Origin: a virus
Taxonomy: Duplodnaviria; Heunggongvirae; Uroviricota; Caudoviricetes
Length of the DNA: 64,000 nucleotides
Strand: one strand, 5' to 3'
IMG/VR virus record: IMGVR_UViG_3300011115_000934
Coordinates: 97,983 to 161,982 of that record
In this document: positions 1 to 64,000 of the stretch, one piece after another
How the letters are laid out: each line of letters begins with the position of its first letter
Position numbering within the stretch: the stretch's first letter is position 1
Notes under the pieces: generated by a model
What the model was told of the DNA's origin: nothing
The model's database searches: none
What the model saw: only the letters and a program-made list of their open reading frames with translations
Translations under genes and position numbers: made by a program

Positions 1-129
1 GTACGATCTGCAAACCTACAAGCAAGACAAAAATCTGGCTTGGGTAAGTTTAACAATTGGAATTTCGAATTAACTAAAATGAATGTCAGAGTTGACAGAC
101 ATGGAAAGTATATTCGTCATCACCAATAA
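1..129 (+). CDS. 3' end of upstream gene (partial, hypothetical)
   Basis: Open frame 1 from window edge to TAA at 127-129; same strand as all other genes. Confidence 0.3.
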   Translation, partial: VRSANLQARQKSGLGKFNNWNFELTKMNVRVDRHGKYIRHHQ

Positions 130-139
130 AAAGTATTTG

Positions 140-172
140 GAGAAAGGTTTGGAAACCTGAACCTTTCTTCTT
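140..172 (+). terminator. hairpin (GAAAGGTT/AACCTTTC) + T-rich tail
   Basis: 8-bp stem 142-149/160-167 followed by TTCTT; lies between two + strand genes. Confidence 0.4.
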
Positions 173-197
173 ATATTAAAGTATAAGAAAATTAGTT

Positions 198-512
198 ATG
201 GAAAAAGAATTTATACCTTATGAACAAGCGTTAGCTTTAAAAGAATTAGGATTCGATGAGCTTTGTTTAAAAAGTTATGGTATCGATGGATTATTAAATC
301 AAAATGACAGTTCACTATATCTTTCAGCACCACTATATCAACAAGCATTTAGATTTTTTAGAGAGAAGTATAAATCTAACTTTATTATAGGATTTGGAAA
401 TGATGGGGGTTATTATAGGATTGGTAATCTTTTTAGTAAATGGTATAAAACTTACAAAGAAGCAGAACTTGAATGTCTTAAAAAATTAATAGAAATAGTA
501 AAACAAAAATAA
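198..512 (+). CDS. hypothetical protein
   Basis: 104-aa ORF, A-rich leader, no recognisable motif. Confidence 0.5.
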   Translation: MEKEFIPYEQALALKELGFDELCLKSYGIDGLLNQNDSSLYLSAPLYQQAFRFFREKYKSNFIIGFGNDGGYYRIGNLFSKWYKTYKEAELECLKKLIEIVKQK

Positions 513-529
513 ATAAAAATAGCATAGTT

Positions 530-1441
530 ATGAAAAATTCGTTATCATCAAAAGGGTTATCAATGTCTCAAGCAGCTTCAATCTCTAACCTTTGTAATCA
601 AAGAGCAAAAGAGATTTCTAGTAAACTAGACAACATTAACAATGTGTCTAAGGAATTAGCAATAGGTGGAGAAACCTATATTGAAACTCAAGGGAACCCA
701 ATCCCTACAGACGTAGTACAGTTACTACAGGCAAAGGCAAGATTGTCTGCCACTCAAGCTTTCTTGATGGAAAACATCAAAGCAAAAGACGAATTGATTA
801 ACCAAATCAAATACGAAGGATTCCAGTATGATGTAGAAGCTCCAGTACGTCCTCAAACAATTGCAGAAACACTTCCAAATGAAGTAGAAGCAAATTTTGG
901 TATGGATCAAATGACTGCAGCAGAGTACAATGAGTATTTAGAAGCAGAGGCTTACGCTTCACATATCGGTCAGTTCATTCATAAAAGAGGAACTCTAGAC
1001 CGTTTAAGAGCAGAACTTCCTACCATTAAAACTTTAGAGTTTATGGAAATTGAAGTAGGAAAGAAAACTCCTCTTAAAGTTTCTATTCACCACACACCTG
1101 AGCAATTGCTTGCAATCCACGAAGAATTAGCAGCACTTCATAGAGGGTATGAGCAAAAAGTGAATTACTTCAAATCAAAAGCAAAGAATGCTGTTACTTC
1201 TGAAAACGCTAGAATTCAGAAAGAGAGAGGTGAGATTCAAGCAAGAGTCAATCAACAAAACTCGGATCTAGCAAATGCTTATAAATTAGCATACGAGGAG
1301 TGGACAGCCAATCAACGTAAAGCTCAACACGAGTTTGAAGAAAAACGTCAAGCAAGAATCCAAGAAGCTGTTAATTTAAAAATTGAAGTAGCAGAAAGAT
1401 TCCAAGACGTAGTAGACGAATTCTTAAATCAACTAAAATAA
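530..1441 (+). CDS. hypothetical coiled-coil protein
   Basis: 303-aa ORF rich in E/K/Q/A heptad-like stretches; no catalytic motif. Confidence 0.55.
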   Translation: MKNSLSSKGLSMSQAASISNLCNQRAKEISSKLDNINNVSKELAIGGETYIETQGNPIPTDVVQLLQAKARLSATQAFLMENIKAKDELINQIKYEGFQYDVEAPVRPQTIAETLPNEVEANFGMDQMTAAEYNEYLEAEAYASHIGQFIHKRGTLDRLRAELPTIKTLEFMEIEVGKKTPLKVSIHHTPEQLLAIHEELAALHRGYEQKVNYFKSKAKNAVTSENARIQKERGEIQARVNQQNSDLANAYKLAYEEWTANQRKAQHEFEEKRQARIQEAVNLKIEVAERFQDVVDEFLNQLK

Positions 1442-1446
1442 TAATT

Positions 1447-1737
1447 ATGAGAGACAATCAAGTAGAAGAGACTGTAAACAGGCCAGTAAGGTTAGAAGAA
1501 CCATGTCAAGTAGAAAAATGTTCAAACGAACCATGGCAACCATCAAGACAGGAATGTCTTAGAGATTGGGAAGTGAAGATTAAATTCTTAACCCTAGGAT
1601 GTGTTATTTCTGTAGGATGTAAAGAAATTCCATTCACAACAATTAAAGAAGGAATGGAAGCTTTAAATCAATACGTAGCAAAACCTTACGAGACAAGACA
1701 GATTTGGGAGAAAAGATTCCAAGAAGAAGAAAAATAA
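1447..1737 (+). CDS. hypothetical protein
   Basis: 96-aa ORF, Cys-containing, no motif recognised. Confidence 0.45.
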   Translation: MRDNQVEETVNRPVRLEEPCQVEKCSNEPWQPSRQECLRDWEVKIKFLTLGCVISVGCKEIPFTTIKEGMEALNQYVAKPYETRQIWEKRFQEEEK

Positions 1738-1739
1738 TT

Positions 1740-2070
1740 TGGTGCTAAGAAGGTAAGCACAAGCTGATCCTTCAGAGCTTTATGCTGGGATAGTAGGGTT
1801 ATCATATAAACTATATAAATGACTTTTAATCATTCATATGACAGACATAACACCTCCGGGTGTTTGTAAACTCGCTTCCCTACAACTTAAACCAAACTGA
1901 GATAGAACTCAACAGCTAGACATGTTACTCCTGAGGGAGATTAAAAGTGGCTAGCGACTCTAAGACTTAGTTTTTGCCCTTGCCCTTGTGGTAGTGGAAG
2001 GTTTTTGACTTTGATTTTGCATTTGACCTAGTCTATATGCTTTACATCCCAGCAACAAAATAATTAACGA
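1740..2070 (+). ncRNA. candidate structured non-coding RNA (GC-rich 330-nt ORF-free gap)
   Basis: Local GC far above genome background; several hairpins (GTGCT..AGCAC, ACACC-TCCG-GGTGT, CTCC-TGAG-GGAG). A long-range 9-bp pairing joins TGCTGGGAT (~1785) to ATCCCAGCA (~2047). No ORF present. Confidence 0.2.
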
Positions 2071-2097
2071 AAGGCTTGCTTAGGCAAGCTTTCTTTC
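2071..2097 (+). terminator. rho-independent terminator GCTTGC-TTAG-GCAAGC + T-run
   Basis: Perfect 6-bp stem 2074-2079/2084-2089 then TTTCTTTCG; identical hairpin recurs at 4988-5003. Confidence 0.5.
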
Positions 2098-2106
2098 GTA
2101 TATTTA
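2076..2106 (+). promoter_or_regulatory. Bacteroidota-type sigma-A promoter (TTG-N20-TATATTTA)
   Basis: TTG at 2076-2078, 20-nt spacer, TAnnTTTn element at 2099-2106, ATG 18 nt downstream. Confidence 0.45.
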
Positions 2107-2123
2107 AGTATAAGAAAAGAGAT

Positions 2124-2774
2124 ATGAAACTAACATTAGAAAAAGGACAAAGACTGTTCTTCACATCAGACACACATTACGCTCACTCAAATATTTGTAG
2201 TGCAACTACAAACTGGTCTGTGAACGATGGATATGCTCGTACATTCAATTCACTTGATCATATGAATGCTACTCTAATTAATAACATTAACTGTATGGTT
2301 GGTGAAGATGATATTCTAATTCACTTAGGAGATTGGTCATTTGGAGGATTTGAAAAAGTACAAGAATTCAGAGATAGAATACTTTGTAAAAACATTCACT
2401 TGGTACTTGGAAATCATGATCACCACATTGAAAGAAACAAGGAAGGAATACAAGATTTATTTTCTTCAGTACAAAACTACTTGAGATTAGAAGTAAAAAG
2501 ACCAATCAACAAAGCAACAACTGAGAAGTTTATTTTCGTTTGTATGCACTATCCAATAGCGTCATGGCATGATATGAACCAAGGAGTAATTCACTTACAT
2601 GGTCATGTTCATTTACCACCACATCTAAGATTAGCAGATGGTAAAGCAATGGATGTTGGAGTAGATGGAAATGGTTTAGAGCCTTTATCATTGAACGAAA
2701 TATTATCTATAATGAAAGATCGTCCAATTAAAAAATTAGCTTTACCAAAGGATCATCACGAAAAGAGATTGTAG
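2124..2774 (+). CDS. calcineurin-like metallophosphoesterase
   Basis: Motifs GDxxxGG (GDWSFGG), GNHDHH, HGHVH typical of binuclear metallophosphatases; start moved to the ATG behind the promoter (ORF track starts at 2076). Confidence 0.8.
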   Translation: MKLTLEKGQRLFFTSDTHYAHSNICSATTNWSVNDGYARTFNSLDHMNATLINNINCMVGEDDILIHLGDWSFGGFEKVQEFRDRILCKNIHLVLGNHDHHIERNKEGIQDLFSSVQNYLRLEVKRPINKATTEKFIFVCMHYPIASWHDMNQGVIHLHGHVHLPPHLRLADGKAMDVGVDGNGLEPLSLNEILSIMKDRPIKKLALPKDHHEKRL

Positions 2775-2775
2775 T

Positions 2776-3039
2776 ATGTATAAGACAAGAATTGAGAAAG
2801 ACCATTTTAATGAAATTGGTTCATTAATATCGTCACGGATTATAATTGAGATTCCATTACCTCTTGAATTACTTCAAGATTGCTATTCATACACAGCAAT
2901 GGATGCTCCATCAGAAATTAAAAGAATGTTAATAGAATCAGTTGGAGTAGCTGTGGATGAGATTATTTTGGGTAATAGGCCTAAACATATTGATGAACAG
3001 TGGTTAAAATCAAAACTAACAAAAGTAAAAGTACTATGA
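2776..3039 (+). CDS. hypothetical protein
   Basis: 87-aa ORF, no motif. Confidence 0.45.
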   Translation: MYKTRIEKDHFNEIGSLISSRIIIEIPLPLELLQDCYSYTAMDAPSEIKRMLIESVGVAVDEIILGNRPKHIDEQWLKSKLTKVKVL

Positions 3040-3455
3040 AGGAACTTTATTTATTAAGAGGATTACCTGGATCAGGTAAATCAACATTAGCAAATTCATT
3101 AGGTGGAGTATGGGTTGAAGCAGACCAGTATTTTATTAACCCTGATGGTGATTATGTGTTTGATGCTTCAAAATTGAAATATGCACATAAGTGGTGTCAA
3201 GATACAGTAGAACACTCCATGGTATGGGAGAATAGAATAGAGATGGAAAAAATAACAGGAGGTAGTTCTAGAATCGTAGTATCAAACACATTCACTCAGG
3301 AATGGGAAATGCAACCGTATTATAACTTAGCAGAAAAATATGGATACAGAGTCTATTCTTTGATTGTAGAAAACAGACATGAAGGAGTGAATGAACATGG
3401 AGTACCAGAAGAAAAATTAGTACAAATGAAAAATAGATTTGAAGTAAAGCTATGA
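3036..3455 (+). CDS. P-loop polynucleotide/nucleoside kinase-like protein
   Basis: Walker A LLRGLPGSGKSTLA at N-terminus, size and layout like the T4 Pnk kinase domain/AAA_33; internal ATG chosen, ATGA-style overlap with upstream gene. Confidence 0.6.
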   Translation: MKELYLLRGLPGSGKSTLANSLGGVWVEADQYFINPDGDYVFDASKLKYAHKWCQDTVEHSMVWENRIEMEKITGGSSRIVVSNTFTQEWEMQPYYNLAEKYGYRVYSLIVENRHEGVNEHGVPEEKLVQMKNRFEVKL

Positions 3456-3829
3456 AAGAAACATTTGAACAATACTTACAAAGACTAAAAGACAGACGTA
3501 CAGAAGACGATTACAAGTACACTGATGAAGATTTTATTCAATATGAAGAGTATATTACAGATTGTTGGTTAACAAATTTAAGTGTTTACAAATGTCTTGA
3601 GTTTATGTATTTTGCAGAAAAAGAAATTCAACCAGAACAAATCTGGAATGATGAGAAAAAAGAAGGTCTTAAAGAGTTTATTAATAAACATAAACAAAAC
3701 TCTCGTAACTTCCTACCAGGGTTCATAAAACAATTTGATCCTAAAGAAGGAGAAATAAATGGAGAAGAATGGACAGCAGTTCATTTTTTAAAGTGGTTAG
3801 AATTAAATAAATTTAAAATTGTAAAATAA
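3452..3829 (+). CDS. hypothetical protein
   Basis: 125-aa ORF, overlaps upstream stop (ATGA). Confidence 0.5.
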   Translation: MKETFEQYLQRLKDRRTEDDYKYTDEDFIQYEEYITDCWLTNLSVYKCLEFMYFAEKEIQPEQIWNDEKKEGLKEFINKHKQNSRNFLPGFIKQFDPKEGEINGEEWTAVHFLKWLELNKFKIVK

Positions 3830-4972
3830 ATGGAAAATAATAATAGTGTTTGCTTTATAGCAAAAATAAACGAAGTAAGAGCAATTGAAGGTGCTGATAA
3901 CATCGAACTTGTAATCGCAGGTGGATGGAATGCTATTACTAAAAAAGGTGAATTTAAAGTAGGTGATGAAACAATCATTGCAACTACTGACGCAGTTATA
4001 CCAGAAAAACTTTCTGAGGAAATGGGAGTTGCAAACTACCTAAGAAAAGGTACTAGAGTAAGAACTGTAAAATTAAGAGGAGTTTATTCTGAGTGTTTAA
4101 TTATTCCAATGAAATACCTTAAAGGTAAAGTAACTATGGGTGATTGGGATACTAAAGAAGGAACTGACTGTATGGGATTCTTAGGAATTACTAAATACGA
4201 GCCACCAGTTAAACAAATTCAATTAGCATCAGGTAGAAAAATCAAATGGAGAGATAATCAAAACTTCCATATCTATTATAAATTTCCAAACCTTAAAAAT
4301 GTTGCTGGAATGTTTACAGAAGAAGATGAAGTTCAAATTACTAGAAAGATTCATGGTACAAATGCTAGATATGGTATTGTAAAGAAAGGTACATTGACAT
4401 TCTGGGATAAAGTAAAAAAATTCTTAAGAATTGCTGATGAGTGGATTGACTACGAATACATTTATGGATCTCATAACTGTGAAAAAGGAAGTGACTCTCA
4501 AGGATTCTATTCAACTGATGTTTGGAGAACAGTTGCTGAAAAATATAACATCAAAGAAAAACTTTGGCAATTAGCTTTTACATATGGAGCAAAAAATATT
4601 GGTGAGGGATTAATCCTTTATGGAGAGATCTACGGAGCTGGTATTCAAAAGAACTATGAATATGGTTTAAAAGATATTGAGTTCGTAGGATTTGATATAA
4701 AGGTGAACGGAGAATACCTACCTACAGAGACAACTGCATATGAAATAGTTAATGAATTACAACTTGAGCATGTGAAAGTGCTATATACAGGAACTTGGAA
4801 TCAAGAAGTTCAAGATAAGTTTACATTCAACGACTTCATTTACGGAACAAAAACTCCTCACGAGGGAATTGTAATCAAAGAGATCTCAGGTGATAGAAAA
4901 AAAGTAGCAAAGGTAATCAACCCAGACTATTTGATCTACGGAGAAAAGAATGATGTAGGAGATTCACATTAA
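3830..4972 (+). CDS. RNA ligase (Rnl family, adenylyltransferase lysine motif KIHGTN)
   Basis: N-terminal KINEVRAIEGADNIELVIAGGWNAI..KGEFKVGD signature of DRB0094/Rnl-type RNA ligases plus KxHGxN nucleotidyltransferase motif I. Confidence 0.7.
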   Translation: MENNNSVCFIAKINEVRAIEGADNIELVIAGGWNAITKKGEFKVGDETIIATTDAVIPEKLSEEMGVANYLRKGTRVRTVKLRGVYSECLIIPMKYLKGKVTMGDWDTKEGTDCMGFLGITKYEPPVKQIQLASGRKIKWRDNQNFHIYYKFPNLKNVAGMFTEEDEVQITRKIHGTNARYGIVKKGTLTFWDKVKKFLRIADEWIDYEYIYGSHNCEKGSDSQGFYSTDVWRTVAEKYNIKEKLWQLAFTYGAKNIGEGLILYGEIYGAGIQKNYEYGLKDIEFVGFDIKVNGEYLPTETTAYEIVNELQLEHVKVLYTGTWNQEVQDKFTFNDFIYGTKTPHEGIVIKEISGDRKKVAKVINPDYLIYGEKNDVGDSH

Positions 4973-4984
4973 AATAATTGTTAA

Positions 4985-5010
4985 AAGGCTTGCTTAGGCA
5001 AGCTTTTTTT
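4985..5010 (+). terminator. rho-independent terminator GCTTGC-TTAG-GCAAGC + T7
   Basis: Stem 4988-4993/4998-5003, T-run 5004-5010. Confidence 0.6.
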
Positions 5011-5020
5011 CGTATCTTTA
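4990..5020 (+). promoter_or_regulatory. sigma-A-type promoter TTG-N20-TATCTTTA
   Basis: TTG 4990-4992 inside terminator stem, 20-nt spacer, TATCTTTA 5013-5020. Confidence 0.45.
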
Positions 5021-5045
5021 AGTATTAGAAACAAATAAAAGAGTT

Positions 5046-5123
5046 ATGAAACAAATTAGAACCTTTGCAATTACATTTGTAGCAATGCTAATATTAATGA
5101 TTATTGTAGTAAATTTAAGATAG
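5046..5123 (+). CDS. 25-aa hydrophobic micro-protein (MKQIRTFAITFVAMLILMIIVVNLR)
   Basis: ATG 26 nt after promoter, single TM helix, stop directly abuts next ATG; below ORF-track length cutoff. Confidence 0.3.
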   Translation: MKQIRTFAITFVAMLILMIIVVNLR

Positions 5124-5124
5124 T

Positions 5125-5742
5125 ATGGAAGATTTTTTTGAAGATTTAAAAAACCAGCCTAGACCAAACTTCTTTAGAAGAATTTATCTTTGGTGGGAAC
5201 ATGATGGAAGGTATTATCATAAATATTTTAAACAAGGTGTAAAAAACATTTTATATTGGTTTCCAGTTATCTGGAAGGATAGAGATTGGGATGATCATTA
5301 CATCTTTGAAGTATTAAAACATAAATTAAAAGCTCAAGCTAAATACATTGGTGATAGAGATTTTCATACTAGAGCTAAACTTGATGCTAAAAGAATGAAC
5401 TTATGTGTTAAATTAATTCAATTAATTCAAGATGAACCTTACTCAATGGAGTACATGGACTACCATAAGGACAGAGTATGGTTTACTGATTGTGAAGACA
5501 GACCAGGATCTTCTTTATATAATTCAGAAGAGGTATGGGAAAAGTATGATGATTTCTTTAAAAAATATCCTTTAGTTTATAAAAGAGTACTAAAAGGAGA
5601 AGGGCCATTTACTTTAGATGGTAGAGATGAGGCTGATATGAAAAGAATTATAGCAATGAATATTGCCCATGTTAATCAAGAAAGAGTACATAAACTTCTA
5701 TTTAAAATTTTAGAAGAAAATATTAGAGGTTGGTGGGACTAA
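5125..5742 (+). CDS. hypothetical protein
   Basis: 205-aa ORF, W/Y-rich. Confidence 0.55.
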   Translation: MEDFFEDLKNQPRPNFFRRIYLWWEHDGRYYHKYFKQGVKNILYWFPVIWKDRDWDDHYIFEVLKHKLKAQAKYIGDRDFHTRAKLDAKRMNLCVKLIQLIQDEPYSMEYMDYHKDRVWFTDCEDRPGSSLYNSEEVWEKYDDFFKKYPLVYKRVLKGEGPFTLDGRDEADMKRIIAMNIAHVNQERVHKLLFKILEENIRGWWD

Positions 5743-5752
5743 AGCAAGAAAG

Positions 5753-6160
5753 ATGAAAAAGAAAATATACCTAGACGATGTAAGAACACCAGTTGATCCA
5801 TCTTGGACTGTAGTAAGAAACTACGAGCAATTTGTTGATACAGTTACTTACATTGGATTGGAAAACATAGATGTAATCTCTCTAGATCACGATTTAGGAG
5901 ACACAGCAATGGCTGAATGGCGTAAAAATGTTTACCATAATTATGAATTAAATTATGATAATATTACAGAGAAGACTGGAATGGATTGCACAAAATGGTT
6001 GGTGGAGCAATGGCTTGATGGAGCTCCTGTTGTTGATGTTGTGATACATTCTGCAAATGCAGTCGGTAGTGGAAACATGATGGGGTACATAAACAACTAC
6101 AGACATATTCACAGATTACCTCAGAATTGTGTAAGAGTACAAATAGAACATACAGTATAA
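5753..6160 (+). CDS. hypothetical protein
   Basis: 135-aa ORF. Confidence 0.55.
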   Translation: MKKKIYLDDVRTPVDPSWTVVRNYEQFVDTVTYIGLENIDVISLDHDLGDTAMAEWRKNVYHNYELNYDNITEKTGMDCTKWLVEQWLDGAPVVDVVIHSANAVGSGNMMGYINNYRHIHRLPQNCVRVQIEHTV

Positions 6161-6163
6161 ATT

Positions 6164-6364
6164 ATGACACTAAAAGAAAAGTTTAAAGAAATATTAACTG
6201 CATTTTGGATAAATGATTGGGAAGATGAATGTGAAAAAGTAGCAGATGAATTTGCTATTGAGTTTGCAGATTGGATTAGAGTTTGTATATTGAAACGCAG
6301 AAGTTATGATTTTGAAAATATAGAAAAGTTATTAGAAATTTATAAAGAAGAAAAAGACTTATGA
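6164..6364 (+). CDS. hypothetical protein
   Basis: 66-aa ORF. Confidence 0.45.
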   Translation: MTLKEKFKEILTAFWINDWEDECEKVADEFAIEFADWIRVCILKRRSYDFENIEKLLEIYKEEKDL

Positions 6365-6723
6365 TAGGAGGTGCACAGCCAAAGGTATTAGTAAAGCTAA
6401 ATGATAGTAATGAACTATTATTAGATGAAATGTTTGTAAAAATCTATGGAAAAGAAGAAGATCATAAATACAAACTAGTTCGAGGAAGAGATCAATTAAC
6501 TAAAACATCCAGAGATGTAAAATGGTTAGAGTTTAATGAGGATGGAAGATACAAAGCAGACCACGAAGATATTGCTGTTGGAAGAAGTTTAATCATGTCT
6601 CCTTTCAATCATTCATTTACTTGGCAAACAACTACGGTAACAGAGATTGTGGAGCAGAGAGACGATTATATTAAGTTTAATACTGAAAATTCTTCTTACG
6701 AATTATTTGTTTTATCGAAATAA
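6361..6723 (+). CDS. hypothetical protein
   Basis: 120-aa ORF, ATGA overlap. Confidence 0.5.
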   Translation: MIGGAQPKVLVKLNDSNELLLDEMFVKIYGKEEDHKYKLVRGRDQLTKTSRDVKWLEFNEDGRYKADHEDIAVGRSLIMSPFNHSFTWQTTTVTEIVEQRDDYIKFNTENSSYELFVLSK

Positions 6724-6759
6724 AGTTCGTATATTTAGTTATATAAAAAAATAGAAATT

Positions 6760-6990
6760 ATGATTTGGATTTTATTACTTTACGTTTTACCATTAGTGCT
6801 TAGTATAATAGGAGCATATTTTTTTGTCAAAAGCGACGGAGGAACAGTAACTGAGTTTTTAGAACCACTACCTTTCCTTTTTATTCCTGTAATGAATATC
6901 GCAGCTGTAATAGCAGGAGTGTATATTATTATTGAGAAATTTTTAGATGAGGATGAATCATGGCAAAACTTTAAAAATAAAAAATTATAA
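6760..6990 (+). CDS. small membrane protein (2 TM)
   Basis: Two hydrophobic helices. Confidence 0.5.
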   Translation: MIWILLLYVLPLVLSIIGAYFFVKSDGGTVTEFLEPLPFLFIPVMNIAAVIAGVYIIIEKFLDEDESWQNFKNKKL

Positions 6991-7706
6991 TGAGAATAAC
7001 AGTAATATCAGATACACATACAAGACATGGATTGATTCCTATGGAAGATCTACCAGGTGGAGATCTATTGTTACATGCCGGAGACATAATGAACTCAGGG
7101 TACAATAGAAATGATATCTGGGATTTTTGTCACTGGTTCCAATCTCTAAAGCAATATGAGGATAAAGTTTTCATTGCAGGTAATCATGATAGAATGTTTC
7201 AAAATCATCCTGAGGATGTAAAGGATTGGTTGGATAAGTTCGGAAATATAATTTACCTACAAGACGATGATTTAGTTTTATACGGAGATGGTCCAAATGG
7301 AGATATGCCTGAAAATAATATTCGTATTTACGGATCACCTTGGCAACCAGAATTCTATTCATGGGCATTCAATTTACCAAAAAATGGAATTGAGATAGCA
7401 GGTAAGTGGGAAGCAATTCCTTCCAACACAGACATTCTTATCACACATGGTCCTGCATTTGGGTCTTTAGATACAGTAGCAGGAAGACCTTGGGACGGAT
7501 TAGGATGTGAGCTACTAGCTCAAAGAATTGAAGTTGTAAAGCCAAAGATTCATATCTGTGGACATATTCATTCAGGATATGGTTATGAGTTTAAAGATGG
7601 TACTCACTTCTTCAATGCATCAGTATTGGATGAGAGTTACGAGTACACTCAAAAGCCAATGACGTTTGATTGGGATAAGGAAACAAATACTATTGAATTT
7701 ATCTAA
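6990..7706 (+). CDS. calcineurin-like metallophosphoesterase (second copy)
   Basis: ISDTHTRHG, GDIMNSG, AGNHDR, ITHGP, CGHIHSGYG motifs. Confidence 0.8.
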   Translation: MRITVISDTHTRHGLIPMEDLPGGDLLLHAGDIMNSGYNRNDIWDFCHWFQSLKQYEDKVFIAGNHDRMFQNHPEDVKDWLDKFGNIIYLQDDDLVLYGDGPNGDMPENNIRIYGSPWQPEFYSWAFNLPKNGIEIAGKWEAIPSNTDILITHGPAFGSLDTVAGRPWDGLGCELLAQRIEVVKPKIHICGHIHSGYGYEFKDGTHFFNASVLDESYEYTQKPMTFDWDKETNTIEFI

Positions 7707-7727
7707 TATTTATTATAAAATAAGAAA

Positions 7728-8153
7728 ATGATAAAATTAATAGATCTTTTAGCAGAGTCTTTATTTCCTTTCCACGAAGATGATGTAACATTCGATGAAA
7801 TGGATGATTCAGTTCTTGCTGTAGATTATGTATTTGAAACACCAGACAATACCTACACAGTTACTTTTTATTCAGGAGAATATAACTCAGAAGATAAAAC
7901 TTTTGATATCTCTTTTGGTGAAAAACCTCAACGTCTAAATAAGTTGGATACTTTTAAAATGACAGGAGAAGGAAAGGTCTATAGCATTATTCAAACAATT
8001 TGTAAAATAATTGAGGAGTTTGTAGACGAATATGGAGATAATGTACAAAAGCTAGTAGTAGCTCCTACAAGTGATAAAAGAGGTAGAGTTTATAAAGAAC
8101 TTATACCAAAGTATCTCAACCCAGCCATAATGAAAATGGTAACTATTAAGTAA
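7728..8153 (+). CDS. hypothetical protein
   Basis: 141-aa ORF. Confidence 0.5.
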   Translation: MIKLIDLLAESLFPFHEDDVTFDEMDDSVLAVDYVFETPDNTYTVTFYSGEYNSEDKTFDISFGEKPQRLNKLDTFKMTGEGKVYSIIQTICKIIEEFVDEYGDNVQKLVVAPTSDKRGRVYKELIPKYLNPAIMKMVTIK

Positions 8154-8171
8154 AAATAATTAGAAAAAGGC

Positions 8172-8202
8172 TTGCATATGTGAGTCTTTTTTCTTATCTT
8201 TA
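8172..8202 (+). promoter_or_regulatory. sigma-A-type promoter TTG-N20-TATCTTTA
   Basis: TTG 8172-8174, TATCTTTA 8195-8202, preceded by imperfect hairpin/T-run. Confidence 0.4.
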
Positions 8203-8226
8203 ATTATAATTAAAACACAAAAGGTT

Positions 8227-8571
8227 ATGTTTAAAAGATTTTTCAAGTACACACCAACACAACAAGAGCAACAATTCATAGACATTGTAAACAAACTCTT
8301 ACTACATCCTAAAACATCTTTAAGGATGACACCTCTAACAGATAAGTATTTTCTTATCAATGAGCAAAAACATTATTATGTTTTACTAAAGAATAATGGA
8401 ATTCAGATTACTAATTCTAAATTTTCTTTTGCAAAATCATTACACCCAAAAGCTTATGATTATATCATAAATATGATTCATGATAACATGGAAGCAAGTA
8501 GACAAGCTCTAGAGGATAGATTATTTAAAAACGAAACAGATACACTGGATGCAGTGTTAAACAATTTATAA
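8227..8571 (+). CDS. hypothetical protein
   Basis: 114-aa ORF. Confidence 0.5.
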   Translation: MFKRFFKYTPTQQEQQFIDIVNKLLLHPKTSLRMTPLTDKYFLINEQKHYYVLLKNNGIQITNSKFSFAKSLHPKAYDYIINMIHDNMEASRQALEDRLFKNETDTLDAVLNNL

Positions 8572-9059
8572 TGGCAACTTTAGAAACACAATACAAGAAT
8601 TTTTTAAAAGACAATCCAAATTCAAACTTACCATTTGAAGAATGGATGAAGGTACATAGTAGATTACTTGAACAAGCCCTAATCAATATGATGAAAGACG
8701 ATGAAGAGTTAGGACTATACGATGAACCATTCAAACATAAAGTAGAAGTAATCCCCACAGAAGAAATACTTGCCAATAGAAGCAATGCTTATGAGTTTAT
8801 TGATTTTGATAAACAAGAAACAAAAGAACTAAATCCTCACATAGGACCATTTCTTCTTAAGAATGGATTTGAAGGAATTGGAGGAGACAGTTATCGTAAT
8901 CCAAAATGTACTGTTAGAGTTTTAGACGCCTGTTATGAAATTAATTACGATCATCCAGAATATGGAGAAGTCTCAACATACACAGACTCTTGGTCAATAC
9001 CACATCTAGCAGGAACATTAACCTGGAACGATTTAATAGATAGAAATTATATAAAATGA
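8571..9059 (+). CDS. hypothetical protein
   Basis: 162-aa ORF. Confidence 0.5.
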   Translation: MATLETQYKNFLKDNPNSNLPFEEWMKVHSRLLEQALINMMKDDEELGLYDEPFKHKVEVIPTEEILANRSNAYEFIDFDKQETKELNPHIGPFLLKNGFEGIGGDSYRNPKCTVRVLDACYEINYDHPEYGEVSTYTDSWSIPHLAGTLTWNDLIDRNYIK

Positions 9060-9274
9060 AAAAAACATTATTGACAGTGACGGTGAATGGGAATGAAATT
9101 GCATTTGTAAAAGATCAAGGACACTATTTTATTCATTGGGGTGAAGAGGACAGAGTAAAAGCCGTACAGGAATTGACAACACCCTCAGGAAGAAAGCCGT
9201 GTCAAGCAACTGCACATAAGAAGTTTTTAGAGGCAGTAGAAGCAACACGTTATTTAAAATTTAGTAGATTGTAA
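9056..9274 (+). CDS. hypothetical protein
   Basis: 72-aa ORF, ATGA overlap. Confidence 0.45.
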   Translation: MKKTLLTVTVNGNEIAFVKDQGHYFIHWGEEDRVKAVQELTTPSGRKPCQATAHKKFLEAVEATRYLKFSRL

Positions 9275-9486
9275 TGGAAAATAAAAAATACTACAGTCCA
9301 GCATTCCCTTCGGAAATAGGATCAAGTGGGTATAGAGCAGGAATGACCCTTAGAGATTACTTTGCAGCAAAAGCAATGCAAGGATTAATAAGTTCTTTCA
9401 AAGGTGATGTATCTGCAGAGTTTGATATAATCTCAATAGTTTCATATAAAATGGCAGATGCAATGTTAAACCAAAGAGAGAAGTAA
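9274..9486 (+). CDS. hypothetical protein
   Basis: 70-aa ORF. Confidence 0.45.
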   Translation: MENKKYYSPAFPSEIGSSGYRAGMTLRDYFAAKAMQGLISSFKGDVSAEFDIISIVSYKMADAMLNQREK

Positions 9487-9683
9487 TGGCAGCACTAACA
9501 GACAACAAATACGACGTATACAATTGGATTACTAAAGTAGTTGATTCTTGTAAAAACTATCACCAATTTAGAGCTGCGGATAATCTTATCTCAAACTTTC
9601 ATGATAGATATGATGATTGGCAACTAACAGGAGCGTTAAAATGTTATTCAAGTGACAAGTATTATACTAGAAAGAATAAATAA
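9486..9683 (+). CDS. hypothetical protein
   Basis: 65-aa ORF. Confidence 0.45.
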   Translation: MAALTDNKYDVYNWITKVVDSCKNYHQFRAADNLISNFHDRYDDWQLTGALKCYSSDKYYTRKNK

Positions 9684-9728
9684 AAACACCTCTTTTAAAT
9701 TAAGATCTATTTATTATAAAATACGCTA

Positions 9729-10067
9729 ATGGCAACATATACAGCAGATCAATTATACGGAAATGGAGTTGTAGGTGAAAACATCACTACTTCTAAAACA
9801 TTCACATTCAACAATCCATCAGGCTCTTCATACTTTACAATAGAGACAGTACAGGATGCAACAGGTAGTTTTAGTGGAAAGCAACAAACCACTAACGGAA
9901 CTTGGGTACCATCAAGTGCAACTATGGGAGCAGTTCAATCTCTATACTTTGCATCAGTAGTAGTGCCACCAGGAGCATCATCAGTAGTTCTCACACCAGC
10001 CACTTCAATCACAGGAACAAATTATAGGATGAAAGGAACTGGAGCATTTAGTGTGGTTACTTCATAA
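9729..10067 (+). CDS. Ser/Thr/Gly-rich beta-type protein (hypothetical)
   Basis: 112 aa, >35% S/T/G, no charged core. Confidence 0.45.
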   Translation: MATYTADQLYGNGVVGENITTSKTFTFNNPSGSSYFTIETVQDATGSFSGKQQTTNGTWVPSSATMGAVQSLYFASVVVPPGASSVVLTPATSITGTNYRMKGTGAFSVVTS

Positions 10068-10089
10068 TACTTAATTGAAAATAATTAAT

Positions 10090-10118
10090 AAAAAGCTTGC
10101 TTCGGTAAGCTTTTTTTT
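10090..10118 (+). terminator. rho-independent terminator AGCTTGC-TTCG-GTAAGCT + T8
   Basis: Hairpin then TTTTTTTT; the TTG in its stem also serves as -33 of the next promoter (TATATTAT at 10120-10127). Confidence 0.55.
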
Positions 10119-10144
10119 GTATATTATAATATTAAAGACAGGTT

Positions 10145-10483
10145 ATGAATTTCATCTTAGGATTCCTTTACGGAATAGCTGCACAAATATTTACTTTTAT
10201 ACAACTGCAAGGTCAGTTTAAGTTTGAATGGGCAAAATCAAATCCTTTCTATATGGCTCTTATGGGTGTTCCTATTTCACTTTTATATTTAGGATCAGTT
10301 AAACATTTAGTAGCACATTTTGAAGGTCAGCTTTGGCCCTCACGTCTTCTAGGATTTGCAATAGGAGCAATGGTATTTACTGGAATGTCTTGGATGTGGT
10401 TCAAGGAACCTTTATCAATAAAAACTTTAATCTGCCTTGGATTGGCAGTTTGTATAATGTGTATTCAATTATTTTGGAAATGA
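10145..10483 (+). CDS. membrane protein (3-4 TM)
   Basis: Hydrophobic helices throughout. Confidence 0.55.
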   Translation: MNFILGFLYGIAAQIFTFIQLQGQFKFEWAKSNPFYMALMGVPISLLYLGSVKHLVAHFEGQLWPSRLLGFAIGAMVFTGMSWMWFKEPLSIKTLICLGLAVCIMCIQLFWK

Positions 10484-10782
10484 AAAAACTAGAAACATGC
10501 CAGCACTGCGGTGAACAAAAAGAAGATTGTTATCACGGATTCATATCAATGTGTCTCCCAATGCCAGAAGCTGAAGCTAAAATTGATAAGTGGGGAAGAG
10601 AGGATTGGTTTAAAAATTTAGAAAGAACAGATCTTACTGAAGAAGAAAGTAAAGAACTTGATGACCTTTGTTTCTATGATCAAATGCTAAACACAGTTGG
10701 AAGAGGAATACAATGTGATGACTGCGGAAGAAAAGAATCAGAACTTTATGAAAAATATTATCCAAAAAGTTTGCAATCGTAA
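10480..10782 (+). CDS. Cys-rich zinc-binding protein (CxxC..CxxC)
   Basis: CQHCGEQ...CDDCG pairs; start placed at the ATGA overlap with the upstream gene rather than at the ORF-track start 10333, which lies inside the membrane-protein gene. Confidence 0.5.
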   Translation: MKKLETCQHCGEQKEDCYHGFISMCLPMPEAEAKIDKWGREDWFKNLERTDLTEEESKELDDLCFYDQMLNTVGRGIQCDDCGRKESELYEKYYPKSLQS

Positions 10783-10805
10783 AATAAATTTTATATATTA
10801 GAACT

Positions 10806-10970
10806 ATGAGACAAGTAAACAATCATGTAAAAGAAGTTATGGGAATTAAAGAACAACCTAAACCATCTGCCAATCCAAAGAATTGGAATTGGACAGCCAT
10901 TATTGCTTGGAGCGTTATCGGAACAATAGCAGCTTCATTAGCAAACTTATTAATTAATTTAATATTTTAA
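10806..10970 (+). CDS. 54-aa membrane micro-protein
   Basis: C-terminal TM helix; below ORF-track cutoff; fills an otherwise empty gap. Confidence 0.35.
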   Translation: MRQVNNHVKEVMGIKEQPKPSANPKNWNWTAIIAWSVIGTIAASLANLLINLIF

Positions 10971-10971
10971 T

Positions 10972-11433
10972 ATGAAATTTCAATCAACAAAAGTCTTCGA
11001 TGGATACTCTACAGTATTTCGTCAATGGAGAGCAGAAGGAACTCACTGTAGGTTCCTACACGGGTATGGTATTTCTTTCAAAATTACATTTGAAGGAGAC
11101 TTAGACGAAAGAAACTGGGTATGGGACTTTGGAGGAATGAAAAGAGCTAAGACTAAGATTGATGGTATGAATCCAAAAGAGTGGATGGACTATATGTTTG
11201 ATCATACCTACTTAGTGGCTGAGGACGATCCATTCCTAATAACAGCATATGCAATGAGCAACGAGAAGGTAATCCAACTAAGAATAGTACCAGCTACAGG
11301 AGCAGAACAATTTGCTAAATTTATTTACGATAAAGTAAATGCATTCGTACTTGAAGAAACAAATAACAGAGTAAGAGTAGTAAGCGTAGAATTTAAAGAA
11401 CATGAGAAAAATTCAGCAATATATGGAGAGTAA
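10972..11433 (+). CDS. queD: 6-carboxy-5,6,7,8-tetrahydropterin synthase-like T-fold protein (QueD family)
   Basis: CxxxHGY zinc motif (THCRFLHGYG) and T-fold length. Confidence 0.65.
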   Translation: MKFQSTKVFDGYSTVFRQWRAEGTHCRFLHGYGISFKITFEGDLDERNWVWDFGGMKRAKTKIDGMNPKEWMDYMFDHTYLVAEDDPFLITAYAMSNEKVIQLRIVPATGAEQFAKFIYDKVNAFVLEETNNRVRVVSVEFKEHEKNSAIYGE

Positions 11434-11788
11434 ATTAGAATTTCTAACTGAGGTAACAGAAGAGTCCTTACCTAAAGTAAAAAATAGGTATTATAAATTT
11501 GGTGCATCTGAAGTACAAGTAGGAGATCAAATTGCTTTTGGAATAATTGAAAGTATTTCTGATGATGGGAAATTAACATCAACACTTCAATCCTTTGTAG
11601 TAGATACAAGCGGAATACTATACCAGCTATCAGAAAATAAACTATGGTCTCCTAAAGGCAATACAGCTGACAAATTCACAATAGGATTCGCAGCATGGTT
11701 ATTAGATAGCTGGACACACCCAGACTTTATACATAAGTCTCCTGAAGAATTAGTAAAAATTTATAAAGAAAATGGTAGCAAAGCCTAA
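11423..11788 (+). CDS. hypothetical protein
   Basis: ORF overlapping queD stop; start at 11402 or 11423. Confidence 0.5.
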   Translation: MESKLEFLTEVTEESLPKVKNRYYKFGASEVQVGDQIAFGIIESISDDGKLTSTLQSFVVDTSGILYQLSENKLWSPKGNTADKFTIGFAAWLLDSWTHPDFIHKSPEELVKIYKENGSKA

Positions 11789-11795
11789 CCTAACA

Positions 11796-11903
11796 ATGGA
11801 TGAATTCCATCAGTACTTACAAAATGTAATAGACTCTAAATTAGATCTAAGACAAAAAGTAGTAGCAGTAGAAAGATATATAAAACAAATAACAGGTAGA
11901 TGA
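11796..11903 (+). CDS. 35-aa micro-ORF (hypothetical)
   Basis: ATG..TGA, overlaps next ATG (ATGA); unannotated gap. Confidence 0.25.
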   Translation: MDEFHQYLQNVIDSKLDLRQKVVAVERYIKQITGR

Positions 11904-12076
11904 CAAAATTAATTATAAAATTTATTAAATTCCTAGCTCATAAAATAGGTTATGACGTAGCATTAGTAGAATACACTCCTGGAGAAATAAGTCTACAAGG
12001 GGATGTAAGACTTCTAAAATTTGTGGATACTATAAAGTACATGCAACATATTCGTAAAGTAAAAAACATAGAATAA
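11900..12076 (+). CDS. 58-aa hypothetical protein
   Basis: Fills gap before the homing-endonuclease gene. Confidence 0.3.
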   Translation: MTKLIIKFIKFLAHKIGYDVALVEYTPGEISLQGDVRLLKFVDTIKYMQHIRKVKNIE

Positions 12077-12169
12077 TAGGTGTGACAGTTGGTAAAGTTA
12101 GAAGTATATTAAGTTATTAAATTTCTGTATATTTTTCTAATTATGTGATATTTATAATAAACATATCAT

Positions 12170-12988
12170 ATGAAAGACAAAATACATTACGTTTATAAAA
12201 TTATAAACATAAAAAATAATAAAGAGTATATCGGAGTTAGGTCACATCCAAATCCTAAAGAAGATGCTTACATGGGTTCTTCTAGAATTTTAGAAAATTT
12301 ATATAAGTTAGAAGGAAAGGAAAATTTTATAAAAGAAATTCTAAAAACTTTTAGTAGTAGAAAAGAAGCAGAGGATTACGAATCATCTCTCTTAACAGAG
12401 AGTTTCTGCAATAGTCCAAATACCTATAACATAATTAATACTGGAGAGTTTAGCGACAATAAACATGGATTCAGAAAAGATATCTGGTTCGATTACTACG
12501 ATCAGATTAGAGAGAAATATGTACAAGGCAAAACTACAAAAGAATTAGGAGATTATTATAATTGTGACGGCGGTACTATAAGAATGATTGTACAGGATAT
12601 TAAAAGAACAAACGCAGAATCTCAAAAACTCAGATATGATAAATTCCTTACATCAGGTAACCGTGATTTAGAATTAGATAAACATATAGGAGACATAGTA
12701 AAACTGTATGTAGAAGACGTAAAATCATTAATTTATATATCAAAACAATATGGAGTTGATCAAGGTACAATAAAGAGGAGATTGATAGTAGAGGGAGTAG
12801 CTATTAGAGATCATAAAGTATCTCAACAATTAAGAAATGATAATAGAAAACGAGCAAAAGCTTGGAATTTTGAAAAAGAAATCGTATCTTTATTTCTACA
12901 AGGAGTTAATATTCCTACTTTAAGTAGGACATATGAAAGTGATTATATGACAATCAAATCGATATTACAACATAATAAATTAAAATAA
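12170..12988 (+). CDS. GIY-YIG homing endonuclease (free-standing)
   Basis: N-terminal HYVYKIINIKNNKEYIGV...Y.GSS GIY-YIG module + basic C-terminal DNA-binding region; sits between queD and queE. Confidence 0.7.
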   Translation: MKDKIHYVYKIINIKNNKEYIGVRSHPNPKEDAYMGSSRILENLYKLEGKENFIKEILKTFSSRKEAEDYESSLLTESFCNSPNTYNIINTGEFSDNKHGFRKDIWFDYYDQIREKYVQGKTTKELGDYYNCDGGTIRMIVQDIKRTNAESQKLRYDKFLTSGNRDLELDKHIGDIVKLYVEDVKSLIYISKQYGVDQGTIKRRLIVEGVAIRDHKVSQQLRNDNRKRAKAWNFEKEIVSLFLQGVNIPTLSRTYESDYMTIKSILQHNKLK

Positions 12989-12993
12989 GTAAC

Positions 12994-13788
12994 ATGGAAA
13001 TACAAAAAAAGAAATTAGGTAGAATTGAGGATTATAACAAAACACTTCCTATCATTGAGCTATACTCCTGTGTCCAAAGTGAGGGGAGTAGAGCAGGATA
13101 TCCTACAATTGCAATTCGAACTACTGGCTGTACTCACCGCTGCTGGTTCGGAGATGGAGGATGGTGCGACAGTTGGTATAGTTCTATTCATCCAGAAAAG
13201 GGAAGTTCAACTTTCCAAGACATTATTAACATGTACGATGCAAATCCTCACATCACAGAGATGATGTTAACAGGAGGATCACCTACAATGCATCCTGCAT
13301 TAGTAAATGAGCTAACACATTTTGCACATGAAAGAAAAATATTTATCACTATTGAAACTGAAGGAAGTCATTTTCTGGAGACTGACTATCCTATTAATTT
13401 ACTTTCCATATCACCTAAGTTTAGTAACTCGGTTCCTAAAATCGGAGTACTTACACCTCAAGGAGCGGTTACGGATGAGAAAATGATCAAGCAGCATAAC
13501 AAGCTAAGATTAAACTACGATGCAATGTCTAAATCAATTGCATACCACTCCGATTATCATTTGAAACCAGTATGGGATGGAGAGGATCAAGAAGCATTAA
13601 AAGAGATCATGGGTTGTATAAAAATACTAGATATCCCCGAAGATAAAGTATGGTTTATGCCTGCAGGAGATTCAAGAGAAGCCTTATTTAAATCATATCC
13701 AAAAATGTTTGATTGGGTGAGAGATAACGGATTTAGATTAACATGGAGGCCTCACATCATTGCATTTGAAGATCAAAGAGAAGTATAG
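12994..13788 (+). CDS. queE: 7-carboxy-7-deazaguanine synthase (radical SAM, QueE)
   Basis: SCVQSEGSRAGYPTIAIRTTGCTHRCWF matches the QueE N-terminal signature (xQGEGxxxGxPxxFIRxxGC); Cys spacing is atypical: C-x3-C-x7-C. Confidence 0.75.
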   Translation: MEIQKKKLGRIEDYNKTLPIIELYSCVQSEGSRAGYPTIAIRTTGCTHRCWFGDGGWCDSWYSSIHPEKGSSTFQDIINMYDANPHITEMMLTGGSPTMHPALVNELTHFAHERKIFITIETEGSHFLETDYPINLLSISPKFSNSVPKIGVLTPQGAVTDEKMIKQHNKLRLNYDAMSKSIAYHSDYHLKPVWDGEDQEALKEIMGCIKILDIPEDKVWFMPAGDSREALFKSYPKMFDWVRDNGFRLTWRPHIIAFEDQREV

Positions 13789-13790
13789 GA

Positions 13791-13975
13791 TGAGACCAGC
13801 AACTACAGTAGAAACATTGTACACTCTTCATACACTGTGGAGAAAGAACCAAATGGAAACAGCACAAGTAAAGCACTTACTAAAAACTAGCTGCTTCTTA
13901 GACCTAACAAGCATAACAAATGGAGGCATTACAGCTCAATCCATAGACGGTAAAACTAAATATTCAATTAAATAA
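13791..13975 (+). CDS. hypothetical protein
   Basis: 61-aa ORF (ORF-track start 13760 overlaps queE). Confidence 0.4.
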
Positions 13976-13981
13976 ATAAAA

Positions 13982-14251
13982 ATGACATTACAAGAATTAA
14001 TTAATTTAGCAGGAGATAGAGACCTATCAAAATCATATCCAAAAGCAGATGGAGTTTACATCTGGGATTACAAATTACAATACAAGCAAGACTTTGAACT
14101 AGAATTGGTACTAATACCAAGCGACTCAAGTAAAGCAGGATTCAAAGACAAAGTATCAGTACAAGAGCTAATAGATTACGTTTTAGATCAATCTATATTT
14201 ACAGAATTAGAAATTGTAGGAGTAGAAGGATTAACAATAGCAAAAGTATAA
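13982..14251 (+). CDS. hypothetical protein
   Basis: 89-aa ORF. Confidence 0.5.
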   Translation: MTLQELINLAGDRDLSKSYPKADGVYIWDYKLQYKQDFELELVLIPSDSSKAGFKDKVSVQELIDYVLDQSIFTELEIVGVEGLTIAKV

Positions 14252-14252
14252 T

Positions 14253-14831
14253 ATGAAAAAGTTTTTATTAGTACTGCTATTACCAATACTTGGGTTCGGA
14301 CAACTAAGAGACAGCGTTTACGTGAATACAGACATCTATGAGGTGATGTATTCTGAAAAGCTAGAACAGCCACTTTGGGTAAAATACCAAGTAGCTTGTA
14401 CGGATGGTAAAGCATCAAGAAAAGGAATGGACTTTTACACAGACAAAAAGATTCACACATCAGATGCAAAAGATTATGCATTTAATGTTTACGACAAAGG
14501 ACACTGTGCACCAGCAGCAGATTTTAATTGTAATAGAGAAATGTTATTCAAAACATTCTCATATCTAAACTGTACTCTTCAGAATGAAAGATTAAATAGA
14601 ATTCATTGGAGATTATTAGAAGATTATGAAAGAACACTAGCAATTACTGAAGGCCCAGTATATGTCGAAATACGAATGGTCTTTGACACCAATCCCAGAC
14701 GAGTACCTGCAGGTGCAGCTATTCCTTCCGCTTTCTATAAAATTATTAAAACAAGAAGTAAGAAGATTGCATTTTTCTTTAAGAATGAGCAACCAACCAA
14801 GGCAACGTTTAAAGATTACCAGATAAAGTAA
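14253..14831 (+). CDS. secreted DNA/RNA non-specific endonuclease (Serratia-nuclease family)
   Basis: Signal peptide MKKFLLVLLLPILGFG; DKGHCAPAADF..N motif equivalent to the DRGH active site. Confidence 0.65.
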   Translation: MKKFLLVLLLPILGFGQLRDSVYVNTDIYEVMYSEKLEQPLWVKYQVACTDGKASRKGMDFYTDKKIHTSDAKDYAFNVYDKGHCAPAADFNCNREMLFKTFSYLNCTLQNERLNRIHWRLLEDYERTLAITEGPVYVEIRMVFDTNPRRVPAGAAIPSAFYKIIKTRSKKIAFFFKNEQPTKATFKDYQIK

Positions 14832-14833
14832 CT

Positions 14834-15238
14834 ATGGCACTAAAAGCAGGCAATAAGGTCTATCTAAGTTGGGATGACATAGAGGATCTAGTAAACAAAT
14901 TATGTACCACAATCCAAAGAGTAAATCCTGATATAAAAAGTGTAACAGGAATTAAAAGAGGAGGATTAATACCAGCAGTTATGGTCTCACACAGACTGAA
15001 CATTCCTTATGTAGAAACTATTAATGCAAGTACTTTGGTCATAGATGATATTTGTGATACAGGAGAAACGTTAAAAGGATTAGTTACTGGAGTTCCAACA
15101 GCAGTTCTTCACTACAAACCACACACATCAGTATTCACACCAAGCATATTTGCAGAAGAGCACAACGGGGATGAGTGGATAATATATCCATGGGAAAGAA
15201 GAGATTCAGAAGCAATTCAAGATTACTTAAAAAAATAA
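14834..15238 (+). CDS. type I phosphoribosyltransferase (purine PRTase-like)
   Basis: PRPP-binding loop VIDDICDTGETL. Confidence 0.65.
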   Translation: MALKAGNKVYLSWDDIEDLVNKLCTTIQRVNPDIKSVTGIKRGGLIPAVMVSHRLNIPYVETINASTLVIDDICDTGETLKGLVTGVPTAVLHYKPHTSVFTPSIFAEEHNGDEWIIYPWERRDSEAIQDYLKK

Positions 15239-15254
15239 CTAAAATTAAATAAAC

Positions 15255-15455
15255 ATGAACAACTATTGGCAAGTAACAGTACAGTTACAACACGAAAGTG
15301 ATAAAGGAAAGGTACAAAGAATCAATGAGCAGTACATAGTGAATGCAGTATCAGCTACAGAAGCTGAAGCAAAGATCTATAAAGACTTTGAAGGAGAATC
15401 AAACTTTGAAGTAATTCGAGTAGCTCAAACAAAGATTATAAAAATAATTGAGTAA
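15255..15455 (+). CDS. hypothetical protein
   Basis: 66-aa ORF. Confidence 0.45.
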   Translation: MNNYWQVTVQLQHESDKGKVQRINEQYIVNAVSATEAEAKIYKDFEGESNFEVIRVAQTKIIKIIE

Positions 15456-15483
15456 AAAGTTGCCTCTTCGGAGGCTTCTTTGT
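15455..15483 (+). terminator. terminator GCCTC-TTCG-GAGGC + T-rich
   Basis: Stem 15462-15466/15471-15475; the next promoter is TTG 15460 / TATATTAA 15483-15490. Confidence 0.5.
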
Positions 15484-15505
15484 ATATTAATAAAAAAGTA
15501 AAGTT

Positions 15506-16012
15506 ATGTTAAATAATGCAGATCAAGTAGAACAACTTCTACAAACAAACGGTAAAGGAGCAAAGGCTCAAGTAGGTTATGATTTAACTCTCAAAGAAGT
15601 AACAAGAATTAATGGAGGAGCAGTTTTCTCAGATAAAACTGTAGTACATGAGTACACACCTATCGTTCCATTGGATACAACAGACACTTCAATGGATCAG
15701 GACGGAACAGGTAGAATAATCTTTGCTCTTGATCCAGGAACGTACAGCTTGACATTTGAACAAGGAGTAAAGCTTCCAAGCGGTAAGACAGCATTCATCA
15801 GACACAGATCAAGCATCCTAAGATGTGGTGGAATAATTACATCAGGAGTTTACGATCCAGGATTTGAAGTAGATGAGATGGGTGGAGTGTTAATAGCAAC
15901 ACGACCAATTACTATTGAGAAAGGAGCAAGAGTAGCTCAGATTATTATCTTTGATAATTTTGATGCAGAACTATATGCAGGTCAGTGGCAAGGAACTAAA
16001 GACGTAAAGTAA
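15506..16012 (+). CDS. dCTP deaminase/dUTPase-fold protein
   Basis: Beta-rich, G-rich motifs (GxYDPGFEVDEMGG, RVAQIIIF) of dUTPase/Dcd superfamily. Confidence 0.55.
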   Translation: MLNNADQVEQLLQTNGKGAKAQVGYDLTLKEVTRINGGAVFSDKTVVHEYTPIVPLDTTDTSMDQDGTGRIIFALDPGTYSLTFEQGVKLPSGKTAFIRHRSSILRCGGIITSGVYDPGFEVDEMGGVLIATRPITIEKGARVAQIIIFDNFDAELYAGQWQGTKDVK

Positions 16013-16013
16013 T

Positions 16014-16370
16014 ATGAAAACAAAAACAACGGTTATAGTAAAATTAGCAGTGGATGGTTGTCATAACTTTCCCAAAGCAGCAGAGTTATTTCCAGAAGTG
16101 GACTTTCTATCTGACAGACACAGACACATGTTTCACTTCACAGTAGCATGTGAGGTTACCCATTCAGATCGTGATAAGGAATTTATCATGTTGAAAAGAG
16201 ACATTATTGATTACATCAATGGAGAATACTTTAATGACTTTACAAGAACTTGTGAGTTTGATTCAAGATCATGTGAGATGTTAGCAGAGGAAGTGTTAAA
16301 GGAATTTGATGCTGAATGGGTTGAAGTTTGGGAGGATATGGAAAATGGTGCTAAAGTAGAAAAGATATAA
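16014..16370 (+). CDS. second T-fold (PTPS/QueD-like) protein
   Basis: 118 aa; H(17) and RHRHMFHF histidine cluster positioned like the PTPS zinc ligands; weak. Confidence 0.3.
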   Translation: MKTKTTVIVKLAVDGCHNFPKAAELFPEVDFLSDRHRHMFHFTVACEVTHSDRDKEFIMLKRDIIDYINGEYFNDFTRTCEFDSRSCEMLAEEVLKEFDAEWVEVWEDMENGAKVEKI

Positions 16371-16837
16371 TGAAAGTAGTATTTTTATTTGGAGAGATAT
16401 GCTCAGGTAAGAGCACACTTGACTTTGGAACACAATCTTCAAGAATTACTGTATCTAATATAGTAAAGAGGTTGATGCAATCTGAGGATAGAGAGGTACT
16501 GCAAAACTCTAAACATCTTGATAATATAATAGCAGATGAGATTATAGAGGAGATTGAGAACATATATAGCTACGCATATCCATTTTCACATACAGTTATT
16601 ATAGATGGAATAAGACAGTATTCAATCGTAGAGCAAGTACAACAGTGGTTGACTAATTCTACAAAAATAAAACTAGAATACAAATGGTTAGAAGTTGGTA
16701 GAGAAGAACGTAAAAGAAGATTCGAAGCTCGTAAAGATCCTAAGGATACTTTAACATTTGAAGAGGCAGAAAAAAGAGACAATGCGTTGGGATTATCAGA
16801 TTTATTTAGTATATTAAAAGAACAAAATAAGATATAA
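16370..16837 (+). CDS. P-loop kinase, dNMP-kinase-like
   Basis: MKVVFLFGEICSGKSTL resembles T4 gp1 MKLIFLSGVKRSGKDT N-terminus. Confidence 0.5.
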   Translation: MKVVFLFGEICSGKSTLDFGTQSSRITVSNIVKRLMQSEDREVLQNSKHLDNIIADEIIEEIENIYSYAYPFSHTVIIDGIRQYSIVEQVQQWLTNSTKIKLEYKWLEVGREERKRRFEARKDPKDTLTFEEAEKRDNALGLSDLFSILKEQNKI

Positions 16838-16841
16838 AAAT

Positions 16842-17483
16842 ATGGAGTTATTAAAAAAAGCCAATGGCAACTTACCTCGTACAACTGAGGAGAAAGCACA
16901 AATGATCGAACAAGCTGCGAAGTATTACGGAGAGTTCTTAACAGCATTAGGATTCGACTGGAGAGCAGATCAGCATAGTGATCGTACACCTCATCGTGTA
17001 GCGAAAGCATGGGTTAATGATCTTATTGCAGGATCAATCAGTGAAGAGCCAGAGATTACAGCATTCCCTAATGATGAAGGGTACACAGGATTAATTTGTC
17101 AAACTCGTATCCCAGTAATGAGTATGTGTGCACATCACAACCTAACATTCTCAGGAGTAGCTCACGTAGCATACATTGCAGGAAAAGAAAAGACAGATTT
17201 AGTTATTGGTTTAAGTAAATTGAATCGTATTGTAGATTTCTATTCTCGTAGACCAAACATCCAAGAAAGTTTGACTAAACAAATTCATGATCACGTTGAA
17301 AGACTTTGTGTAGGTAATAGAGGAGTTGCAGTAGTGATTGAATCACAACACAACTGTGTAAGATGTAGAGGAATTAAACAAGATTCAGTAATGAAGACTT
17401 CACAAATGTCAGGATACTTCTGGACTAATGAAGTAGGTACTCGTCAAGAATTCTTTAACCTAATTGATCAAAGCAGATATTAA
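16842..17483 (+). CDS. folE: GTP cyclohydrolase I
   Basis: Catalytic/zinc segment MCAHHNLTFSGVAHVAYIAG...VIESQHNCVRCRG conserved in FolE. Confidence 0.85.
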   Translation: MELLKKANGNLPRTTEEKAQMIEQAAKYYGEFLTALGFDWRADQHSDRTPHRVAKAWVNDLIAGSISEEPEITAFPNDEGYTGLICQTRIPVMSMCAHHNLTFSGVAHVAYIAGKEKTDLVIGLSKLNRIVDFYSRRPNIQESLTKQIHDHVERLCVGNRGVAVVIESQHNCVRCRGIKQDSVMKTSQMSGYFWTNEVGTRQEFFNLIDQSRY

Positions 17484-18264
17484 TATGGACGTTTACGTAA
17501 TATCACCAGTAAGTGACTTAGAGCCAATGAAGTTGGGAGATCGCATCTTCGTATTGGCTCACTTATGGATTCAGTTTCCAGAGTACAGAGCCTTTATCCT
17601 AGAACAAAAAGAGCAAGGTAAGTTCATAACATTAGATAATTCAGCAGCTGAAAGAGCATTAGTAACTGAAGATATTCTAATTGAAGTATGTAGAGAACTT
17701 ATGCCTGATGAGGTAATAGCACCAGACGTTTTATTCAACAAAGAGGAAACAATTCTTAACGCAAGAATGTTCAGAGATCGTATGGAGCAAGAGGGATTGT
17801 TAGGAACGATTGATATCTTTTTCTGTCCACAAGGAGAGACTAAAGAGGCATGGCTAAATGCATACAACTGGGCAATAAACCAAAGTTGGATTGATGTAAT
17901 AGGATTTTCTAAAATAGCAATACCAAATGTATTCCTAGAAAACTATACAGACGATCAAGGAATTAAAGAAGCTCGTCACATGGCATACGACTATCTGAAA
18001 GAGAAAGGATTATTAGTAAAGCCTATTCACTGTTTAGGTCAAGGAGATCCAACAGAGTTTGCATATTACGATCATCCAATGATGAGAAGTACAGACTCAG
18101 TGTATCCAGTATTTGCAGCATCACTAGGACAAGATTTCTTAATTGATCATACAACACGTACTCCAACACCTCACAACTTCTTAGAGACGTTTGATATGTC
18201 AGATGTTACTCCTGAACTTATTACCTCTAATGTAGAATTTTTAATTAACCAAGCACGTAAATAA
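17464..18264 (+). CDS. dpdA: tRNA-guanine-transglycosylase-superfamily protein, DpdA-like DNA 7-deazaguanine transglycosylase candidate
   Basis: TLDNSAAE aligns to the TGT DSGGFQ catalytic Asp and RSTDSVYPV to the FDCVxPTR Asp; no zinc subdomain; adjacent to folE. Confidence 0.45.
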   Translation: MIKADINMDVYVISPVSDLEPMKLGDRIFVLAHLWIQFPEYRAFILEQKEQGKFITLDNSAAERALVTEDILIEVCRELMPDEVIAPDVLFNKEETILNARMFRDRMEQEGLLGTIDIFFCPQGETKEAWLNAYNWAINQSWIDVIGFSKIAIPNVFLENYTDDQGIKEARHMAYDYLKEKGLLVKPIHCLGQGDPTEFAYYDHPMMRSTDSVYPVFAASLGQDFLIDHTTRTPTPHNFLETFDMSDVTPELITSNVEFLINQARK

Positions 18265-18265
18265 G

Positions 18266-18457
18266 ATGGAAGAGTTAGAACAATACCTAGAAGTAAGTGC
18301 ACAGGATGTAGATGGAGTTTTAATGGTTCCACTATCAATGGCAATACAGGCAGTACAAACATCAAGCAATATTAAAATGCTACAGTCGTTGGATAGCGTA
18401 ATGGCTGACCTACAAAAAACGCTTCTTGATGCAGACTTAACAAACACCGAAGAGTAA
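18266..18457 (+). CDS. hypothetical protein
   Basis: 63-aa ORF. Confidence 0.45.
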   Translation: MEELEQYLEVSAQDVDGVLMVPLSMAIQAVQTSSNIKMLQSLDSVMADLQKTLLDADLTNTEE

Positions 18458-18742
18458 ATGAAAGAGCCAAGAACTATAGATCAAATGCGATTTAGAGTAA
18501 TTGCAAAAAGAGAAGCTCCAGGAGATAGATGGAGACTAGTAGATGAAAATCATAAACCTTCTGGAGAGATCATAGAAGGTTTAGTTGAGACTCTATCAGC
18601 TTATATGAGAAAGACTGGACATAAGGAAGGTTATAGACTGGAACCACTTAGAGGTACTCTGATGGCAATTGAATGGGCAGAACCAGAACCGGAACTCCCT
18701 CCACCACCAACAAAAACATTTGACCTTTACGGTGAATTTTAA
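18458..18742 (+). CDS. hypothetical protein
   Basis: 94-aa ORF. Confidence 0.5.
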   Translation: MKEPRTIDQMRFRVIAKREAPGDRWRLVDENHKPSGEIIEGLVETLSAYMRKTGHKEGYRLEPLRGTLMAIEWAEPEPELPPPPTKTFDLYGEF

Positions 18743-18752
18743 TAAGAAAAAG

Positions 18753-18783
18753 TTGCAGAGATGTAACTTTTTTTGTATCTTAA
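18753..18783 (+). promoter_or_regulatory. sigma-A-type promoter TTG-N20-TATCTTAA
   Basis: TTG 18753-18755, -7 element 18776-18783. Confidence 0.4.
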
Positions 18784-18802
18784 TAGGAATAAAAAAGGTT
18801 AT

Positions 18803-19246
18803 ATGAAAAGCAAAAAAGCAACACAACAACTCCAGCAACTTGGTCTTAAAGATTTTGAACAAACAATAAAGTTAGTAGCACAATCCAACGAAGAGGAATT
18901 AGTAATTAGTAAGGATGTAAAGTGGGGAGCTATAACAGATTGCACCTATTTCATTTACGAAAACTACCAATTAAGAAAGATAGGAAAAGTAGGAGGAGGT
19001 AATCGATGCTTGCGTAGAAGGTTGGCAGATTATAGGTCAACAGATGCAACAGGAATAAAAATTGCACAGTCTATATCAAAAAAACGCAAAGTTCATATCC
19101 TAGCAATACCTTTTGCTACTACTGCTGAAAAGATGTATGGTGTACTTACAGAGGGAAGTGTTAAAGGTCCTAAACTAGAAAAGGCTTTATTAGAAAGAGC
19201 CATTAGTATGGGAATTAATTTACAATGGAATAATAACAGAGGATAA
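18803..19246 (+). CDS. GIY-YIG domain protein
   Basis: TYFIYENYQLRKIGKVGGGNRCLRRRLADY fits GIY..YIG..R..(E/Y) core; start at ATG behind promoter. Confidence 0.45.
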   Translation: MKSKKATQQLQQLGLKDFEQTIKLVAQSNEEELVISKDVKWGAITDCTYFIYENYQLRKIGKVGGGNRCLRRRLADYRSTDATGIKIAQSISKKRKVHILAIPFATTAEKMYGVLTEGSVKGPKLEKALLERAISMGINLQWNNNRG

Positions 19247-21579
19247 TGATATTAGAGAAAAAATACTACCACGTTGACAGTATTGAAACAGTCAACCTAC
19301 TTATTGAACACATAAACAATTCTGAGGTGATCGCTTACGATACTGAGACGGATGGTTTGAATGTTAGGAAAGGAACAATTGTAGGATGGTCAGTATCAGG
19401 TGATGAGGGTATAGGATTCTATTTACCAACCCAGAAATGGAATGCACAAACAAATCAATTAGAGGAATGTCATATCGGTGGAAAAGGAGCACATGGTATT
19501 ACTAAAAAGTTACTCCCGCTGCTTAAGGGTAAGAGACTAGTAATGCACAATGCTTCTTTTGACTGCCGTTTTACTAAGAACTATTACGGAGTATCTTTAT
19601 TAGAAGATCTTTGGGTGGATACAGCTCTGCTTGTTCATACAGTACAAGAAGAAGGAGCTGGTATGGGTGTGTTTGGATTGAAAGCATTAGCAATCTCTAT
19701 TCAAAAAGAGATTGGATTAGATGTTGAGGAGGCAGCCAACAAAGAGCAAGTAGAGTTGAAAGAGTCTATTAAAAAGAATGGAGGATCAATCACAAAAGAC
19801 AACTACGAGATCTTCAAAGCAGATATGGATATTTTATCTAAGTATGCTGCAGCCGATACCGATTTAACTCTTAGAGTTTGTAATCATTTCTTAAAAGTTT
19901 TAAAACAAGAAAACCTAGAACAATTCTTCTTTGAGGAAGAAGTAATGCCTCTTTATAGAGAAGTAACTGTTCCTATGGAAGAGTTTGGTGTAGCACTAAA
20001 CCTTCCACTACTAGAAAAGACAAAAGAAGATATCATAAGAGATTTACAAGCAAACAAGAAGATTGTAATAGATAGTATCTTAAACATTCCAGAAGCAAAA
20101 GAATGGGTAGTGGATACAGCACTACACAACTATCCACCATCCCATAGAGGCAACTGGGCTCAGAATCTAGCAATCATGCACTCACTACCATTACCAAGAA
20201 GCGAAAAGACAGGAAAGTATTCTTTAGGAAAAAAGGATATTGAAAGCCTAGAGGATAGTAATGTAAAACAATTTTTACTAACAGGAGAACTATCTCTACT
20301 AGATGAAATGGAAGTTGTTAGAATTTCTATGTCAATGTGGAAGGATGAGAATGAGGGAGACTATTTGAATATACAATCTAAGAAACACTTAGGTGAGATT
20401 GCATTTAAGTATATGGGAATCAAACCTCTTACCCAAACTAAAAAAGGTCAAGATCAATTTGATATGGATATGTTGGAAGAGCTTTCTAAAACATACGAGT
20501 GGGCAAATAATCTTAGAACGTATAACAAATTAGTTAAGATTAAATCAACATACATTGATAGGTTCTTAGACGGACAAGAAGACGGACGATACTATTTCTA
20601 CTACAAACAAAACGGTACAGTATCAGGACGATATGGTTCAGATGCTCAACAACTTCCTAAACCAAAAGAAGAAGGAGAAGAATCTCCACTACTAGTACAC
20701 TATACAAATGTAGTAAGAGAATTTCTAATTGCTGGAGAAGGAAGAAAGTTAATCGATAATGACTACACCTCACTAGAACCTCACTGTTTTGCTTCTGTAT
20801 CAGGAGATAAAGGACTACAAGACATTTTTAATAATGGATGGGACTTCTATTCTACAATTGCAATCAAAACAGAAAAATTAGATCAAGATACAATAAAGTA
20901 TCCAAACGGAGTATCACCAGACACCAAGTCACCAATATTCTTAAAGAAATTAGATCCAGTTAAGAGACAGCAAGCAAAGTCATATTCCTTAGGAGTAGCA
21001 TACGGAATGTCAGGTTACGCATTAGCAATGACATTAGGAATACCTGCTAAGGAAGGAGACAAATTAGTTGAAGGATACTTGAGTGGGTTTCCACAACTAA
21101 GAGAGTGGATGATTGCTTCAAGGAACCAAGCAAAGAGTCATGGGTTTGTTACAAATAAAGTAGGACGTATTCGTCACTTACCAAAAGTAAAACAGATCTT
21201 TGAAAAGTTTGGAGACCAAGTATTGGATTGGAGATTTAGAAAAGATCTAGAAACAAGATACGGAAAAGATCCAGTAAACAGAATGTACATGGATTATCGA
21301 AATGGAATTAACAACTGTTTAAATTTTCAACTACAATCACTTGCAGCAGCGGTTGTAAACAGAGCAGCAATTCAGATTAATAGAAAAGCAAAAGAGCTAG
21401 GAGTAGATGCCAGAGTACAAGCCCAGATTCATGATCAACTTATTATAAATGTAAGAGAAGATCAAGCAGAAATGTTCATGCCCTATGTTCAAGAGTTGAT
21501 GGAATTAACAACACAACTACCAGGAGTAACACTAAAAGCACCACCACAAATAGCAAATAACTTTGCTGAAGGGCATTAA
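19246..21579 (+). CDS. family A DNA polymerase with 3'-5' exonuclease domain
   Basis: Exo I YDTETDGL; motif A DNDYTSLEP, motif B RQQAKSYSLGVAYG, motif C QIHDQLII. Confidence 0.9.
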   Translation: MILEKKYYHVDSIETVNLLIEHINNSEVIAYDTETDGLNVRKGTIVGWSVSGDEGIGFYLPTQKWNAQTNQLEECHIGGKGAHGITKKLLPLLKGKRLVMHNASFDCRFTKNYYGVSLLEDLWVDTALLVHTVQEEGAGMGVFGLKALAISIQKEIGLDVEEAANKEQVELKESIKKNGGSITKDNYEIFKADMDILSKYAAADTDLTLRVCNHFLKVLKQENLEQFFFEEEVMPLYREVTVPMEEFGVALNLPLLEKTKEDIIRDLQANKKIVIDSILNIPEAKEWVVDTALHNYPPSHRGNWAQNLAIMHSLPLPRSEKTGKYSLGKKDIESLEDSNVKQFLLTGELSLLDEMEVVRISMSMWKDENEGDYLNIQSKKHLGEIAFKYMGIKPLTQTKKGQDQFDMDMLEELSKTYEWANNLRTYNKLVKIKSTYIDRFLDGQEDGRYYFYYKQNGTVSGRYGSDAQQLPKPKEEGEESPLLVHYTNVVREFLIAGEGRKLIDNDYTSLEPHCFASVSGDKGLQDIFNNGWDFYSTIAIKTEKLDQDTIKYPNGVSPDTKSPIFLKKLDPVKRQQAKSYSLGVAYGMSGYALAMTLGIPAKEGDKLVEGYLSGFPQLREWMIASRNQAKSHGFVTNKVGRIRHLPKVKQIFEKFGDQVLDWRFRKDLETRYGKDPVNRMYMDYRNGINNCLNFQLQSLAAAVVNRAAIQINRKAKELGVDARVQAQIHDQLIINVREDQAEMFMPYVQELMELTTQLPGVTLKAPPQIANNFAEGH

Positions 21580-21642
21580 AAGTTGTCTCGTGTAGTATTT
21601 ATTAGTATATTATTGAAATAAGTTATTAACCAAATTAAGTTT

Positions 21643-23582
<1,940 letters not shown>

Positions 23583-23604
23583 TATTAATCAAAAACAAAT
23601 AAAG

Positions 23605-23772
23605 ATGAACAAGCAAGAATTATTCGAACAAATCGATGAATTGTATCAAAGTTTTGTAGCAAGCCATAACGGAACTACTAAAAAATCACAAGCCAATGCA
23701 AGAAAGTCAATTGGAGAGATCAAAAAGTTAATTACCGACTACAGAAAAGCATCGACAGTAGAGAGCAAATAA
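23605..23772 (+). CDS. hypothetical small protein
   Basis: 55 aa from the first ATG after the groEL stop. Confidence 0.4.
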   Translation: MNKQELFEQIDELYQSFVASHNGTTKKSQANARKSIGEIKKLITDYRKASTVESK

Positions 23773-23823
23773 AAAGCAGAGACCGAGAGGTGAGGTGGCG
23801 CAAACCTCCTCACCGAAGGTGTC

Positions 23824-23839
23824 ACGCGCAAATTTTAAC
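23824..23839 (+). promoter_or_regulatory. ACGCGCAAATTTTAAC element (copy 1 of 2)
   Basis: Exact 16-mer also at 53854-53869; both lie 15-18 nt upstream of an ATG and behind a GC-rich hairpin. Confidence 0.35.
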
Positions 23840-23853
23840 CAACAAATAAACAT

Positions 23854-24285
23854 ATGACAATTTTAACATCAATTATTTTAGTAGTAGCTGTTGTAGCAAT
23901 AGCACTATTTATTGCGTACAATGCGCAAAGAGGTACAAAAGCCTTAAAAGATTTCAAAGCAGACTATGACAACAATGCCGAAGTACAAGAATTAGCAGAC
24001 CTAGCTAAAGAGCTTTACAACAAAGACTTACGTCCGGTTGCACCTAAGAAAGCTCCTAAAAAGGTAAAAGCAGTAGAAACTATTGCCGAAGTAATAACAC
24101 CACAGGTTGTGGAGAAAGTGCTAGAGGTTGCCGACATTGCACCAGTAAATGTTGAGGCATTAGTAAGCAAAGCTACCGGAGTAGACGAAGCTCCTATCCA
24201 AACAGTTGAAGTAGTGGTAGAGATACCAAAGCCAGCTAAAAAGAAAAGAAAGCACTACCCAAGAAAACCTAAAGCAAACAACTAA
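23854..24285 (+). CDS. membrane-anchored A/P/K-rich protein
   Basis: N-terminal TM helix, PKKAPKK repeats. Confidence 0.5.
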   Translation: MTILTSIILVVAVVAIALFIAYNAQRGTKALKDFKADYDNNAEVQELADLAKELYNKDLRPVAPKKAPKKVKAVETIAEVITPQVVEKVLEVADIAPVNVEALVSKATGVDEAPIQTVEVVVEIPKPAKKKRKHYPRKPKANN

Positions 24286-24287
24286 CA

Positions 24288-24542
24288 ATGTCAGATTCAA
24301 GAGCCAAGTACGAAGAGTTAAGAGAGAAGCCATCGTTTATTGATACTACAGAGCATCAAAGAAGTGTAGGTGTTATTGTAGAAATACTACAAGCAAGTGA
24401 CTATATCTCCCTTACCAAGCAACTTTTATCAAAAGTTTTACAAGTATCAAAGGAGGGTCCAAACCTCTCACCGGCTACTGTCTTCCAAATAGCAGCAGAT
24501 GCTGTGAAGGTAGATGAATTATGCAATGCAAAACAAAATTAA
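24288..24542 (+). CDS. hypothetical protein
   Basis: 84-aa ORF. Confidence 0.45.
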   Translation: MSDSRAKYEELREKPSFIDTTEHQRSVGVIVEILQASDYISLTKQLLSKVLQVSKEGPNLSPATVFQIAADAVKVDELCNAKQN

Positions 24543-24543
24543 A

Positions 24544-24780
24544 ATGGAACAACAACCAAGAATGAATCTATCGATTGATCAAACCCTTCCGGTAGAATGT
24601 GAAAAATGTGGTGGTGTATACTTCCAAGAGGCTCTTCATATTAGAAAAGCAAGTGGTATCCTAACAGGTACAGGACAAACAACCTATATGCCAATACCAG
24701 TATTCGCGTGCAAGGCGTGCGGCCATGTTAACACTGAGTTCCTTCCAAAGGAATTAAAAGGGTTGAATTCTGAGGAGTAA
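24544..24780 (+). CDS. zinc-ribbon protein (CEKCGG..CKACGH)
   Basis: Two CxxC pairs. Confidence 0.45.
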   Translation: MEQQPRMNLSIDQTLPVECEKCGGVYFQEALHIRKASGILTGTGQTTYMPIPVFACKACGHVNTEFLPKELKGLNSEE

Positions 24781-24801
24781 GACAGACTTTAATCAAACAT
24801 C

Positions 24802-24828
24802 AAAGAGGCCTCGTGCCTCTTTTTTTTG
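24802..24828 (+). terminator. terminator AAAGAGGC-CTCGT-GCCTCTTT + T8
   Basis: 8-bp stem and long T-run. Confidence 0.6.
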
Positions 24829-24853
24829 TGCCTATTTATACCAAAGAGTTACT

Positions 24854-25165
24854 ATGAAAAATTTGTTATTACCAATTAGTTATATTCTAACTAACTTAAA
24901 AAATTATTTTATGGGATTTTTCAGTATTTTTAAAAAATCAAATGATTACAATGAAAAAGTTGTAATTGGATTCATGTCATTCATGGTAATGGTAATTGCA
25001 ATTGCAGTAGACCTAGTAACAGGATACATGGGTAGAGCATTGGAATTAAACGAGTACATCTTCGATTCATTCATGTACATCACATTGGGTTCATTCCTTC
25101 CAGACGTCTTAGAGAAGTTTGCAGGGTTTAAAAATGGCAAAAAAGAAAACAATAACGAAGAATAA
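24854..25165 (+). CDS. membrane protein
   Basis: 2 TM helices. Confidence 0.5.
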   Translation: MKNLLLPISYILTNLKNYFMGFFSIFKKSNDYNEKVVIGFMSFMVMVIAIAVDLVTGYMGRALELNEYIFDSFMYITLGSFLPDVLEKFAGFKNGKKENNNEE

Positions 25166-25175
25166 AAATTAGATT

Positions 25176-25787
25176 ATGAGCTTAAAAAGTTTACAAGAAA
25201 AGATTGGAGTAGCAGCAGATGGTGCCTTCGGTCCAGGAACAATGAAAAAAGCAATGGAGTTTTATAAATTGACTCCAGTTAGAGCAGCACATTTCTTTGC
25301 TCAAACAGCACACGAAACAGGAGGGTTTAAAGCATTTGCAGAAAACCTTAACTACTCAGGAGATGGATTAAAAGGTATATTTGGAAAATACTTTCCAGGT
25401 AACTTAAACGAACTGTACGCTCGTAATCCAGAAAAGATTGCCAATAGAGTATATGGATCAAGAATGGGTAATGGAGCAGAGGCTTCAGGAGACGGATACA
25501 AGTTCAGAGGAAGAGGAGCTCTTCAATTGACAGGAAAAGAAAACTACAAAGCATTTTCAGACTATTTGAAAAAGCCAGAGATCATGACCAATCCAGATTT
25601 AGTAGCAACTACTTACTCTTTTGAATCAGCAATGTTCTTTTTTGATAAAAACAAATTATGGTCCATTTGTGACCAAGGAGTTAATGATGCATCAATCCTA
25701 GCTCTTACAAAAAGAATTAACGGTGGTACTCATGGATTAGCAGATCGCTCAGAGAAAACTAAAAAATATTACGAATACGTTAAATAG
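25176..25787 (+). CDS. endolysin: PG-binding domain + GH19/lysozyme-like catalytic domain
   Basis: N-terminal IGVAADGAFGPGT (PG_binding_1-like), FFAQTAHETGGF...GRGALQLTG chitinase-class-I/lysozyme catalytic signature. Confidence 0.75.
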   Translation: MSLKSLQEKIGVAADGAFGPGTMKKAMEFYKLTPVRAAHFFAQTAHETGGFKAFAENLNYSGDGLKGIFGKYFPGNLNELYARNPEKIANRVYGSRMGNGAEASGDGYKFRGRGALQLTGKENYKAFSDYLKKPEIMTNPDLVATTYSFESAMFFFDKNKLWSICDQGVNDASILALTKRINGGTHGLADRSEKTKKYYEYVK

Positions 25788-25798
25788 GTAAGTATAAG

Positions 25799-26224
25799 AT
25801 GAAAACATCACTATTAATTACATTATCATTGACTACAGCATTAGCATTTATTGGTTCATATTTTATGCACCTAACAGCAGATAACATCGAACAATTTCTC
25901 TCAGTAGGATTGGTTGTCTTTGCTGATGGCTTCTTTGGTATATGGGCAGGAGTTAAAAGAGAAGGTTTTCAAACTAGAAAAGCATTAAGCGTACTAAAAA
26001 CATTTGGTTTCTGGACAGTAATGTTAGCAGCCATCTTATCAATAGAAAAAGGATTTACTGGAACGTCTTGGCTAAGTGAGACCATCATGGCTCCCTTCTT
26101 AGTGTTCCAGTTAGTTTCTATTTTAAAGAATGCCTCAATGGTAGGTATAGTAAAAAACGAACTAGCAGTTCAGATATTGGACAAACTAGATAAACATAAA
26201 GGAGACAGAGATGTTACAGAATAA
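25799..26224 (+). CDS. holin-like membrane protein (4 TM)
   Basis: Immediately downstream of the endolysin. Confidence 0.45.
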   Translation: MKTSLLITLSLTTALAFIGSYFMHLTADNIEQFLSVGLVVFADGFFGIWAGVKREGFQTRKALSVLKTFGFWTVMLAAILSIEKGFTGTSWLSETIMAPFLVFQLVSILKNASMVGIVKNELAVQILDKLDKHKGDRDVTE

Positions 26225-26564
26225 ACAAAATTTATTATTGGTTATAGTAGTTGTATTAATTGGTTACAGTATCTTCAATACAAATAGCATCCGAACAGAT
26301 GTAAAAGGTTACAAAGATAAAATAGAATTACTACAAACCAAAGTAGACTCAGCTAAAGTAGTCAACCAACAAATCGATACTAAAATTGATTCAGTAAAAG
26401 AAAATGTAATTTCTATTACAAAAGAAATACATCACATAGACAACACAATAACAATCGTAAAAAATCAAACAAATGAAAAAGCTAATAATGCTGGTAAGTT
26501 TTCTAATGTTGAGCTTGAGCAGTTTTTCGCAAGCAGATACAACAAAAGTCTTACTCCCAACTAA
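26211..26564 (+). CDS. type-II membrane protein (i-spanin-like)
   Basis: N-terminal TM, coiled C-terminal part. Confidence 0.35.
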   Translation: MLQNKQNLLLVIVVVLIGYSIFNTNSIRTDVKGYKDKIELLQTKVDSAKVVNQQIDTKIDSVKENVISITKEIHHIDNTITIVKNQTNEKANNAGKFSNVELEQFFASRYNKSLTPN

Positions 26565-26871
26565 AATTGCTAGACAGGTTGCACAAGATCTAATTAGGTA
26601 TGATGGTTGCAAACAAGAACTAAAACTTACTCAAGAAAAAGTTATCAAATTAGAACAAAGAGAAGTACAAAAAGATACTATTATCAAACTTCTAAATGAT
26701 AAGGATGAGAATAACAAATACATCATTCATCAACAAGAATTACAAATTGGACAGTACGAACATATGACTGACGATTTACAAAAAGAGTTGAAAGCATCTA
26801 GGACAAAAACATTCTTATATAAAGTAGGAACGTTTCTCGGGTTGGCCTCAACACTATACTTTATAAAATAA
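26473..26871 (+). CDS. signal-peptide protein with C-terminal TM (o-spanin-like, no lipobox)
   Basis: MKKLIMLVSFLMLSLSSFSQ signal, frame-shifted overlap with upstream gene. Confidence 0.35.
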   Translation: MKKLIMLVSFLMLSLSSFSQADTTKVLLPTKIARQVAQDLIRYDGCKQELKLTQEKVIKLEQREVQKDTIIKLLNDKDENNKYIIHQQELQIGQYEHMTDDLQKELKASRTKTFLYKVGTFLGLASTLYFIK

Positions 26872-26877
26872 ATCAAA

Positions 26878-26905
26878 TAAGGCTTGCTTTCGCAAGTCTT
26901 TTTTG
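26878..26905 (+). terminator. terminator GGCTTGC-TTTC-GCAAGTC + T-run
   Basis: Variant of the 2071/4985 hairpin. Confidence 0.5.
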
Positions 26906-26934
26906 TTATATTATAGTTATACAAATTAGTTATT

Positions 26935-27204
26935 ATGAATCAGAGAGAAGCAATTTTTACTATTGACGAACCAAGACCAAAGAAAGAATTAGTAAATCAC
27001 CCAAATCATTACGGAGGAAAGGATAGTCCCTACGAAGCTATAAAAGTTATCGAAGCTTGGAACTTAGGTTTCTGTTTAGGAAATACTGTCAAGTACATTT
27101 CAAGAGCTGGAAAGAAAGATGAAACAATCCAGGAACTTGAAAAAGCTTTATGGTATTTAAAGAGAGAAATCAAAAGACTAAAAGATGCCGAAGAAAATTC
27201 TTAA
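26935..27204 (+). CDS. DUF3310-like phage protein
   Basis: VNHPNHYGG...YEAIKVIEAW resembles the NHPxHY signature of that family. Confidence 0.4.
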   Translation: MNQREAIFTIDEPRPKKELVNHPNHYGGKDSPYEAIKVIEAWNLGFCLGNTVKYISRAGKKDETIQELEKALWYLKREIKRLKDAEENS

Positions 27205-28126
27205 ACAAGTAAGCCTGATAAGAAATTTCTGCAACCCAGTCATAGACTATAGCATCAGCAAATCAATATCGTATAGCCAAACCTTAGCATATAATACCTG
27301 TCCGCACCAATGGGCATTGAAGTATGTGAAAGGATTACAGGAATACAAGCCATCCATCCACACAGTCTTTGGTACAGCAGTGCACGAGGTGATGCAAGAA
27401 TGGTTGACAGAGTTGTATGATGGAACAGTTAAGAAAGCAACTGAGATGAATCTTGGACAGATGTTACACGAAAAGTTATTTACCATCTATGCACAGGAGA
27501 AAGAAAAGTACGGAAAACATTTTTCCACTTCTGAGGAACTTTCTGAGTTTCATAATGATGGAGTTGAAATTCTAGAGTACGTTCGTAAGAAACGCTCTAG
27601 TTACTTTGGAACTAAATACTACAAGCTAGTAGGAGTTGAGATTCCATTGATACATAAAATAGCTGACAATGTTTTCTTCAAAGGATATATTGATATAGTT
27701 TTATACGACGAACAGGATGACAAATATATCATCATAGATATTAAAACATCTACCTCAGGATGGAATGATTATGCAAAGAAGGATGATAAAAAACTAGCAC
27801 AACTACTTCTTTATAAAGAATTCCTAGCAAGACAATTTAATATTGATGTAGAGAAAGTGGATGTAAAATATTTTATTGTAAAAAGAAAGGTTCCCAAAGA
27901 TCCAGAATTTCCAGCTATGGGAAGAAGGGTTCAAGAGTTTATACCACCTTCAGGAAGGATTAAAAGAGGTCAGGCTACTACAGCACTTACAAAATTTATT
28001 GACGATGCTTTTGATTCACATGGAAAGTATATTGATAAGGAGTATGACAAGAAGCCATCCAAGTCCAACTGTATGTTTTGTGACTTCAAAGGAACAGAAC
28101 ACTGCCATGCAGGTGTTTTAGTATAG
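27185..28126 (+). CDS. PD-(D/E)XK nuclease, Cas4/AddB-like with 4-Cys Fe-S motif
   Basis: DIVLYDEQDDKYIIIDIKTS (D..D/ExK core) plus one N-terminal Cys and C-terminal CMFCDFKGTEHC. Confidence 0.6.
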   Translation: MPKKILKQVSLIRNFCNPVIDYSISKSISYSQTLAYNTCPHQWALKYVKGLQEYKPSIHTVFGTAVHEVMQEWLTELYDGTVKKATEMNLGQMLHEKLFTIYAQEKEKYGKHFSTSEELSEFHNDGVEILEYVRKKRSSYFGTKYYKLVGVEIPLIHKIADNVFFKGYIDIVLYDEQDDKYIIIDIKTSTSGWNDYAKKDDKKLAQLLLYKEFLARQFNIDVEKVDVKYFIVKRKVPKDPEFPAMGRRVQEFIPPSGRIKRGQATTALTKFIDDAFDSHGKYIDKEYDKKPSKSNCMFCDFKGTEHCHAGVLV

Positions 28127-28174
28127 TGGTAGGTGTTTTTATAAAATGTATATATTTATTATAAATATACTAAT

Positions 28175-28618
28175 ATGAAAAATGAATACAAAGGAACGAC
28201 CGTTTACGTGTATGCACTTCTAGACAGCAATGACAATCCAATCTATATTGGAAAATCTTCATCTCCTAAGAGTCGCTGCTACGGACACGCACAGCACTTT
28301 ACGGACAAAGTTGTAATGAAAATCTTAGATCGATACTATGATTTAGAGTCCTACTGGATTAGAAAGCTCCAAGAGGAGGGATACACTCTCCTAAACAAGG
28401 AGATTGATATGACTGAGGAGAGTTGGGAAGTGGGAGATCTTATTGAAATAAAGAAGCAAGCAAGAGTAGGAGTACTTCACACAACAACAGGAAATAGGTA
28501 TAAGAGTATATCCGAAGCTAGCAAAGCTTTAGGAATATCCTACAGTGCACTTCAGCAAACACTAAACTCCCCAACTAGACAACTATCCAATGAACATAAT
28601 GTAATCCGAGAAACATAG
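28175..28618 (+). CDS. GIY-YIG endonuclease with C-terminal HTH
   Basis: YVYALLDSNDNPIYIGKSS...R..H; C-terminal YKSISEASKALGISYSALQ (NUMOD1-like). Confidence 0.6.
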   Translation: MKNEYKGTTVYVYALLDSNDNPIYIGKSSSPKSRCYGHAQHFTDKVVMKILDRYYDLESYWIRKLQEEGYTLLNKEIDMTEESWEVGDLIEIKKQARVGVLHTTTGNRYKSISEASKALGISYSALQQTLNSPTRQLSNEHNVIRET

Positions 28619-28623
28619 AGAAA

Positions 28624-28812
28624 ATGAACAACAATAGCAAAAAACTAACATCAGTTAAAGTAGAAGAGGATCTTTTACAAGAATTCAAAGAGCAATGTGT
28701 AAGAGATAAATTTTCTTTACAAAAGCTTGTAGACAGAGCAATTTTTCTGTATATTACAGAAGACGGCTTTAAACAAAAGTTACGCACACAAACAGATATT
28801 AAATTAAAATAG
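28624..28812 (+). CDS. hypothetical protein
   Basis: 62-aa ORF. Confidence 0.4.
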   Translation: MNNNSKKLTSVKVEEDLLQEFKEQCVRDKFSLQKLVDRAIFLYITEDGFKQKLRTQTDIKLK

Positions 28813-28816
28813 TTAC

Positions 28817-30259
28817 ATGAAAGAAAAATTTCGTTATGTTAAGAAAGAGGATCGTAAGAAGATTCTTTTGTTATGCGATGATATTAGGATGCATTCCGGT
28901 ATCGCAACAATGGCCAGAGAGATTGTAGTAGGAACATCTCACCACTTTAATTGGATCAACCTAGGAGCAGCAATCAACCATCCAGAAGCAGGAAAGGGAT
29001 TTGACATCTCAGCTGAGGTAAACAAATTAACAGGAATAGAGGACTCAGATGTAAAAGTTCTTCCTAACAATGGTTATGGAGATGCAATGCAAGTTAGAGC
29101 TTTAATTGCCCAAGAACAACCAGATGCAATCTTTATCTTTACAGATCCAAGATACTGGGTATGGTTATTTGAAATAGAAAGAGAGATCAGAAATGAAATT
29201 CCTTTGATGTATTTAAACATTTGGGATGACTATCCAGCACCTCTTTACAATAAACCTTACTACGAGTCATGTGATTTGTTAATGGCAATTTCAAAACAAA
29301 CTAAAAATATTAATGAAATAGTTTTAGGAGAACAAGCAAAAGATAAAATCATTAAGTACGTTCCTCATGGAATAAATGATGAGCACTTCTTTCCAATGAC
29401 TTCGGTAGATCAATTGGAAGCATTAGGTGAGTTTAGAAAAAATTTATTCCAAGGAAAGGATATTGAATTCGTAGCATTCTTCAACTCAAGAAACATCAGA
29501 AGAAAATCTCCAGGAGATGTAATTCTTTCTTATAGAATGTTCTGTGATTTAATCGGAGAAGAAAAAGCTAAGAAGTGCGCTTTAGTAATGCATACACAAG
29601 CTGTAGACGAAAATGGTACAGACCTTTATGCAGTAAGAGAGGCAGTGTGTGATGACAGTTATGTAAATGTATTCTTCTCACAAGAAAGATTAGACACACC
29701 TCAAATTAATCTACTTTACAATATAGCAGATGTGGGATTACTTATTACTTCCAATGAAGGATGGGGATTATCTTTAACTGAAACTATGATGGCAGGTAAA
29801 ATGATTATTGCCAACGTAACAGGAGGTATGCAGGATCAAATGAGATTTACAGACGAGAACGGTAAGTGGATTGACTTCACTCCTGACTTCCCTTCTAACC
29901 ATAGAGGAACATATAAAGAGTGTGGAGAATGGGCAGTACCTGTGTTTCCTTCAAACATTTCAATGGTAGGTTCAGTTCCAACTCCTTACATCTTTGATGA
30001 TAGATGTGCACCAGAAGATGTAGCAAAAGCTTTAGAACAAGTTTACAACTTAGGAAAAGAAGAAAGAGATAGAAGAGGTGCAGCAGCTAGGGAATGGGTA
30101 ACTTCAGATGAATCAGGAATGTCAGCACGTCAAATGTGTGAGAATGTAATTGATTCAATGGATGAAACATTTGAAAAGTTTACTCCAAGATCTAGATTTG
30201 ATCTAATAAAAGTAACAGACAGACCAAAAAAATATATCACACATAAATTAATATACTAG
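28817..30259 (+). CDS. glycosyltransferase family 4-like (GT-B)
   Basis: EGWGLSLTETMMAGKMIIA = E-x7-E/GT1 signature. Confidence 0.7.
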   Translation: MKEKFRYVKKEDRKKILLLCDDIRMHSGIATMAREIVVGTSHHFNWINLGAAINHPEAGKGFDISAEVNKLTGIEDSDVKVLPNNGYGDAMQVRALIAQEQPDAIFIFTDPRYWVWLFEIEREIRNEIPLMYLNIWDDYPAPLYNKPYYESCDLLMAISKQTKNINEIVLGEQAKDKIIKYVPHGINDEHFFPMTSVDQLEALGEFRKNLFQGKDIEFVAFFNSRNIRRKSPGDVILSYRMFCDLIGEEKAKKCALVMHTQAVDENGTDLYAVREAVCDDSYVNVFFSQERLDTPQINLLYNIADVGLLITSNEGWGLSLTETMMAGKMIIANVTGGMQDQMRFTDENGKWIDFTPDFPSNHRGTYKECGEWAVPVFPSNISMVGSVPTPYIFDDRCAPEDVAKALEQVYNLGKEERDRRGAAAREWVTSDESGMSARQMCENVIDSMDETFEKFTPRSRFDLIKVTDRPKKYITHKLIY

Positions 30260-30261
30260 TT

Positions 30262-31548
30262 ATGAGTAAACCTACATTAGTAGTAAGCTGTCCAATCGAC
30301 ACTTACTCAGGATATGGAGCAAGAGCAAGAGATTTTGTACAATCAATTATAGATTTAGATAAGTACGATGTAAAAATATTGGGACAGAGATGGGGAGGAA
30401 CTAGATTTGGGTACTTAAAGGATCATGGAAACACTTCGTTAGCCTCAAGAATCATTCTACAACTAACACAACAACCAGACATTTGGATTCAAATCACAGT
30501 ACCAAATGAATTTCAAAAGGTTGGTAAGTATAACATTGGAGTAACAGCAGGAATTGAAACTACACTTTGTGATCCTTCTTGGATTCAAGGATGCAACAAC
30601 ATGGACTTGGTACTGGCATCAGCACAGCATGCTAAGAAAGTATTTGAAGAAAGTAAATTCAATATGCAAGATAATCAAACTGGACAAGTAACAGGTACAG
30701 TTGAGTTAAAAACAAAAGTAGAGGTTTTATTTGAAGGAGCTGACATAGAGAAGTATGCACCATTAGCATTACCAACTAAACTAGATCTTTCAAATATAGA
30801 GGAGCAGTTCTGCTTCCTAACAGTAGGACACTGGCTTCCAGGAGCATTAGGAGAGGATAGAAAGAATATAGGATACACTATTAAAGCATTCTTAGAAACA
30901 TTTAAGAATAAGAAAGCAGGACCTGCACTTATCTTAAAAGTACAAGCAGGATCAGGAACCTCTATTATGGATAGAGATGAGGTGTTAAATAGAATTGATT
31001 CAATCAGAAAGACAGTAAAAGGAAAATTACCAAACGTTTACCTGTTACATGGGGATATGTCTGATGCAGAAGTTAATGAACTATACAATCACGGTAAAGT
31101 AAAGGCAATGATCTCCTTAACAAAAGGAGAAGGATTTGGAAGACCCCTACTAGAATTCAGTTTAGTAAACAAACCAATCATAGCCTCAGGATGGTCAGGT
31201 CATATTGATTTCTTAGATAATCAATTCACTAAACAAATAGGAGGAACTCTGAATAATATACACCCATCAGCTGTAATTGATAAAATGATTTTAGCAGAGA
31301 GTCAGTGGTTCAGACCAGATGATGCTCTTGTAGGAAAGGCTTTGAAGGATGTGTTTGAGGATTACAAAGTTTATAAGGAATTAGCAAAGAGACAAGGACA
31401 TAGGTCTAGAACACAATTCTCGTATAATAAGATGAGAGAAACGCTAGATACTCTTCTAACACAATACATTCCTGAGTTTCCTAAGCAAGTTCAACTTAAA
31501 CTACCAACACTTAAGAAAATAGAACTACCAAAATTAAAAAAGATATAA
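30262..31548 (+). CDS. glycosyltransferase family 4-like (GT-B)
   Basis: EGFGRPLLEFSLVNKPIIA signature. Confidence 0.65.
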   Translation: MSKPTLVVSCPIDTYSGYGARARDFVQSIIDLDKYDVKILGQRWGGTRFGYLKDHGNTSLASRIILQLTQQPDIWIQITVPNEFQKVGKYNIGVTAGIETTLCDPSWIQGCNNMDLVLASAQHAKKVFEESKFNMQDNQTGQVTGTVELKTKVEVLFEGADIEKYAPLALPTKLDLSNIEEQFCFLTVGHWLPGALGEDRKNIGYTIKAFLETFKNKKAGPALILKVQAGSGTSIMDRDEVLNRIDSIRKTVKGKLPNVYLLHGDMSDAEVNELYNHGKVKAMISLTKGEGFGRPLLEFSLVNKPIIASGWSGHIDFLDNQFTKQIGGTLNNIHPSAVIDKMILAESQWFRPDDALVGKALKDVFEDYKVYKELAKRQGHRSRTQFSYNKMRETLDTLLTQYIPEFPKQVQLKLPTLKKIELPKLKKI

Positions 31549-32006
31549 TGGAAGAAAAAATGTCAATCTGTCCACATTGTGGAGGAAATGCTTGCTATGA
31601 ACAGCAAGTAAGCGAAGAAGTAACAACGAGCTTTTGCTTTGGTTGTGGATATTCAACTTCAACTCTAATGGTTGAGGGAGGAGAATTAGTAACCAAAACA
31701 CTAGAAGCATCACCGGAACTATATAAAGATCTTATGTTTATAAGTGAAGATAAAAAAGTTTGGTTCCCTTCAACAGTTACTCTTCCAAATAAAGGAATGG
31801 TATTCTTAGATGGAAATTCTAAAGACAGTTGGAAGTGGGCTGCAGTAAGCTCTATAGAGATTCTAGAAGAAGAGAAAGCAAAGTTCCCAAAAGGTCAGAC
31901 AACAAAAATGGATATGAAAAATATCAAACATTTTGACAAAGAAGACTTCATGGAAGCATTAGATGCTATCAACTTTTTTGATGTAGAAGTTGCAGAATCA
32001 AAATAG
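31548..32006 (+). CDS. zinc-ribbon protein
   Basis: CPHCGG...CFGCG. Confidence 0.45.
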   Translation: MEEKMSICPHCGGNACYEQQVSEEVTTSFCFGCGYSTSTLMVEGGELVTKTLEASPELYKDLMFISEDKKVWFPSTVTLPNKGMVFLDGNSKDSWKWAAVSSIEILEEEKAKFPKGQTTKMDMKNIKHFDKEDFMEALDAINFFDVEVAESK

Positions 32007-32024
32007 ATTTCGTATATTAATAGT

Positions 32025-32639
32025 ATGAAAATAAGTTATGCAATAACAGTTTGTAATGAATTGGAGGAAGTGAAAAGACTAGTCAACTTCCTCCTTTCCA
32101 ACAAACGAGAAGAGGATGAGATAGTAATACTTCTTGACCATTCAAATGGAAAAGATGAGGTATACAGGTACCTACTAACACTTCCAACCGAAGTACAGTG
32201 TAATAGAGATACATTCCAAGGACACTTTGCTGATTGGAAAAATCAACTAAACTCATACTGCAGTGGAGATTATATCTTCCAGATAGATGCTGATGAGATT
32301 CCTCATATCAATCTAATACAAAACCTACCTGAAATGCTGAAGACTAATGATGTCGATATGCTTAGAATCCCTAGAGTAAATACTGTAGAGGGCTTAACTC
32401 AAGAGCATATACAGAAGTGGGGATGGAATGTAAATGAAAAAGGATGGGTTAACTGGGCCGATTGGCAAATGAGAATATACAAGAATGCTCCTCACATTAA
32501 GTGGGTTAATAAAGTACATGAAGTATTAGAAGGATTTAAGATACACGGAATGCTTCCACCGGAAGAGGAATGGGCTTTATATCATCCAAAGACAATCGAC
32601 AGACAAGAGAAGCAGAATAATTATTACAACACTTTATAA
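32025..32639 (+). CDS. GT-A fold glycosyltransferase (family 2-like)
   Basis: N-terminal ISYAITVCNE..., DADE (DxD) motif. Confidence 0.55.
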   Translation: MKISYAITVCNELEEVKRLVNFLLSNKREEDEIVILLDHSNGKDEVYRYLLTLPTEVQCNRDTFQGHFADWKNQLNSYCSGDYIFQIDADEIPHINLIQNLPEMLKTNDVDMLRIPRVNTVEGLTQEHIQKWGWNVNEKGWVNWADWQMRIYKNAPHIKWVNKVHEVLEGFKIHGMLPPEEEWALYHPKTIDRQEKQNNYYNTL

Positions 32640-32647
32640 AATCAGTT

Positions 32648-33958
32648 ATGGATAGTATTTTAAATTTAGTACAAGAGTACATTACAAAAAAAGACAGTGA
32701 GAAGAAATGGGTAGCAGGAGAGGACTTAGTCCAATATGCAGGGCCTTACTTCGATGGCCAAGAAGCTCAGGCAGTTGTTAGGACTATGCTTGAAGGTTGG
32801 TTAGTTTTAGGAAAAGAAGGAGCAATGTTTGAAAGACGTTTCCCTAAGAAGCTAGGACAAAAGACTGGAGTTATTGTTAATAGTGGCTCAAGTGCTAATC
32901 TACTAATGATGTTAGCCTTAACATCTAAGAGAGGATTAAACCTACCAAAAGGTACAAAAGTAATTACTCCAATAGCAGGATTCCCAGCTACACTTAGTCC
33001 AACAATTCAAGTAGGCTTTACGCCAATATTTGTTGATATTGAATTAGAATCTCTAAACTTAGATCTAGATCAAGTAGAGCAAGCATGCATTGATCATCCA
33101 GATGCAAAGATAATTACTTTTGCTCACGTATTAGGTAATCCACCTAACATGGATCGATTAATGGAAATCGTAAACAAATACAATTTAATATTACTAGAAG
33201 ACTGCTGTGATGCTTTAGGAACAACTTACGATGGAAAGATGTTAGGATCATTTGGTAAAATGTCTTCATGTTCATTCTATCCAGCACACCACATTACAAT
33301 GGGTGAGGGAGGATTTGTAGCTTGTGGAGATGCTCATACAGAAAAGATTTTAAGAAGCTTTAGAGACTGGGGTAGAGGATGTTTCTGTCAAGGTAAAGCA
33401 AATGCTTTAGAATGTGGTTCCTGTGGAATAAGATTTAGTAACTGGTTGCCAAGTTTACCTAATGAGATCTTTGATCACAAATATACTTACGAAGAGATTG
33501 GTTACAACTTAAAGCCAACTGAGTTACAAGCAGCAATGGGTAATGTTCAGTTAGGTAAGTTGGAAGAGATTGGAGTACTAAGAAGAAGAAATCATAAAGC
33601 AATTGTTGATATCTTTAAAAAGTATGAGGACAAATTCATACTACCAAAGGCTACAGCTAAGTCAGATCCAGATTGGTTTGCAGTTGCATTAACACTAAGA
33701 GATGGAGTAGGGTTTACGAGATCTGAATTCTGCCAATACCTAGAGGCAAATAAGATTCAAACAAGACCATACTTCGCAGGTAACATTATGCTACAGCCAG
33801 GATACTCTCACTTAATTGATTCGAAAGAAGTAATAGAGAAGTTCCCAGTATCGAGAAAAGTAACAACAGATACTTTCTTCTTAGGATGCTCTCCAATTAT
33901 TACATTAGAACAAATTGAATATATTGGAACGATTGTAGACAAATTCTTCAACAAATAG
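32648..33958 (+). CDS. PMP-dependent NDP-4-keto-6-deoxyhexose 3-dehydrase (E1/DdhC-like) with Fe-S Cys motif
   Basis: DegT/AHBA-synthase fold; His replaces the Schiff-base Lys (SFYPAHHITMGEGG); CFC-x8-C-x2-C cluster (GRGCFCQGKANALECGSCG) like the E1 C-x-C-x7-C motif. Confidence 0.7.
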   Translation: MDSILNLVQEYITKKDSEKKWVAGEDLVQYAGPYFDGQEAQAVVRTMLEGWLVLGKEGAMFERRFPKKLGQKTGVIVNSGSSANLLMMLALTSKRGLNLPKGTKVITPIAGFPATLSPTIQVGFTPIFVDIELESLNLDLDQVEQACIDHPDAKIITFAHVLGNPPNMDRLMEIVNKYNLILLEDCCDALGTTYDGKMLGSFGKMSSCSFYPAHHITMGEGGFVACGDAHTEKILRSFRDWGRGCFCQGKANALECGSCGIRFSNWLPSLPNEIFDHKYTYEEIGYNLKPTELQAAMGNVQLGKLEEIGVLRRRNHKAIVDIFKKYEDKFILPKATAKSDPDWFAVALTLRDGVGFTRSEFCQYLEANKIQTRPYFAGNIMLQPGYSHLIDSKEVIEKFPVSRKVTTDTFFLGCSPIITLEQIEYIGTIVDKFFNK

Positions 33959-33959
33959 T

Positions 33960-34940
33960 ATGAGGATAGCATTTATGACAGAGATGGGGTTTGAGGGAAA
34001 GGTTCCCTCTAACCACTCTAACATGCGAACTGAGTTTGCTTGGATGCATACATTGGATGCTGACCACAAACACATATACAACTACAAAGAAGTAAAAGGC
34101 TATGATCACATCTTTATTATTTTTCCTAAAGGAAGAGTGTACTTAGATGCCTGTGGAAGTAGGTTAGTGGATCAAGTAAATCCTGTATCGGGATTACTAG
34201 CTTCAAATATAGTAGAGCAACTAAAACAGTATAACAAGAAAGTTTACATAGTACAAGAAGGTCCTCACTGGTTATGGAATGACTATGAGATGGCTGATCA
34301 GATTGAATTCTACAACATGCTTACATCTTCAGATGGTATCTTTGCACACAATGAACATGACGTAAAATACTATAAAGGAATGTTTCCTAACGTACCTGTG
34401 CACGTTATGCCTACTCTAATGATTGATTCTATAGTACAAGACATTCAACCTGTTACAGAGGAGAAAGTTATTATAGGAGGAAACTTTGCTAGATGGTATG
34501 GAGGAATGGAAAGCTTCACAGTAGCACAAAGATTACAAGTTCCAATATGGGGACAGACATCTCACGCAATGAGAGATGGAGAGGATCAATTAGTAAATCA
34601 TCTACCAAGAGTTATGTGGACAGATTGGATGAAACAACTAAGTTCATTCAAGTATGCTGTACATCTTATGCCAACCATAGCAGCAGGAACGTTTAGTTTA
34701 AATTGTGCTTACTTTGGTATTCCTTGTATAGGAAATGAGAAAGTAGACACACAAAGATTATGTCATCCAGACCTAGCAGTTGACGTAGAGGATGTAGATA
34801 AAGCAGCAATGCTGGCTGAAAGGCTGAGTTATGATGAAGAGTTCTACCAAGAGTGCAGCAAAACAGCTCAGGAGAATTATAAAAAATACTACAGCCAAGA
34901 GTTGTTTAAACAGAAAATAAATAGTATAATAGTATTATGA
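33960..34940 (+). CDS. hypothetical protein (sugar-island)
   Basis: 326 aa, no motif recognised. Confidence 0.5.
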   Translation: MRIAFMTEMGFEGKVPSNHSNMRTEFAWMHTLDADHKHIYNYKEVKGYDHIFIIFPKGRVYLDACGSRLVDQVNPVSGLLASNIVEQLKQYNKKVYIVQEGPHWLWNDYEMADQIEFYNMLTSSDGIFAHNEHDVKYYKGMFPNVPVHVMPTLMIDSIVQDIQPVTEEKVIIGGNFARWYGGMESFTVAQRLQVPIWGQTSHAMRDGEDQLVNHLPRVMWTDWMKQLSSFKYAVHLMPTIAAGTFSLNCAYFGIPCIGNEKVDTQRLCHPDLAVDVEDVDKAAMLAERLSYDEEFYQECSKTAQENYKKYYSQELFKQKINSIIVL

Positions 34941-37318
34941 TAGTACAAATAACAATGGTTAGGAATGAAAAATTCCTAATAGAAAAACTACTTCCTATAT
35001 GGACAAAATATGCAGATGGCTTTGTATTTTTAGTTGATACCTCCAATGATGGAACAGAGGAGTTTCTTAGAGAAGCAGCTAAGCAGTATAACATTCTGGA
35101 TATAATAGTTCAAGAAGCAGACGATAATACTTTATGGGTAGCTTCGGAAGTAAGACAAAAAATGTTTGACACAGCTAAGCAGTATACAAATAAGATAGTA
35201 TGTCTAGATGCAGATGAATATTTTGACGGTTCCATGACTAAAGAGGAATTAGAAAACACATTAGACTCACACCAAGATACCCTATTTGATCTGAGATGGG
35301 TTCAGTACACATCTACTAATACTATCAGAGTTGATGGCCCTTGGAAAAATAACACAAAAGGTAGGATAGGAGTGTTCAATAAAGAATACACCTTCAGGTA
35401 TGACACAATGCATGCAACTCACTTACCAATCCCACAGAACCAATACATGTTTCCTGAAGAGAGTTTGTTTATAGCTCATCTACAGTGGTTAGATAGAAAC
35501 ATAGTCGGAATAAAGCAGTACTGCTATAAAGTGCAAGACTATGCAAGTCATGTTAAGTTTGGAGCTAATGTTGTAGAAAAGGAGGCGTATGATGCTTCTA
35601 TAAATGATTTTAATTGGGAAGAGGAGTACTACAACTATCCACTTAAAATACAAGAAGACATTTACGAACACATGATTAATGGAGACTACTATAGAACAGA
35701 TATCATAAAACAGTATACAAAAGAATTAGATATTCCAAATTTAGGAGATTGGGGATTGAATATTCACGATAGTGTTCCAATGTACTTCTGTACAGGTGCA
35801 GATGAAAAGCACTATCCACTTCTACTAAATATGATAGGAAGTATTCATAAATATAACTTTTACGATACTGTAGAGATTAGAATATACGATTTAGGATTAA
35901 ATGAGAGACAGAAACAAGAACTGAAGAACCTAAAGAAAGTTAACATATACCAAGTAGAACAAACTAACTCAGAAATATTAAAAGATGTCCAGACAAATCC
36001 AACTAGATTTGTTAAAGGACTGTTCTCATGGAAACCAGTTCTAATAAAGGACTCACTGGACCACTGTCCGTACGTTCTATACCTAGATGCTGGAACTGAG
36101 ATAAGAAAGCCTTTGAATAGTTTATTTAAACATATAATTCAAAATAAGTATCTGTTTTTTGATTGTGGACATTCAATAAGATGGATGAGTACAGATTATA
36201 ATATTCAAAGTTTGGATCTACAATCTAAAGAAAATTCTTGGATACTTAAAGACGATACCTTTGGAGTTGATGCTGGGTTTATGGGCTTGTCGAGAGAAGT
36301 CTATGATGAGTTTGTACTACCTATGTATGAGCTATCTAAAAATCTTAAAAACTTCGAAGACAATGGTTCTTGCCCTGATGGATGGGGTTCAGGGAGACAC
36401 GACCAAACACTGTTTAGTATATTAGCTAGAAAACTAAACTATAGTATTATAGCAAGTAAGGATGATTACAAGGACTGTAAGTTAGTAGTAGATGGAAAGG
36501 ATATAGAATTTCACATTACTCATGCTAGAGCAGATGTTAAAGACAGTACAGTTGTCTATAGATCTAGGTGGGATTTGTCCTATAGTAAGTACAAAGACAA
36601 TGTAGCATCTATAAAAAGGGATTATATACTTTCTGTAATAACTGCTATAGGAAGTCTTAGTAAGTATGAGAAATTCTTAGAACAATACTTTGAGAATATA
36701 TTACAGCAAATAGGTTTCTCAAGATTTGAATTTATAATAGTATACAGTGAGTGGAGTAGTATTTTTGATAAGTACACTAACTATGTAAATATTAAGTTCG
36801 TAAAAGAAGATCAGCAGAAAGGAGTATACAATGCTTGGAACATAGGAATACTTAATTCAACTACAGAATACATTACAAACTGGAACGTAGATGACATCAG
36901 ATTTGATATCAGCACCATTACAAAGTACCATGCACTTTCTAAAAATATAAATACAGATTTAGCATACAGCTACTATATAGGAATAGATGAGAGTGAAATA
37001 GGCATAGTTGACCTGAATGAGCAGCAATATATTGAGTACCCTGACAATTTTCACGAGCAGGCCCTATCGATGTGTATGGCAGGTCCTGATCCAATGTGGA
37101 GAAAATCTACTCACATATTTTATGGATACTTTGATTATACCAACTATAGTATAATAGGAGATTGGGAAATGTGGGTACGGATGGCTAAGAATGGATTAAC
37201 CTTCACACTACTTCCTTACGTATTAGGTGTCTATGTAGATCACAAGGACACAGTTAGTAAGAGTAGTGAGGAAAAAGTGGAACAACAAAAACAAAACTTA
37301 CGAAGACAGTATACGTAA
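34937..37318 (+). CDS. 793-aa multidomain glycosyltransferase (several GT-A-like modules)
   Basis: N-terminal GT2-like segment (VFLVDTSNDGT, DADE) and further nucleotide-diphospho-sugar-transferase-like segments. Confidence 0.55.
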   Translation: MIVQITMVRNEKFLIEKLLPIWTKYADGFVFLVDTSNDGTEEFLREAAKQYNILDIIVQEADDNTLWVASEVRQKMFDTAKQYTNKIVCLDADEYFDGSMTKEELENTLDSHQDTLFDLRWVQYTSTNTIRVDGPWKNNTKGRIGVFNKEYTFRYDTMHATHLPIPQNQYMFPEESLFIAHLQWLDRNIVGIKQYCYKVQDYASHVKFGANVVEKEAYDASINDFNWEEEYYNYPLKIQEDIYEHMINGDYYRTDIIKQYTKELDIPNLGDWGLNIHDSVPMYFCTGADEKHYPLLLNMIGSIHKYNFYDTVEIRIYDLGLNERQKQELKNLKKVNIYQVEQTNSEILKDVQTNPTRFVKGLFSWKPVLIKDSLDHCPYVLYLDAGTEIRKPLNSLFKHIIQNKYLFFDCGHSIRWMSTDYNIQSLDLQSKENSWILKDDTFGVDAGFMGLSREVYDEFVLPMYELSKNLKNFEDNGSCPDGWGSGRHDQTLFSILARKLNYSIIASKDDYKDCKLVVDGKDIEFHITHARADVKDSTVVYRSRWDLSYSKYKDNVASIKRDYILSVITAIGSLSKYEKFLEQYFENILQQIGFSRFEFIIVYSEWSSIFDKYTNYVNIKFVKEDQQKGVYNAWNIGILNSTTEYITNWNVDDIRFDISTITKYHALSKNINTDLAYSYYIGIDESEIGIVDLNEQQYIEYPDNFHEQALSMCMAGPDPMWRKSTHIFYGYFDYTNYSIIGDWEMWVRMAKNGLTFTLLPYVLGVYVDHKDTVSKSSEEKVEQQKQNLRRQYT

Positions 37319-37331
37319 CAAACTATAGCTT

Positions 37332-38126
37332 ATGCAAAAAAATAAACTAAAAGTAGCAGTTTGCCTAAGTGGAGAAGTGCGCCACTTTACTCACGACCTT
37401 GTTGTAGAAGGTTTTCAAAAATACATACAAACTTGGAACCCTGATATATTTATCTCAACTTGGGACCACTTAGGTAGGTCAATGAATCATGAGTATATTT
37501 CACCAAGAGAATTAAAAGAGCAGCAAGAAGACTTAGAACTCTACATAAAACAGATCTACCCAGGAATTAAATCAGTTGAGATAGAAAACTACAATAGGTG
37601 GATAGATCACATGCCAAAAGACGAATATAACCTAGCCTATTCAGACCTATACTTCTCAAGGACAATTAATAGTTATACACAATTGTACAAAATATACAAA
37701 GCTAATAATTTAAAGATTTGTTATGAAAAAGAACAAGGGATCAAATATGATATTGTACTTCGTGTTAGACCTGATAACTTATTTATAAGACCACTCGCTC
37801 TAGAGGAAGTGCGGCAAAAAACTATCTACAATGTAAATCTAGGAGGTGAGGCTTACTACCCTAATCGCATCTATGATATGTTCTTTTATGGTGGAAGTAG
37901 TGAAATGGATATATTATGCAACTCTTATTTAAAATATAAAGAACTGCTATACTCACCTTTTAACAATGGACTCTGCCCTAGAGATACCTGCAGACTACTC
38001 TACCTACAGGCAACCAACTCAGGACTAAGTGTTGAATCAACTAAAGATAGGTCCTGTGATATATACAGAGGACAGACCTTTGAAGAGTACTACAACCTAT
38101 TGCAGAGTTGGGGAGGATTAGATTAA
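37332..38126 (+). CDS. hypothetical protein (sugar-island)
   Basis: 264-aa ORF. Confidence 0.5.
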   Translation: MQKNKLKVAVCLSGEVRHFTHDLVVEGFQKYIQTWNPDIFISTWDHLGRSMNHEYISPRELKEQQEDLELYIKQIYPGIKSVEIENYNRWIDHMPKDEYNLAYSDLYFSRTINSYTQLYKIYKANNLKICYEKEQGIKYDIVLRVRPDNLFIRPLALEEVRQKTIYNVNLGGEAYYPNRIYDMFFYGGSSEMDILCNSYLKYKELLYSPFNNGLCPRDTCRLLYLQATNSGLSVESTKDRSCDIYRGQTFEEYYNLLQSWGGLD

Positions 38127-38142
38127 TATAAACACATAAAAA

Positions 38143-39948
38143 ATGATAGCAGTTATACCAATGCTAGGCATAGGAGAACGTTTTGCAAAAAATGGATACT
38201 CTGAGAGCAAGCCTTTTATACGAGTAAATGCAGAGATCCTTATTACAAAGGTGGTTAGTAATCTGTATGAGCATTTTTCTAAAATAGTAATTATATGCAG
38301 TACTGAAAATGCTGAGCAGGTTAGAGCTCTGTTTGATGAAAGAGTTACGATTGTACAAAGTGCAGCACCTACTAGAGGAGCAGCAGAGACAGTTCTGCTT
38401 TCGTATTTAGAGTTAGGAGAACAAGAGCAAATAGTATGTATGGACTGTGATACAGTACTATCACAAGAAGCTTTGTGTAAATTACCACAAGTAGATAGTA
38501 ATGGTATTTTAAGTTTTCTAGACAAAGACCGTACAGGATTGTATAGCTACCTATCATTAGACAAAAGCAGAAACATATTAGAGATACGAGAGAAGGTTGC
38601 TATAAGCGATGTAGCAAATGCAGGAGTATATGTTTTTAGTAATAAAGAAATAATGAAACTTGCTTGCGAAAATGTACTAGAGCAAACAAACGAATTATAC
38701 CTTAGCAAAGCAATACAAACACTAATAGACCAAAACTACAAAGTAGTATCAGTAGACATCTCAGGAGAGTTTACATGCTACGGAACACCTTACCAATTGC
38801 AGAGTCAAGCTAGAAATGAAAGTAAAGATAAACAATTAACTCTATGTTTTGATATTGATGGAACACTTGTGTACGATCTCTACACCAACCCTACAGCAGT
38901 AACTAAAAATGTATTGTTCTGCAATCAGGCATATAAAAGTGGGTGCAAAATAATACTACACACAGCTAGAGGAATGTTATCAACAAATTCAAATGTTCAA
39001 GAGATAGAGGCAAAACGTCCTCACATAGAGAAAGTTCTTAAGGACTTAGGTATATGTTACCATGAGTTGGTATTAATGAAACCCTACGCAGACATCTATA
39101 TTGACGACAAAGCTGTACCAGCTTATAAGAATTTAGAAAAGGCAACAGGACTATATCTGTCAGAGGAGCATACAGCTAGAGCTCACAACAAGATTATTGT
39201 AAATGGAGATACTATTGAAAAACAAGGAAGCATTGAGGGGGAAGACTACTACTACAGAACACTCCCAAAGGATCTACAGAAGTACTTTCCAACAGTAGTT
39301 AGTACCACACCAGAGAGTATAGTGCTGTCTAGGATTGTAAAGCCTACATACTCGTCTCTATTACTTTCACAAAGACTTTCCAAGACAGACCTAGATATGT
39401 TAGTCGAGTCACTAAACGTAATTCACAACTTCCCTTCAGACAATATTGAAATAGATCTTAACTGGGCCTATGGTTCAAAGATTAAAGAAAGGTTTACTAA
39501 GTTTAGCTCTTTGTATAAAAAGTTAGGAGTAGATACTACTCAGTATGAGCAGTTGTGTGATGTTTGTTTTGATAATAAGTATGGACGCATACATGGAGAT
39601 ACTGTATTCACCAACATCTTTGCAGGAGATGCTAAGTGCAGCTTCATAGATATGAGAGGAGAGTGGGACAATAGGTTGACAGTTGGAGGAGACATATACT
39701 ACGACTTTGCCAAAGTTCTACAAAGCTTAACAGGATACGACTATGCATTACACAATGAACCTATCCAGAATGAATACCTAAAGAGCTTGAGAGAGCATTT
39801 TGTAGGCAAGCTATTGCAGATACATCCAACACTTTCAATAGACCAGTTGCAAAGTAAAGTTAGATTACTTTACATTTCGTTAATACCTTTTCATAGAGAC
39901 GATTTACAGAGGTGTGGTAGATTTATTAAGTTGCTAGACAGTATTTAA
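38143..39948 (+). CDS. tri-domain enzyme: sugar-/alcohol-phosphate nucleotidyltransferase + HAD phosphatase + APH/choline-kinase-fold kinase
   Basis: N-terminal AVIPMLGIGERF...KPF (DdhA/RfbA-like NTase), middle LCFDIDGTLV (HAD motif I), C-terminal IHGDTVFTNIF (Brenner HGDxxxxN kinase motif). Confidence 0.6.
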   Translation: MIAVIPMLGIGERFAKNGYSESKPFIRVNAEILITKVVSNLYEHFSKIVIICSTENAEQVRALFDERVTIVQSAAPTRGAAETVLLSYLELGEQEQIVCMDCDTVLSQEALCKLPQVDSNGILSFLDKDRTGLYSYLSLDKSRNILEIREKVAISDVANAGVYVFSNKEIMKLACENVLEQTNELYLSKAIQTLIDQNYKVVSVDISGEFTCYGTPYQLQSQARNESKDKQLTLCFDIDGTLVYDLYTNPTAVTKNVLFCNQAYKSGCKIILHTARGMLSTNSNVQEIEAKRPHIEKVLKDLGICYHELVLMKPYADIYIDDKAVPAYKNLEKATGLYLSEEHTARAHNKIIVNGDTIEKQGSIEGEDYYYRTLPKDLQKYFPTVVSTTPESIVLSRIVKPTYSSLLLSQRLSKTDLDMLVESLNVIHNFPSDNIEIDLNWAYGSKIKERFTKFSSLYKKLGVDTTQYEQLCDVCFDNKYGRIHGDTVFTNIFAGDAKCSFIDMRGEWDNRLTVGGDIYYDFAKVLQSLTGYDYALHNEPIQNEYLKSLREHFVGKLLQIHPTLSIDQLQSKVRLLYISLIPFHRDDLQRCGRFIKLLDSI

Positions 39949-40011
39949 TTTTGGATATTGTAGTGGTAGTTAAAGTAGTATTAAGTGTAAAATTATAATT
40001 TAAAATAGAAA

Positions 40012-40968
40012 ATGACAAAAGTAGTTTACATAACAGGTTGTTTAGGATTTATAGGATCTTACGTAACAAGAGCATGCCTCGAGAAAGGATGGTATGTTAA
40101 AGGAGTTGATAAGAAGACCTATGCAGCCAATAAAGATTTATTAAAAGAGTTTAAGGAGTATGAAAACTTTTCATTTGTAGATTGTGACATAAATGATTTA
40201 AAGTTTCTATACGACTGTGACTATATAATTAATACAGCAGCCGAGACGCACGTAGGCAACTCTATAATGAACTCAGACGTATTTGTACATTCAAACGTAA
40301 ATGGAGTTCATAACTTACTAGAGTTAATAAAAAACCATAGAGGAGAGAATGCAACCAAGCCTACACTACTTCACTTTAGTACAGATGAAGTATATGGAGA
40401 TATTGAGGAAGGAGAGCATATAGAAACTGATATACTTAAACCATCTAACCCATACTCAGCTACTAAAGCAGCAGCAGATATGTTAGTAACAGCTTGGGCA
40501 AGAACTTACAAGCTTCCCTATATTATAATAAGACCAACAAACAATTATGGAATAGGACAGTATGTAGAAAAACTAATACCTAAAGCCTGCAAGTACCTAA
40601 GACTTGGTAAAAAGATTCCTTTACACAATAATGGTACTCCAATCAGAAACTGGCTCCATGCTCAAGATACGGCTGAGGCTGTCATCACAATCATCGAATC
40701 AGGAGTACAGAATGAAATCTATAATATTTGTGGAGGATTTGAGCAAAATAATTTGGATACTATCAAAAAAGTTCTTATATTATATAATGAAAACAAAGAG
40801 CATGTGTTAGAGGATTTTGTAGACTTTTCATGTGACAGACAAGGACAGGATGTTAGGTATGCTTTGAATGATGATAAACTAAGAGCATTAGGATGGAAGC
40901 CTACAATCGACTTTGACTCAGAACTAAAACATGTTGTAAAGTATTATAGAGAAAAATTTATATGGTAA
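40012..40968 (+). CDS. NDP-hexose 4,6-dehydratase/epimerase (extended SDR)
   Basis: GCLGFIGS Rossmann motif, YSATK (YxxxK). Confidence 0.7.
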   Translation: MTKVVYITGCLGFIGSYVTRACLEKGWYVKGVDKKTYAANKDLLKEFKEYENFSFVDCDINDLKFLYDCDYIINTAAETHVGNSIMNSDVFVHSNVNGVHNLLELIKNHRGENATKPTLLHFSTDEVYGDIEEGEHIETDILKPSNPYSATKAAADMLVTAWARTYKLPYIIIRPTNNYGIGQYVEKLIPKACKYLRLGKKIPLHNNGTPIRNWLHAQDTAEAVITIIESGVQNEIYNICGGFEQNNLDTIKKVLILYNENKEHVLEDFVDFSCDRQGQDVRYALNDDKLRALGWKPTIDFDSELKHVVKYYREKFIW

Positions 40969-42716
40969 AAGTAAGTGATGTAATCGTTCAATACCTTAAG
41001 GCTAATAACATAGAAATTGTATTTGGGATAATTGGTTCAGCCAACTCTCACATATTCAATTCAATATTAGAAGAAGGGAGTATCAAATTGGTATCGGTAC
41101 ATCACGAACAAGCTGCTGTAATGGCTATGGGAGCTTACTATCGTTCAACTGGAAAGATGGCTGTTGCATTAGTAACAGCAGGAGGAGGAGCCTCAAATGC
41201 TTCAACAGGAATTCTTTCCAACTGGGCTGACTCTATTCCTGGAATTATTATCTCAGGACAGGAACAGTCGTATTACCTAGATGAGTACAGAGATATGAGA
41301 ATGTTCGGAGTACAAGGCTATGATGCAGTAAAGGCATATGAAAACTGTACTAAGATGTCGCATGTAATTACAGAAGATACTCTACATACAATAATGCCAT
41401 TCGCATTTGCTTTAACACAAGAAGGAAGACCAGGTCCAGTATTCTTAGAAGTACCCTTCGACGTTCAGAGTAAGATGGTAGAAGATAGAGGAGTACAGAT
41501 TGGAACAACCACCTTTACAAATCCTCACATATCCTCTAGTACCGATTACATACTAGCAGCACTAGCACAAGCAAAGCGACCAGTAGTGTTAGGAGGTCAC
41601 GGTGTTAAGCTGGCCAAAGCAGAAGGAGCTTTCAAACAATTTGTAGAAGAGTACAATGTACCAACAGTATTAAGTTGGTCAGCAGTGGACTTGCTTGATG
41701 ATAACAATCTAAACTATTTTGGAAGACCAGGAGTTCAAGGACAGAGAGCAGCTAACTTTATAGTACAGAACTCTGATTTACTAATTGTATTAGGAAGCAG
41801 ACTATCACTACTACAAACAGGATACAAGAGAGAGGACTTTGCTCCAAATGCTAATATTATTCATGTTGACATAGATGATGCAGAGATTAGAAAGTTTAAA
41901 GGAAAGAATATTGTAGCAGATGCTGGAGATATCCTTAGTAGCTTGAACTCTAAAGTAAGAGTTGAACTTGATATAGAGGAATGGATCACATACTGTAATC
42001 AAATCAAACAAAAGTATCCTTTGGTAATGCCTGAGCATTTAGCAGATCCTACTAATTCATATACATTTATTGATAAATTCTCACAAAAAGTACCAGATAA
42101 CTATACAATTGTTACTGATATGGGAACAGCATTGTTGAGTGGATTCTATGGATGGAGAATTAAACCTAACCAAAAAATGTTTACTTCTCTAGGATTAGGA
42201 GAGATGGGATACGGATTAGCAGCAGCAGTCGGAGCAGGGTTTGGACAAAGACCAGTGATGTGTTTAAACTGTGATGGAGGTATGATGATGAACCTACAAG
42301 AGTTGCAAACAATCAAGACACACAACCTTCCAGTAAAGATTATTATATTCAACAATGACGGATACCTAATGATCAAACATACCCAGAATATGTTATTCAA
42401 AGGAGCTCGTACTTGTGTAGATCAACAATCAGGAGTAACATTACCTGACTATAGAAAAGTAGCACACGCATTTGATTTTGAATACTTCACAGAGGATAGG
42501 GTAGATGACTTCCTAGCATTTGAAGGCCAGGCTATCATGGAAGTGTTTATGAACCCAGATCAAGAATTTATTCCTAAAGTAAGAGGAATGAAATTAGAAG
42601 ACAATACAATTCAAGCAGGACTGCTAGAAGAAATGTCACCACTACTACCATTAGAACAAATAGAACAAGCTATGGTTGCAGGTATTAATCAAAGAAGTAA
42701 AACAGTTGTAAGATGA
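40962..42716 (+). CDS. thiamine-diphosphate-dependent carboligase (acetolactate-synthase large-subunit/YerE-like)
   Basis: Three-domain ALS layout, GGGASNASTGI and TPP-binding GLGEMGYGLAAAVGAG...NNDGY. Confidence 0.8.
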   Translation: MVKVSDVIVQYLKANNIEIVFGIIGSANSHIFNSILEEGSIKLVSVHHEQAAVMAMGAYYRSTGKMAVALVTAGGGASNASTGILSNWADSIPGIIISGQEQSYYLDEYRDMRMFGVQGYDAVKAYENCTKMSHVITEDTLHTIMPFAFALTQEGRPGPVFLEVPFDVQSKMVEDRGVQIGTTTFTNPHISSSTDYILAALAQAKRPVVLGGHGVKLAKAEGAFKQFVEEYNVPTVLSWSAVDLLDDNNLNYFGRPGVQGQRAANFIVQNSDLLIVLGSRLSLLQTGYKREDFAPNANIIHVDIDDAEIRKFKGKNIVADAGDILSSLNSKVRVELDIEEWITYCNQIKQKYPLVMPEHLADPTNSYTFIDKFSQKVPDNYTIVTDMGTALLSGFYGWRIKPNQKMFTSLGLGEMGYGLAAAVGAGFGQRPVMCLNCDGGMMMNLQELQTIKTHNLPVKIIIFNNDGYLMIKHTQNMLFKGARTCVDQQSGVTLPDYRKVAHAFDFEYFTEDRVDDFLAFEGQAIMEVFMNPDQEFIPKVRGMKLEDNTIQAGLLEEMSPLLPLEQIEQAMVAGINQRSKTVVR

Positions 42717-43570
42717 AAATAAAAGTAGCAATTATTGGTACAGGTAATATCGGAACAGATCTATTACTGAAAGCCCTAAAGACAGACTTCATGGATGTAG
42801 TAGCATTTGTAGGTCGTAGGTTAGATTCGGATGGAATGCTAACAGCTAAGAAACATAGCATATTAATATCTGATCAAGGTATTCAATACTTTATTGATAA
42901 TCCAAATTGTTGTGATGTGGTATACGATTGCACATCAGCAGCAGATGCTATTGAGCATGCTAAGTTATTTAAACAACAAGGAATAAAAGTAATTGACTTA
43001 ACTCCAGCCAAGGTAGGAGATATGTGTGTACCGGATGTTAACTCTGAGATTATCTTAACAGATGGTAATGTTAATATGATTACTTGTGGAGGACAAGCTT
43101 CCATGCCAATGTTACACTTATTATCAAAAGAGTGTACAGGATTAGAATATATTGAAGTAGTCTCTCAAATTGCATCTAAGAGTGCAGGAATGGCTACAAG
43201 GATAAATGTAGACAACTATATCCAAACAACACAGAAGGCTATTGCAAAGTTTACAGGTTGTTCAAATAATAAAGTAATCTTAAATCTTAATCCTGCTGAG
43301 CCTTGTGTTGATATGCAAACAACAATCTTCATCAAAGCAAAGAAAGTTAATTTTGAAAACTTAACAGAGAAGGTTTTAGATAAGATTGAAGAGTTAAGAA
43401 CTTACATCCCTTACTACGAAATGGTTCTTCCTCCAACTATGAACGACAGTGGAGTAGTTGTAATGAGTATCAAAGTAAGAGGTACAGGAGATTACCTTCC
43501 AGCATATGCAGGTAACCTAGATATTATTAACTGTGCAGCAATTAAAGTAACAGAAAGATTAGTAAAATGA
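42713..43570 (+). CDS. acetaldehyde dehydrogenase (acylating), DmpF/MhpF-like
   Basis: N-terminal MKIKVAIIGTGNIGTDLL and catalytic-Cys loop ITCGGQASMP as in DmpF; ATGA overlap with the upstream TPP-enzyme gene. Confidence 0.7.
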   Translation: MKIKVAIIGTGNIGTDLLLKALKTDFMDVVAFVGRRLDSDGMLTAKKHSILISDQGIQYFIDNPNCCDVVYDCTSAADAIEHAKLFKQQGIKVIDLTPAKVGDMCVPDVNSEIILTDGNVNMITCGGQASMPMLHLLSKECTGLEYIEVVSQIASKSAGMATRINVDNYIQTTQKAIAKFTGCSNNKVILNLNPAEPCVDMQTTIFIKAKKVNFENLTEKVLDKIEELRTYIPYYEMVLPPTMNDSGVVVMSIKVRGTGDYLPAYAGNLDIINCAAIKVTERLVK

Positions 43571-44565
43571 GAAAAGTAATCATAACAGATTCAAGTCTTA
43601 GAGATGGAAATCATAGCGTTAAGCATACTATCAGTTTAGATAGTATAGCAAGGTATTGTCAATTTGCTGATAAGGCAGGAGTACCAATTGTAGAGGTAGG
43701 TCATGGAAATGGATTAGCAGCTTCTTCTCTACTTGTAGGTAAGTCTGTTAACACAGATGAGGAAATGCTAATAACTGCTAAAAACAATTTGAAGAATTCC
43801 AAACTAGGAATTCACATGATACCAGGACTAGCAACACTGGAACATACTAGAAAGGCTATTGACCTAGGAGTAGATGTAGTAAGAGTAGCAACACATTGTA
43901 CTGAAGCAACTTTGTCTAAGTCTCACATCGAAGCATTAGCAAAAGCAGATGTGGAAGTGTTCGGAGTGCTAATGATGAGTGCCTTGATCACTCCTCAGGA
44001 ATTACTAGAGCAAACTAAAATAATGGAAGGGTACGGAGCTAGGGCTATTATTATAATGGACTCTACAGGAACATACCTACCATTTGATGTACAACAAAGA
44101 ATCTCTTTACTAAAAAGCAACCTAAGCATACCAGTAGGATTTCATGCTCACAACAACTTAGGATGTGCAGTAGCAAATTCCTTAATAGCAGTAGAGTTTG
44201 GAGCAGATTATATTGACGGATGTATTAGAGGTTTTGGAGCTGGAGCAGGTAACGCTCCACTAGAACTTCTTATACCAGTACTAGAACAAAGCGGCTTCCA
44301 AGTAGGAATAAACTTTCAAGAGACAATCAAAGAAGCAGATAATGCAATGGACTACTTGGTTCCTTCAGCACCTATCACAACACCAATTAACATATTAACA
44401 GGACTTAAAAAACTATTCTCAGGATTTGAAAAGCCAATTGTAAGTGCTTCTAAACTATACGGAATAGAGTACTCATCTCTTATCTTTGAATTAGGAAATA
44501 GAAAGTTAGTAGCCGGGCAAGAAGATCTTATATTGGAAATAGCACAGAAGCTAAAAAAGAAATAG
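43567..44565 (+). CDS. 4-hydroxy-2-oxovalerate aldolase-like (DmpG/MhpE, DRE-TIM metallolyase)
   Basis: ITDSSLRDGNHSVKH metal-site signature; ATGA overlap with the dmpF-like gene. Confidence 0.7.
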   Translation: MRKVIITDSSLRDGNHSVKHTISLDSIARYCQFADKAGVPIVEVGHGNGLAASSLLVGKSVNTDEEMLITAKNNLKNSKLGIHMIPGLATLEHTRKAIDLGVDVVRVATHCTEATLSKSHIEALAKADVEVFGVLMMSALITPQELLEQTKIMEGYGARAIIIMDSTGTYLPFDVQQRISLLKSNLSIPVGFHAHNNLGCAVANSLIAVEFGADYIDGCIRGFGAGAGNAPLELLIPVLEQSGFQVGINFQETIKEADNAMDYLVPSAPITTPINILTGLKKLFSGFEKPIVSASKLYGIEYSSLIFELGNRKLVAGQEDLILEIAQKLKKK

Positions 44566-45477
44566 ATGAACGTAATCATTACAGGAGGTAATGGATTTTT
44601 AGGATCTAACATTGCTAGAAGGCTTTTAAAACAAAATCATAAGGTTTATATATTTTCAAACAATATAAATAACATAGAGGATATACTACCTGAGGTTATA
44701 TTTGACTATAGTGACACTAAGTCTTTGCCTGCCTTTGAAAAAAAGATAGAGACATTCTCACCAGACATAGTAATCCATTGTGGATGGAGTGGAGGAAATA
44801 GCTATGCAGATACAAACAGCGTAGATCAATTCTACGAAAATGTAGATCCGAGCATATCCCTACTACAGCTTTTAGGTAAACTTAACAAGAAGCCTAAATT
44901 TGTAGGCTTTGGAAGCTTTGCAGAATATGGAAACATTAGTACGCCAGTAAGTGAAGAAGTGCAGGAAATACCTACAAACTTATATGGACTCTCTAAATAC
45001 ACTTTTAAAAAGTATAGTGAGATGTTATGTAGCCGTTACGAAATGGAATGGGTATGGATAAGACCTTGCTACGTATACGGACCAGGAGATGTAAGCACAA
45101 GACTACTTCCTAGTATAGTAGCAAAATTTTTAAGTAATGAAACAGTAGTACTTGATGAGTGTACCTCCATTGCAGATTATATTTACATAGATGATTTTGT
45201 TAATTCAATTTATTTCCTTATATTAACAGAACACACAGGGGTATACAACATATGCTCAGGAAAGCAGTACAAGATAAGAGATATAGTTGAGCAAGTTCAC
45301 AAACAAGTAGGAAGCAGTAGCACTATTAAGTTTGATAGTACTTTAGCAAGATCCTCAACATATTCGTACATATGTGGAAGTAGGAGTAAGTTAGACAATG
45401 CTATAGGAAATCTAGAACAAATATCTTTAACTGAAGGATTAGAAAAAGTAATAATTAGTAATAAATTAAGTAAATGA
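44566..45477 (+). CDS. NAD(P)-dependent epimerase/reductase (SDR)
   Basis: TGGNGFLGS, YGLSKY (YxxxK). Confidence 0.7.
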   Translation: MNVIITGGNGFLGSNIARRLLKQNHKVYIFSNNINNIEDILPEVIFDYSDTKSLPAFEKKIETFSPDIVIHCGWSGGNSYADTNSVDQFYENVDPSISLLQLLGKLNKKPKFVGFGSFAEYGNISTPVSEEVQEIPTNLYGLSKYTFKKYSEMLCSRYEMEWVWIRPCYVYGPGDVSTRLLPSIVAKFLSNETVVLDECTSIADYIYIDDFVNSIYFLILTEHTGVYNICSGKQYKIRDIVEQVHKQVGSSSTIKFDSTLARSSTYSYICGSRSKLDNAIGNLEQISLTEGLEKVIISNKLSK

Positions 45478-46112
45478 AAAACGAAGTTGTAGAAAAAGAA
45501 GGAGGCTGGATTTGGCCTAAGAGTGACGAGAATAGTTGGGAAGGTCAGAACGAGCACAGTAGCCTTGCTAAATATGTACTCCCTTATGTAAAAAATAATA
45601 GAGTAATGATTCAAGCAGGAGGTAACTGTGGATTTATATTAAGTACCTTTGTTGAACACTTTGATAATGTATACACATTTGAACCAGACCCTATAAACTT
45701 TTACTGCTTAAATCAAAATGTTACTTCACCTAACGTTATTAAAATGCAATGCTGCCTAGGGAAGGAAAACTCACCAGTAAAAGTACAACAATTAGACAGA
45801 CCAGGAAGACTAAGAGATACAGGTGGAGTGCACGTAGAAGGGTCAGGAGTAACTCCTACCATTATTATCGACAACTTGAATTTACAAGCATGTGACTTAA
45901 TCCAATTAGATGTGGAAGGCTACGAACTTAATGCATTACTTGGAGCAGTGGAGACTATTAAGAAGTACAAACCAGTACTGTGTATAGAATTTTGTGAAAA
46001 ATGGCTAAACAGATACGAAACTACATCAAGTAGCATTGAAGCTCTTTTAGCTGAATTAAACTACAAGCATGTGGAATCGTACGGAGTAGATAGGATTTTT
46101 ATACCACAATAG
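45474..46112 (+). CDS. FkbM-family methyltransferase
   Basis: IQAGGNCGF SAM-binding motif, family-typical length. Confidence 0.55.
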   Translation: MKNEVVEKEGGWIWPKSDENSWEGQNEHSSLAKYVLPYVKNNRVMIQAGGNCGFILSTFVEHFDNVYTFEPDPINFYCLNQNVTSPNVIKMQCCLGKENSPVKVQQLDRPGRLRDTGGVHVEGSGVTPTIIIDNLNLQACDLIQLDVEGYELNALLGAVETIKKYKPVLCIEFCEKWLNRYETTSSSIEALLAELNYKHVESYGVDRIFIPQ

Positions 46113-46130
46113 TATATAGACTAAACAAAG

Positions 46131-47402
46131 ATGAAGCATCCAATTAGCTTTTGTATTAATACAGCAGTAAATGAATTAGACTACCTAAAACTACTACTAA
46201 AGTCACTAAAGGAGAACCTAAAGCACGACTACCATGAGGTAGTTGTGTTTATAGATTCGGATAATCAAGATACCTTCGAATGGCTACTTACTCAAAAATC
46301 AGAATTTAAAGATTTAAAAATACTTCGAAACATACTACCAGTATGCTATAGTCCGGTTAGGAATATAAATGAAATGTTTAAGTTTGCTTCTCATGAAATA
46401 GTTTCTTATATACAATCTGATATGGTTATTTGTAAGGACTATGACAAGTACTTACTAAAGCATATCAAGCCTAATATGATTCTGTCTAGTACTAGGATCG
46501 AACCACCATTGCATGGGCCTGGTTCCGAGAAGCACACTATGGACTTTGGGCTAAATCCTTCTGAGTTTCGCTATGATGAGTTTTTAAAGTATTGTGATGC
46601 AGTTAGAGAAGATAAGGTAACAAGTTACTACTTTGCACCATTCACCTTATATAAAGAGGTTTGGAATAAGATAGGAGGACAGGACACAACTTTTAGACGT
46701 TCAAGAGATGACTCGGATATCCTAAACAGATTTACACTCTCAGGAGTAGATATTGCTCAGACATGGGAAGCACTAGTATACCACTTTACTTGCACTTCAA
46801 GTAGAGGACAAGGTTGGTATGAAGCAGGTAATGCTAAGGCACAGGAGAAGGTACGGCTTCAAGCAAAAGCAGATGAAGTAGAATTAACCCGAATATTCAG
46901 GAAATGGGGAGAATTTAGTCATGGACATCCTGCACAATACTATTACAACATATCATCTAATATTAATATAGATGTTGAAGATGCAAATCTATATTCCAAT
47001 GTTGAGATGTTCTTTAGTAGGAATTACATAAATTCTCATAAGATGTATAACGCATTCATCAATCAGGACGAGCACGAGTACGCCAACATTCTGTATAACT
47101 ACTCAGATGAGCAGTGGAAAGAGTATAGCTATATGTGTAATCTACAAAAACTAGAAGATAGAGTTTGTGTAGGAGAACCACAAGGAGATATATTAGTTTC
47201 CTTCAACCTTAGCAGCATTACTCAAAATACATTTGATAATGTTCTAAGCAAACTACAACACATAGTGCATGAGGTAGAACCAGGAGAGTATGAGTTTGAA
47301 GGATTTACTTTTTCCATAAAAAATAAACGAAACATAATACAAGACAAACTAAAAGTAATCAACCCAGAAATAAAACCAGAACATTTGTACGAGGTGTATT
47401 AG
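46131..47402 (+). CDS. GT-A glycosyltransferase (family 2-like) with C-terminal extension
   Basis: ISFCINTAVNE...VVVFIDSDNQD. Confidence 0.5.
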   Translation: MKHPISFCINTAVNELDYLKLLLKSLKENLKHDYHEVVVFIDSDNQDTFEWLLTQKSEFKDLKILRNILPVCYSPVRNINEMFKFASHEIVSYIQSDMVICKDYDKYLLKHIKPNMILSSTRIEPPLHGPGSEKHTMDFGLNPSEFRYDEFLKYCDAVREDKVTSYYFAPFTLYKEVWNKIGGQDTTFRRSRDDSDILNRFTLSGVDIAQTWEALVYHFTCTSSRGQGWYEAGNAKAQEKVRLQAKADEVELTRIFRKWGEFSHGHPAQYYYNISSNINIDVEDANLYSNVEMFFSRNYINSHKMYNAFINQDEHEYANILYNYSDEQWKEYSYMCNLQKLEDRVCVGEPQGDILVSFNLSSITQNTFDNVLSKLQHIVHEVEPGEYEFEGFTFSIKNKRNIIQDKLKVINPEIKPEHLYEVY

Positions 47403-47429
47403 AACATAAACTATTTATAATAAAAACAT

Positions 47430-47786
47430 ATGAGCTTAATCAACGAAATAAAAGAGATGCTATCTGAAGTTACAAAAGTAAACTTCAAGGGAAACAAATT
47501 CGTACTAAAGATAGATGTAAACGAAGATCCAAATAAAAAAGGAATCAAGATACAATTCCTTCCAACTACATTTGCAGGAATGTCTAAACAACAGCAAGAT
47601 GATATTGCTATGGACTTAGCTGCTAAGTTGAATCAAGGACTAGCACCTTTAGGATTGACAGTTGAAAGAGATAGAGAATTGAAGGATAAGACAATTGTAG
47701 GATTTTTTATCTATATTGAATATCTTGATAAGATTATCATCAATGCTTTGAACCAAGCATCAAAGGAACCAGACACTAACAACTAA
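47430..47786 (+). CDS. hypothetical protein
   Basis: 118-aa ORF. Confidence 0.5.
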   Translation: MSLINEIKEMLSEVTKVNFKGNKFVLKIDVNEDPNKKGIKIQFLPTTFAGMSKQQQDDIAMDLAAKLNQGLAPLGLTVERDRELKDKTIVGFFIYIEYLDKIIINALNQASKEPDTNN

Positions 47787-47796
47787 ATAATACAAT

Positions 47797-48009
47797 ATGG
47801 CACAGTTTTGTTTTTATTCAAAGAATAACCCTACACAAGAACCAGTAGGAGTAATACATGCAACAAGTAGAGAAGAAGCAGTAAAATTCTTCTCACTATC
47901 AAAACAATTATCAATACCTGATTTTCTAACAATTTTTGAAGTTAAAAGCTACACATATGGTGCACAAGAAGGAATTACGGAAAGCAATAAACAACTACTT
48001 AAAGGGTAG
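47797..48009 (+). CDS. hypothetical protein
   Basis: 70-aa ORF. Confidence 0.45.
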   Translation: MAQFCFYSKNNPTQEPVGVIHATSREEAVKFFSLSKQLSIPDFLTIFEVKSYTYGAQEGITESNKQLLKG

Positions 48010-48046
48010 TGTTAGAATAAGAGAAAGAGACGTGGCTAGAGATATA

Positions 48047-48355
48047 ATGGAGAAGAAACTTTTTATCGAAAGCATAGTCCTTTTGAAAGAGATAGAAGAT
48101 CGAAGAGACTTTATGGAGGAGGAGATAGGAATGGATATGTCTATATACGAAGACAAGTTCCTACAGATAATAGAAAATCTATTTAAAGTTCACTTCAACA
48201 AAGAGCAGTTTGCTTTGATACAATATTACCTATACAAAGTTCCAACAATAGAGGACTGGGATGGAATGATAGATCTTTCAGATGGAAAGGACATGATCAC
48301 AGTTAAGTTTGAGACACCAGACCAAGTTTGGACTGTAATTAATAGCTTAAAATAA
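48047..48355 (+). CDS. hypothetical protein
   Basis: First in-frame ATG after the upstream stop (ORF-track 47936 overlaps the previous gene). Confidence 0.4.
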   Translation: MEKKLFIESIVLLKEIEDRRDFMEEEIGMDMSIYEDKFLQIIENLFKVHFNKEQFALIQYYLYKVPTIEDWDGMIDLSDGKDMITVKFETPDQVWTVINSLK

Positions 48356-48367
48356 ATAATAAAAAAG

Positions 48368-48398
48368 TTGCATACTACGAATGTTGTTCGTATATTTG
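48368..48398 (+). promoter_or_regulatory. sigma-A-type promoter TTG-N20-TATATTTG
   Basis: Perfect TAnnTTTG at 48391-48398. Confidence 0.45.
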
Positions 48399-48426
48399 CG
48401 TATAGAAATTTTAAAACAAAAGGGTT

Positions 48427-48840
48427 ATGAGTTTAGAACAGATTAAATGTACAAGGTGTAAGAACGATATGCCTAAATTGAGATTGGATAAATATGGATA
48501 CGACTTCTGTGTATCATGTTCAGATGTAAAACCTAAAGTAGGTAGAGTAAGAGTAATCGGAGAAGGAGATTACACAGTTACTGAATTAGACATCTTAGAT
48601 CAGGACACAGCTAAAAGACTCCAGGAGTTAGAAAATACCTCAAGAGGAGTACGAAATGTTCCATTAGAGATCCTAAACTTTGATGAGGATGAATTATCTG
48701 ACGACAGTAGAGCAATTGTAGAAGCTACTGACAAAGCGTTAGAGGGAGAACTAGAAGTGGATGAGGATGATGAGTTATTAGATTTGGAAGACATTGATGA
48801 TGCAGAAGGATTAGAACTTGAAGACGAAGACGACGAGTAG
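48427..48840 (+). CDS. C4 zinc-finger protein with poly-acidic C-terminal tail
   Basis: CTRCKND...CVSC; last 40 aa about 60% D/E. Confidence 0.5.
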   Translation: MSLEQIKCTRCKNDMPKLRLDKYGYDFCVSCSDVKPKVGRVRVIGEGDYTVTELDILDQDTAKRLQELENTSRGVRNVPLEILNFDEDELSDDSRAIVEATDKALEGELEVDEDDELLDLEDIDDAEGLELEDEDDE

Positions 48841-49497
48841 ATGCCAGTAAGTAAATTTTTATCTAAAGAAGATATTTTAAGAGCCATGCAGAACACCAAG
48901 AGTAATCATGGTGCTGCAAGGTTTCTTAGGTGCTCTTTAAACCACTACAAGAAATATGCAACAGTCTATGTGGATGAGGCAACAGGCCTAACCCTAAACG
49001 ACCTACATAAGAATCCTTCAGGCAAAGGTATTCCCAAATTCCTATCCAACAAAGGAAGGAAAGCTCCACTCAAAGAATTAATAGCAGGTACTCTTTCCAT
49101 TGAAAGTTTTGAACCAGCCAAGATCAAACAAAGATTAGTATTTGAAGGATACCTAAAGGAGGAGTGTAGCAGATGTGGCTTTCACGAAGAACGATTAGCA
49201 GATCAAAAGATTCCATTAATACTACAATTCAAGGATCGAAACAAAAAGAACTACGAGCTAGAAAATATTGAGCTGATGTGCTACAATTGTTCGTACCTAT
49301 ATGCAATCTCTCCAATATCTGAGAAGCAAGTAATCAAAATGGAAGACTACGTTGAGAAGCAAGGAGGAGATGTTTCTTGGGATGTAGATGATGCAATGAA
49401 GGAGCATTTACAATCCTTAGGATTATGGAAAGAAGAGTTTGATCCTACTGATGGAACAAACTACATCTCAGAGAACTACAAGCGAAATGAAGAATAA
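48841..49497 (+). CDS. HNH-like endonuclease candidate
   Basis: CSRCGFHE...N..N...CYNCS arrangement resembles an HNH/zinc core; weak. Confidence 0.35.
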   Translation: MPVSKFLSKEDILRAMQNTKSNHGAARFLRCSLNHYKKYATVYVDEATGLTLNDLHKNPSGKGIPKFLSNKGRKAPLKELIAGTLSIESFEPAKIKQRLVFEGYLKEECSRCGFHEERLADQKIPLILQFKDRNKKNYELENIELMCYNCSYLYAISPISEKQVIKMEDYVEKQGGDVSWDVDDAMKEHLQSLGLWKEEFDPTDGTNYISENYKRNEE

Positions 49498-49615
49498 GAC
49501 TAAACCTTCCAGACAACAAAGTGTAGCCAACAAACTTGTTAAGCAATCTGAGCAGAATGAAAAGCTAAGAGAGAAAACAATTACTAATTCTTTTTGGAAA
49601 TTATTTAAAAAATAG

Positions 49616-49646
49616 TTGCTAGAACGAAAGTTTATCCGTATCTTTA
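49616..49646 (+). promoter_or_regulatory. promoter TTG-N20-TATCTTTA; start codon only 4 nt downstream (leaderless?)
   Basis: TTG 49616-49618, -7 element 49639-49646, ATG 49650. Confidence 0.4.
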
Positions 49647-49649
49647 GGT

Positions 49650-49964
49650 ATGGAAAAAACAGGAGCAACAGTAAAGAAGCTACATGACTTCAGTACCTCA
49701 GGAGTATTAGAGGTGTGCATCAAAGGAACTTGGTATAGGACTACTTGCAATGACTTTAGATCATTTGATGGCAGTAGAAGAATAACTGAGCCAATCAAGC
49801 AACCAGGAATAGGAGACAGGTTTGAGGATATTGTATTCCATACCTACGAATACAATGGTCCTGTATATGTTCTGCAGACAAACCTAGAAGTAATTAGATT
49901 GGATACAGAAACTATTGTAACTAGTCCAAAATTTCCTACATATAAAAAAATCATTAGTAAATAG
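49650..49964 (+). CDS. hypothetical protein
   Basis: 104-aa ORF. Confidence 0.45.
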   Translation: MEKTGATVKKLHDFSTSGVLEVCIKGTWYRTTCNDFRSFDGSRRITEPIKQPGIGDRFEDIVFHTYEYNGPVYVLQTNLEVIRLDTETIVTSPKFPTYKKIISK

Positions 49965-49973
49965 TAATCGCAT

Positions 49974-50270
49974 ATGAAAAAATTAGTTTTTGAATCCACA
50001 GATCAATTCTCAGAATTCTTTAAAGGAAAGAGTCCAGAGCTCACAAATGCAATAGTGGAGTCTATTCGAGATGCATTTATGTTTCACAAGAAGACAGCCA
50101 ATCTATTTGAAATTACATTTGATGCTAGTGATTCAGTATTTGAAATCTCACTATCACACAAAGAGTGGATAGTAGCTTTAGAGAATTGCTTGAAGCATTA
50201 CGAAGAGTGGGAGATGGGAGACGACGCAATAGACACATTTTTATTAATCAAAGAGATCAGATCATGGTAA
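49974..50270 (+). CDS. hypothetical protein
   Basis: 98-aa ORF. Confidence 0.45.
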   Translation: MKKLVFESTDQFSEFFKGKSPELTNAIVESIRDAFMFHKKTANLFEITFDASDSVFEISLSHKEWIVALENCLKHYEEWEMGDDAIDTFLLIKEIRSW

Positions 50271-50524
50271 AACAGCAACAACCTTACATTAAGACATTTG
50301 TATGTGATGTCACAGGAATTAAGACTACGTACACCTACAACGGCAGTAGTATTGTTAATGGAATAATCAAAGCAGAGTTTGATTACCCTCCAGGATACCT
50401 AGAAGCCTTCAACAAGAAAGAGAAACGTCAGGATAACTTACCTAAGACCAAGAGGTTATATCTTAATCCTGTAACAGGGAATGAAGTATCCTATGCTAGA
50501 GCAAAAGCTTTAAAAATAATTTAA
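50264..50524 (+). CDS. hypothetical protein
   Basis: ATGGTAA overlap start; ORF-track start 50165 lies inside the previous gene. Confidence 0.4.
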   Translation: MVKQQQPYIKTFVCDVTGIKTTYTYNGSSIVNGIIKAEFDYPPGYLEAFNKKEKRQDNLPKTKRLYLNPVTGNEVSYARAKALKII

Positions 50525-50542
50525 AAATAATTGCAAAAAAAG

Positions 50543-50573
50543 TTGCTAGAAAGGAACTTTAGGAGTATCTTTA
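50543..50573 (+). promoter_or_regulatory. promoter TTG-N20-TATCTTTA
   Basis: TTG 50543-50545, -7 element 50566-50573. Confidence 0.45.
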
Positions 50574-50602
50574 GGTATATTAATCAATTAAAACAATCAG
50601 TT

Positions 50603-51433
50603 ATGTTATCAAAATTTTCTACAGGTCTGGATTCTTACCTTACAAAAGAACAAATCAAAGAAGTAGCTCCAGTTGTATTTGCTACAGAACCTACTAACAA
50701 AAATGTTAGTGAAAAGTATCTTCATGTTAATACTGAAACAGTTATCGATGACTTAGCAAAGTTAGGATGGCTTCCAGTAACTGCAATGCAGAGAAGAACT
50801 AAACCAAGAAAGGATGGAACTCCTACCATAAGATCCAAACACATGGTATCATTTCAGAATCCTGATCTTATCATTAAAGGTAAGAATGGAGATGATGCTT
50901 TCCCAAGAATCATTGTAACAAACTCTCACGATGGATTAAGTTCATTCCAGTTTAGAGTTGGGATCTACAGATTAGTTTGTTCTAATGGATTAGTAGTTGC
51001 TGATGAGGAATTCTCAGCATTCAGTATCAAACACAAAGGATATACTTTTGAGGAATTACAAACAGTAGTAGCTTCTGCAGTTGCGGATCTTCCAAATAAG
51101 ATTGAGGTTCTAAACAAAATGCAAGTTAGAATGCTTACTGCTGAGGAGCAAAGACAATTAGCAATCGACGCTATGGCTTTGAGATCTACCAATCCTGATG
51201 CTAAGTACGATGAGGCTTCAATTGAAGAAGTACTTACTGCAACTAGAAAAGAGGATGAAGGAGACAGTTTGTGGTTAGTATTCAACAGAGTACAAGAGTC
51301 AATCATCAACGGAGGATACTCAGCAGCCTTAAGAGGAGCTAAAGTAAGAAAGGTTAAGAAGATCAAAAGCTTTGAAAGAGATCTTCAAGTGAACCAAGAC
51401 CTATTCAAATTAGCAACAGCATTTATCAACTAA
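50603..51433 (+). CDS. hypothetical protein (possibly DUF932-like)
   Basis: 276 aa from the ATG behind the promoter. Confidence 0.45.
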   Translation: MLSKFSTGLDSYLTKEQIKEVAPVVFATEPTNKNVSEKYLHVNTETVIDDLAKLGWLPVTAMQRRTKPRKDGTPTIRSKHMVSFQNPDLIIKGKNGDDAFPRIIVTNSHDGLSSFQFRVGIYRLVCSNGLVVADEEFSAFSIKHKGYTFEELQTVVASAVADLPNKIEVLNKMQVRMLTAEEQRQLAIDAMALRSTNPDAKYDEASIEEVLTATRKEDEGDSLWLVFNRVQESIINGGYSAALRGAKVRKVKKIKSFERDLQVNQDLFKLATAFIN

Positions 51434-51672
51434 TGGATAGAGAAAAGTATATACAAATGAGAAAATCAGGCCAGTATGATCTGGCCTGGTTCTACGAATT
51501 CTATGTTCAAGAAAAGAACAAGGAGTGGCCAACATATGACTTCAATACTTTTCAACAATCATTCAACATGTACTTTCAATTCTGTGGGAAGCAGATACTA
51601 GAGTACATGGATAAGAAAATGGAAGTAACAAAAATAGAGAACGCAGAAGGAAATTTAATTTACATAAACTAA
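51433..51672 (+). CDS. hypothetical protein
   Basis: 79 aa. Confidence 0.45.
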   Translation: MDREKYIQMRKSGQYDLAWFYEFYVQEKNKEWPTYDFNTFQQSFNMYFQFCGKQILEYMDKKMEVTKIENAEGNLIYIN

Positions 51673-51674
51673 AC

Positions 51675-51914
51675 ATGGACGGAAAAGTAAAAACACCAAA
51701 AGAATTAATGGCAGACTTGAATGGTAATTTTATTCAAGTAATCAAGAAGAATGGAAAGACTCACGATAAACTATATAAAGATCCCCAGAGAGCAATCAGA
51801 GGAGTAGGAGGAGTAGAGTATGTAAAGTATCTAAGGGAAGTTCTTAAGGAGCAAGTAAATGCAAAATACGTAGAAGAAGATTCATTAACAGGAACACCAG
51901 AGAACGAACTATAA
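51675..51914 (+). CDS. hypothetical protein
   Basis: 79 aa. Confidence 0.45.
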   Translation: MDGKVKTPKELMADLNGNFIQVIKKNGKTHDKLYKDPQRAIRGVGGVEYVKYLREVLKEQVNAKYVEEDSLTGTPENEL

Positions 51915-52117
51915 TGGTAGAAAAAGTAGGATTAGCAATAGTAGCAGCTCTAGGAGTTGCACTAGTAACAGCAGTATTGCTGGCATGGCCAACACAATGG
52001 CTTTGGAACAATGCTCTAGTTGGAGCAGTAGAAGGAATCAATCCAATAGGATTTTGGCAAGCATTAGGGATTACATTCCTTTGTAATGTATTATTCAAAT
52101 CAACATCAAGCAAATAA
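51914..52117 (+). CDS. membrane protein
   Basis: 2 TM. Confidence 0.45.
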   Translation: MVEKVGLAIVAALGVALVTAVLLAWPTQWLWNNALVGAVEGINPIGFWQALGITFLCNVLFKSTSSK

Positions 52118-52118
52118 G

Positions 52119-52361
52119 ATGAAGACAAAAACAATTTTAAAGACAATTGGATTTTTTATAGGATGGTTACTATCCTTCCAATTAATAGGTGTGGGAACAT
52201 ATCTAATGAACAAACCAAGTAGTGTAGCATTTACAGCTGGAGTAATATTTTTTATTTTAAATGCAGGGGCTATCTTTGGATGTGCCTACAAATTCTCACA
52301 GGCTGCAGCACAGTTGGTTACAGAGTACATAGAGAGTAGAGAAGTTAAACAAGATAAATAA
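52119..52361 (+). CDS. membrane protein
   Basis: 2 TM; start at the ATG right after the previous stop. Confidence 0.45.
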   Translation: MKTKTILKTIGFFIGWLLSFQLIGVGTYLMNKPSSVAFTAGVIFFILNAGAIFGCAYKFSQAAAQLVTEYIESREVKQDK

Positions 52362-52369
52362 GAATAGTT

Positions 52370-52735
52370 ATGGGAGTATTTTTAACAATATTAACAATAG
52401 CAGCGCTTATAGTACTGATAATAGCACATATATTCTTCTTAGTTGAGAATGAAGGTATGTTAAATGATCAAATAGTAAAAGACTACTTAGACAAACTAGG
52501 AGACCAGTACTCAGTGTATACTTCAGAACATAGCCAGAGCATAGATCCTAAATATTCAGCGAATGTAAAAAAAAGCATTGAAAGATCTCCTGCAGTATTT
52601 AGATTTCTTTTTCCATACTACATGGAGTATGTAGGGATAATTCCAGTCTGGAGTAAGTCAAAGTCAAGGATTGATGCAATGTTTGCTACAGGAATAAAAA
52701 GAAATTTTAAGAGAGAAAAATTAGGATTAGAATAA
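52370..52735 (+). CDS. membrane protein (N-terminal TM)
   Basis: 121 aa. Confidence 0.45.
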   Translation: MGVFLTILTIAALIVLIIAHIFFLVENEGMLNDQIVKDYLDKLGDQYSVYTSEHSQSIDPKYSANVKKSIERSPAVFRFLFPYYMEYVGIIPVWSKSKSRIDAMFATGIKRNFKREKLGLE

Positions 52736-52793
52736 AAGATTTCGTATATTAATAAAAATAAAAGTAAACAATTAAATTTAAACAAAAGAAGTT

Positions 52794-53651
52794 ATGAACA
52801 GAATTTTAGTAGCAGTAGCAGTTTTAGTAGTAGTATTAGGATTAGCAGGATCATGTAAGATTGCCGATTCGGCAGAAGTAGCATTAGTAGTAGATCAGAT
52901 TGGAACCAATAAAGGAGTTCCCAACATTGAAATGGCATCAGGATTTATTTTCTACTTCCCGCCAACACAGGATGTATTTATGTACCCAACATCAGTACAA
53001 CATAAGGTGTGGACAGCAGATTCAAATGAAGACTCACCAACAGATGAGCATATTGATGTAACGTCGGCAGATGGAGCGACATTTGGATTAGATGTATCTA
53101 TCAACTTGCAATTGCAGAGAGCAAGAGCAGCTGAGTTATTTATTAAGTACAGAGTTGATATGGAAGATTTAATTAATTCAAGAGTAAGAACTATAGTTAG
53201 AAAAGAATTATTAGATAATGCAGTTAACTTCGCTTCAGATAGTTTATTGCAACATAGAAACATATATGAAGGTAATGTAACAAAATCTTTAACAGCTTCT
53301 TTAGAGAAGGAAGGATTCACTCTTAATAACATTGCTATATTAAAAATGCAATTGCCTAAATCATACAAAGCAGCTATTGAAAGAAAGATTGCAGTACTAC
53401 AAGAGACAGCAACTATTATCTCTCAAACAAAGCAAGCAGAGCAGACAGCATTAAAGAAAGTGGCATTGGCTAAAGGTAATTATGAAGCAGCACAGTATGA
53501 TGCTAAGACAAAAGAAATCCTATCTCAGCCTAAATTACTTGAATTGTATAAAGCAGAGACAGCACGTATTAGAGCAACAAATGGTACATCAGAGTACGGA
53601 TCTAACAACGTCTTTGGTTCAGCATCAGGAATACTTTTAAATAGAAACTAA
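52794..53651 (+). CDS. SPFH/band-7 (stomatin/HflKC-like) lipoprotein
   Basis: Lipoprotein-type signal LGLAGSC followed by an SPFH-like domain with an A/Q/K-rich coiled C-terminus. Confidence 0.55.
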   Translation: MNRILVAVAVLVVVLGLAGSCKIADSAEVALVVDQIGTNKGVPNIEMASGFIFYFPPTQDVFMYPTSVQHKVWTADSNEDSPTDEHIDVTSADGATFGLDVSINLQLQRARAAELFIKYRVDMEDLINSRVRTIVRKELLDNAVNFASDSLLQHRNIYEGNVTKSLTASLEKEGFTLNNIAILKMQLPKSYKAAIERKIAVLQETATIISQTKQAEQTALKKVALAKGNYEAAQYDAKTKEILSQPKLLELYKAETARIRATNGTSEYGSNNVFGSASGILLNRN

Positions 53652-53673
53652 AATATATTAAAAATAAATACAA

Positions 53674-53702
53674 AAAGAGTTGCTTCGGTGACTCTTTTTT
53701 TG
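53674..53702 (+). terminator. terminator AGAGT..TTCG..ACTCT + T7
   Basis: Hairpin + T-run; the next promoter is TTG 53680 / TATCTTTA 53703-53710. Confidence 0.5.
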
Positions 53703-53734
53703 TATCTTTAATTATAATTAAAAACATAAAGGTT

Positions 53735-53842
53735 ATGATACAAGCAATAGTAGGAACAATAGCAGGAGGATGCGTTGTAGGAGGATTCGTAATAGGAATA
53801 GTATTAATTTTTGAAAATGTAGCAAAGAGGCCAAGGCGCTAA
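53735..53842 (+). CDS. 35-aa hydrophobic micro-protein
   Basis: G/V/I-rich single TM helix with KRPRR tail; promoter-driven; below ORF cutoff. Confidence 0.3.
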   Translation: MIQAIVGTIAGGCVVGGFVIGIVLIFENVAKRPRR

Positions 53843-53853
53843 CTCAAGCCGTG

Positions 53854-53869
53854 ACGCGCAAATTTTAAC
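53854..53869 (+). promoter_or_regulatory. ACGCGCAAATTTTAAC element (copy 2 of 2)
   Basis: Identical 16-mer to 23824-23839. Confidence 0.35.
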
Positions 53870-53886
53870 AATCTAACAAACATTAC

Positions 53887-54447
53887 ATGAACGATTCAAA
53901 CTTTAAACCTAACTTAACTCCAAGTCAAATGCTAAAAAAAGGCATCTTTGGAGGATCTTATTTCGGAATACAAAAGCTACAAGGTGATATGTACTATGGT
54001 GAATTGTTCGAATCATTTGTAGATGTGGACAAAAGTTTGTACATGGGAGACAAGTACCAGCCAAAAAGTAATAAGTTTAAGATAAAAAGTGGAAAGGACT
54101 ACCAATTTTGGAAGGATATGAATTGGATGCATGAGGATGATCCATACGGATGGTTTGAATGGTATTGTAAATACTACATGGGTAGAAGACATTCAGATGA
54201 TCAAAGACAGATACAGAGATGGTTGGACTTTTGCGGACCTAAAGGAAGATGGAGACAAAGGATCTACGGAATGATTGATAGTACAGGTAATTGGGATGTA
54301 AGTCCTAGAATACAGCAAAGCCTTCTTCATTGGGGATATCAGGTCAATGAGAATGATTACTATGCTTGGAGTGAACAAAAACAATACTCAGAGGATCAGT
54401 GGTGTCATTACGCAGGACTTCCCTCACCTAAGGCATACCAATATTAA
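53887..54447 (+). CDS. hypothetical W/Y-rich protein
   Basis: 186 aa. Confidence 0.5.
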   Translation: MNDSNFKPNLTPSQMLKKGIFGGSYFGIQKLQGDMYYGELFESFVDVDKSLYMGDKYQPKSNKFKIKSGKDYQFWKDMNWMHEDDPYGWFEWYCKYYMGRRHSDDQRQIQRWLDFCGPKGRWRQRIYGMIDSTGNWDVSPRIQQSLLHWGYQVNENDYYAWSEQKQYSEDQWCHYAGLPSPKAYQY

Positions 54448-54591
54448 AGTAAACACATATGAAAGTTATATACATGCAACAAACCCTACATCTAATGTCC
54501 AACGGAAGTGCTAAGGAGACAGAGATTTTAATAAGCTCAGGACAAGTTAAACAAACTAACGATGGAATTAATTACCTACTAACAATTATAG

Positions 54592-54780
54592 ATGATGGAG
54601 ATAGTATTGTACAGTAAGAGGTATAAGGGAATGAAACAAACATTCAACTCTAGAAAAGGAAGTGGAACTACAATTGAGGGAATAGCCGTACAGGAAGTAC
54701 CGGAACTAGATGTAGTAATTCTCAGAGATAGGGAGAACTTCTCCCACGCAGTGAGCATCAATTCAATTAAAGAAGTATAG
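54592..54780 (+). CDS. hypothetical protein
   Basis: 62 aa. Confidence 0.4.
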   Translation: MMEIVLYSKRYKGMKQTFNSRKGSGTTIEGIAVQEVPELDVVILRDRENFSHAVSINSIKEV

Positions 54781-54783
54781 TAT

Positions 54784-54975
54784 ATGAAAAAGTTATATTA
54801 CAGGTTATGTGAATGGATAGGATACCTAATGATTGTCCAACACAATTATGATCCGCACACATTTGAATATACAAAATACAATCGTATAATACTATTCAAG
54901 TTCATAGGAAAAAGAGATGATACAGGATTCAGAAAGATAAAAGAAATATTTCAAATACAACTAAAAAGGAAATGA
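54784..54975 (+). CDS. hypothetical protein
   Basis: 63 aa. Confidence 0.4.
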   Translation: MKKLYYRLCEWIGYLMIVQHNYDPHTFEYTKYNRIILFKFIGKRDDTGFRKIKEIFQIQLKRK

Positions 54976-55199
54976 GTGATCAACCGGTAATGCATAAAGC
55001 ATCATTTGAATTTTACCAAGAAGGTAATGGAGATGGAACAACAGACGAGACAGAAGAGATCAGAATTGAATGTATGGGCATAGGAGATCTTAAAGAAGGA
55101 TGTTACTATGTGATAAGAACACAAACAGGATGGTCAGTAGATAGTCCACAGGAGATAGAACAATTACTTGAAAGAGTAGATAAAATGATGAAGGTATGA
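54972..55199 (+). CDS. hypothetical protein
   Basis: 75 aa. Confidence 0.45.
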   Translation: MSDQPVMHKASFEFYQEGNGDGTTDETEEIRIECMGIGDLKEGCYYVIRTQTGWSVDSPQEIEQLLERVDKMMKV

Positions 55200-55333
55200 A
55201 GCTAACACAAAAAGCAGCAAACATTCTAGAGATGTTAAGCAATAGAAAAGGATTTGGAGATGTAATAGATAATCTTGATGAGGATATCATAGAAGAAATT
55301 ATAGAAGAAATTGTAGACATAATCAAACAATAA
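55196..55333 (+). CDS. 45-aa acidic micro-protein
   Basis: ATGA overlap with the upstream gene; DEDIIEEIIEEIVD tail. Confidence 0.3.
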   Translation: MKLTQKAANILEMLSNRKGFGDVIDNLDEDIIEEIIEEIVDIIKQ

Positions 55334-55336
55334 ACC

Positions 55337-55594
55337 ATGACAGTAAAAGAACTAATTCAAAGTCTAAGTAAGATAGAAGACCAAGACATAAGAGTAATGG
55401 TAAGAGGATATGAAAGAGGAGTAAATAATATAGAAGATATAATTCCAGCAATTGAAAATATAGCGTTAGATGTAAATGATGAATGGTATTACGGAAGACA
55501 TGAAGTACAAAACTTTGATCATGAGTATAGAGATAAACAAATAGTACAAGCAATAATACTAACAGGACACAATGCAAGTATGGGGAGTAAATAA
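55337..55594 (+). CDS. hypothetical protein
   Basis: 85 aa. Confidence 0.45.
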   Translation: MTVKELIQSLSKIEDQDIRVMVRGYERGVNNIEDIIPAIENIALDVNDEWYYGRHEVQNFDHEYRDKQIVQAIILTGHNASMGSK

Positions 55595-55763
55595 ACTAAA
55601 GGATCCAAATTCAAATCATATCCTAAGGAAGGTTATAAAGAGAAGAGAACAATTACTTACTAGGGAACAAACTCCTAAGGTAATCAAAGAGCTTAAATAC
55701 CTAGACAAAAGGATGGAGATAGGGGAGATGCTATTGGAAAGATGGTATGAAAACCATTTGTAA
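55572..55763 (+). CDS. hypothetical protein
   Basis: 63 aa; its 3' end runs into iteron array A. Confidence 0.4.
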   Translation: MQVWGVNKLKDPNSNHILRKVIKRREQLLTREQTPKVIKELKYLDKRMEIGEMLLERWYENHL

Positions 55764-55835
55764 AACCGATCACAAAACCGTCTACCAAACCGTTTCGCTA
55801 ACCGTTTATATAACCAATTAGCCAACCAATCCTAT
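55750..55835 (+). repeat. iteron array A: 7 x 12-bp-phased (A)AACC(G/A)(T/A)T units
   Basis: CC(G/A) trinucleotides at 55754, 55766, 55778, 55790, 55802, 55814, 55826, i.e. exact 12-bp phase. Confidence 0.7.
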
Positions 55836-56095
55836 AACACATAATAAGGGAGTAGAAACGGGGATAATTGCTGAGAAACATATGTGAATACGTAAGGAGA
55901 TCTGAGAATGGAACGTTTGTCAAACTGATTGCAAGTATATAAAGTACATAGTACTAGGTAATACATAATACTATATATGATATGGTAATGCGTATAAAAG
56001 AGAGGGAAGAGGGTCAAATAAAATTAGTAATTAACTGTCACGTGTTCACCTCTATAACAAATTGCTATATAGAAGATGTTTTCCTCCTTTAGAAC
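55836..56095. other. AT-rich ORF-poor core between the two iteron arrays
   Basis: About 260 bp, highly AT-rich, no convincing ORF. Confidence 0.4.
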
Positions 56096-56265
56096 CGTTT
56101 ATAAACACCTAGAAAACCGTTTGGAAAAGCGATTGGCAAACCGATCACAGAACCGATTAGGGAACCGTTTGGCAAACCGACTAGCAAACCGTTTGGGGAA
56201 CCGTCTAGTAAACCGATCCTAAAACCGATTTGGCTAACCGATTCGCAATAGAAAACCGTTTTGGT
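56096..56265 (+). repeat. iteron array B: 11 perfectly phased + 3 flanking 12-bp units, consensus GnAAACCGaTTn
   Basis: CCG (once GCG) at 56118, 56130, 56142, 56154, 56166, 56178, 56190, 56202, 56214, 56226, 56239, plus 56096 and 56257; same orientation as array A. Confidence 0.75.
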
Positions 56266-56329
56266 TACGAATATAATAACTGACCCCTATAGCAAAAGTA
56301 AAAAACATTGCGAATAATGTAAAAAAGTG

Positions 56330-56360
56330 TTGCCTGGCAAGCAAAAAAAGAGTATCTTTA
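56330..56360 (+). promoter_or_regulatory. promoter TTG-N20-TATCTTTA
   Basis: TTG 56330-56332, -7 element 56353-56360. Confidence 0.45.
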
Positions 56361-56378
56361 GGGACTAAAGACAAACAT

Positions 56379-56594
56379 ATGACACGTACCCAGGATCTAA
56401 ACACAGTAATAGGAAAAGATTGTTCATGTAATCAGTCTCCTACCCTTAGGGCTAAATTAATCTCAGTAGGCAAACACAAAAGCCTTCTGGAGGTAACCGC
56501 AACTATGTATAGTAGAGCGCAGTGGAATAATATCTACGTAGGGAAAAAGTTTACCCTGGACAACACAATCGCTCACAATATGTATTTTTTCTAG
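56379..56594 (+). CDS. hypothetical protein
   Basis: 71-aa ORF behind a consensus promoter. Confidence 0.4.
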   Translation: MTRTQDLNTVIGKDCSCNQSPTLRAKLISVGKHKSLLEVTATMYSRAQWNNIYVGKKFTLDNTIAHNMYFF

Positions 56595-56703
56595 CCCTAT
56601 GAAAACAATTACCTTAACAATTCAAGAGAGGTGGGCCGCTTCCCAGCACAAGGTGCACAAAAGCAAAAAAACATACGATAGGAAAAATTTACCTAAAGTA
56701 ATA

Positions 56704-56769
56704 CTTTCAGTTAAATCATAGCTTTCAGTTAAAGTGTTGATGGAAGTGAAAGCATTCCTTTCAGTTAAA
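56704..56769 (+). repeat. 3 x CTTTCAGTTAAA direct repeats
   Basis: Copies at 56704, 56722, 56758 in an ORF-free region. Confidence 0.45.
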
Positions 56770-56949
56770 GCTTTGCTTTAAGTAACGAATGTGGAGCGCT
56801 CTCCGGTCTACTCTTCCGGATTGTCAGATCCAGGCCCCTGTCGCATCTCTGCTTTTTCAATACCTAAAGATACCCCTAAAGATCTTTATATGCAACAGTT
56901 TGATCAATTATTTTTGTTATTTTTTTTCATTCTAAATAACAGTTGACTG

Positions 56950-56980
56950 TTGACTTGTACGTTCTTTTATAGTATCTTTA
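56950..56980 (+). promoter_or_regulatory. promoter TTGAC(x2)-N20-TATCTTTA
   Basis: Tandem GTTGACT at 56942-56956; -7 element 56973-56980. Confidence 0.45.
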
Positions 56981-57007
56981 AGTATTAATAATTAAAACAA
57001 CAACATT

Positions 57008-57352
57008 ATGAAAAAATTTGTAGAAGTATTTGTAGGAAGTAGAGGATGTTTAGAAGAAGTTAAATTAGTAGAAACTTATTTTACTTTGAATGAGTATTAT
57101 GAGGATGTAGTAGAGAAGATTAAAGATGAAATGAAAGAAGATTGTGAAGATGAAGAGGATTTAGAATTTATGACTGAATTTGTAGGAGTTGAGGATTATG
57201 AAGGATTTAGTGTAGTAGGATTAAATGAAGAAGAAAGTTTAATTGTATTTGATTTTGATGTGAATAAAGAAGTTTGTGAAAAACTTTTAGAATTGTTTGA
57301 AAATGAAGATGAAGAAGGAATTATGAATATTATTGATAATTTAGATTATTAA
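57008..57352 (+). CDS. highly acidic small protein
   Basis: 114 aa, >35% D/E. Confidence 0.5.
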   Translation: MKKFVEVFVGSRGCLEEVKLVETYFTLNEYYEDVVEKIKDEMKEDCEDEEDLEFMTEFVGVEDYEGFSVVGLNEEESLIVFDFDVNKEVCEKLLELFENEDEEGIMNIIDNLDY

Positions 57353-57381
57353 TAATAATTTAAAAATAAACTGAAAAGTAG

Positions 57382-57412
57382 TTGTGAGAATGATTACTTT
57401 TCAGTATCTTTA
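57382..57412 (+). promoter_or_regulatory. promoter TTG-N20-TATCTTTA inside a 10-bp hairpin (CTGAAAAGTA/TACTTTTCAG)
   Basis: TTG 57382-57384, -7 element 57405-57412. Confidence 0.45.
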
Positions 57413-57438
57413 TCAAAATAATTAAAACAACAACAAAC

Positions 57439-57597
57439 ATGATTGTAAACGAAAGTATAAGGACAGTAATCTTAAGTATTATAAAGTCCAAGATCCAAAG
57501 TGATTCAGTAAGTCCTAATCAAGTAGCCCAGGTTGCTTGGGATTGTGGAGTGGAATTGACAAGTGCTCAAATAGTGTACATTAGTAATAACTTCTAA
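57439..57597 (+). CDS. 52-aa hypothetical protein
   Basis: Promoter-driven, below ORF cutoff. Confidence 0.35.
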   Translation: MIVNESIRTVILSIIKSKIQSDSVSPNQVAQVAWDCGVELTSAQIVYISNNF

Positions 57598-57602
57598 AAA
57601 AG

Positions 57603-57633
57603 TTGCTAGTAAAGTATTAAAGGAGTATCTTTA
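57603..57633 (+). promoter_or_regulatory. promoter TTG-N20-TATCTTTA
   Basis: TTG 57603-57605, -7 element 57626-57633. Confidence 0.45.
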
Positions 57634-57658
57634 TCAAAATAATTAAAACAACAACATC

Positions 57659-58264
57659 ATGAGAGTAGTAGAAACAAAAATTTACACATTCGAGGAATTA
57701 GCAGAGGATTCAAAACAAACTGCAATTGAAAATCACAGAGACGTCAATACGTATGATGGTTGGTGGGAGCCTATCTTTGAAGGAATCACAGAGGAAGCAG
57801 AGCAAGCAGGATTCCATGTAGGGAATATCTACTTTTCAGGATTTTGGTCTCAGGGAGACGGAGCAATGTTTGAGTACACTACAGTAGGGGATACATTGTT
57901 AAATAAATTTGTAGATCAGTTGGATTTATCACCTCTAAGAAAGGAATGGTTGAGATCTCAGACATTTGCACAAAGTAGAGGAGATCACTCAGGACATTAC
58001 TATCACGAGAATTGTTGTGATCATGTTATAGATTTTGAATCTAACTTTGGTTACAATTTTGCTAATATTAATTTTTACAATTGGATCAATAGTTTTGCAG
58101 ATCAGTATGAAGAGTTTGTCATTGCTGAGTACAAATCATTGTGTAGAGAATTGTATAGTAGGTTAAATAAGTACAACGACGAACTTAGTACAGATGAAGC
58201 AGTTGCTGACACTATTATAATGAATGATTGGGAATTTGATGAGGATGGGAATAATTTTCGATAA
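57659..58264 (+). CDS. hypothetical protein
   Basis: 201 aa. Confidence 0.5.
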   Translation: MRVVETKIYTFEELAEDSKQTAIENHRDVNTYDGWWEPIFEGITEEAEQAGFHVGNIYFSGFWSQGDGAMFEYTTVGDTLLNKFVDQLDLSPLRKEWLRSQTFAQSRGDHSGHYYHENCCDHVIDFESNFGYNFANINFYNWINSFADQYEEFVIAEYKSLCRELYSRLNKYNDELSTDEAVADTIIMNDWEFDEDGNNFR

Positions 58265-58269
58265 AAAAG

Positions 58270-58300
58270 TTGCACCGTATTATCTTTTTCAGTATCTTTA
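58270..58300 (+). promoter_or_regulatory. promoter TTG-N20-TATCTTTA
   Basis: TTG 58270-58272, -7 element 58293-58300. Confidence 0.45.
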
Positions 58301-58326
58301 AGTATTAATAATTAAAACAACAAATC

Positions 58327-58620
58327 ATGTCAAGAAAAATTACACAAGAAGCAGTAGCAGCATTTTACAGCAATCGAAAATTCAACAAGTCTAATATGTC
58401 AGTTGAGATCACAGATGAGGGTGAAACCTTATTAAAACTCCATGGCAATACAATTGCAGGAATTAATTACTACGGAACTTGGATCACTGATGCAGGATGG
58501 CCTACCAGAACTACATTTGAAAGATTGAATGGCTTTGACAATGTTAGAGTCAACACCAAGAAGGGTCAGGTGTATTTGAATGGAGAAGCTTGGGATGGAG
58601 AAAAAGTTTATATTAATTAG
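58327..58620 (+). CDS. hypothetical protein
   Basis: 97 aa. Confidence 0.5.
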   Translation: MSRKITQEAVAAFYSNRKFNKSNMSVEITDEGETLLKLHGNTIAGINYYGTWITDAGWPTRTTFERLNGFDNVRVNTKKGQVYLNGEAWDGEKVYIN

Positions 58621-58629
58621 TAAAAAAAG

Positions 58630-58660
58630 TTGCATACGAACTATTAATTCAGTATCTTTA
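58630..58660 (+). promoter_or_regulatory. promoter TTG-N20-TATCTTTA
   Basis: TTG 58630-58632, -7 element 58653-58660. Confidence 0.45.
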
Positions 58661-58688
58661 AGTATTAATAATTAAAACAACAAATCAC

Positions 58689-58949
58689 ATGAAAAGAGGA
58701 ACAGTTACAGGAGAAGTTAAAAGTATTATAAAAGATTTAGGATTGAGTTGGGATTATTCCTACTCTGACAATCGTGTTAAAAATAGTGTAGGAGTTAAGT
58801 TGGTTGGAACTTACTTGACAGAATCTCAGAGAGAAGTTGTTAAAGGTGAAATGATTGAGAGAGGCTTTACTTTTCGTTACATCAGAGAAAATGATAAAGG
58901 TTGGAGAGGTGATTGTAATGGGACTAGGTTTTGTTTTATTAGAAAATAA
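58689..58949 (+). CDS. hypothetical protein
   Basis: 86 aa. Confidence 0.5.
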   Translation: MKRGTVTGEVKSIIKDLGLSWDYSYSDNRVKNSVGVKLVGTYLTESQREVVKGEMIERGFTFRYIRENDKGWRGDCNGTRFCFIRK

Positions 58950-58972
58950 TTTAAAAATAATCGGAGAAAGTG

Positions 58973-59003
58973 TTGCATACTAAATGCTTTCTCCGTATCT
59001 TTA
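58973..59003 (+). promoter_or_regulatory. promoter TTG-N20-TATCTTTA inside an 8-bp hairpin (GGAGAAAG/CTTTCTCC)
   Basis: TTG 58973-58975, -7 element 58996-59003. Confidence 0.45.
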
Positions 59004-59029
59004 GGTATCAATAATTAAAACAACAAATC

Positions 59030-59266
59030 ATGGCTACATTAGTAAAAGTTATTAGAACACCAAAATTCAATTTAGGAGACAAAGTTCAATTCTCTATCAT
59101 CTCAAGACATGACAACTACTCTCCTGAGTATAAAACAATGTACGGATATGCTTCAAAGATTAATAAGGTTACTATGACTATTTTAGGAGTAGATGCTGAA
59201 AGATATGTTGCTAACATCTCAGAAGTAAAAAAATATGTGGATCCATTTGAAGGATTGTCCTTATAA
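59030..59266 (+). CDS. hypothetical protein
   Basis: 78 aa. Confidence 0.5.
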   Translation: MATLVKVIRTPKFNLGDKVQFSIISRHDNYSPEYKTMYGYASKINKVTMTILGVDAERYVANISEVKKYVDPFEGLSL

Positions 59267-59270
59267 AAAG

Positions 59271-59301
59271 TTGCAAGTAAAGTATTAAAAGAGTATCTTT
59301 A
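59271..59301 (+). promoter_or_regulatory. promoter TTG-N20-TATCTTTA
   Basis: TTG 59271-59273, -7 element 59294-59301. Confidence 0.45.
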
Positions 59302-59327
59302 GGTATTAATAATTAAAACAACAAGTT

Positions 59328-59579
59328 ATGTGGAATAAACCAGCACCTTATCGTTCAGTTAAAGAGATTGCAAATTTCTTAAAAGACAATCCTTTTCAAA
59401 CAGAAACTCAAATCCAGGAAAAAGTATTCGGATATTTCAGAAGTTCAAGTTATGAGTCAAATAAAAAGTATGCTGACATGTTAAGACGAGGTCTTGGTAA
59501 GGGGTTATATAAGAGAATCTTGTTACAAGAGGACAGAGATTCAAGAGCTTATTTTAAGTATTTTGTTGAAAATAATTAG
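59328..59579 (+). CDS. hypothetical protein
   Basis: 83 aa. Confidence 0.5.
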   Translation: MWNKPAPYRSVKEIANFLKDNPFQTETQIQEKVFGYFRSSSYESNKKYADMLRRGLGKGLYKRILLQEDRDSRAYFKYFVENN

Positions 59580-59587
59580 TAAAAAAG

Positions 59588-59618
59588 TTGCAAGCAATCG
59601 ATTAAAAGAGTATCTTTA
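59588..59618 (+). promoter_or_regulatory. promoter TTG-N20-TATCTTTA
   Basis: TTG 59588-59590, -7 element 59611-59618. Confidence 0.45.
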
Positions 59619-59642
59619 GGTATCAATAAAAAAATAAGAGTT

Positions 59643-59750
59643 ATGGAAGATGTAAATAGATTCTACGAGTGGATGTTAGCAATGGGAAATATTCATTTAG
59701 CTGACAATGAACAAATGTCAAAGGCTTTTGAAAGGGTTGCTGAGAATTAA
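59643..59750 (+). CDS. 35-aa micro-protein
   Basis: Promoter-driven, below ORF cutoff. Confidence 0.3.
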   Translation: MEDVNRFYEWMLAMGNIHLADNEQMSKAFERVAEN

Positions 59751-59773
59751 ATAATATTTGGATCTGCAGATCC

Positions 59774-59833
59774 AGGAGTGGTTTGGTTAAAGCGTGACTG
59801 TCATCGCAAGAGGTTCGAATCCTCTCACTCCAC
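59774..59833 (+). other. tRNA-like minihelix (T-arm GAGG-TTCGAAT-CCTC + 6-7-bp acceptor stem); not a complete tRNA
   Basis: AGAGGTTCGAATCCTCT is a canonical T-arm; GGAGTG(59775-59780) pairs with CACTCC (59826-59831). Only 28 nt separate the acceptor 5' strand from the T-arm, so the D and anticodon arms cannot both exist. Confidence 0.3.
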
Positions 59834-60080
59834 TAAAAATTATCCAAAGTAAAAAGCTCTACACCTGACTGAAGCCTGAGTACTACCAATTATAAAGGTA
59901 CAGGGGGAGGAGGGAACATAGTATACTAGAAGGCTGGTGAAGCTCCAGAAGGATAATTTTATTTAAAAATAATTAGCTATTAGGTGGAATCCCCTATTTT
60001 GAATGAGTTATGCAGTGAGTGTCACCTGCTTTGGAAAAACAATAGGTAGTTAATTAATTTAAAAATAATTGAATAAAAAG

Positions 60081-60111
60081 TTGCAAGCAGTCTATTAATT
60101 GAGTATCTTTA
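60081..60111 (+). promoter_or_regulatory. promoter TTG-N20-TATCTTTA
   Basis: TTG 60081-60083, -7 element 60104-60111. Confidence 0.45.
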
Positions 60112-60137
60112 GGTATTAATAATTAAAAAGATATATT

Positions 60138-60425
60138 ATGAGAGCATACACAGAGAAACAATACTACGTAATAGACAAATCAGTCTACAGAAACGGAAAT
60201 CTTATAACTACCTTGAAAAGGCCTTTACAAGCAGAGGTTCATGCTGAGGGCTTAAACAAGCAATTTGGAGACTTAGAGGCTTATGAATTGTTAATCAGTA
60301 TTAGAAATGAAATAACCTTACATGAGGATGGAGAATTCTCTGCTGAAACTATTGTAGAGTCAATCAAAGCAATCCTAGATAGTAGAGAAAAAAAGTTGTA
60401 TAAAAAGTTGCATAGTAAGTTCTAA
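60138..60425 (+). CDS. hypothetical protein
   Basis: 95 aa. Confidence 0.5.
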   Translation: MRAYTEKQYYVIDKSVYRNGNLITTLKRPLQAEVHAEGLNKQFGDLEAYELLISIRNEITLHEDGEFSAETIVESIKAILDSREKKLYKKLHSKF

Positions 60426-60466
60426 TTCAGTATCTTTAGGTATTAATAATTAAAACAGATAACAAC

Positions 60467-61252
60467 ATGACAAGAATTCAAGTATTACAAGACGCAAGAG
60501 CAGAGTGGGTAGAAAAAAATATCGCTGCTAAAGAAACAACAAGTGAGATCTACGCAAGAGAGCAGAATGCAATTAAAGATGTACTACTTCCTTTCTTTGA
60601 AGATTTCAGTGAAGGAGTATTGGTTGAAGTAGGAAGAGGATCTGTCTACTTTAAAATGTTTGATCCTCAAAGAGGTTACCATAAAGAGATCTTCAGTCTG
60701 TATTTGAAAGAGAATTATTTTGGTGAGGGTGATCGCTACTCTGCTGTTGATCTTTCTTATTACACTACTTCAACGAGTGGAGTTGATGAATGGGAGTTGA
60801 AAAGATTACAGTTGTTAGGAAAACTTGCTGAGGTTGTGAAGGATAATCAGTTTTCAATACTTCATGCTGCTAATAAAGTTATACCTACTTTCAAAGAAGA
60901 GTACGAAGTTGCATTTCAGTTACAGAATATGATCAGTACTGCAATCAGTGATATTGATGTTAGAATACGTCAATTGATAAAAGAAAGAGTTGAGTTTGAT
61001 TTGAAAGCAGATGGAATAGTATTCTCAGAAAGAGTTGAGATTGATCTAAAGTATAACTACACTCCAAGAGTTCAGTTCATCAAGTTAGAAAATATAAGTA
61101 AGAGTGGTAAGACAGCTACAGTCGTTTACATGACTAGTGATGGGTACCAGACAAAAGAAGAGAATTGCAACATAGAAAAAATAGTGGACCAGGTTGCTCA
61201 CTACTATCCTAACTTTGCTATAGATACCAAGGAGGAGTTGTTACCTTCTTAG
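60467..61252 (+). CDS. hypothetical protein
   Basis: 261 aa. Confidence 0.55.
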   Translation: MTRIQVLQDARAEWVEKNIAAKETTSEIYAREQNAIKDVLLPFFEDFSEGVLVEVGRGSVYFKMFDPQRGYHKEIFSLYLKENYFGEGDRYSAVDLSYYTTSTSGVDEWELKRLQLLGKLAEVVKDNQFSILHAANKVIPTFKEEYEVAFQLQNMISTAISDIDVRIRQLIKERVEFDLKADGIVFSERVEIDLKYNYTPRVQFIKLENISKSGKTATVVYMTSDGYQTKEENCNIEKIVDQVAHYYPNFAIDTKEELLPS

Positions 61253-61334
61253 TTTTAATTATTGATCAAAGAAAGAGCTGCCTTAGGGTGGCTCTTTTGG
61301 GTTATAAATAATTTGAAAATAATTGTAAAAAAAG

Positions 61335-61365
61335 TTGCACCACTTGTATTAATTGAGTATCTTTA
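61335..61365 (+). promoter_or_regulatory. promoter TTG-N20-TATCTTTA
   Basis: TTG 61335-61337, -7 element 61358-61365; upstream hairpin AGAGCTGCC..GGTGGCTCT + T-run acts as terminator. Confidence 0.45.
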
Positions 61366-61391
61366 GGTATCAATAATTAAAACAACAAATC

Positions 61392-61574
61392 ATGACAACA
61401 ATTAATTCTTACTTTGCAGACAAATTTCCTCACATTAACTTTCAGGGATTAGACCAATCAGTGGTTAGTGACTTTATGTCCAATACTTACTTAATAGGTT
61501 TAGACTTTCCTGAACAAATGGAATGCCTTGCGGATTATATAGTTGCAAATGACTTAACTGAAGTATCAATTTAA
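61392..61574 (+). CDS. hypothetical protein
   Basis: 60 aa. Confidence 0.45.
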   Translation: MTTINSYFADKFPHINFQGLDQSVVSDFMSNTYLIGLDFPEQMECLADYIVANDLTEVSI

Positions 61575-61585
61575 TTAGAACAAAC

Positions 61586-62023
61586 ATGACAAAATTATTC
61601 AGAGACGTAGATTATTACGTAGTGCAGGCTTCTAATAGTACACAGAGAGAATTTGAATTAGACTTCGCAGACATCATTGAAGTTTATGATACAAATGAAA
61701 CTACAATCACTACACAGTGTGGTAGAACTGTAATCATTAATTGGGAGGACAAAGGTTACTTTAAGTCCTATCATGTAATCTACGAGACTGCTCAAATGGA
61801 AAGTTCTATCAATAGAACATATATTAATGATATTATCAATAAGCTTCGTACAATAGAGGTAGATGGAGAAACTATGCAGTACATTATTGAGAAAGTTGGA
61901 ATGACAGATCAGATGTTAAGACAATTAGTAATGAATAATCCTTACACTGATACTTCAGATCTATTGGAGGAGAAAGTTAGATTGAGTGATGAATACTTAA
62001 GATCACTTTCTAAAAATAATTAG
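61586..62023 (+). CDS. hypothetical protein
   Basis: 145 aa. Confidence 0.5.
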   Translation: MTKLFRDVDYYVVQASNSTQREFELDFADIIEVYDTNETTITTQCGRTVIINWEDKGYFKSYHVIYETAQMESSINRTYINDIINKLRTIEVDGETMQYIIEKVGMTDQMLRQLVMNNPYTDTSDLLEEKVRLSDEYLRSLSKNN

Positions 62024-62031
62024 TAAAAAAG

Positions 62032-62062
62032 TTGCAAGTAAAGTATTAAAAGAGTATCTTTA
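62032..62062 (+). promoter_or_regulatory. promoter TTG-N20-TATCTTTA
   Basis: TTG 62032-62034, -7 element 62055-62062. Confidence 0.45.
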
Positions 62063-62090
62063 GGTATTAATAATTAAAACAAACAATATT

Positions 62091-62270
62091 ATGTCAGACA
62101 GAAACAAAGCCTTTGAATTACAAGAGAGATTAGAAGAGAACGGAGTCTCACACGCTTCTTTGTTAGGATTTTTAATGAACGATTACTTCTCAGGATCTGC
62201 AGTATTAGGAGCAATGCAAAGTGCTTTAATTGAATTTGGATTAGAAGAAGAAGAAGAGGAAGATGAATAA
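62091..62270 (+). CDS. 59-aa acidic-tailed protein (paralogue of 62610-62777)
   Basis: Promoter-driven + strand ORF; GSAVLGAMQSALIEF vs GSEALNAMICAEEEF; the ORF-track minus-strand call 62089-62301 is rejected. Confidence 0.4.
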   Translation: MSDRNKAFELQERLEENGVSHASLLGFLMNDYFSGSAVLGAMQSALIEFGLEEEEEEDE

Positions 62271-62286
62271 AAAAGTTTAAAAAAAA

Positions 62287-62317
62287 GTTGCAAGCAATCA
62301 ATTAAAAGAGTATCTTT
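62287..62317 (+). promoter_or_regulatory. promoter TTG-N20-TATCTTTA
   Basis: TTG 62287-62289, -7 element 62310-62317. Confidence 0.45.
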
Positions 62318-62345
62318 AGGTATTAATAATTAAAACAAATAAAAC

Positions 62346-62594
62346 ATGAAAAGTTTAGATCAAGTTAACATTGAGGACATTAAGTCAGACAAGAAGTATT
62401 TGTTAGTAGTTTCGATGTATGAAAGATATGGTGATGGAGGGACGGAATCTTACATTGGGACAGGAGATGAAGTTATTGAAGAGATCAAACAAATCTTTGG
62501 TTATGAAGAAGAGGAGGGAGATGATTGGTTAGAGTTTGTTGAAGAGAGAAATGGTGATGGAGATGATTTCGTTGAAGTATTTGAAGTTGAATAA
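62346..62594 (+). CDS. acidic small protein
   Basis: 82 aa, D/E/G-rich. Confidence 0.5.
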   Translation: MKSLDQVNIEDIKSDKKYLLVVSMYERYGDGGTESYIGTGDEVIEEIKQIFGYEEEEGDDWLEFVEERNGDGDDFVEVFEVE

Positions 62595-62609
62595 TTAAAA
62601 TAACAAACT

Positions 62610-62777
62610 ATGTCAAGAAGTAATCGTGATCAAGCAATAGACAAAAAAGAACAACTACTAGAGATGATCTCAGCAGAGAGATTATTAGATTATGTATTAG
62701 AAAATTACTTAGGAGGATCAGAAGCATTGAATGCAATGATTTGTGCTGAGGAAGAGTTCTTTCCTGAAGAAGATTAA
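62610..62777 (+). CDS. 55-aa acidic-tailed protein (paralogue of 62091-62270)
   Basis: + strand ORF replacing the minus-strand call 62608-62814. Confidence 0.4.
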   Translation: MSRSNRDQAIDKKEQLLEMISAERLLDYVLENYLGGSEALNAMICAEEEFFPEED

Positions 62778-62800
62778 TTAAAAAATAATTAGTAAAAAAG

Positions 62801-62831
62801 TTGCACCACATCAATTAAAAGAGTATCTTTA
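62801..62831 (+). promoter_or_regulatory. promoter TTG-N20-TATCTTTA
   Basis: TTG 62801-62803, -7 element 62824-62831. Confidence 0.45.
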
Positions 62832-62860
62832 GGTATTAATAATTAAAACAACAAATCATT

Positions 62861-63238
62861 ATGAAAAAAGAATTAGTATTACAATCAGTTCAGAATTCAG
62901 TATCTTCAATCTTTTCAAAAGAAGATGTTATCAATCTTATCAATTCAGTTGAAGGTTCTAGTAGAGTAATTACTACTAACGATATTCAGAGAGCGATTGA
63001 TAATACAATTAGTTGGATTGAAAACAATGAAAGAGAAGTATTAGATTTGGATAATGCTGAGTTTGAAATCTCTTACAACAATCAATTAGAATGTACTAGT
63101 GTAGGAATTAACACTAATGAGATTCGTGAAGCATTAGAAAATAACTTCATGGATTTTGGAGAAGTTGATGAAGTTCAACAAGATGCTGATGAAAAAGAAT
63201 TAGAAGAGATTAAACGTATTGAGGAGGATTTTAGTTAA
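62861..63238 (+). CDS. acidic protein
   Basis: 125 aa. Confidence 0.5.
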   Translation: MKKELVLQSVQNSVSSIFSKEDVINLINSVEGSSRVITTNDIQRAIDNTISWIENNEREVLDLDNAEFEISYNNQLECTSVGINTNEIREALENNFMDFGEVDEVQQDADEKELEEIKRIEEDFS

Positions 63239-63247
63239 TTAAAAAAA

Positions 63248-63291
63248 GTTAGCAGATCAGTTGCTGGTCTGCTTTCTTTTGGGTATCTTTA
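63248..63291 (+). promoter_or_regulatory. fused terminator hairpin (AGCAGATCAG/CTGGTCTGCT) + promoter TTG-N20-TATCTTTA
   Basis: -33 TTG 63261-63263 sits in the hairpin loop; -7 element 63284-63291. Confidence 0.45.
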
Positions 63292-63317
63292 GGTATTAAT
63301 AATTAAAACAAAACACT

Positions 63318-63509
63318 ATGGCAAAGTTCAATGGTTTCGAAAAGTATTTATTGGTTCAAGGTTTAGATAGAGTGGCTTTAGAAATGAAAGCAGATATCAG
63401 AGATCTGGAAGAGAGAGGAAAAAATCCTTTAATGACTGTTGGATATGTTGAGATGGTTGTAAGAGATACTTTAGATAAGTTAAATTCATTTACACTCAAA
63501 CAAAAGTAG
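63318..63509 (+). CDS. hypothetical protein
   Basis: 63 aa. Confidence 0.45.
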   Translation: MAKFNGFEKYLLVQGLDRVALEMKADIRDLEERGKNPLMTVGYVEMVVRDTLDKLNSFTLKQK

Positions 63510-63713
63510 ATGAGTGAACTATATAACACATGGAAAGGAAAGGGGAGGAAGGTTTCTAAGACCTCCCCTCCAATGATCGGAATGATATATCAATCAAACA
63601 ATTACATAGGAGCATTAGTTGCAATTGAAGATGATGTTGCAACATTACAATTGAAGAATAAAAGTCTAATCAAAGTACAAGTACAAACACTAAAAATCAA
63701 GATCGATGGATAA
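63510..63713 (+). CDS. hypothetical protein
   Basis: 67 aa. Confidence 0.45.
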   Translation: MSELYNTWKGKGRKVSKTSPPMIGMIYQSNNYIGALVAIEDDVATLQLKNKSLIKVQVQTLKIKIDG

Positions 63714-63852
63714 AGTAAAGCAGTTCAAGAATAGTATCACATTGGGAGGTAAGAAGTATTTCAACTCTGCTTACTTAATGAACATCGGTAAATCTTTTGA
63801 TGGAGCAGAGTTTGTTAAGGTTGGTAATCAAGTATTTTATTTAGTAAAATAG
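63706..63852 (+). CDS. 48-aa hypothetical protein
   Basis: Overlapping start; weak. Confidence 0.25.
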   Translation: MDKVKQFKNSITLGGKKYFNSAYLMNIGKSFDGAEFVKVGNQVFYLVK

Positions 63853-63883
63853 TTGCATCATAAATGTTTATTTAGTATCTTTA
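63853..63883 (+). promoter_or_regulatory. promoter TTG-N20-TATCTTTA
   Basis: TTG 63853-63855, -7 element 63876-63883. Confidence 0.45.
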
Positions 63884-63911
63884 GGTATCAATAATTAAAA
63901 CAAGATACATT

Positions 63912-64000
63912 ATGACAAGAGAACAATTCTTAAACGGAACAATTTTTACAGTAGGGTTTGTAACTTACAAAGGAGCAAGTACTTATTCGTACAACGAGAA
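63912..64000 (+). CDS. hypothetical protein (5' partial at window end)
   Basis: ATG behind a consensus promoter; runs off the window. Confidence 0.4.
   Translation, partial: MTREQFLNGTIFTVGFVTYKGASTYSYNE

Follow-up and report, generated by a model that had tools for sequence, protein, structure and literature searches.

Between positions 56950 and 63883 of a 64,000-nt stretch of phage DNA (the window), one sequence recurs ahead of a run of small genes, raising the question of what function the repeat carries. The DNA is that of a large Flavobacterium phage, an uncultured relative of Flavobacterium phage immuto; the cassette-bearing phage is a myovirus with a T4-like capsid, of the Immutovirus-like lineage. 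The repeats are probably composite gene-expression cassettes. In the mechanism that we propose from the sequence, a cassette would begin with the stop codon of the upstream gene joined to an A-tract, with, in about half of the copies, AAAATAATT 20 nt before the TTG, the A-tract and AAAATAATT serving as an UP-element-like sequence; would continue with the −33 element GTTGC, a 20-nt gap that is AT-rich in its 3′ portion, and a −7 box TAT(C/A)TTTA followed by GGTA, the expected transcription start; and would end with a 22-25-nt, G-poor leader, (U)AAUAAUUAAAACAAC, in which, counted from the AUG, AAAA occupies −15 to −12 and position −3 is a purine. Host RNA polymerase and its primary sigma factor would read the first four of these parts, the A-run and purine positions of the leader would raise translation in Flavobacterium (by extension from Baez 2019), and, in about one cassette in five, a GC hairpin with a T-tract behind it, placed around the TTG or past it, would terminate transcription coming in from upstream.

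The repeat in the window and in related phages

A motif search bears out the existence of a repeated promoter-leader module. GTATCTTTA occurs 24 times in the whole window (1.6 expected), and TTG-N20-TATCTTTA also occurs 24 times (0.18 expected), with zero matches in the window at spacers of 17-19 or 21-23 nt between TTG and TATCTTTA; the 20-nt spacing is invariant, as had been claimed. Sixteen of these copies lie on the + strand within 56950-63883, seven further + strand copies lie elsewhere in the window, and one copy is on the − strand. The original prediction of about 20 near-identical 60-bp copies was too generous on both counts: 16 same-strand copies were found in the interval, or 17 counting the opposite strand nearby, and pairwise identity over 60 nt averages 68% (range 42-93%), with 84% in the 30-nt core around the box and 45% in the spacer. 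The limits of the interval originally given coincide exactly with the first TTG and with the final base of the last box.

Cassette 1, defined by the motif and the ORF start, extends from the TTG to the base before the ATG at 57008 (56950-57007; T of TATCTTTA at 56973). It is followed on the + strand (position of that T after the semicolon) by cassette 2 (57382-57438; 57405), a TATCTTTATCAAAATAATT variant inside a hairpin at 57370-57405 (dG −15.8); cassette 3 (57603-57658; 57626), a TCAA variant; cassettes 4 (58270-58326; 58293) and 5 (58630-58688; 58653); cassette 6 (58973-59029; 58996), inside a terminator-like hairpin at 58962-58995 (dG −17.6); cassette 7 (59271-59327; 59294); cassette 8 (59588-59642; 59611), which has the divergent leader AATAAAAAAATAAGAGTT and precedes a 35-aa ORF conserved in 13 loci; cassette 9 (60081-60137; 60104); cassette 10 (60408-60466; 60431), before a 261-aa gene whose conservation is the widest in the array; cassettes 11 (61335-61391; 61358), 12 (62032-62090; 62055), 13 (62288-62345; 62311) and 14 (62801-62860; 62824); cassette 15 (63261-63317; 63284), with its TTG in the loop of a terminator-like hairpin at 63251-63273 (dG −13.8); and cassette 16 (63853-63911; 63876), in a region 83% identical to immuto. 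An ORF-opening ATG lies 32-37 nt past the T of the TAT in all 16 array copies, and 16 of the 20 array ORFs have a cassette of their own, the exceptions being those at 61586, 62610, 63510 and 63706. The upstream element AAAATAAT(T) is present in about 7 of the 16 array copies, and window-wide it lies exactly 20 nt before the TTG at 7 of 13 sites.

Outside the array, + strand copies have the T of TATCTTTA at 5013, 8195, 12885, 49639, 50566, 53703 and 56353. Array-type promoters lie within terminators at 4990-5020 (dG −15.0), at 8172-8226, where a leader-like TATAATTAAAACA is present, and at 53680-53734; the promoter at 50543-50602 precedes a DUF932 gene, and that at 56330-56378 precedes a conserved 71-aa ORF (56379-56594) and is convergent with a minus-strand promoter. 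Variant boxes of the same architecture were also found as predicted, TATATTTA, TATATTAA and TATATTAT preceding replication and chaperonin genes elsewhere in the window with N20 kept. The broader class TTG-N20-TAT[ACT]TT[AT][ATG] occurs 36 times on the coding strand vs. twice on the other, and 29 of the 36 are followed by a gene start at a distance of 20-60 nt (p = 4e-26).

The repeat extends to related phages. In immuto there are 34 cassette copies (33 + 1) at N20, vs. 0-5 at other spacings, and 30 fall within the 16-76 kb non-structural part. A further 263 distinct copies were collected from IMG/VR contigs by means of 21 nt of the cassette, whose conservation among these copies follows from the way they were collected; 261 of the 263 have TTG at N20, the box is TATCTTTA in 139 and TATATTTA in 121, and the ATG lies 33-37 nt past the box start in 254. 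The coding DNA of the compared phages has diverged, yet the cassettes have been kept. In a control set of 596 Gb of bacterial genomes there is no instance of the full motif; the cassette 21-mer has 17 isolated matches there, all without TTG at N20 and without TA at the box start.

The leader and its complement

Flavobacterium translates without Shine-Dalgarno pairing, and A at particular positions raises translation (Baez 2019, PMC6847099). The leader had been proposed to substitute for a Shine-Dalgarno sequence, and its composition agrees: position −13 is A in 97%, −12 in 92% and −6 in 58%, and position −3 is A in 79% and a purine in 96%; of 260 leaders, 3 contain a Shine-Dalgarno-like 4-mer; and there is 0.78 G per 25 nt vs. 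2.99 in other genes. With the Kozak-like start regions of Flavobacterium (Baez 2019) the leader shares A at −3, −6, −12 and −13, A-richness from −14 to −11, the lack of a Shine-Dalgarno sequence and low pairing potential; it differs from them in that a single, fixed sequence appears hundreds of times over, where theirs is a statistical bias. We infer, from the match to these positions, that it is a Shine-Dalgarno-free, A-rich translation leader.

Across the lineage, 19 nt of the leader core hardly vary, which is more conservation than an unstructured A-rich enhancer seems to need, and it may therefore carry a second function. It is possible, if rather unlikely, that GGTATYAATAATTAAAACA, the downstream half, acts chiefly as a regulatory target, whether operator or RNA site, at which a single phage product, a protein or an 'anti-leader' RNA, would shut off all the genes together. 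A candidate for such an RNA, overlooked in the original prediction, lies inside the array on the + strand at the 3′ end of the 261-aa gene (61229-61304), which comprises a covarying hairpin (61229-61250), the stop codon, TTTTAATTATTGATC (61253-61267) and a terminator hairpin (61263-61304). Within TTTTAATTATTGATC, 13 invariant nucleotides are complementary to the leader and lie single-stranded between two hairpins that both covary; duplexes with 14 of the 16 leaders are predicted at −12.8 to −15.0 kcal/mol, and none of 90 other start regions pairs with it at −10 kcal/mol or better. Regulators derived from 3′ UTRs and phage antisense regulators are known, for example CpxQ-type sRNAs and the c4 RNA of P1 and P7; Bacteroidota are not known to have Hfq. 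The element resembles these in having a conserved single-stranded seed directly before a terminator hairpin and U-tail, and in the complementarity of that seed to several targets, but the putative RNA would target the shared 5′ leader of a whole gene class. Against this reading, the duplex is short and AU-rich, and the A positions of the leader fit the known translation determinants well. The leader also keeps its register with the ATG and not with the promoter: it remains 19-23 nt from the ATG where insertions part it from the promoter, and it is found alone before internal ORFs, for example as the promoterless leader AATAATTAAAATAACAAACT at 62590-62609 (+) before ORF 62610. This fits a role at the ribosome, but an RNA target would do likewise, and the regulatory-target and translation-leader roles are not exclusive.

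The promoter half and host promoters

Passages in Baez 2019 (PMC6847099, relaying Bayley 2000 and Chen 2007) and in Guerin 2021 (PMC9723704) give TTTG at −33 and TAnnTTTG at −7 for Bacteroidota primary-sigma promoters. In host promoters the box spans −12 to −5 with TTTG around −33, the consensus is TAHHTTTG with AT-rich motifs at −18 and −28, transcription starts 4-5 nt past the box, the spacing varies over 19-21, and the class with a −33 box has the highest expression and a C+A-rich 3′ extension. In the cassettes, with GTTGC as −33 element and TAHHTTTA as −7 box, the TTG-N20-TA geometry places G at −33 and T at −12 as in the published host promoter. The two further share TA at −12/−11, TTT at −8 to −6 and the lack of G at −10/−9; in both, the TTG ends at −33 and the spacer is AT-rich near −18, and the stretch past the cassette box is C+A-rich, a trait of the host class with the highest expression. 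The cassettes differ in that more than 99% of them (323 of 325) have A where the host has G at −5, and in having GTTG for TTTG, an invariant N20 and a conserved GGTAT. The geometry of the predicted Bacteroidota sigma-A architecture thus fits, whereas the final A of the box departs from the host G at −5. The central reading, a Bacteroidota −33/−7 type promoter joined to a Shine-Dalgarno-free leader, held up in all the sequence and comparative tests applied, and the original interpretation is partly supported; the activity and strength of the promoter are predicted from sequence. Sigma-70-type promoters are not enriched (52 found vs. 64 expected).

The systematic A, the conserved GGTAT and the strict N20 leave room for a phage-specific recognition factor. 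We regard it as unlikely, however, that the cassettes, instead of being read by unmodified host sigma-A holoenzyme, depend on a factor that the phage supplies, be it an injected modifier, a sigma-like protein or an activator; with such a factor the array could be 'middle' rather than immediate-early. In its favour, promoters of F. johnsoniae have a 'nearly invariant' G at −5, GTTGC and GGTAT are conserved beyond the host consensus, the bacterial genomes of the control above lack the full motif, and T4 offers precedents in Alt and MotA/AsiA (Hinton 2010, PMC2988021). Nevertheless, no RNA polymerase, sigma factor or known activator is annotated in immuto or emerged from the screens run, the best phmmer hit to sigma-70 having E = 0.057 and no PHROG match; the TTG agrees with the host consensus, as do the T, A and TTT positions of the box; and boxes ending in TTTA exist, as a minority, among mapped F. 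psychrophilum sigma-A promoters. The early promoters of T4 ('uber' UP/−35/TGn/−10) likewise exceed the host consensus, yet the host enzyme reads them (Hinton 2010, PMC2988021). They are similar to the cassette promoters in being many and near-consensus for the host, in having extra conserved positions and an A/T-rich upstream element, and in serving a phage that captures the host enzyme without an RNA polymerase of its own; they differ in sigma specificity, and the cassettes in addition conserve a transcribed leader and depart systematically from the host consensus at −5. By analogy with T4, the array genes may be expressed early.

Transcription would be expected to start 3-5 nt past the box end (about 11-13 nt from the first T), not 7-9 nt after the element as had been predicted. 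Four genes with an ATG 3-4 nt past the box, at 49650 in the window and at 16431, 20739 and 52406 in immuto, offer a hint of the start site; at the window promoter (49616-49649, +) the ATG is only 3 nt past the box (GGTATG), which implies a leaderless or nearly leaderless mRNA.

The promoter half is also used by itself. The single − strand copy (56861-56895, box 56872-56865) consists only of the promoter half, GTTGC-N19-GTATCTTTAGGTA, without an mRNA leader, and it precedes a conserved, predicted noncoding RNA (56722-56862, −) made up of GGGGCCUG, a covarying hairpin, GGAAGAGUAGAC, a short hairpin and tandem AU-rich hairpins. In 24 loci the promoter half alone stands ahead of such a predicted RNA on the other strand. 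The same type of promoter would therefore also drive a predicted divergent small noncoding RNA, which was missed in the original prediction. A 58-nt tRNA-like element was a by-product of the analysis.

Hairpins of dG ≤ −10 occur in 60 of the 263 IMG/VR cassettes, with a T-rich tail after 59 of them. In the window, terminator-like hairpins wrap 3 of the 16 array copies, in agreement with the proposal that promoters are embedded in terminators. These three and one separate terminator are the only interruptions of the array, so that its genes would form nested, overlapping transcription units, and not one independent unit each as had been proposed.

Cassettes as probable joints of gene shuffling

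In loci of related phages, gene order and per-gene identity are mosaic, and different genes stand in different order in the slots between cassettes. Ends of blocks of at least 85% identity fall within 50 nt of a box in 17 of 27 cases vs. 20% expected (p = 1.6e-6). The cassettes appear to be joints of gene shuffling between related phages, an aspect that had gone unseen; with the same 35-60 nt lying between otherwise unrelated small genes, they could also serve as sites of homologous exchange.

It is distinctly improbable that the repeats are chiefly recombination substrates or mobile cassettes, spread by selfish propagation or gene conversion and with promoter activity secondary. Such a reading would account for homology blocks that end at cassettes, for genes transposed and duplicated between slots, and for spacers shared between non-adjacent cassettes (identical, for example, in cassettes 7 and 12), and the PeSL mini-circles of T4-type phages are a precedent. 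But the TTG, TA and TTT, and the A positions relative to the ATG, are invariant while the spacer is free, and position-specific conservation with a free spacer is a signature of function, not merely of copying; orientation and distance to the ATG are likewise strict, and the promoter half serves again for a predicted noncoding RNA. That the repeats are no expression signals at all, but replication iterons, packaging signals or REP-like intergenic repeats, is extremely unlikely: they are repetitive, intergenic and AT-rich, and tandem palindromes by the divergent promoter (56700-56790) look iteron-like, but they match host promoter geometry exactly, are confined to one strand, stand 32-37 nt ahead of an ATG in every case, and are dispersed over the whole non-structural half of the genome, and GC skew gives no origin signal.

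As gene-expression cassettes at which homology blocks begin and end, the repeats would be a Bacteroidota counterpart of the PeSL cassettes of T4-type phages, about 50 repeated intergenic motifs per genome that are concentrated in hyperplastic regions before small ORFans and for which mini-circles have been described (Arbiol 2010, PMC2839356; Comeau 2014, PMC4122927). Both comprise an AT-rich tract that holds the stop codon of the preceding gene, a promoter that the primary sigma factor of the host reads (in the repeats described here, would read), a stem-loop or terminator between or over the promoter boxes, a ribosome-binding region and a start codon, and both sit at the borders of insertions and replacements between related phages. 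They differ in that the cassette promoter is of the Bacteroidota −33/−7 type and not sigma-70 −35/−10, in that a conserved G-poor, A-rich leader takes the place of the Shine-Dalgarno sequence, in that about 20-25% of cassettes have a stem-loop, most being 'Pe' without 'SL', and in host phylum and phage lineage (Immutovirus-like). The phage thus places the same compact signal, which would start transcription and have the message translated well, before sixteen successive small genes, a T4 strategy that would be written in Bacteroidota signals.

Cassette repeats in the window and in related phages

The repeat array at 56950-63883 is real, and the main interpretation in the original prediction, which had seen about 20 near-identical 60-bp promoter-leader units before early genes, is the best one. 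The sequence GTATCTTTA occurs 24 times in the 64-kb window, as compared to 1.6 expected occurrences, and the composite pattern TTG-N20-TATCTTTA, in which a 20-nt gap separates TTG from the box, likewise occurs 24 times, as compared to 0.18 expected. The spacing is invariant, as had been predicted: it is found in 24/24 window copies, with zero matches in the 64-kb window to TTG plus box at gaps of 17-19 or 21-23 nt. Sixteen + strand copies span 56950-63883, exactly the coordinates predicted for the array; seven further + strand copies lie elsewhere (5013, 8195, 12885, 49639, 50566, 53703, and 56353), and the sole opposite-strand copy has its box at 56872..56865 (- strand), so that the count for the array is 16-17 rather than about 20. 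In all 16 array copies, an ATG that opens an ORF lies 32-37 nt past the T of TAT, and 16 of the 20 array ORFs, within ~7 kb, have their own cassette copy. Neither Pfam nor PHROG assigns a function to most of these ORFs, and sequence searches of PHROGs, Pfam, and PDB gave no function for array proteins. The cassette has the order TAA-AAAAAG-TTGC, box, leader, ATG, with an AT-rich tract that includes the stop codon of the upstream gene. Near-identity over 60 bp does not hold: the unit is bipartite, with a mean identity of 68% overall, 84% in the 30 nt around the box, and 45% in the spacer, and identical spacers are shared by non-adjacent cassettes in the window. The upstream element AAAATAATT, which had been included in the predicted unit, is usually located exactly 20 nt before TTG when present, but is found in only about half of the copies. 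The array region at 62001-64000 and the 68-72 kb region of Flavobacterium phage vB_FspM_immuto (immuto) have the lowest G+C of the genome (0.29-0.30) and, with a strikingly C-poor coding strand, a GC skew of +0.32, by far the highest of the genome.

Immuto, a myovirus of 160 kb whose portal and capsid genes are T4-like, is the sole DNA match to the window among 50,697 cultured phage records. The window genes, which are all on the same strand, include a family-A DNA polymerase, GroEL, an RNA ligase, and many glycosyltransferases, and the gene order polA, GroES/EL, glycosyltransferases, small-gene array, baseplate is common to immuto and the window. The coding strand of immuto carries 33 copies of TTG-N20-TAT(A/C)TTTA, whereas any other spacing gives 0-5 copies, and the opposite strand has a single copy; 30 of the 33 lie within the non-structural region at 16-76 kb, and 16 full cassettes lie at 67.6-73.8 kb. 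In IMG/VR, the pattern GTTGC-N19-GTATCTTTAGGTAT was too strict and gave zero matches; a leader-based scan with the 21-mer TTTAGRTATYAATAATTAAAA identified at least 80 loci, which carry as many as 15 copies apiece and lie on contigs up to 167 kb long. Among the matches listed are 263 distinct copies, and in these the features outside those imposed by the 21-mer recur: TTG is located exactly 20 nt upstream in 261/263, the box is TATCTTTA in 139 and TATATTTA in 121, and the first ATG is located 33-37 nt past the box start in 254/263 (36 nt in 164). A control scan of 596 Gb of bacterial genomes for this 21-mer yielded 17 isolated matches, all of which lack both TTG at N20 and TA at the box start. 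Because the bacterial control matches lack TTG at N20 and TA, we conclude that the cassette is specific to the immuto-like lineage and was not taken from a host gene. One more bacterial-genome match is a phage fragment binned into a MAG. A 3.3-kb contig with five full cassettes (CAJBLF010000034.1, 'uncultured bacterium bin-782'), which had been assigned to a bacterial MAG, evidently derives from an immuto-like phage and is not bacterial DNA. In the literature searched, the coverage of which is incomplete, we found no earlier account of the cassette in Flavobacterium phages.

Comparison of the 20 array proteins with the related loci (tblastn) shows a conserved backbone within which other genes are inserted, transposed, or duplicated, and adjacent genes on a single contig have identities anywhere from 38% to 94%. 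In DNA comparisons, most blocks with an identity of 85% or more are single-gene modules that begin and end in cassettes (e.g., 56970-57441, 96.8% identical to locus L026, and 57417-57599, 99.5% identical to locus L066), and single-gene modules at 97-99.5% identity are flanked by diverged DNA. Block ends fall within 50 nt of a box in 17/27 cases, vs. 20% expected (p = 1.6e-6).

Promoter type, transcription units, and leader

In Flavobacterium, the -7 box TAnnTTTG spans -12 to -5, and a TTTG box around -33 marks the most highly expressed promoter class, in which a C+A-rich extension also follows the -7 box (Guerin 2021, PMC9723704); the consensus has been refined to TAHHTTTG, AT-rich motifs being located at -18 and -28 and the start 4-5 nt past the box (Baez 2019, PMC6847099). 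The cassettes match this architecture, to which the original prediction had assigned them, apart from one consistent deviation within the box. T-12, A-11, the lack of G at -10 and -9, and T-8, T-7, and T-6 are all found, with TAT(C/A)TTT in 24/24 window copies and 318/325 copies of the lineage. A gap of exactly 20 nt, as in the phage, separates the published positions of G at -33 and T at -12; TTG located exactly 20 nt before TA places G at -33, and the base preceding TTG is G, not T. In host promoters this gap is about 19-21 nt. The conserved spacer sequence TATTAAwwGAG coincides with the host -18 AT-rich motif. The exception is -5, where G is 'nearly invariant' in F. johnsoniae promoters (Baez 2019, PMC6847099): the last base of the box is A in 323/325 lineage copies (window, immuto, and related loci L006-L085). 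TTTA boxes are a minority among mapped F. psychrophilum sigma-A promoters, and the sole TTG-N20 promoter of the window with a host-consensus box has its box, TATATTTG, at 48391.

Because A at -5 departs systematically from the host G, we file the cassettes, on the basis of their bases and spacing, as a putative phage variant of the host promoter type and not as members of its consensus, and we keep as a rival the possibility that a phage-specific factor, instead of the plain host enzyme, reads them. The near-uniform A at -5, set against the near-invariant host G, favors such a factor; however, the immuto annotation includes neither an RNA polymerase nor a sigma factor. With the C-terminal half of E. 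coli sigma-70 as the query, a phmmer screen that covered every ORF gave a best E value of 0.057, for a protein with no PHROG match, and Pfam on ten neighbouring genes gave DUF932 and SPFH only, results which, as regards a sigma factor or RNA polymerase, are absence of evidence only. E. coli-like, sigma-70-type promoters are ruled out because they are not enriched in the window.

Variants of the host-type phage promoter would also serve genes outside the array, which fits the original proposal of variants for other genes. TTG-N20 with box TATATTTA, TATATTAA, TATATTAT, or TATATTTG occurs 36 times on the coding strand vs. 2 times on the other strand, with a gene start within 20-60 nt downstream in 29/36 cases (p = 4e-26), and copies with variant boxes and N20 spacing sit before polA and the GroES/GroEL genes, among others. 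In four genes (window 49650; immuto 16431, 20739, and 52406), the ATG is merely 3-4 nt past the box, which implies mRNAs that would be leaderless or nearly leaderless. If these four genes are translated, transcription must start at or just before the A of GGTA, the sequence that ends the promoter half of the cassette; the predicted start would then be within about a base of the published position, and the cassette leader would be 22-25 nt long. The median 5'UTR in F. psychrophilum is 24 nt (Guerin 2021, PMC9723704). The near-leaderless promoters have the sequence TATCTTTAGGTATG (49639-49652 in the window; 16419, 20728, and 52395 in the immuto record).

Folding of the segment from -46 to -11 gives a bimodal distribution: 60 of the 263 listed cassettes have a hairpin with dG of -10 kcal/mol or below, and the rest have essentially none. 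A T-rich tail follows the hairpin in 59 of these 60 cassettes, and the usual layout is A-tract, GTTGCCTC-TTCG-GAGGC, T-tract. Promoters embedded in terminator-like hairpins, as originally predicted, are present in 3/16 array copies (57370-57405, 58962-58995, and 63251-63273, + strand) and absent in the other 13; beyond the array, 3/6 copies are of this type. A separate predicted array terminator is located at 61263-61304 (+ strand). With so few predicted terminators in the array, most genes would also have to be transcribed from upstream promoters, and the array genes would be nested under those promoters and would not be the independent transcription units that had been envisaged.

The two halves of the cassette can be found apart. 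The promoter half alone, extending to GGTA, is present on the - strand where the array begins, both in the window and in immuto, and likewise in 22 other distinct loci among those listed; a predicted noncoding RNA there takes the place of the leader. The leader without a promoter precedes internal ORFs (window 62590; position 842 of locus L007). Insertions of 3-14 nt between GGTATC and AATAATTAAAA leave the leader-ATG distance at 19-23 nt. Relative to the ATG, A has a frequency of 97% at -13, 92% at -12, 79% at -3 (purine 96%), and 58% at -6; Shine-Dalgarno-like 4-mers are present in 3/260 leaders; and G occurs 0.78 times per 25 nt in leaders vs. 2.99 times in the other genes of the window. 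The leader thus has the Flavobacterium Kozak-like pattern, with A at -3, -6, -12, and -13 and no Shine-Dalgarno sequence, and these A positions are those that raise translation in F. johnsoniae (Baez 2019, PMC6847099). The match supports, by correlation, the proposal that the leader is a translation enhancer that substitutes for a Shine-Dalgarno sequence, and by that measure the proposal is well supported. Many non-array gene starts (e.g., 5013-5045, 8195-8229, and 53703-53737) have the context AAAGGTTATG or AAGAGTTATG, unlike the cassette leader.

Candidate RNA elements of the array region

The most conserved gene of the array, encoding 261 aa (60467-61252), ends in a structured element at 61229-61304 (+ strand), which is also present at 22060-22170 of locus L003 and in ~23 other loci. 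In this element, a covarying hairpin spans the last codons, and the stop codon is followed by UUUUAAUUAUUGA, which is invariant and single-stranded, and then by a terminator; UUUUAAUUAUUGA is exactly complementary to the early leader that most cassette genes share. The leader-core complement TTTTAATTATT occurs on the coding strand at 28 sites in 871 kb; 24 of these immediately follow the stop codon in homologues of the 261-aa gene, with a terminator hairpin only a few nt further on in nearly all cases. In an alignment of 17 sites, 13 invariant unpaired columns lie between two helices, 94.6% of cells are paired (41-56% in slid-control alignments), and 16/22 pairs show both-sided changes, vs. 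8.2 +/- 1.4 in shuffles (0/500). Predicted duplexes with 14/16 leaders have energies of -12.8 to -15.0 kcal/mol, whereas 0/90 other start regions reach -10. The predicted layout, comprising a conserved single-stranded seed, a terminator hairpin, and target complementarity, is that of 3'UTR-derived sRNAs.

As a hypothesis only, the element at 61229-61304 may be a 3'UTR-derived RNA aimed at the common leader. As the RNA accumulated, it would bind each early mRNA by pairing with its nucleotides 2-16, and the pairing would shut down early-mRNA translation or trigger decay. We consider it unlikely that the shared leader has this role, beyond translation enhancement, as the common handle of a phage-wide RNA switch. 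If true, it would provide a timed, self-limiting early phase without a protein repressor, in a phylum, the Bacteroidota, that is not known to have Hfq and does without Shine-Dalgarno pairing.

The sole minus-strand promoter of the otherwise one-strand genome, at the head of the array, precedes a conserved, putative noncoding RNA (56722-56895, - strand, promoter included; ~67270-67555, - strand, in the immuto record). The core of this divergent RNA comprises GGGGCCUG, a hairpin, GGAAGAGUAGAC, a short hairpin, and then 2-6 AU-rich hairpins, which are tandem units of ACUUAAAG-N5-CUUUAACU; the main hairpin shows compensatory changes in 4/7 pairs. There are 24 distinct homologues among the loci listed, with tandem duplicates in loci L028 and L050. 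A minus-strand noncoding RNA of ~500 nt, considered as a candidate, was partly right: only ~140 nt (56722-56862) are noncoding, and conservation of the distal 300 nt is explained by two small protein-coding ORFs on the + strand (56379-56594, 71 aa, and 56599-56721, 40 aa, with protein-level conservation in 10 and ~40 related loci, respectively). Since these ORFs are transcribed toward the minus-strand promoter, 56380-56860 may be convergently transcribed, with sense/antisense overlap. A replication origin at the divergent promoter is unsupported, cumulative GC skew being monotonic in both the window and immuto.

A 58-nt miniature cloverleaf is located at ~59774-59833 (+ strand), within an ORF-free gap (59751-60060). 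An acceptor stem of 6 bp is combined with two arms of 4 bp and a canonical T arm, AGAGG-UUCGAAU-CCUCU, and six related loci carry the element with 73-90% conservation. It may mimic a tRNA or signal processing by RNase P/Z. With ARAGORN, neither a tRNA nor a tmRNA was called in the window, the cloverleaf included, and Rfam gave nothing relevant, either for the whole window at gathering thresholds or permissively over 56200-60150, with no match to the divergent RNA. The complement-of-leader element, the divergent small RNA, and the miniature tRNA-like structure are unannotated RNA elements that merit transcriptome attention.

Relation to T4-type early cassettes

Promoter-early stem-loop (PeSL) cassettes of T4-type phages are repeated ~50 times per genome in hyperplastic regions; each combines an AT-rich tract, within which the upstream gene stops, with a strong promoter of host type, a ribosome-binding site, and a start codon, a terminator stem-loop lies between or over the promoter boxes, and the cassettes mediate modular shuffling (Arbiol 2010, PMC2839356; Comeau 2014, PMC4122927). 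The cassettes analyzed here resemble PeSLs in being repeated, intergenic phage elements concentrated in a plastic region before small genes that mostly have no assigned function, in combining a promoter, an upstream stop codon in an AT-rich tract, a ribosome-binding region, and a start codon, and in marking the ends of indels and replacements between related phages (17/27 block ends near a box). They differ from PeSLs in having Bacteroidota signals, vs. sigma-70 promoters and Shine-Dalgarno sequences, in having a conserved transcribed leader, and in having a stem-loop in only about a fifth of copies (3/16 in the window array, 60/263 among those listed). By analogy, by comparison, and from their sequence features, the repeats are probably PeSL-like promoter-leader composite cassettes of an Immutovirus-like Flavobacterium phage. 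The principle is already known from T4, the early promoters of which are over-specified host-type promoters with UP elements (Hinton 2010, PMC2988021); what is new is its implementation in Bacteroidota signals, together with the invariant A at -5 and the element complementary to the leader.

With more than 300 natural copies, the cassette offers a ready-made mutational scan of both a Bacteroidota promoter and a leader that lacks a Shine-Dalgarno sequence. The spacer and -9 tolerate change, and TTG, N20, TA, TTT, A at -5, GGTA, and AAAA at -15 to -12 do not, a map that is directly useful for the design of strong, compact expression parts in Flavobacterium and related bacteria, for which few genetic tools exist. 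How sigma-A recognizes promoters with a systematic A at -5 is a clean, testable question. For a Bacteroidota phage lineage that is common in metagenomes and has one cultured representative only, the cassettes extend the T4 logic past Proteobacteria and cyanobacteria: over-specified host-type promoters would win the polymerase, and the cassettes that carry them would double as recombination joints.
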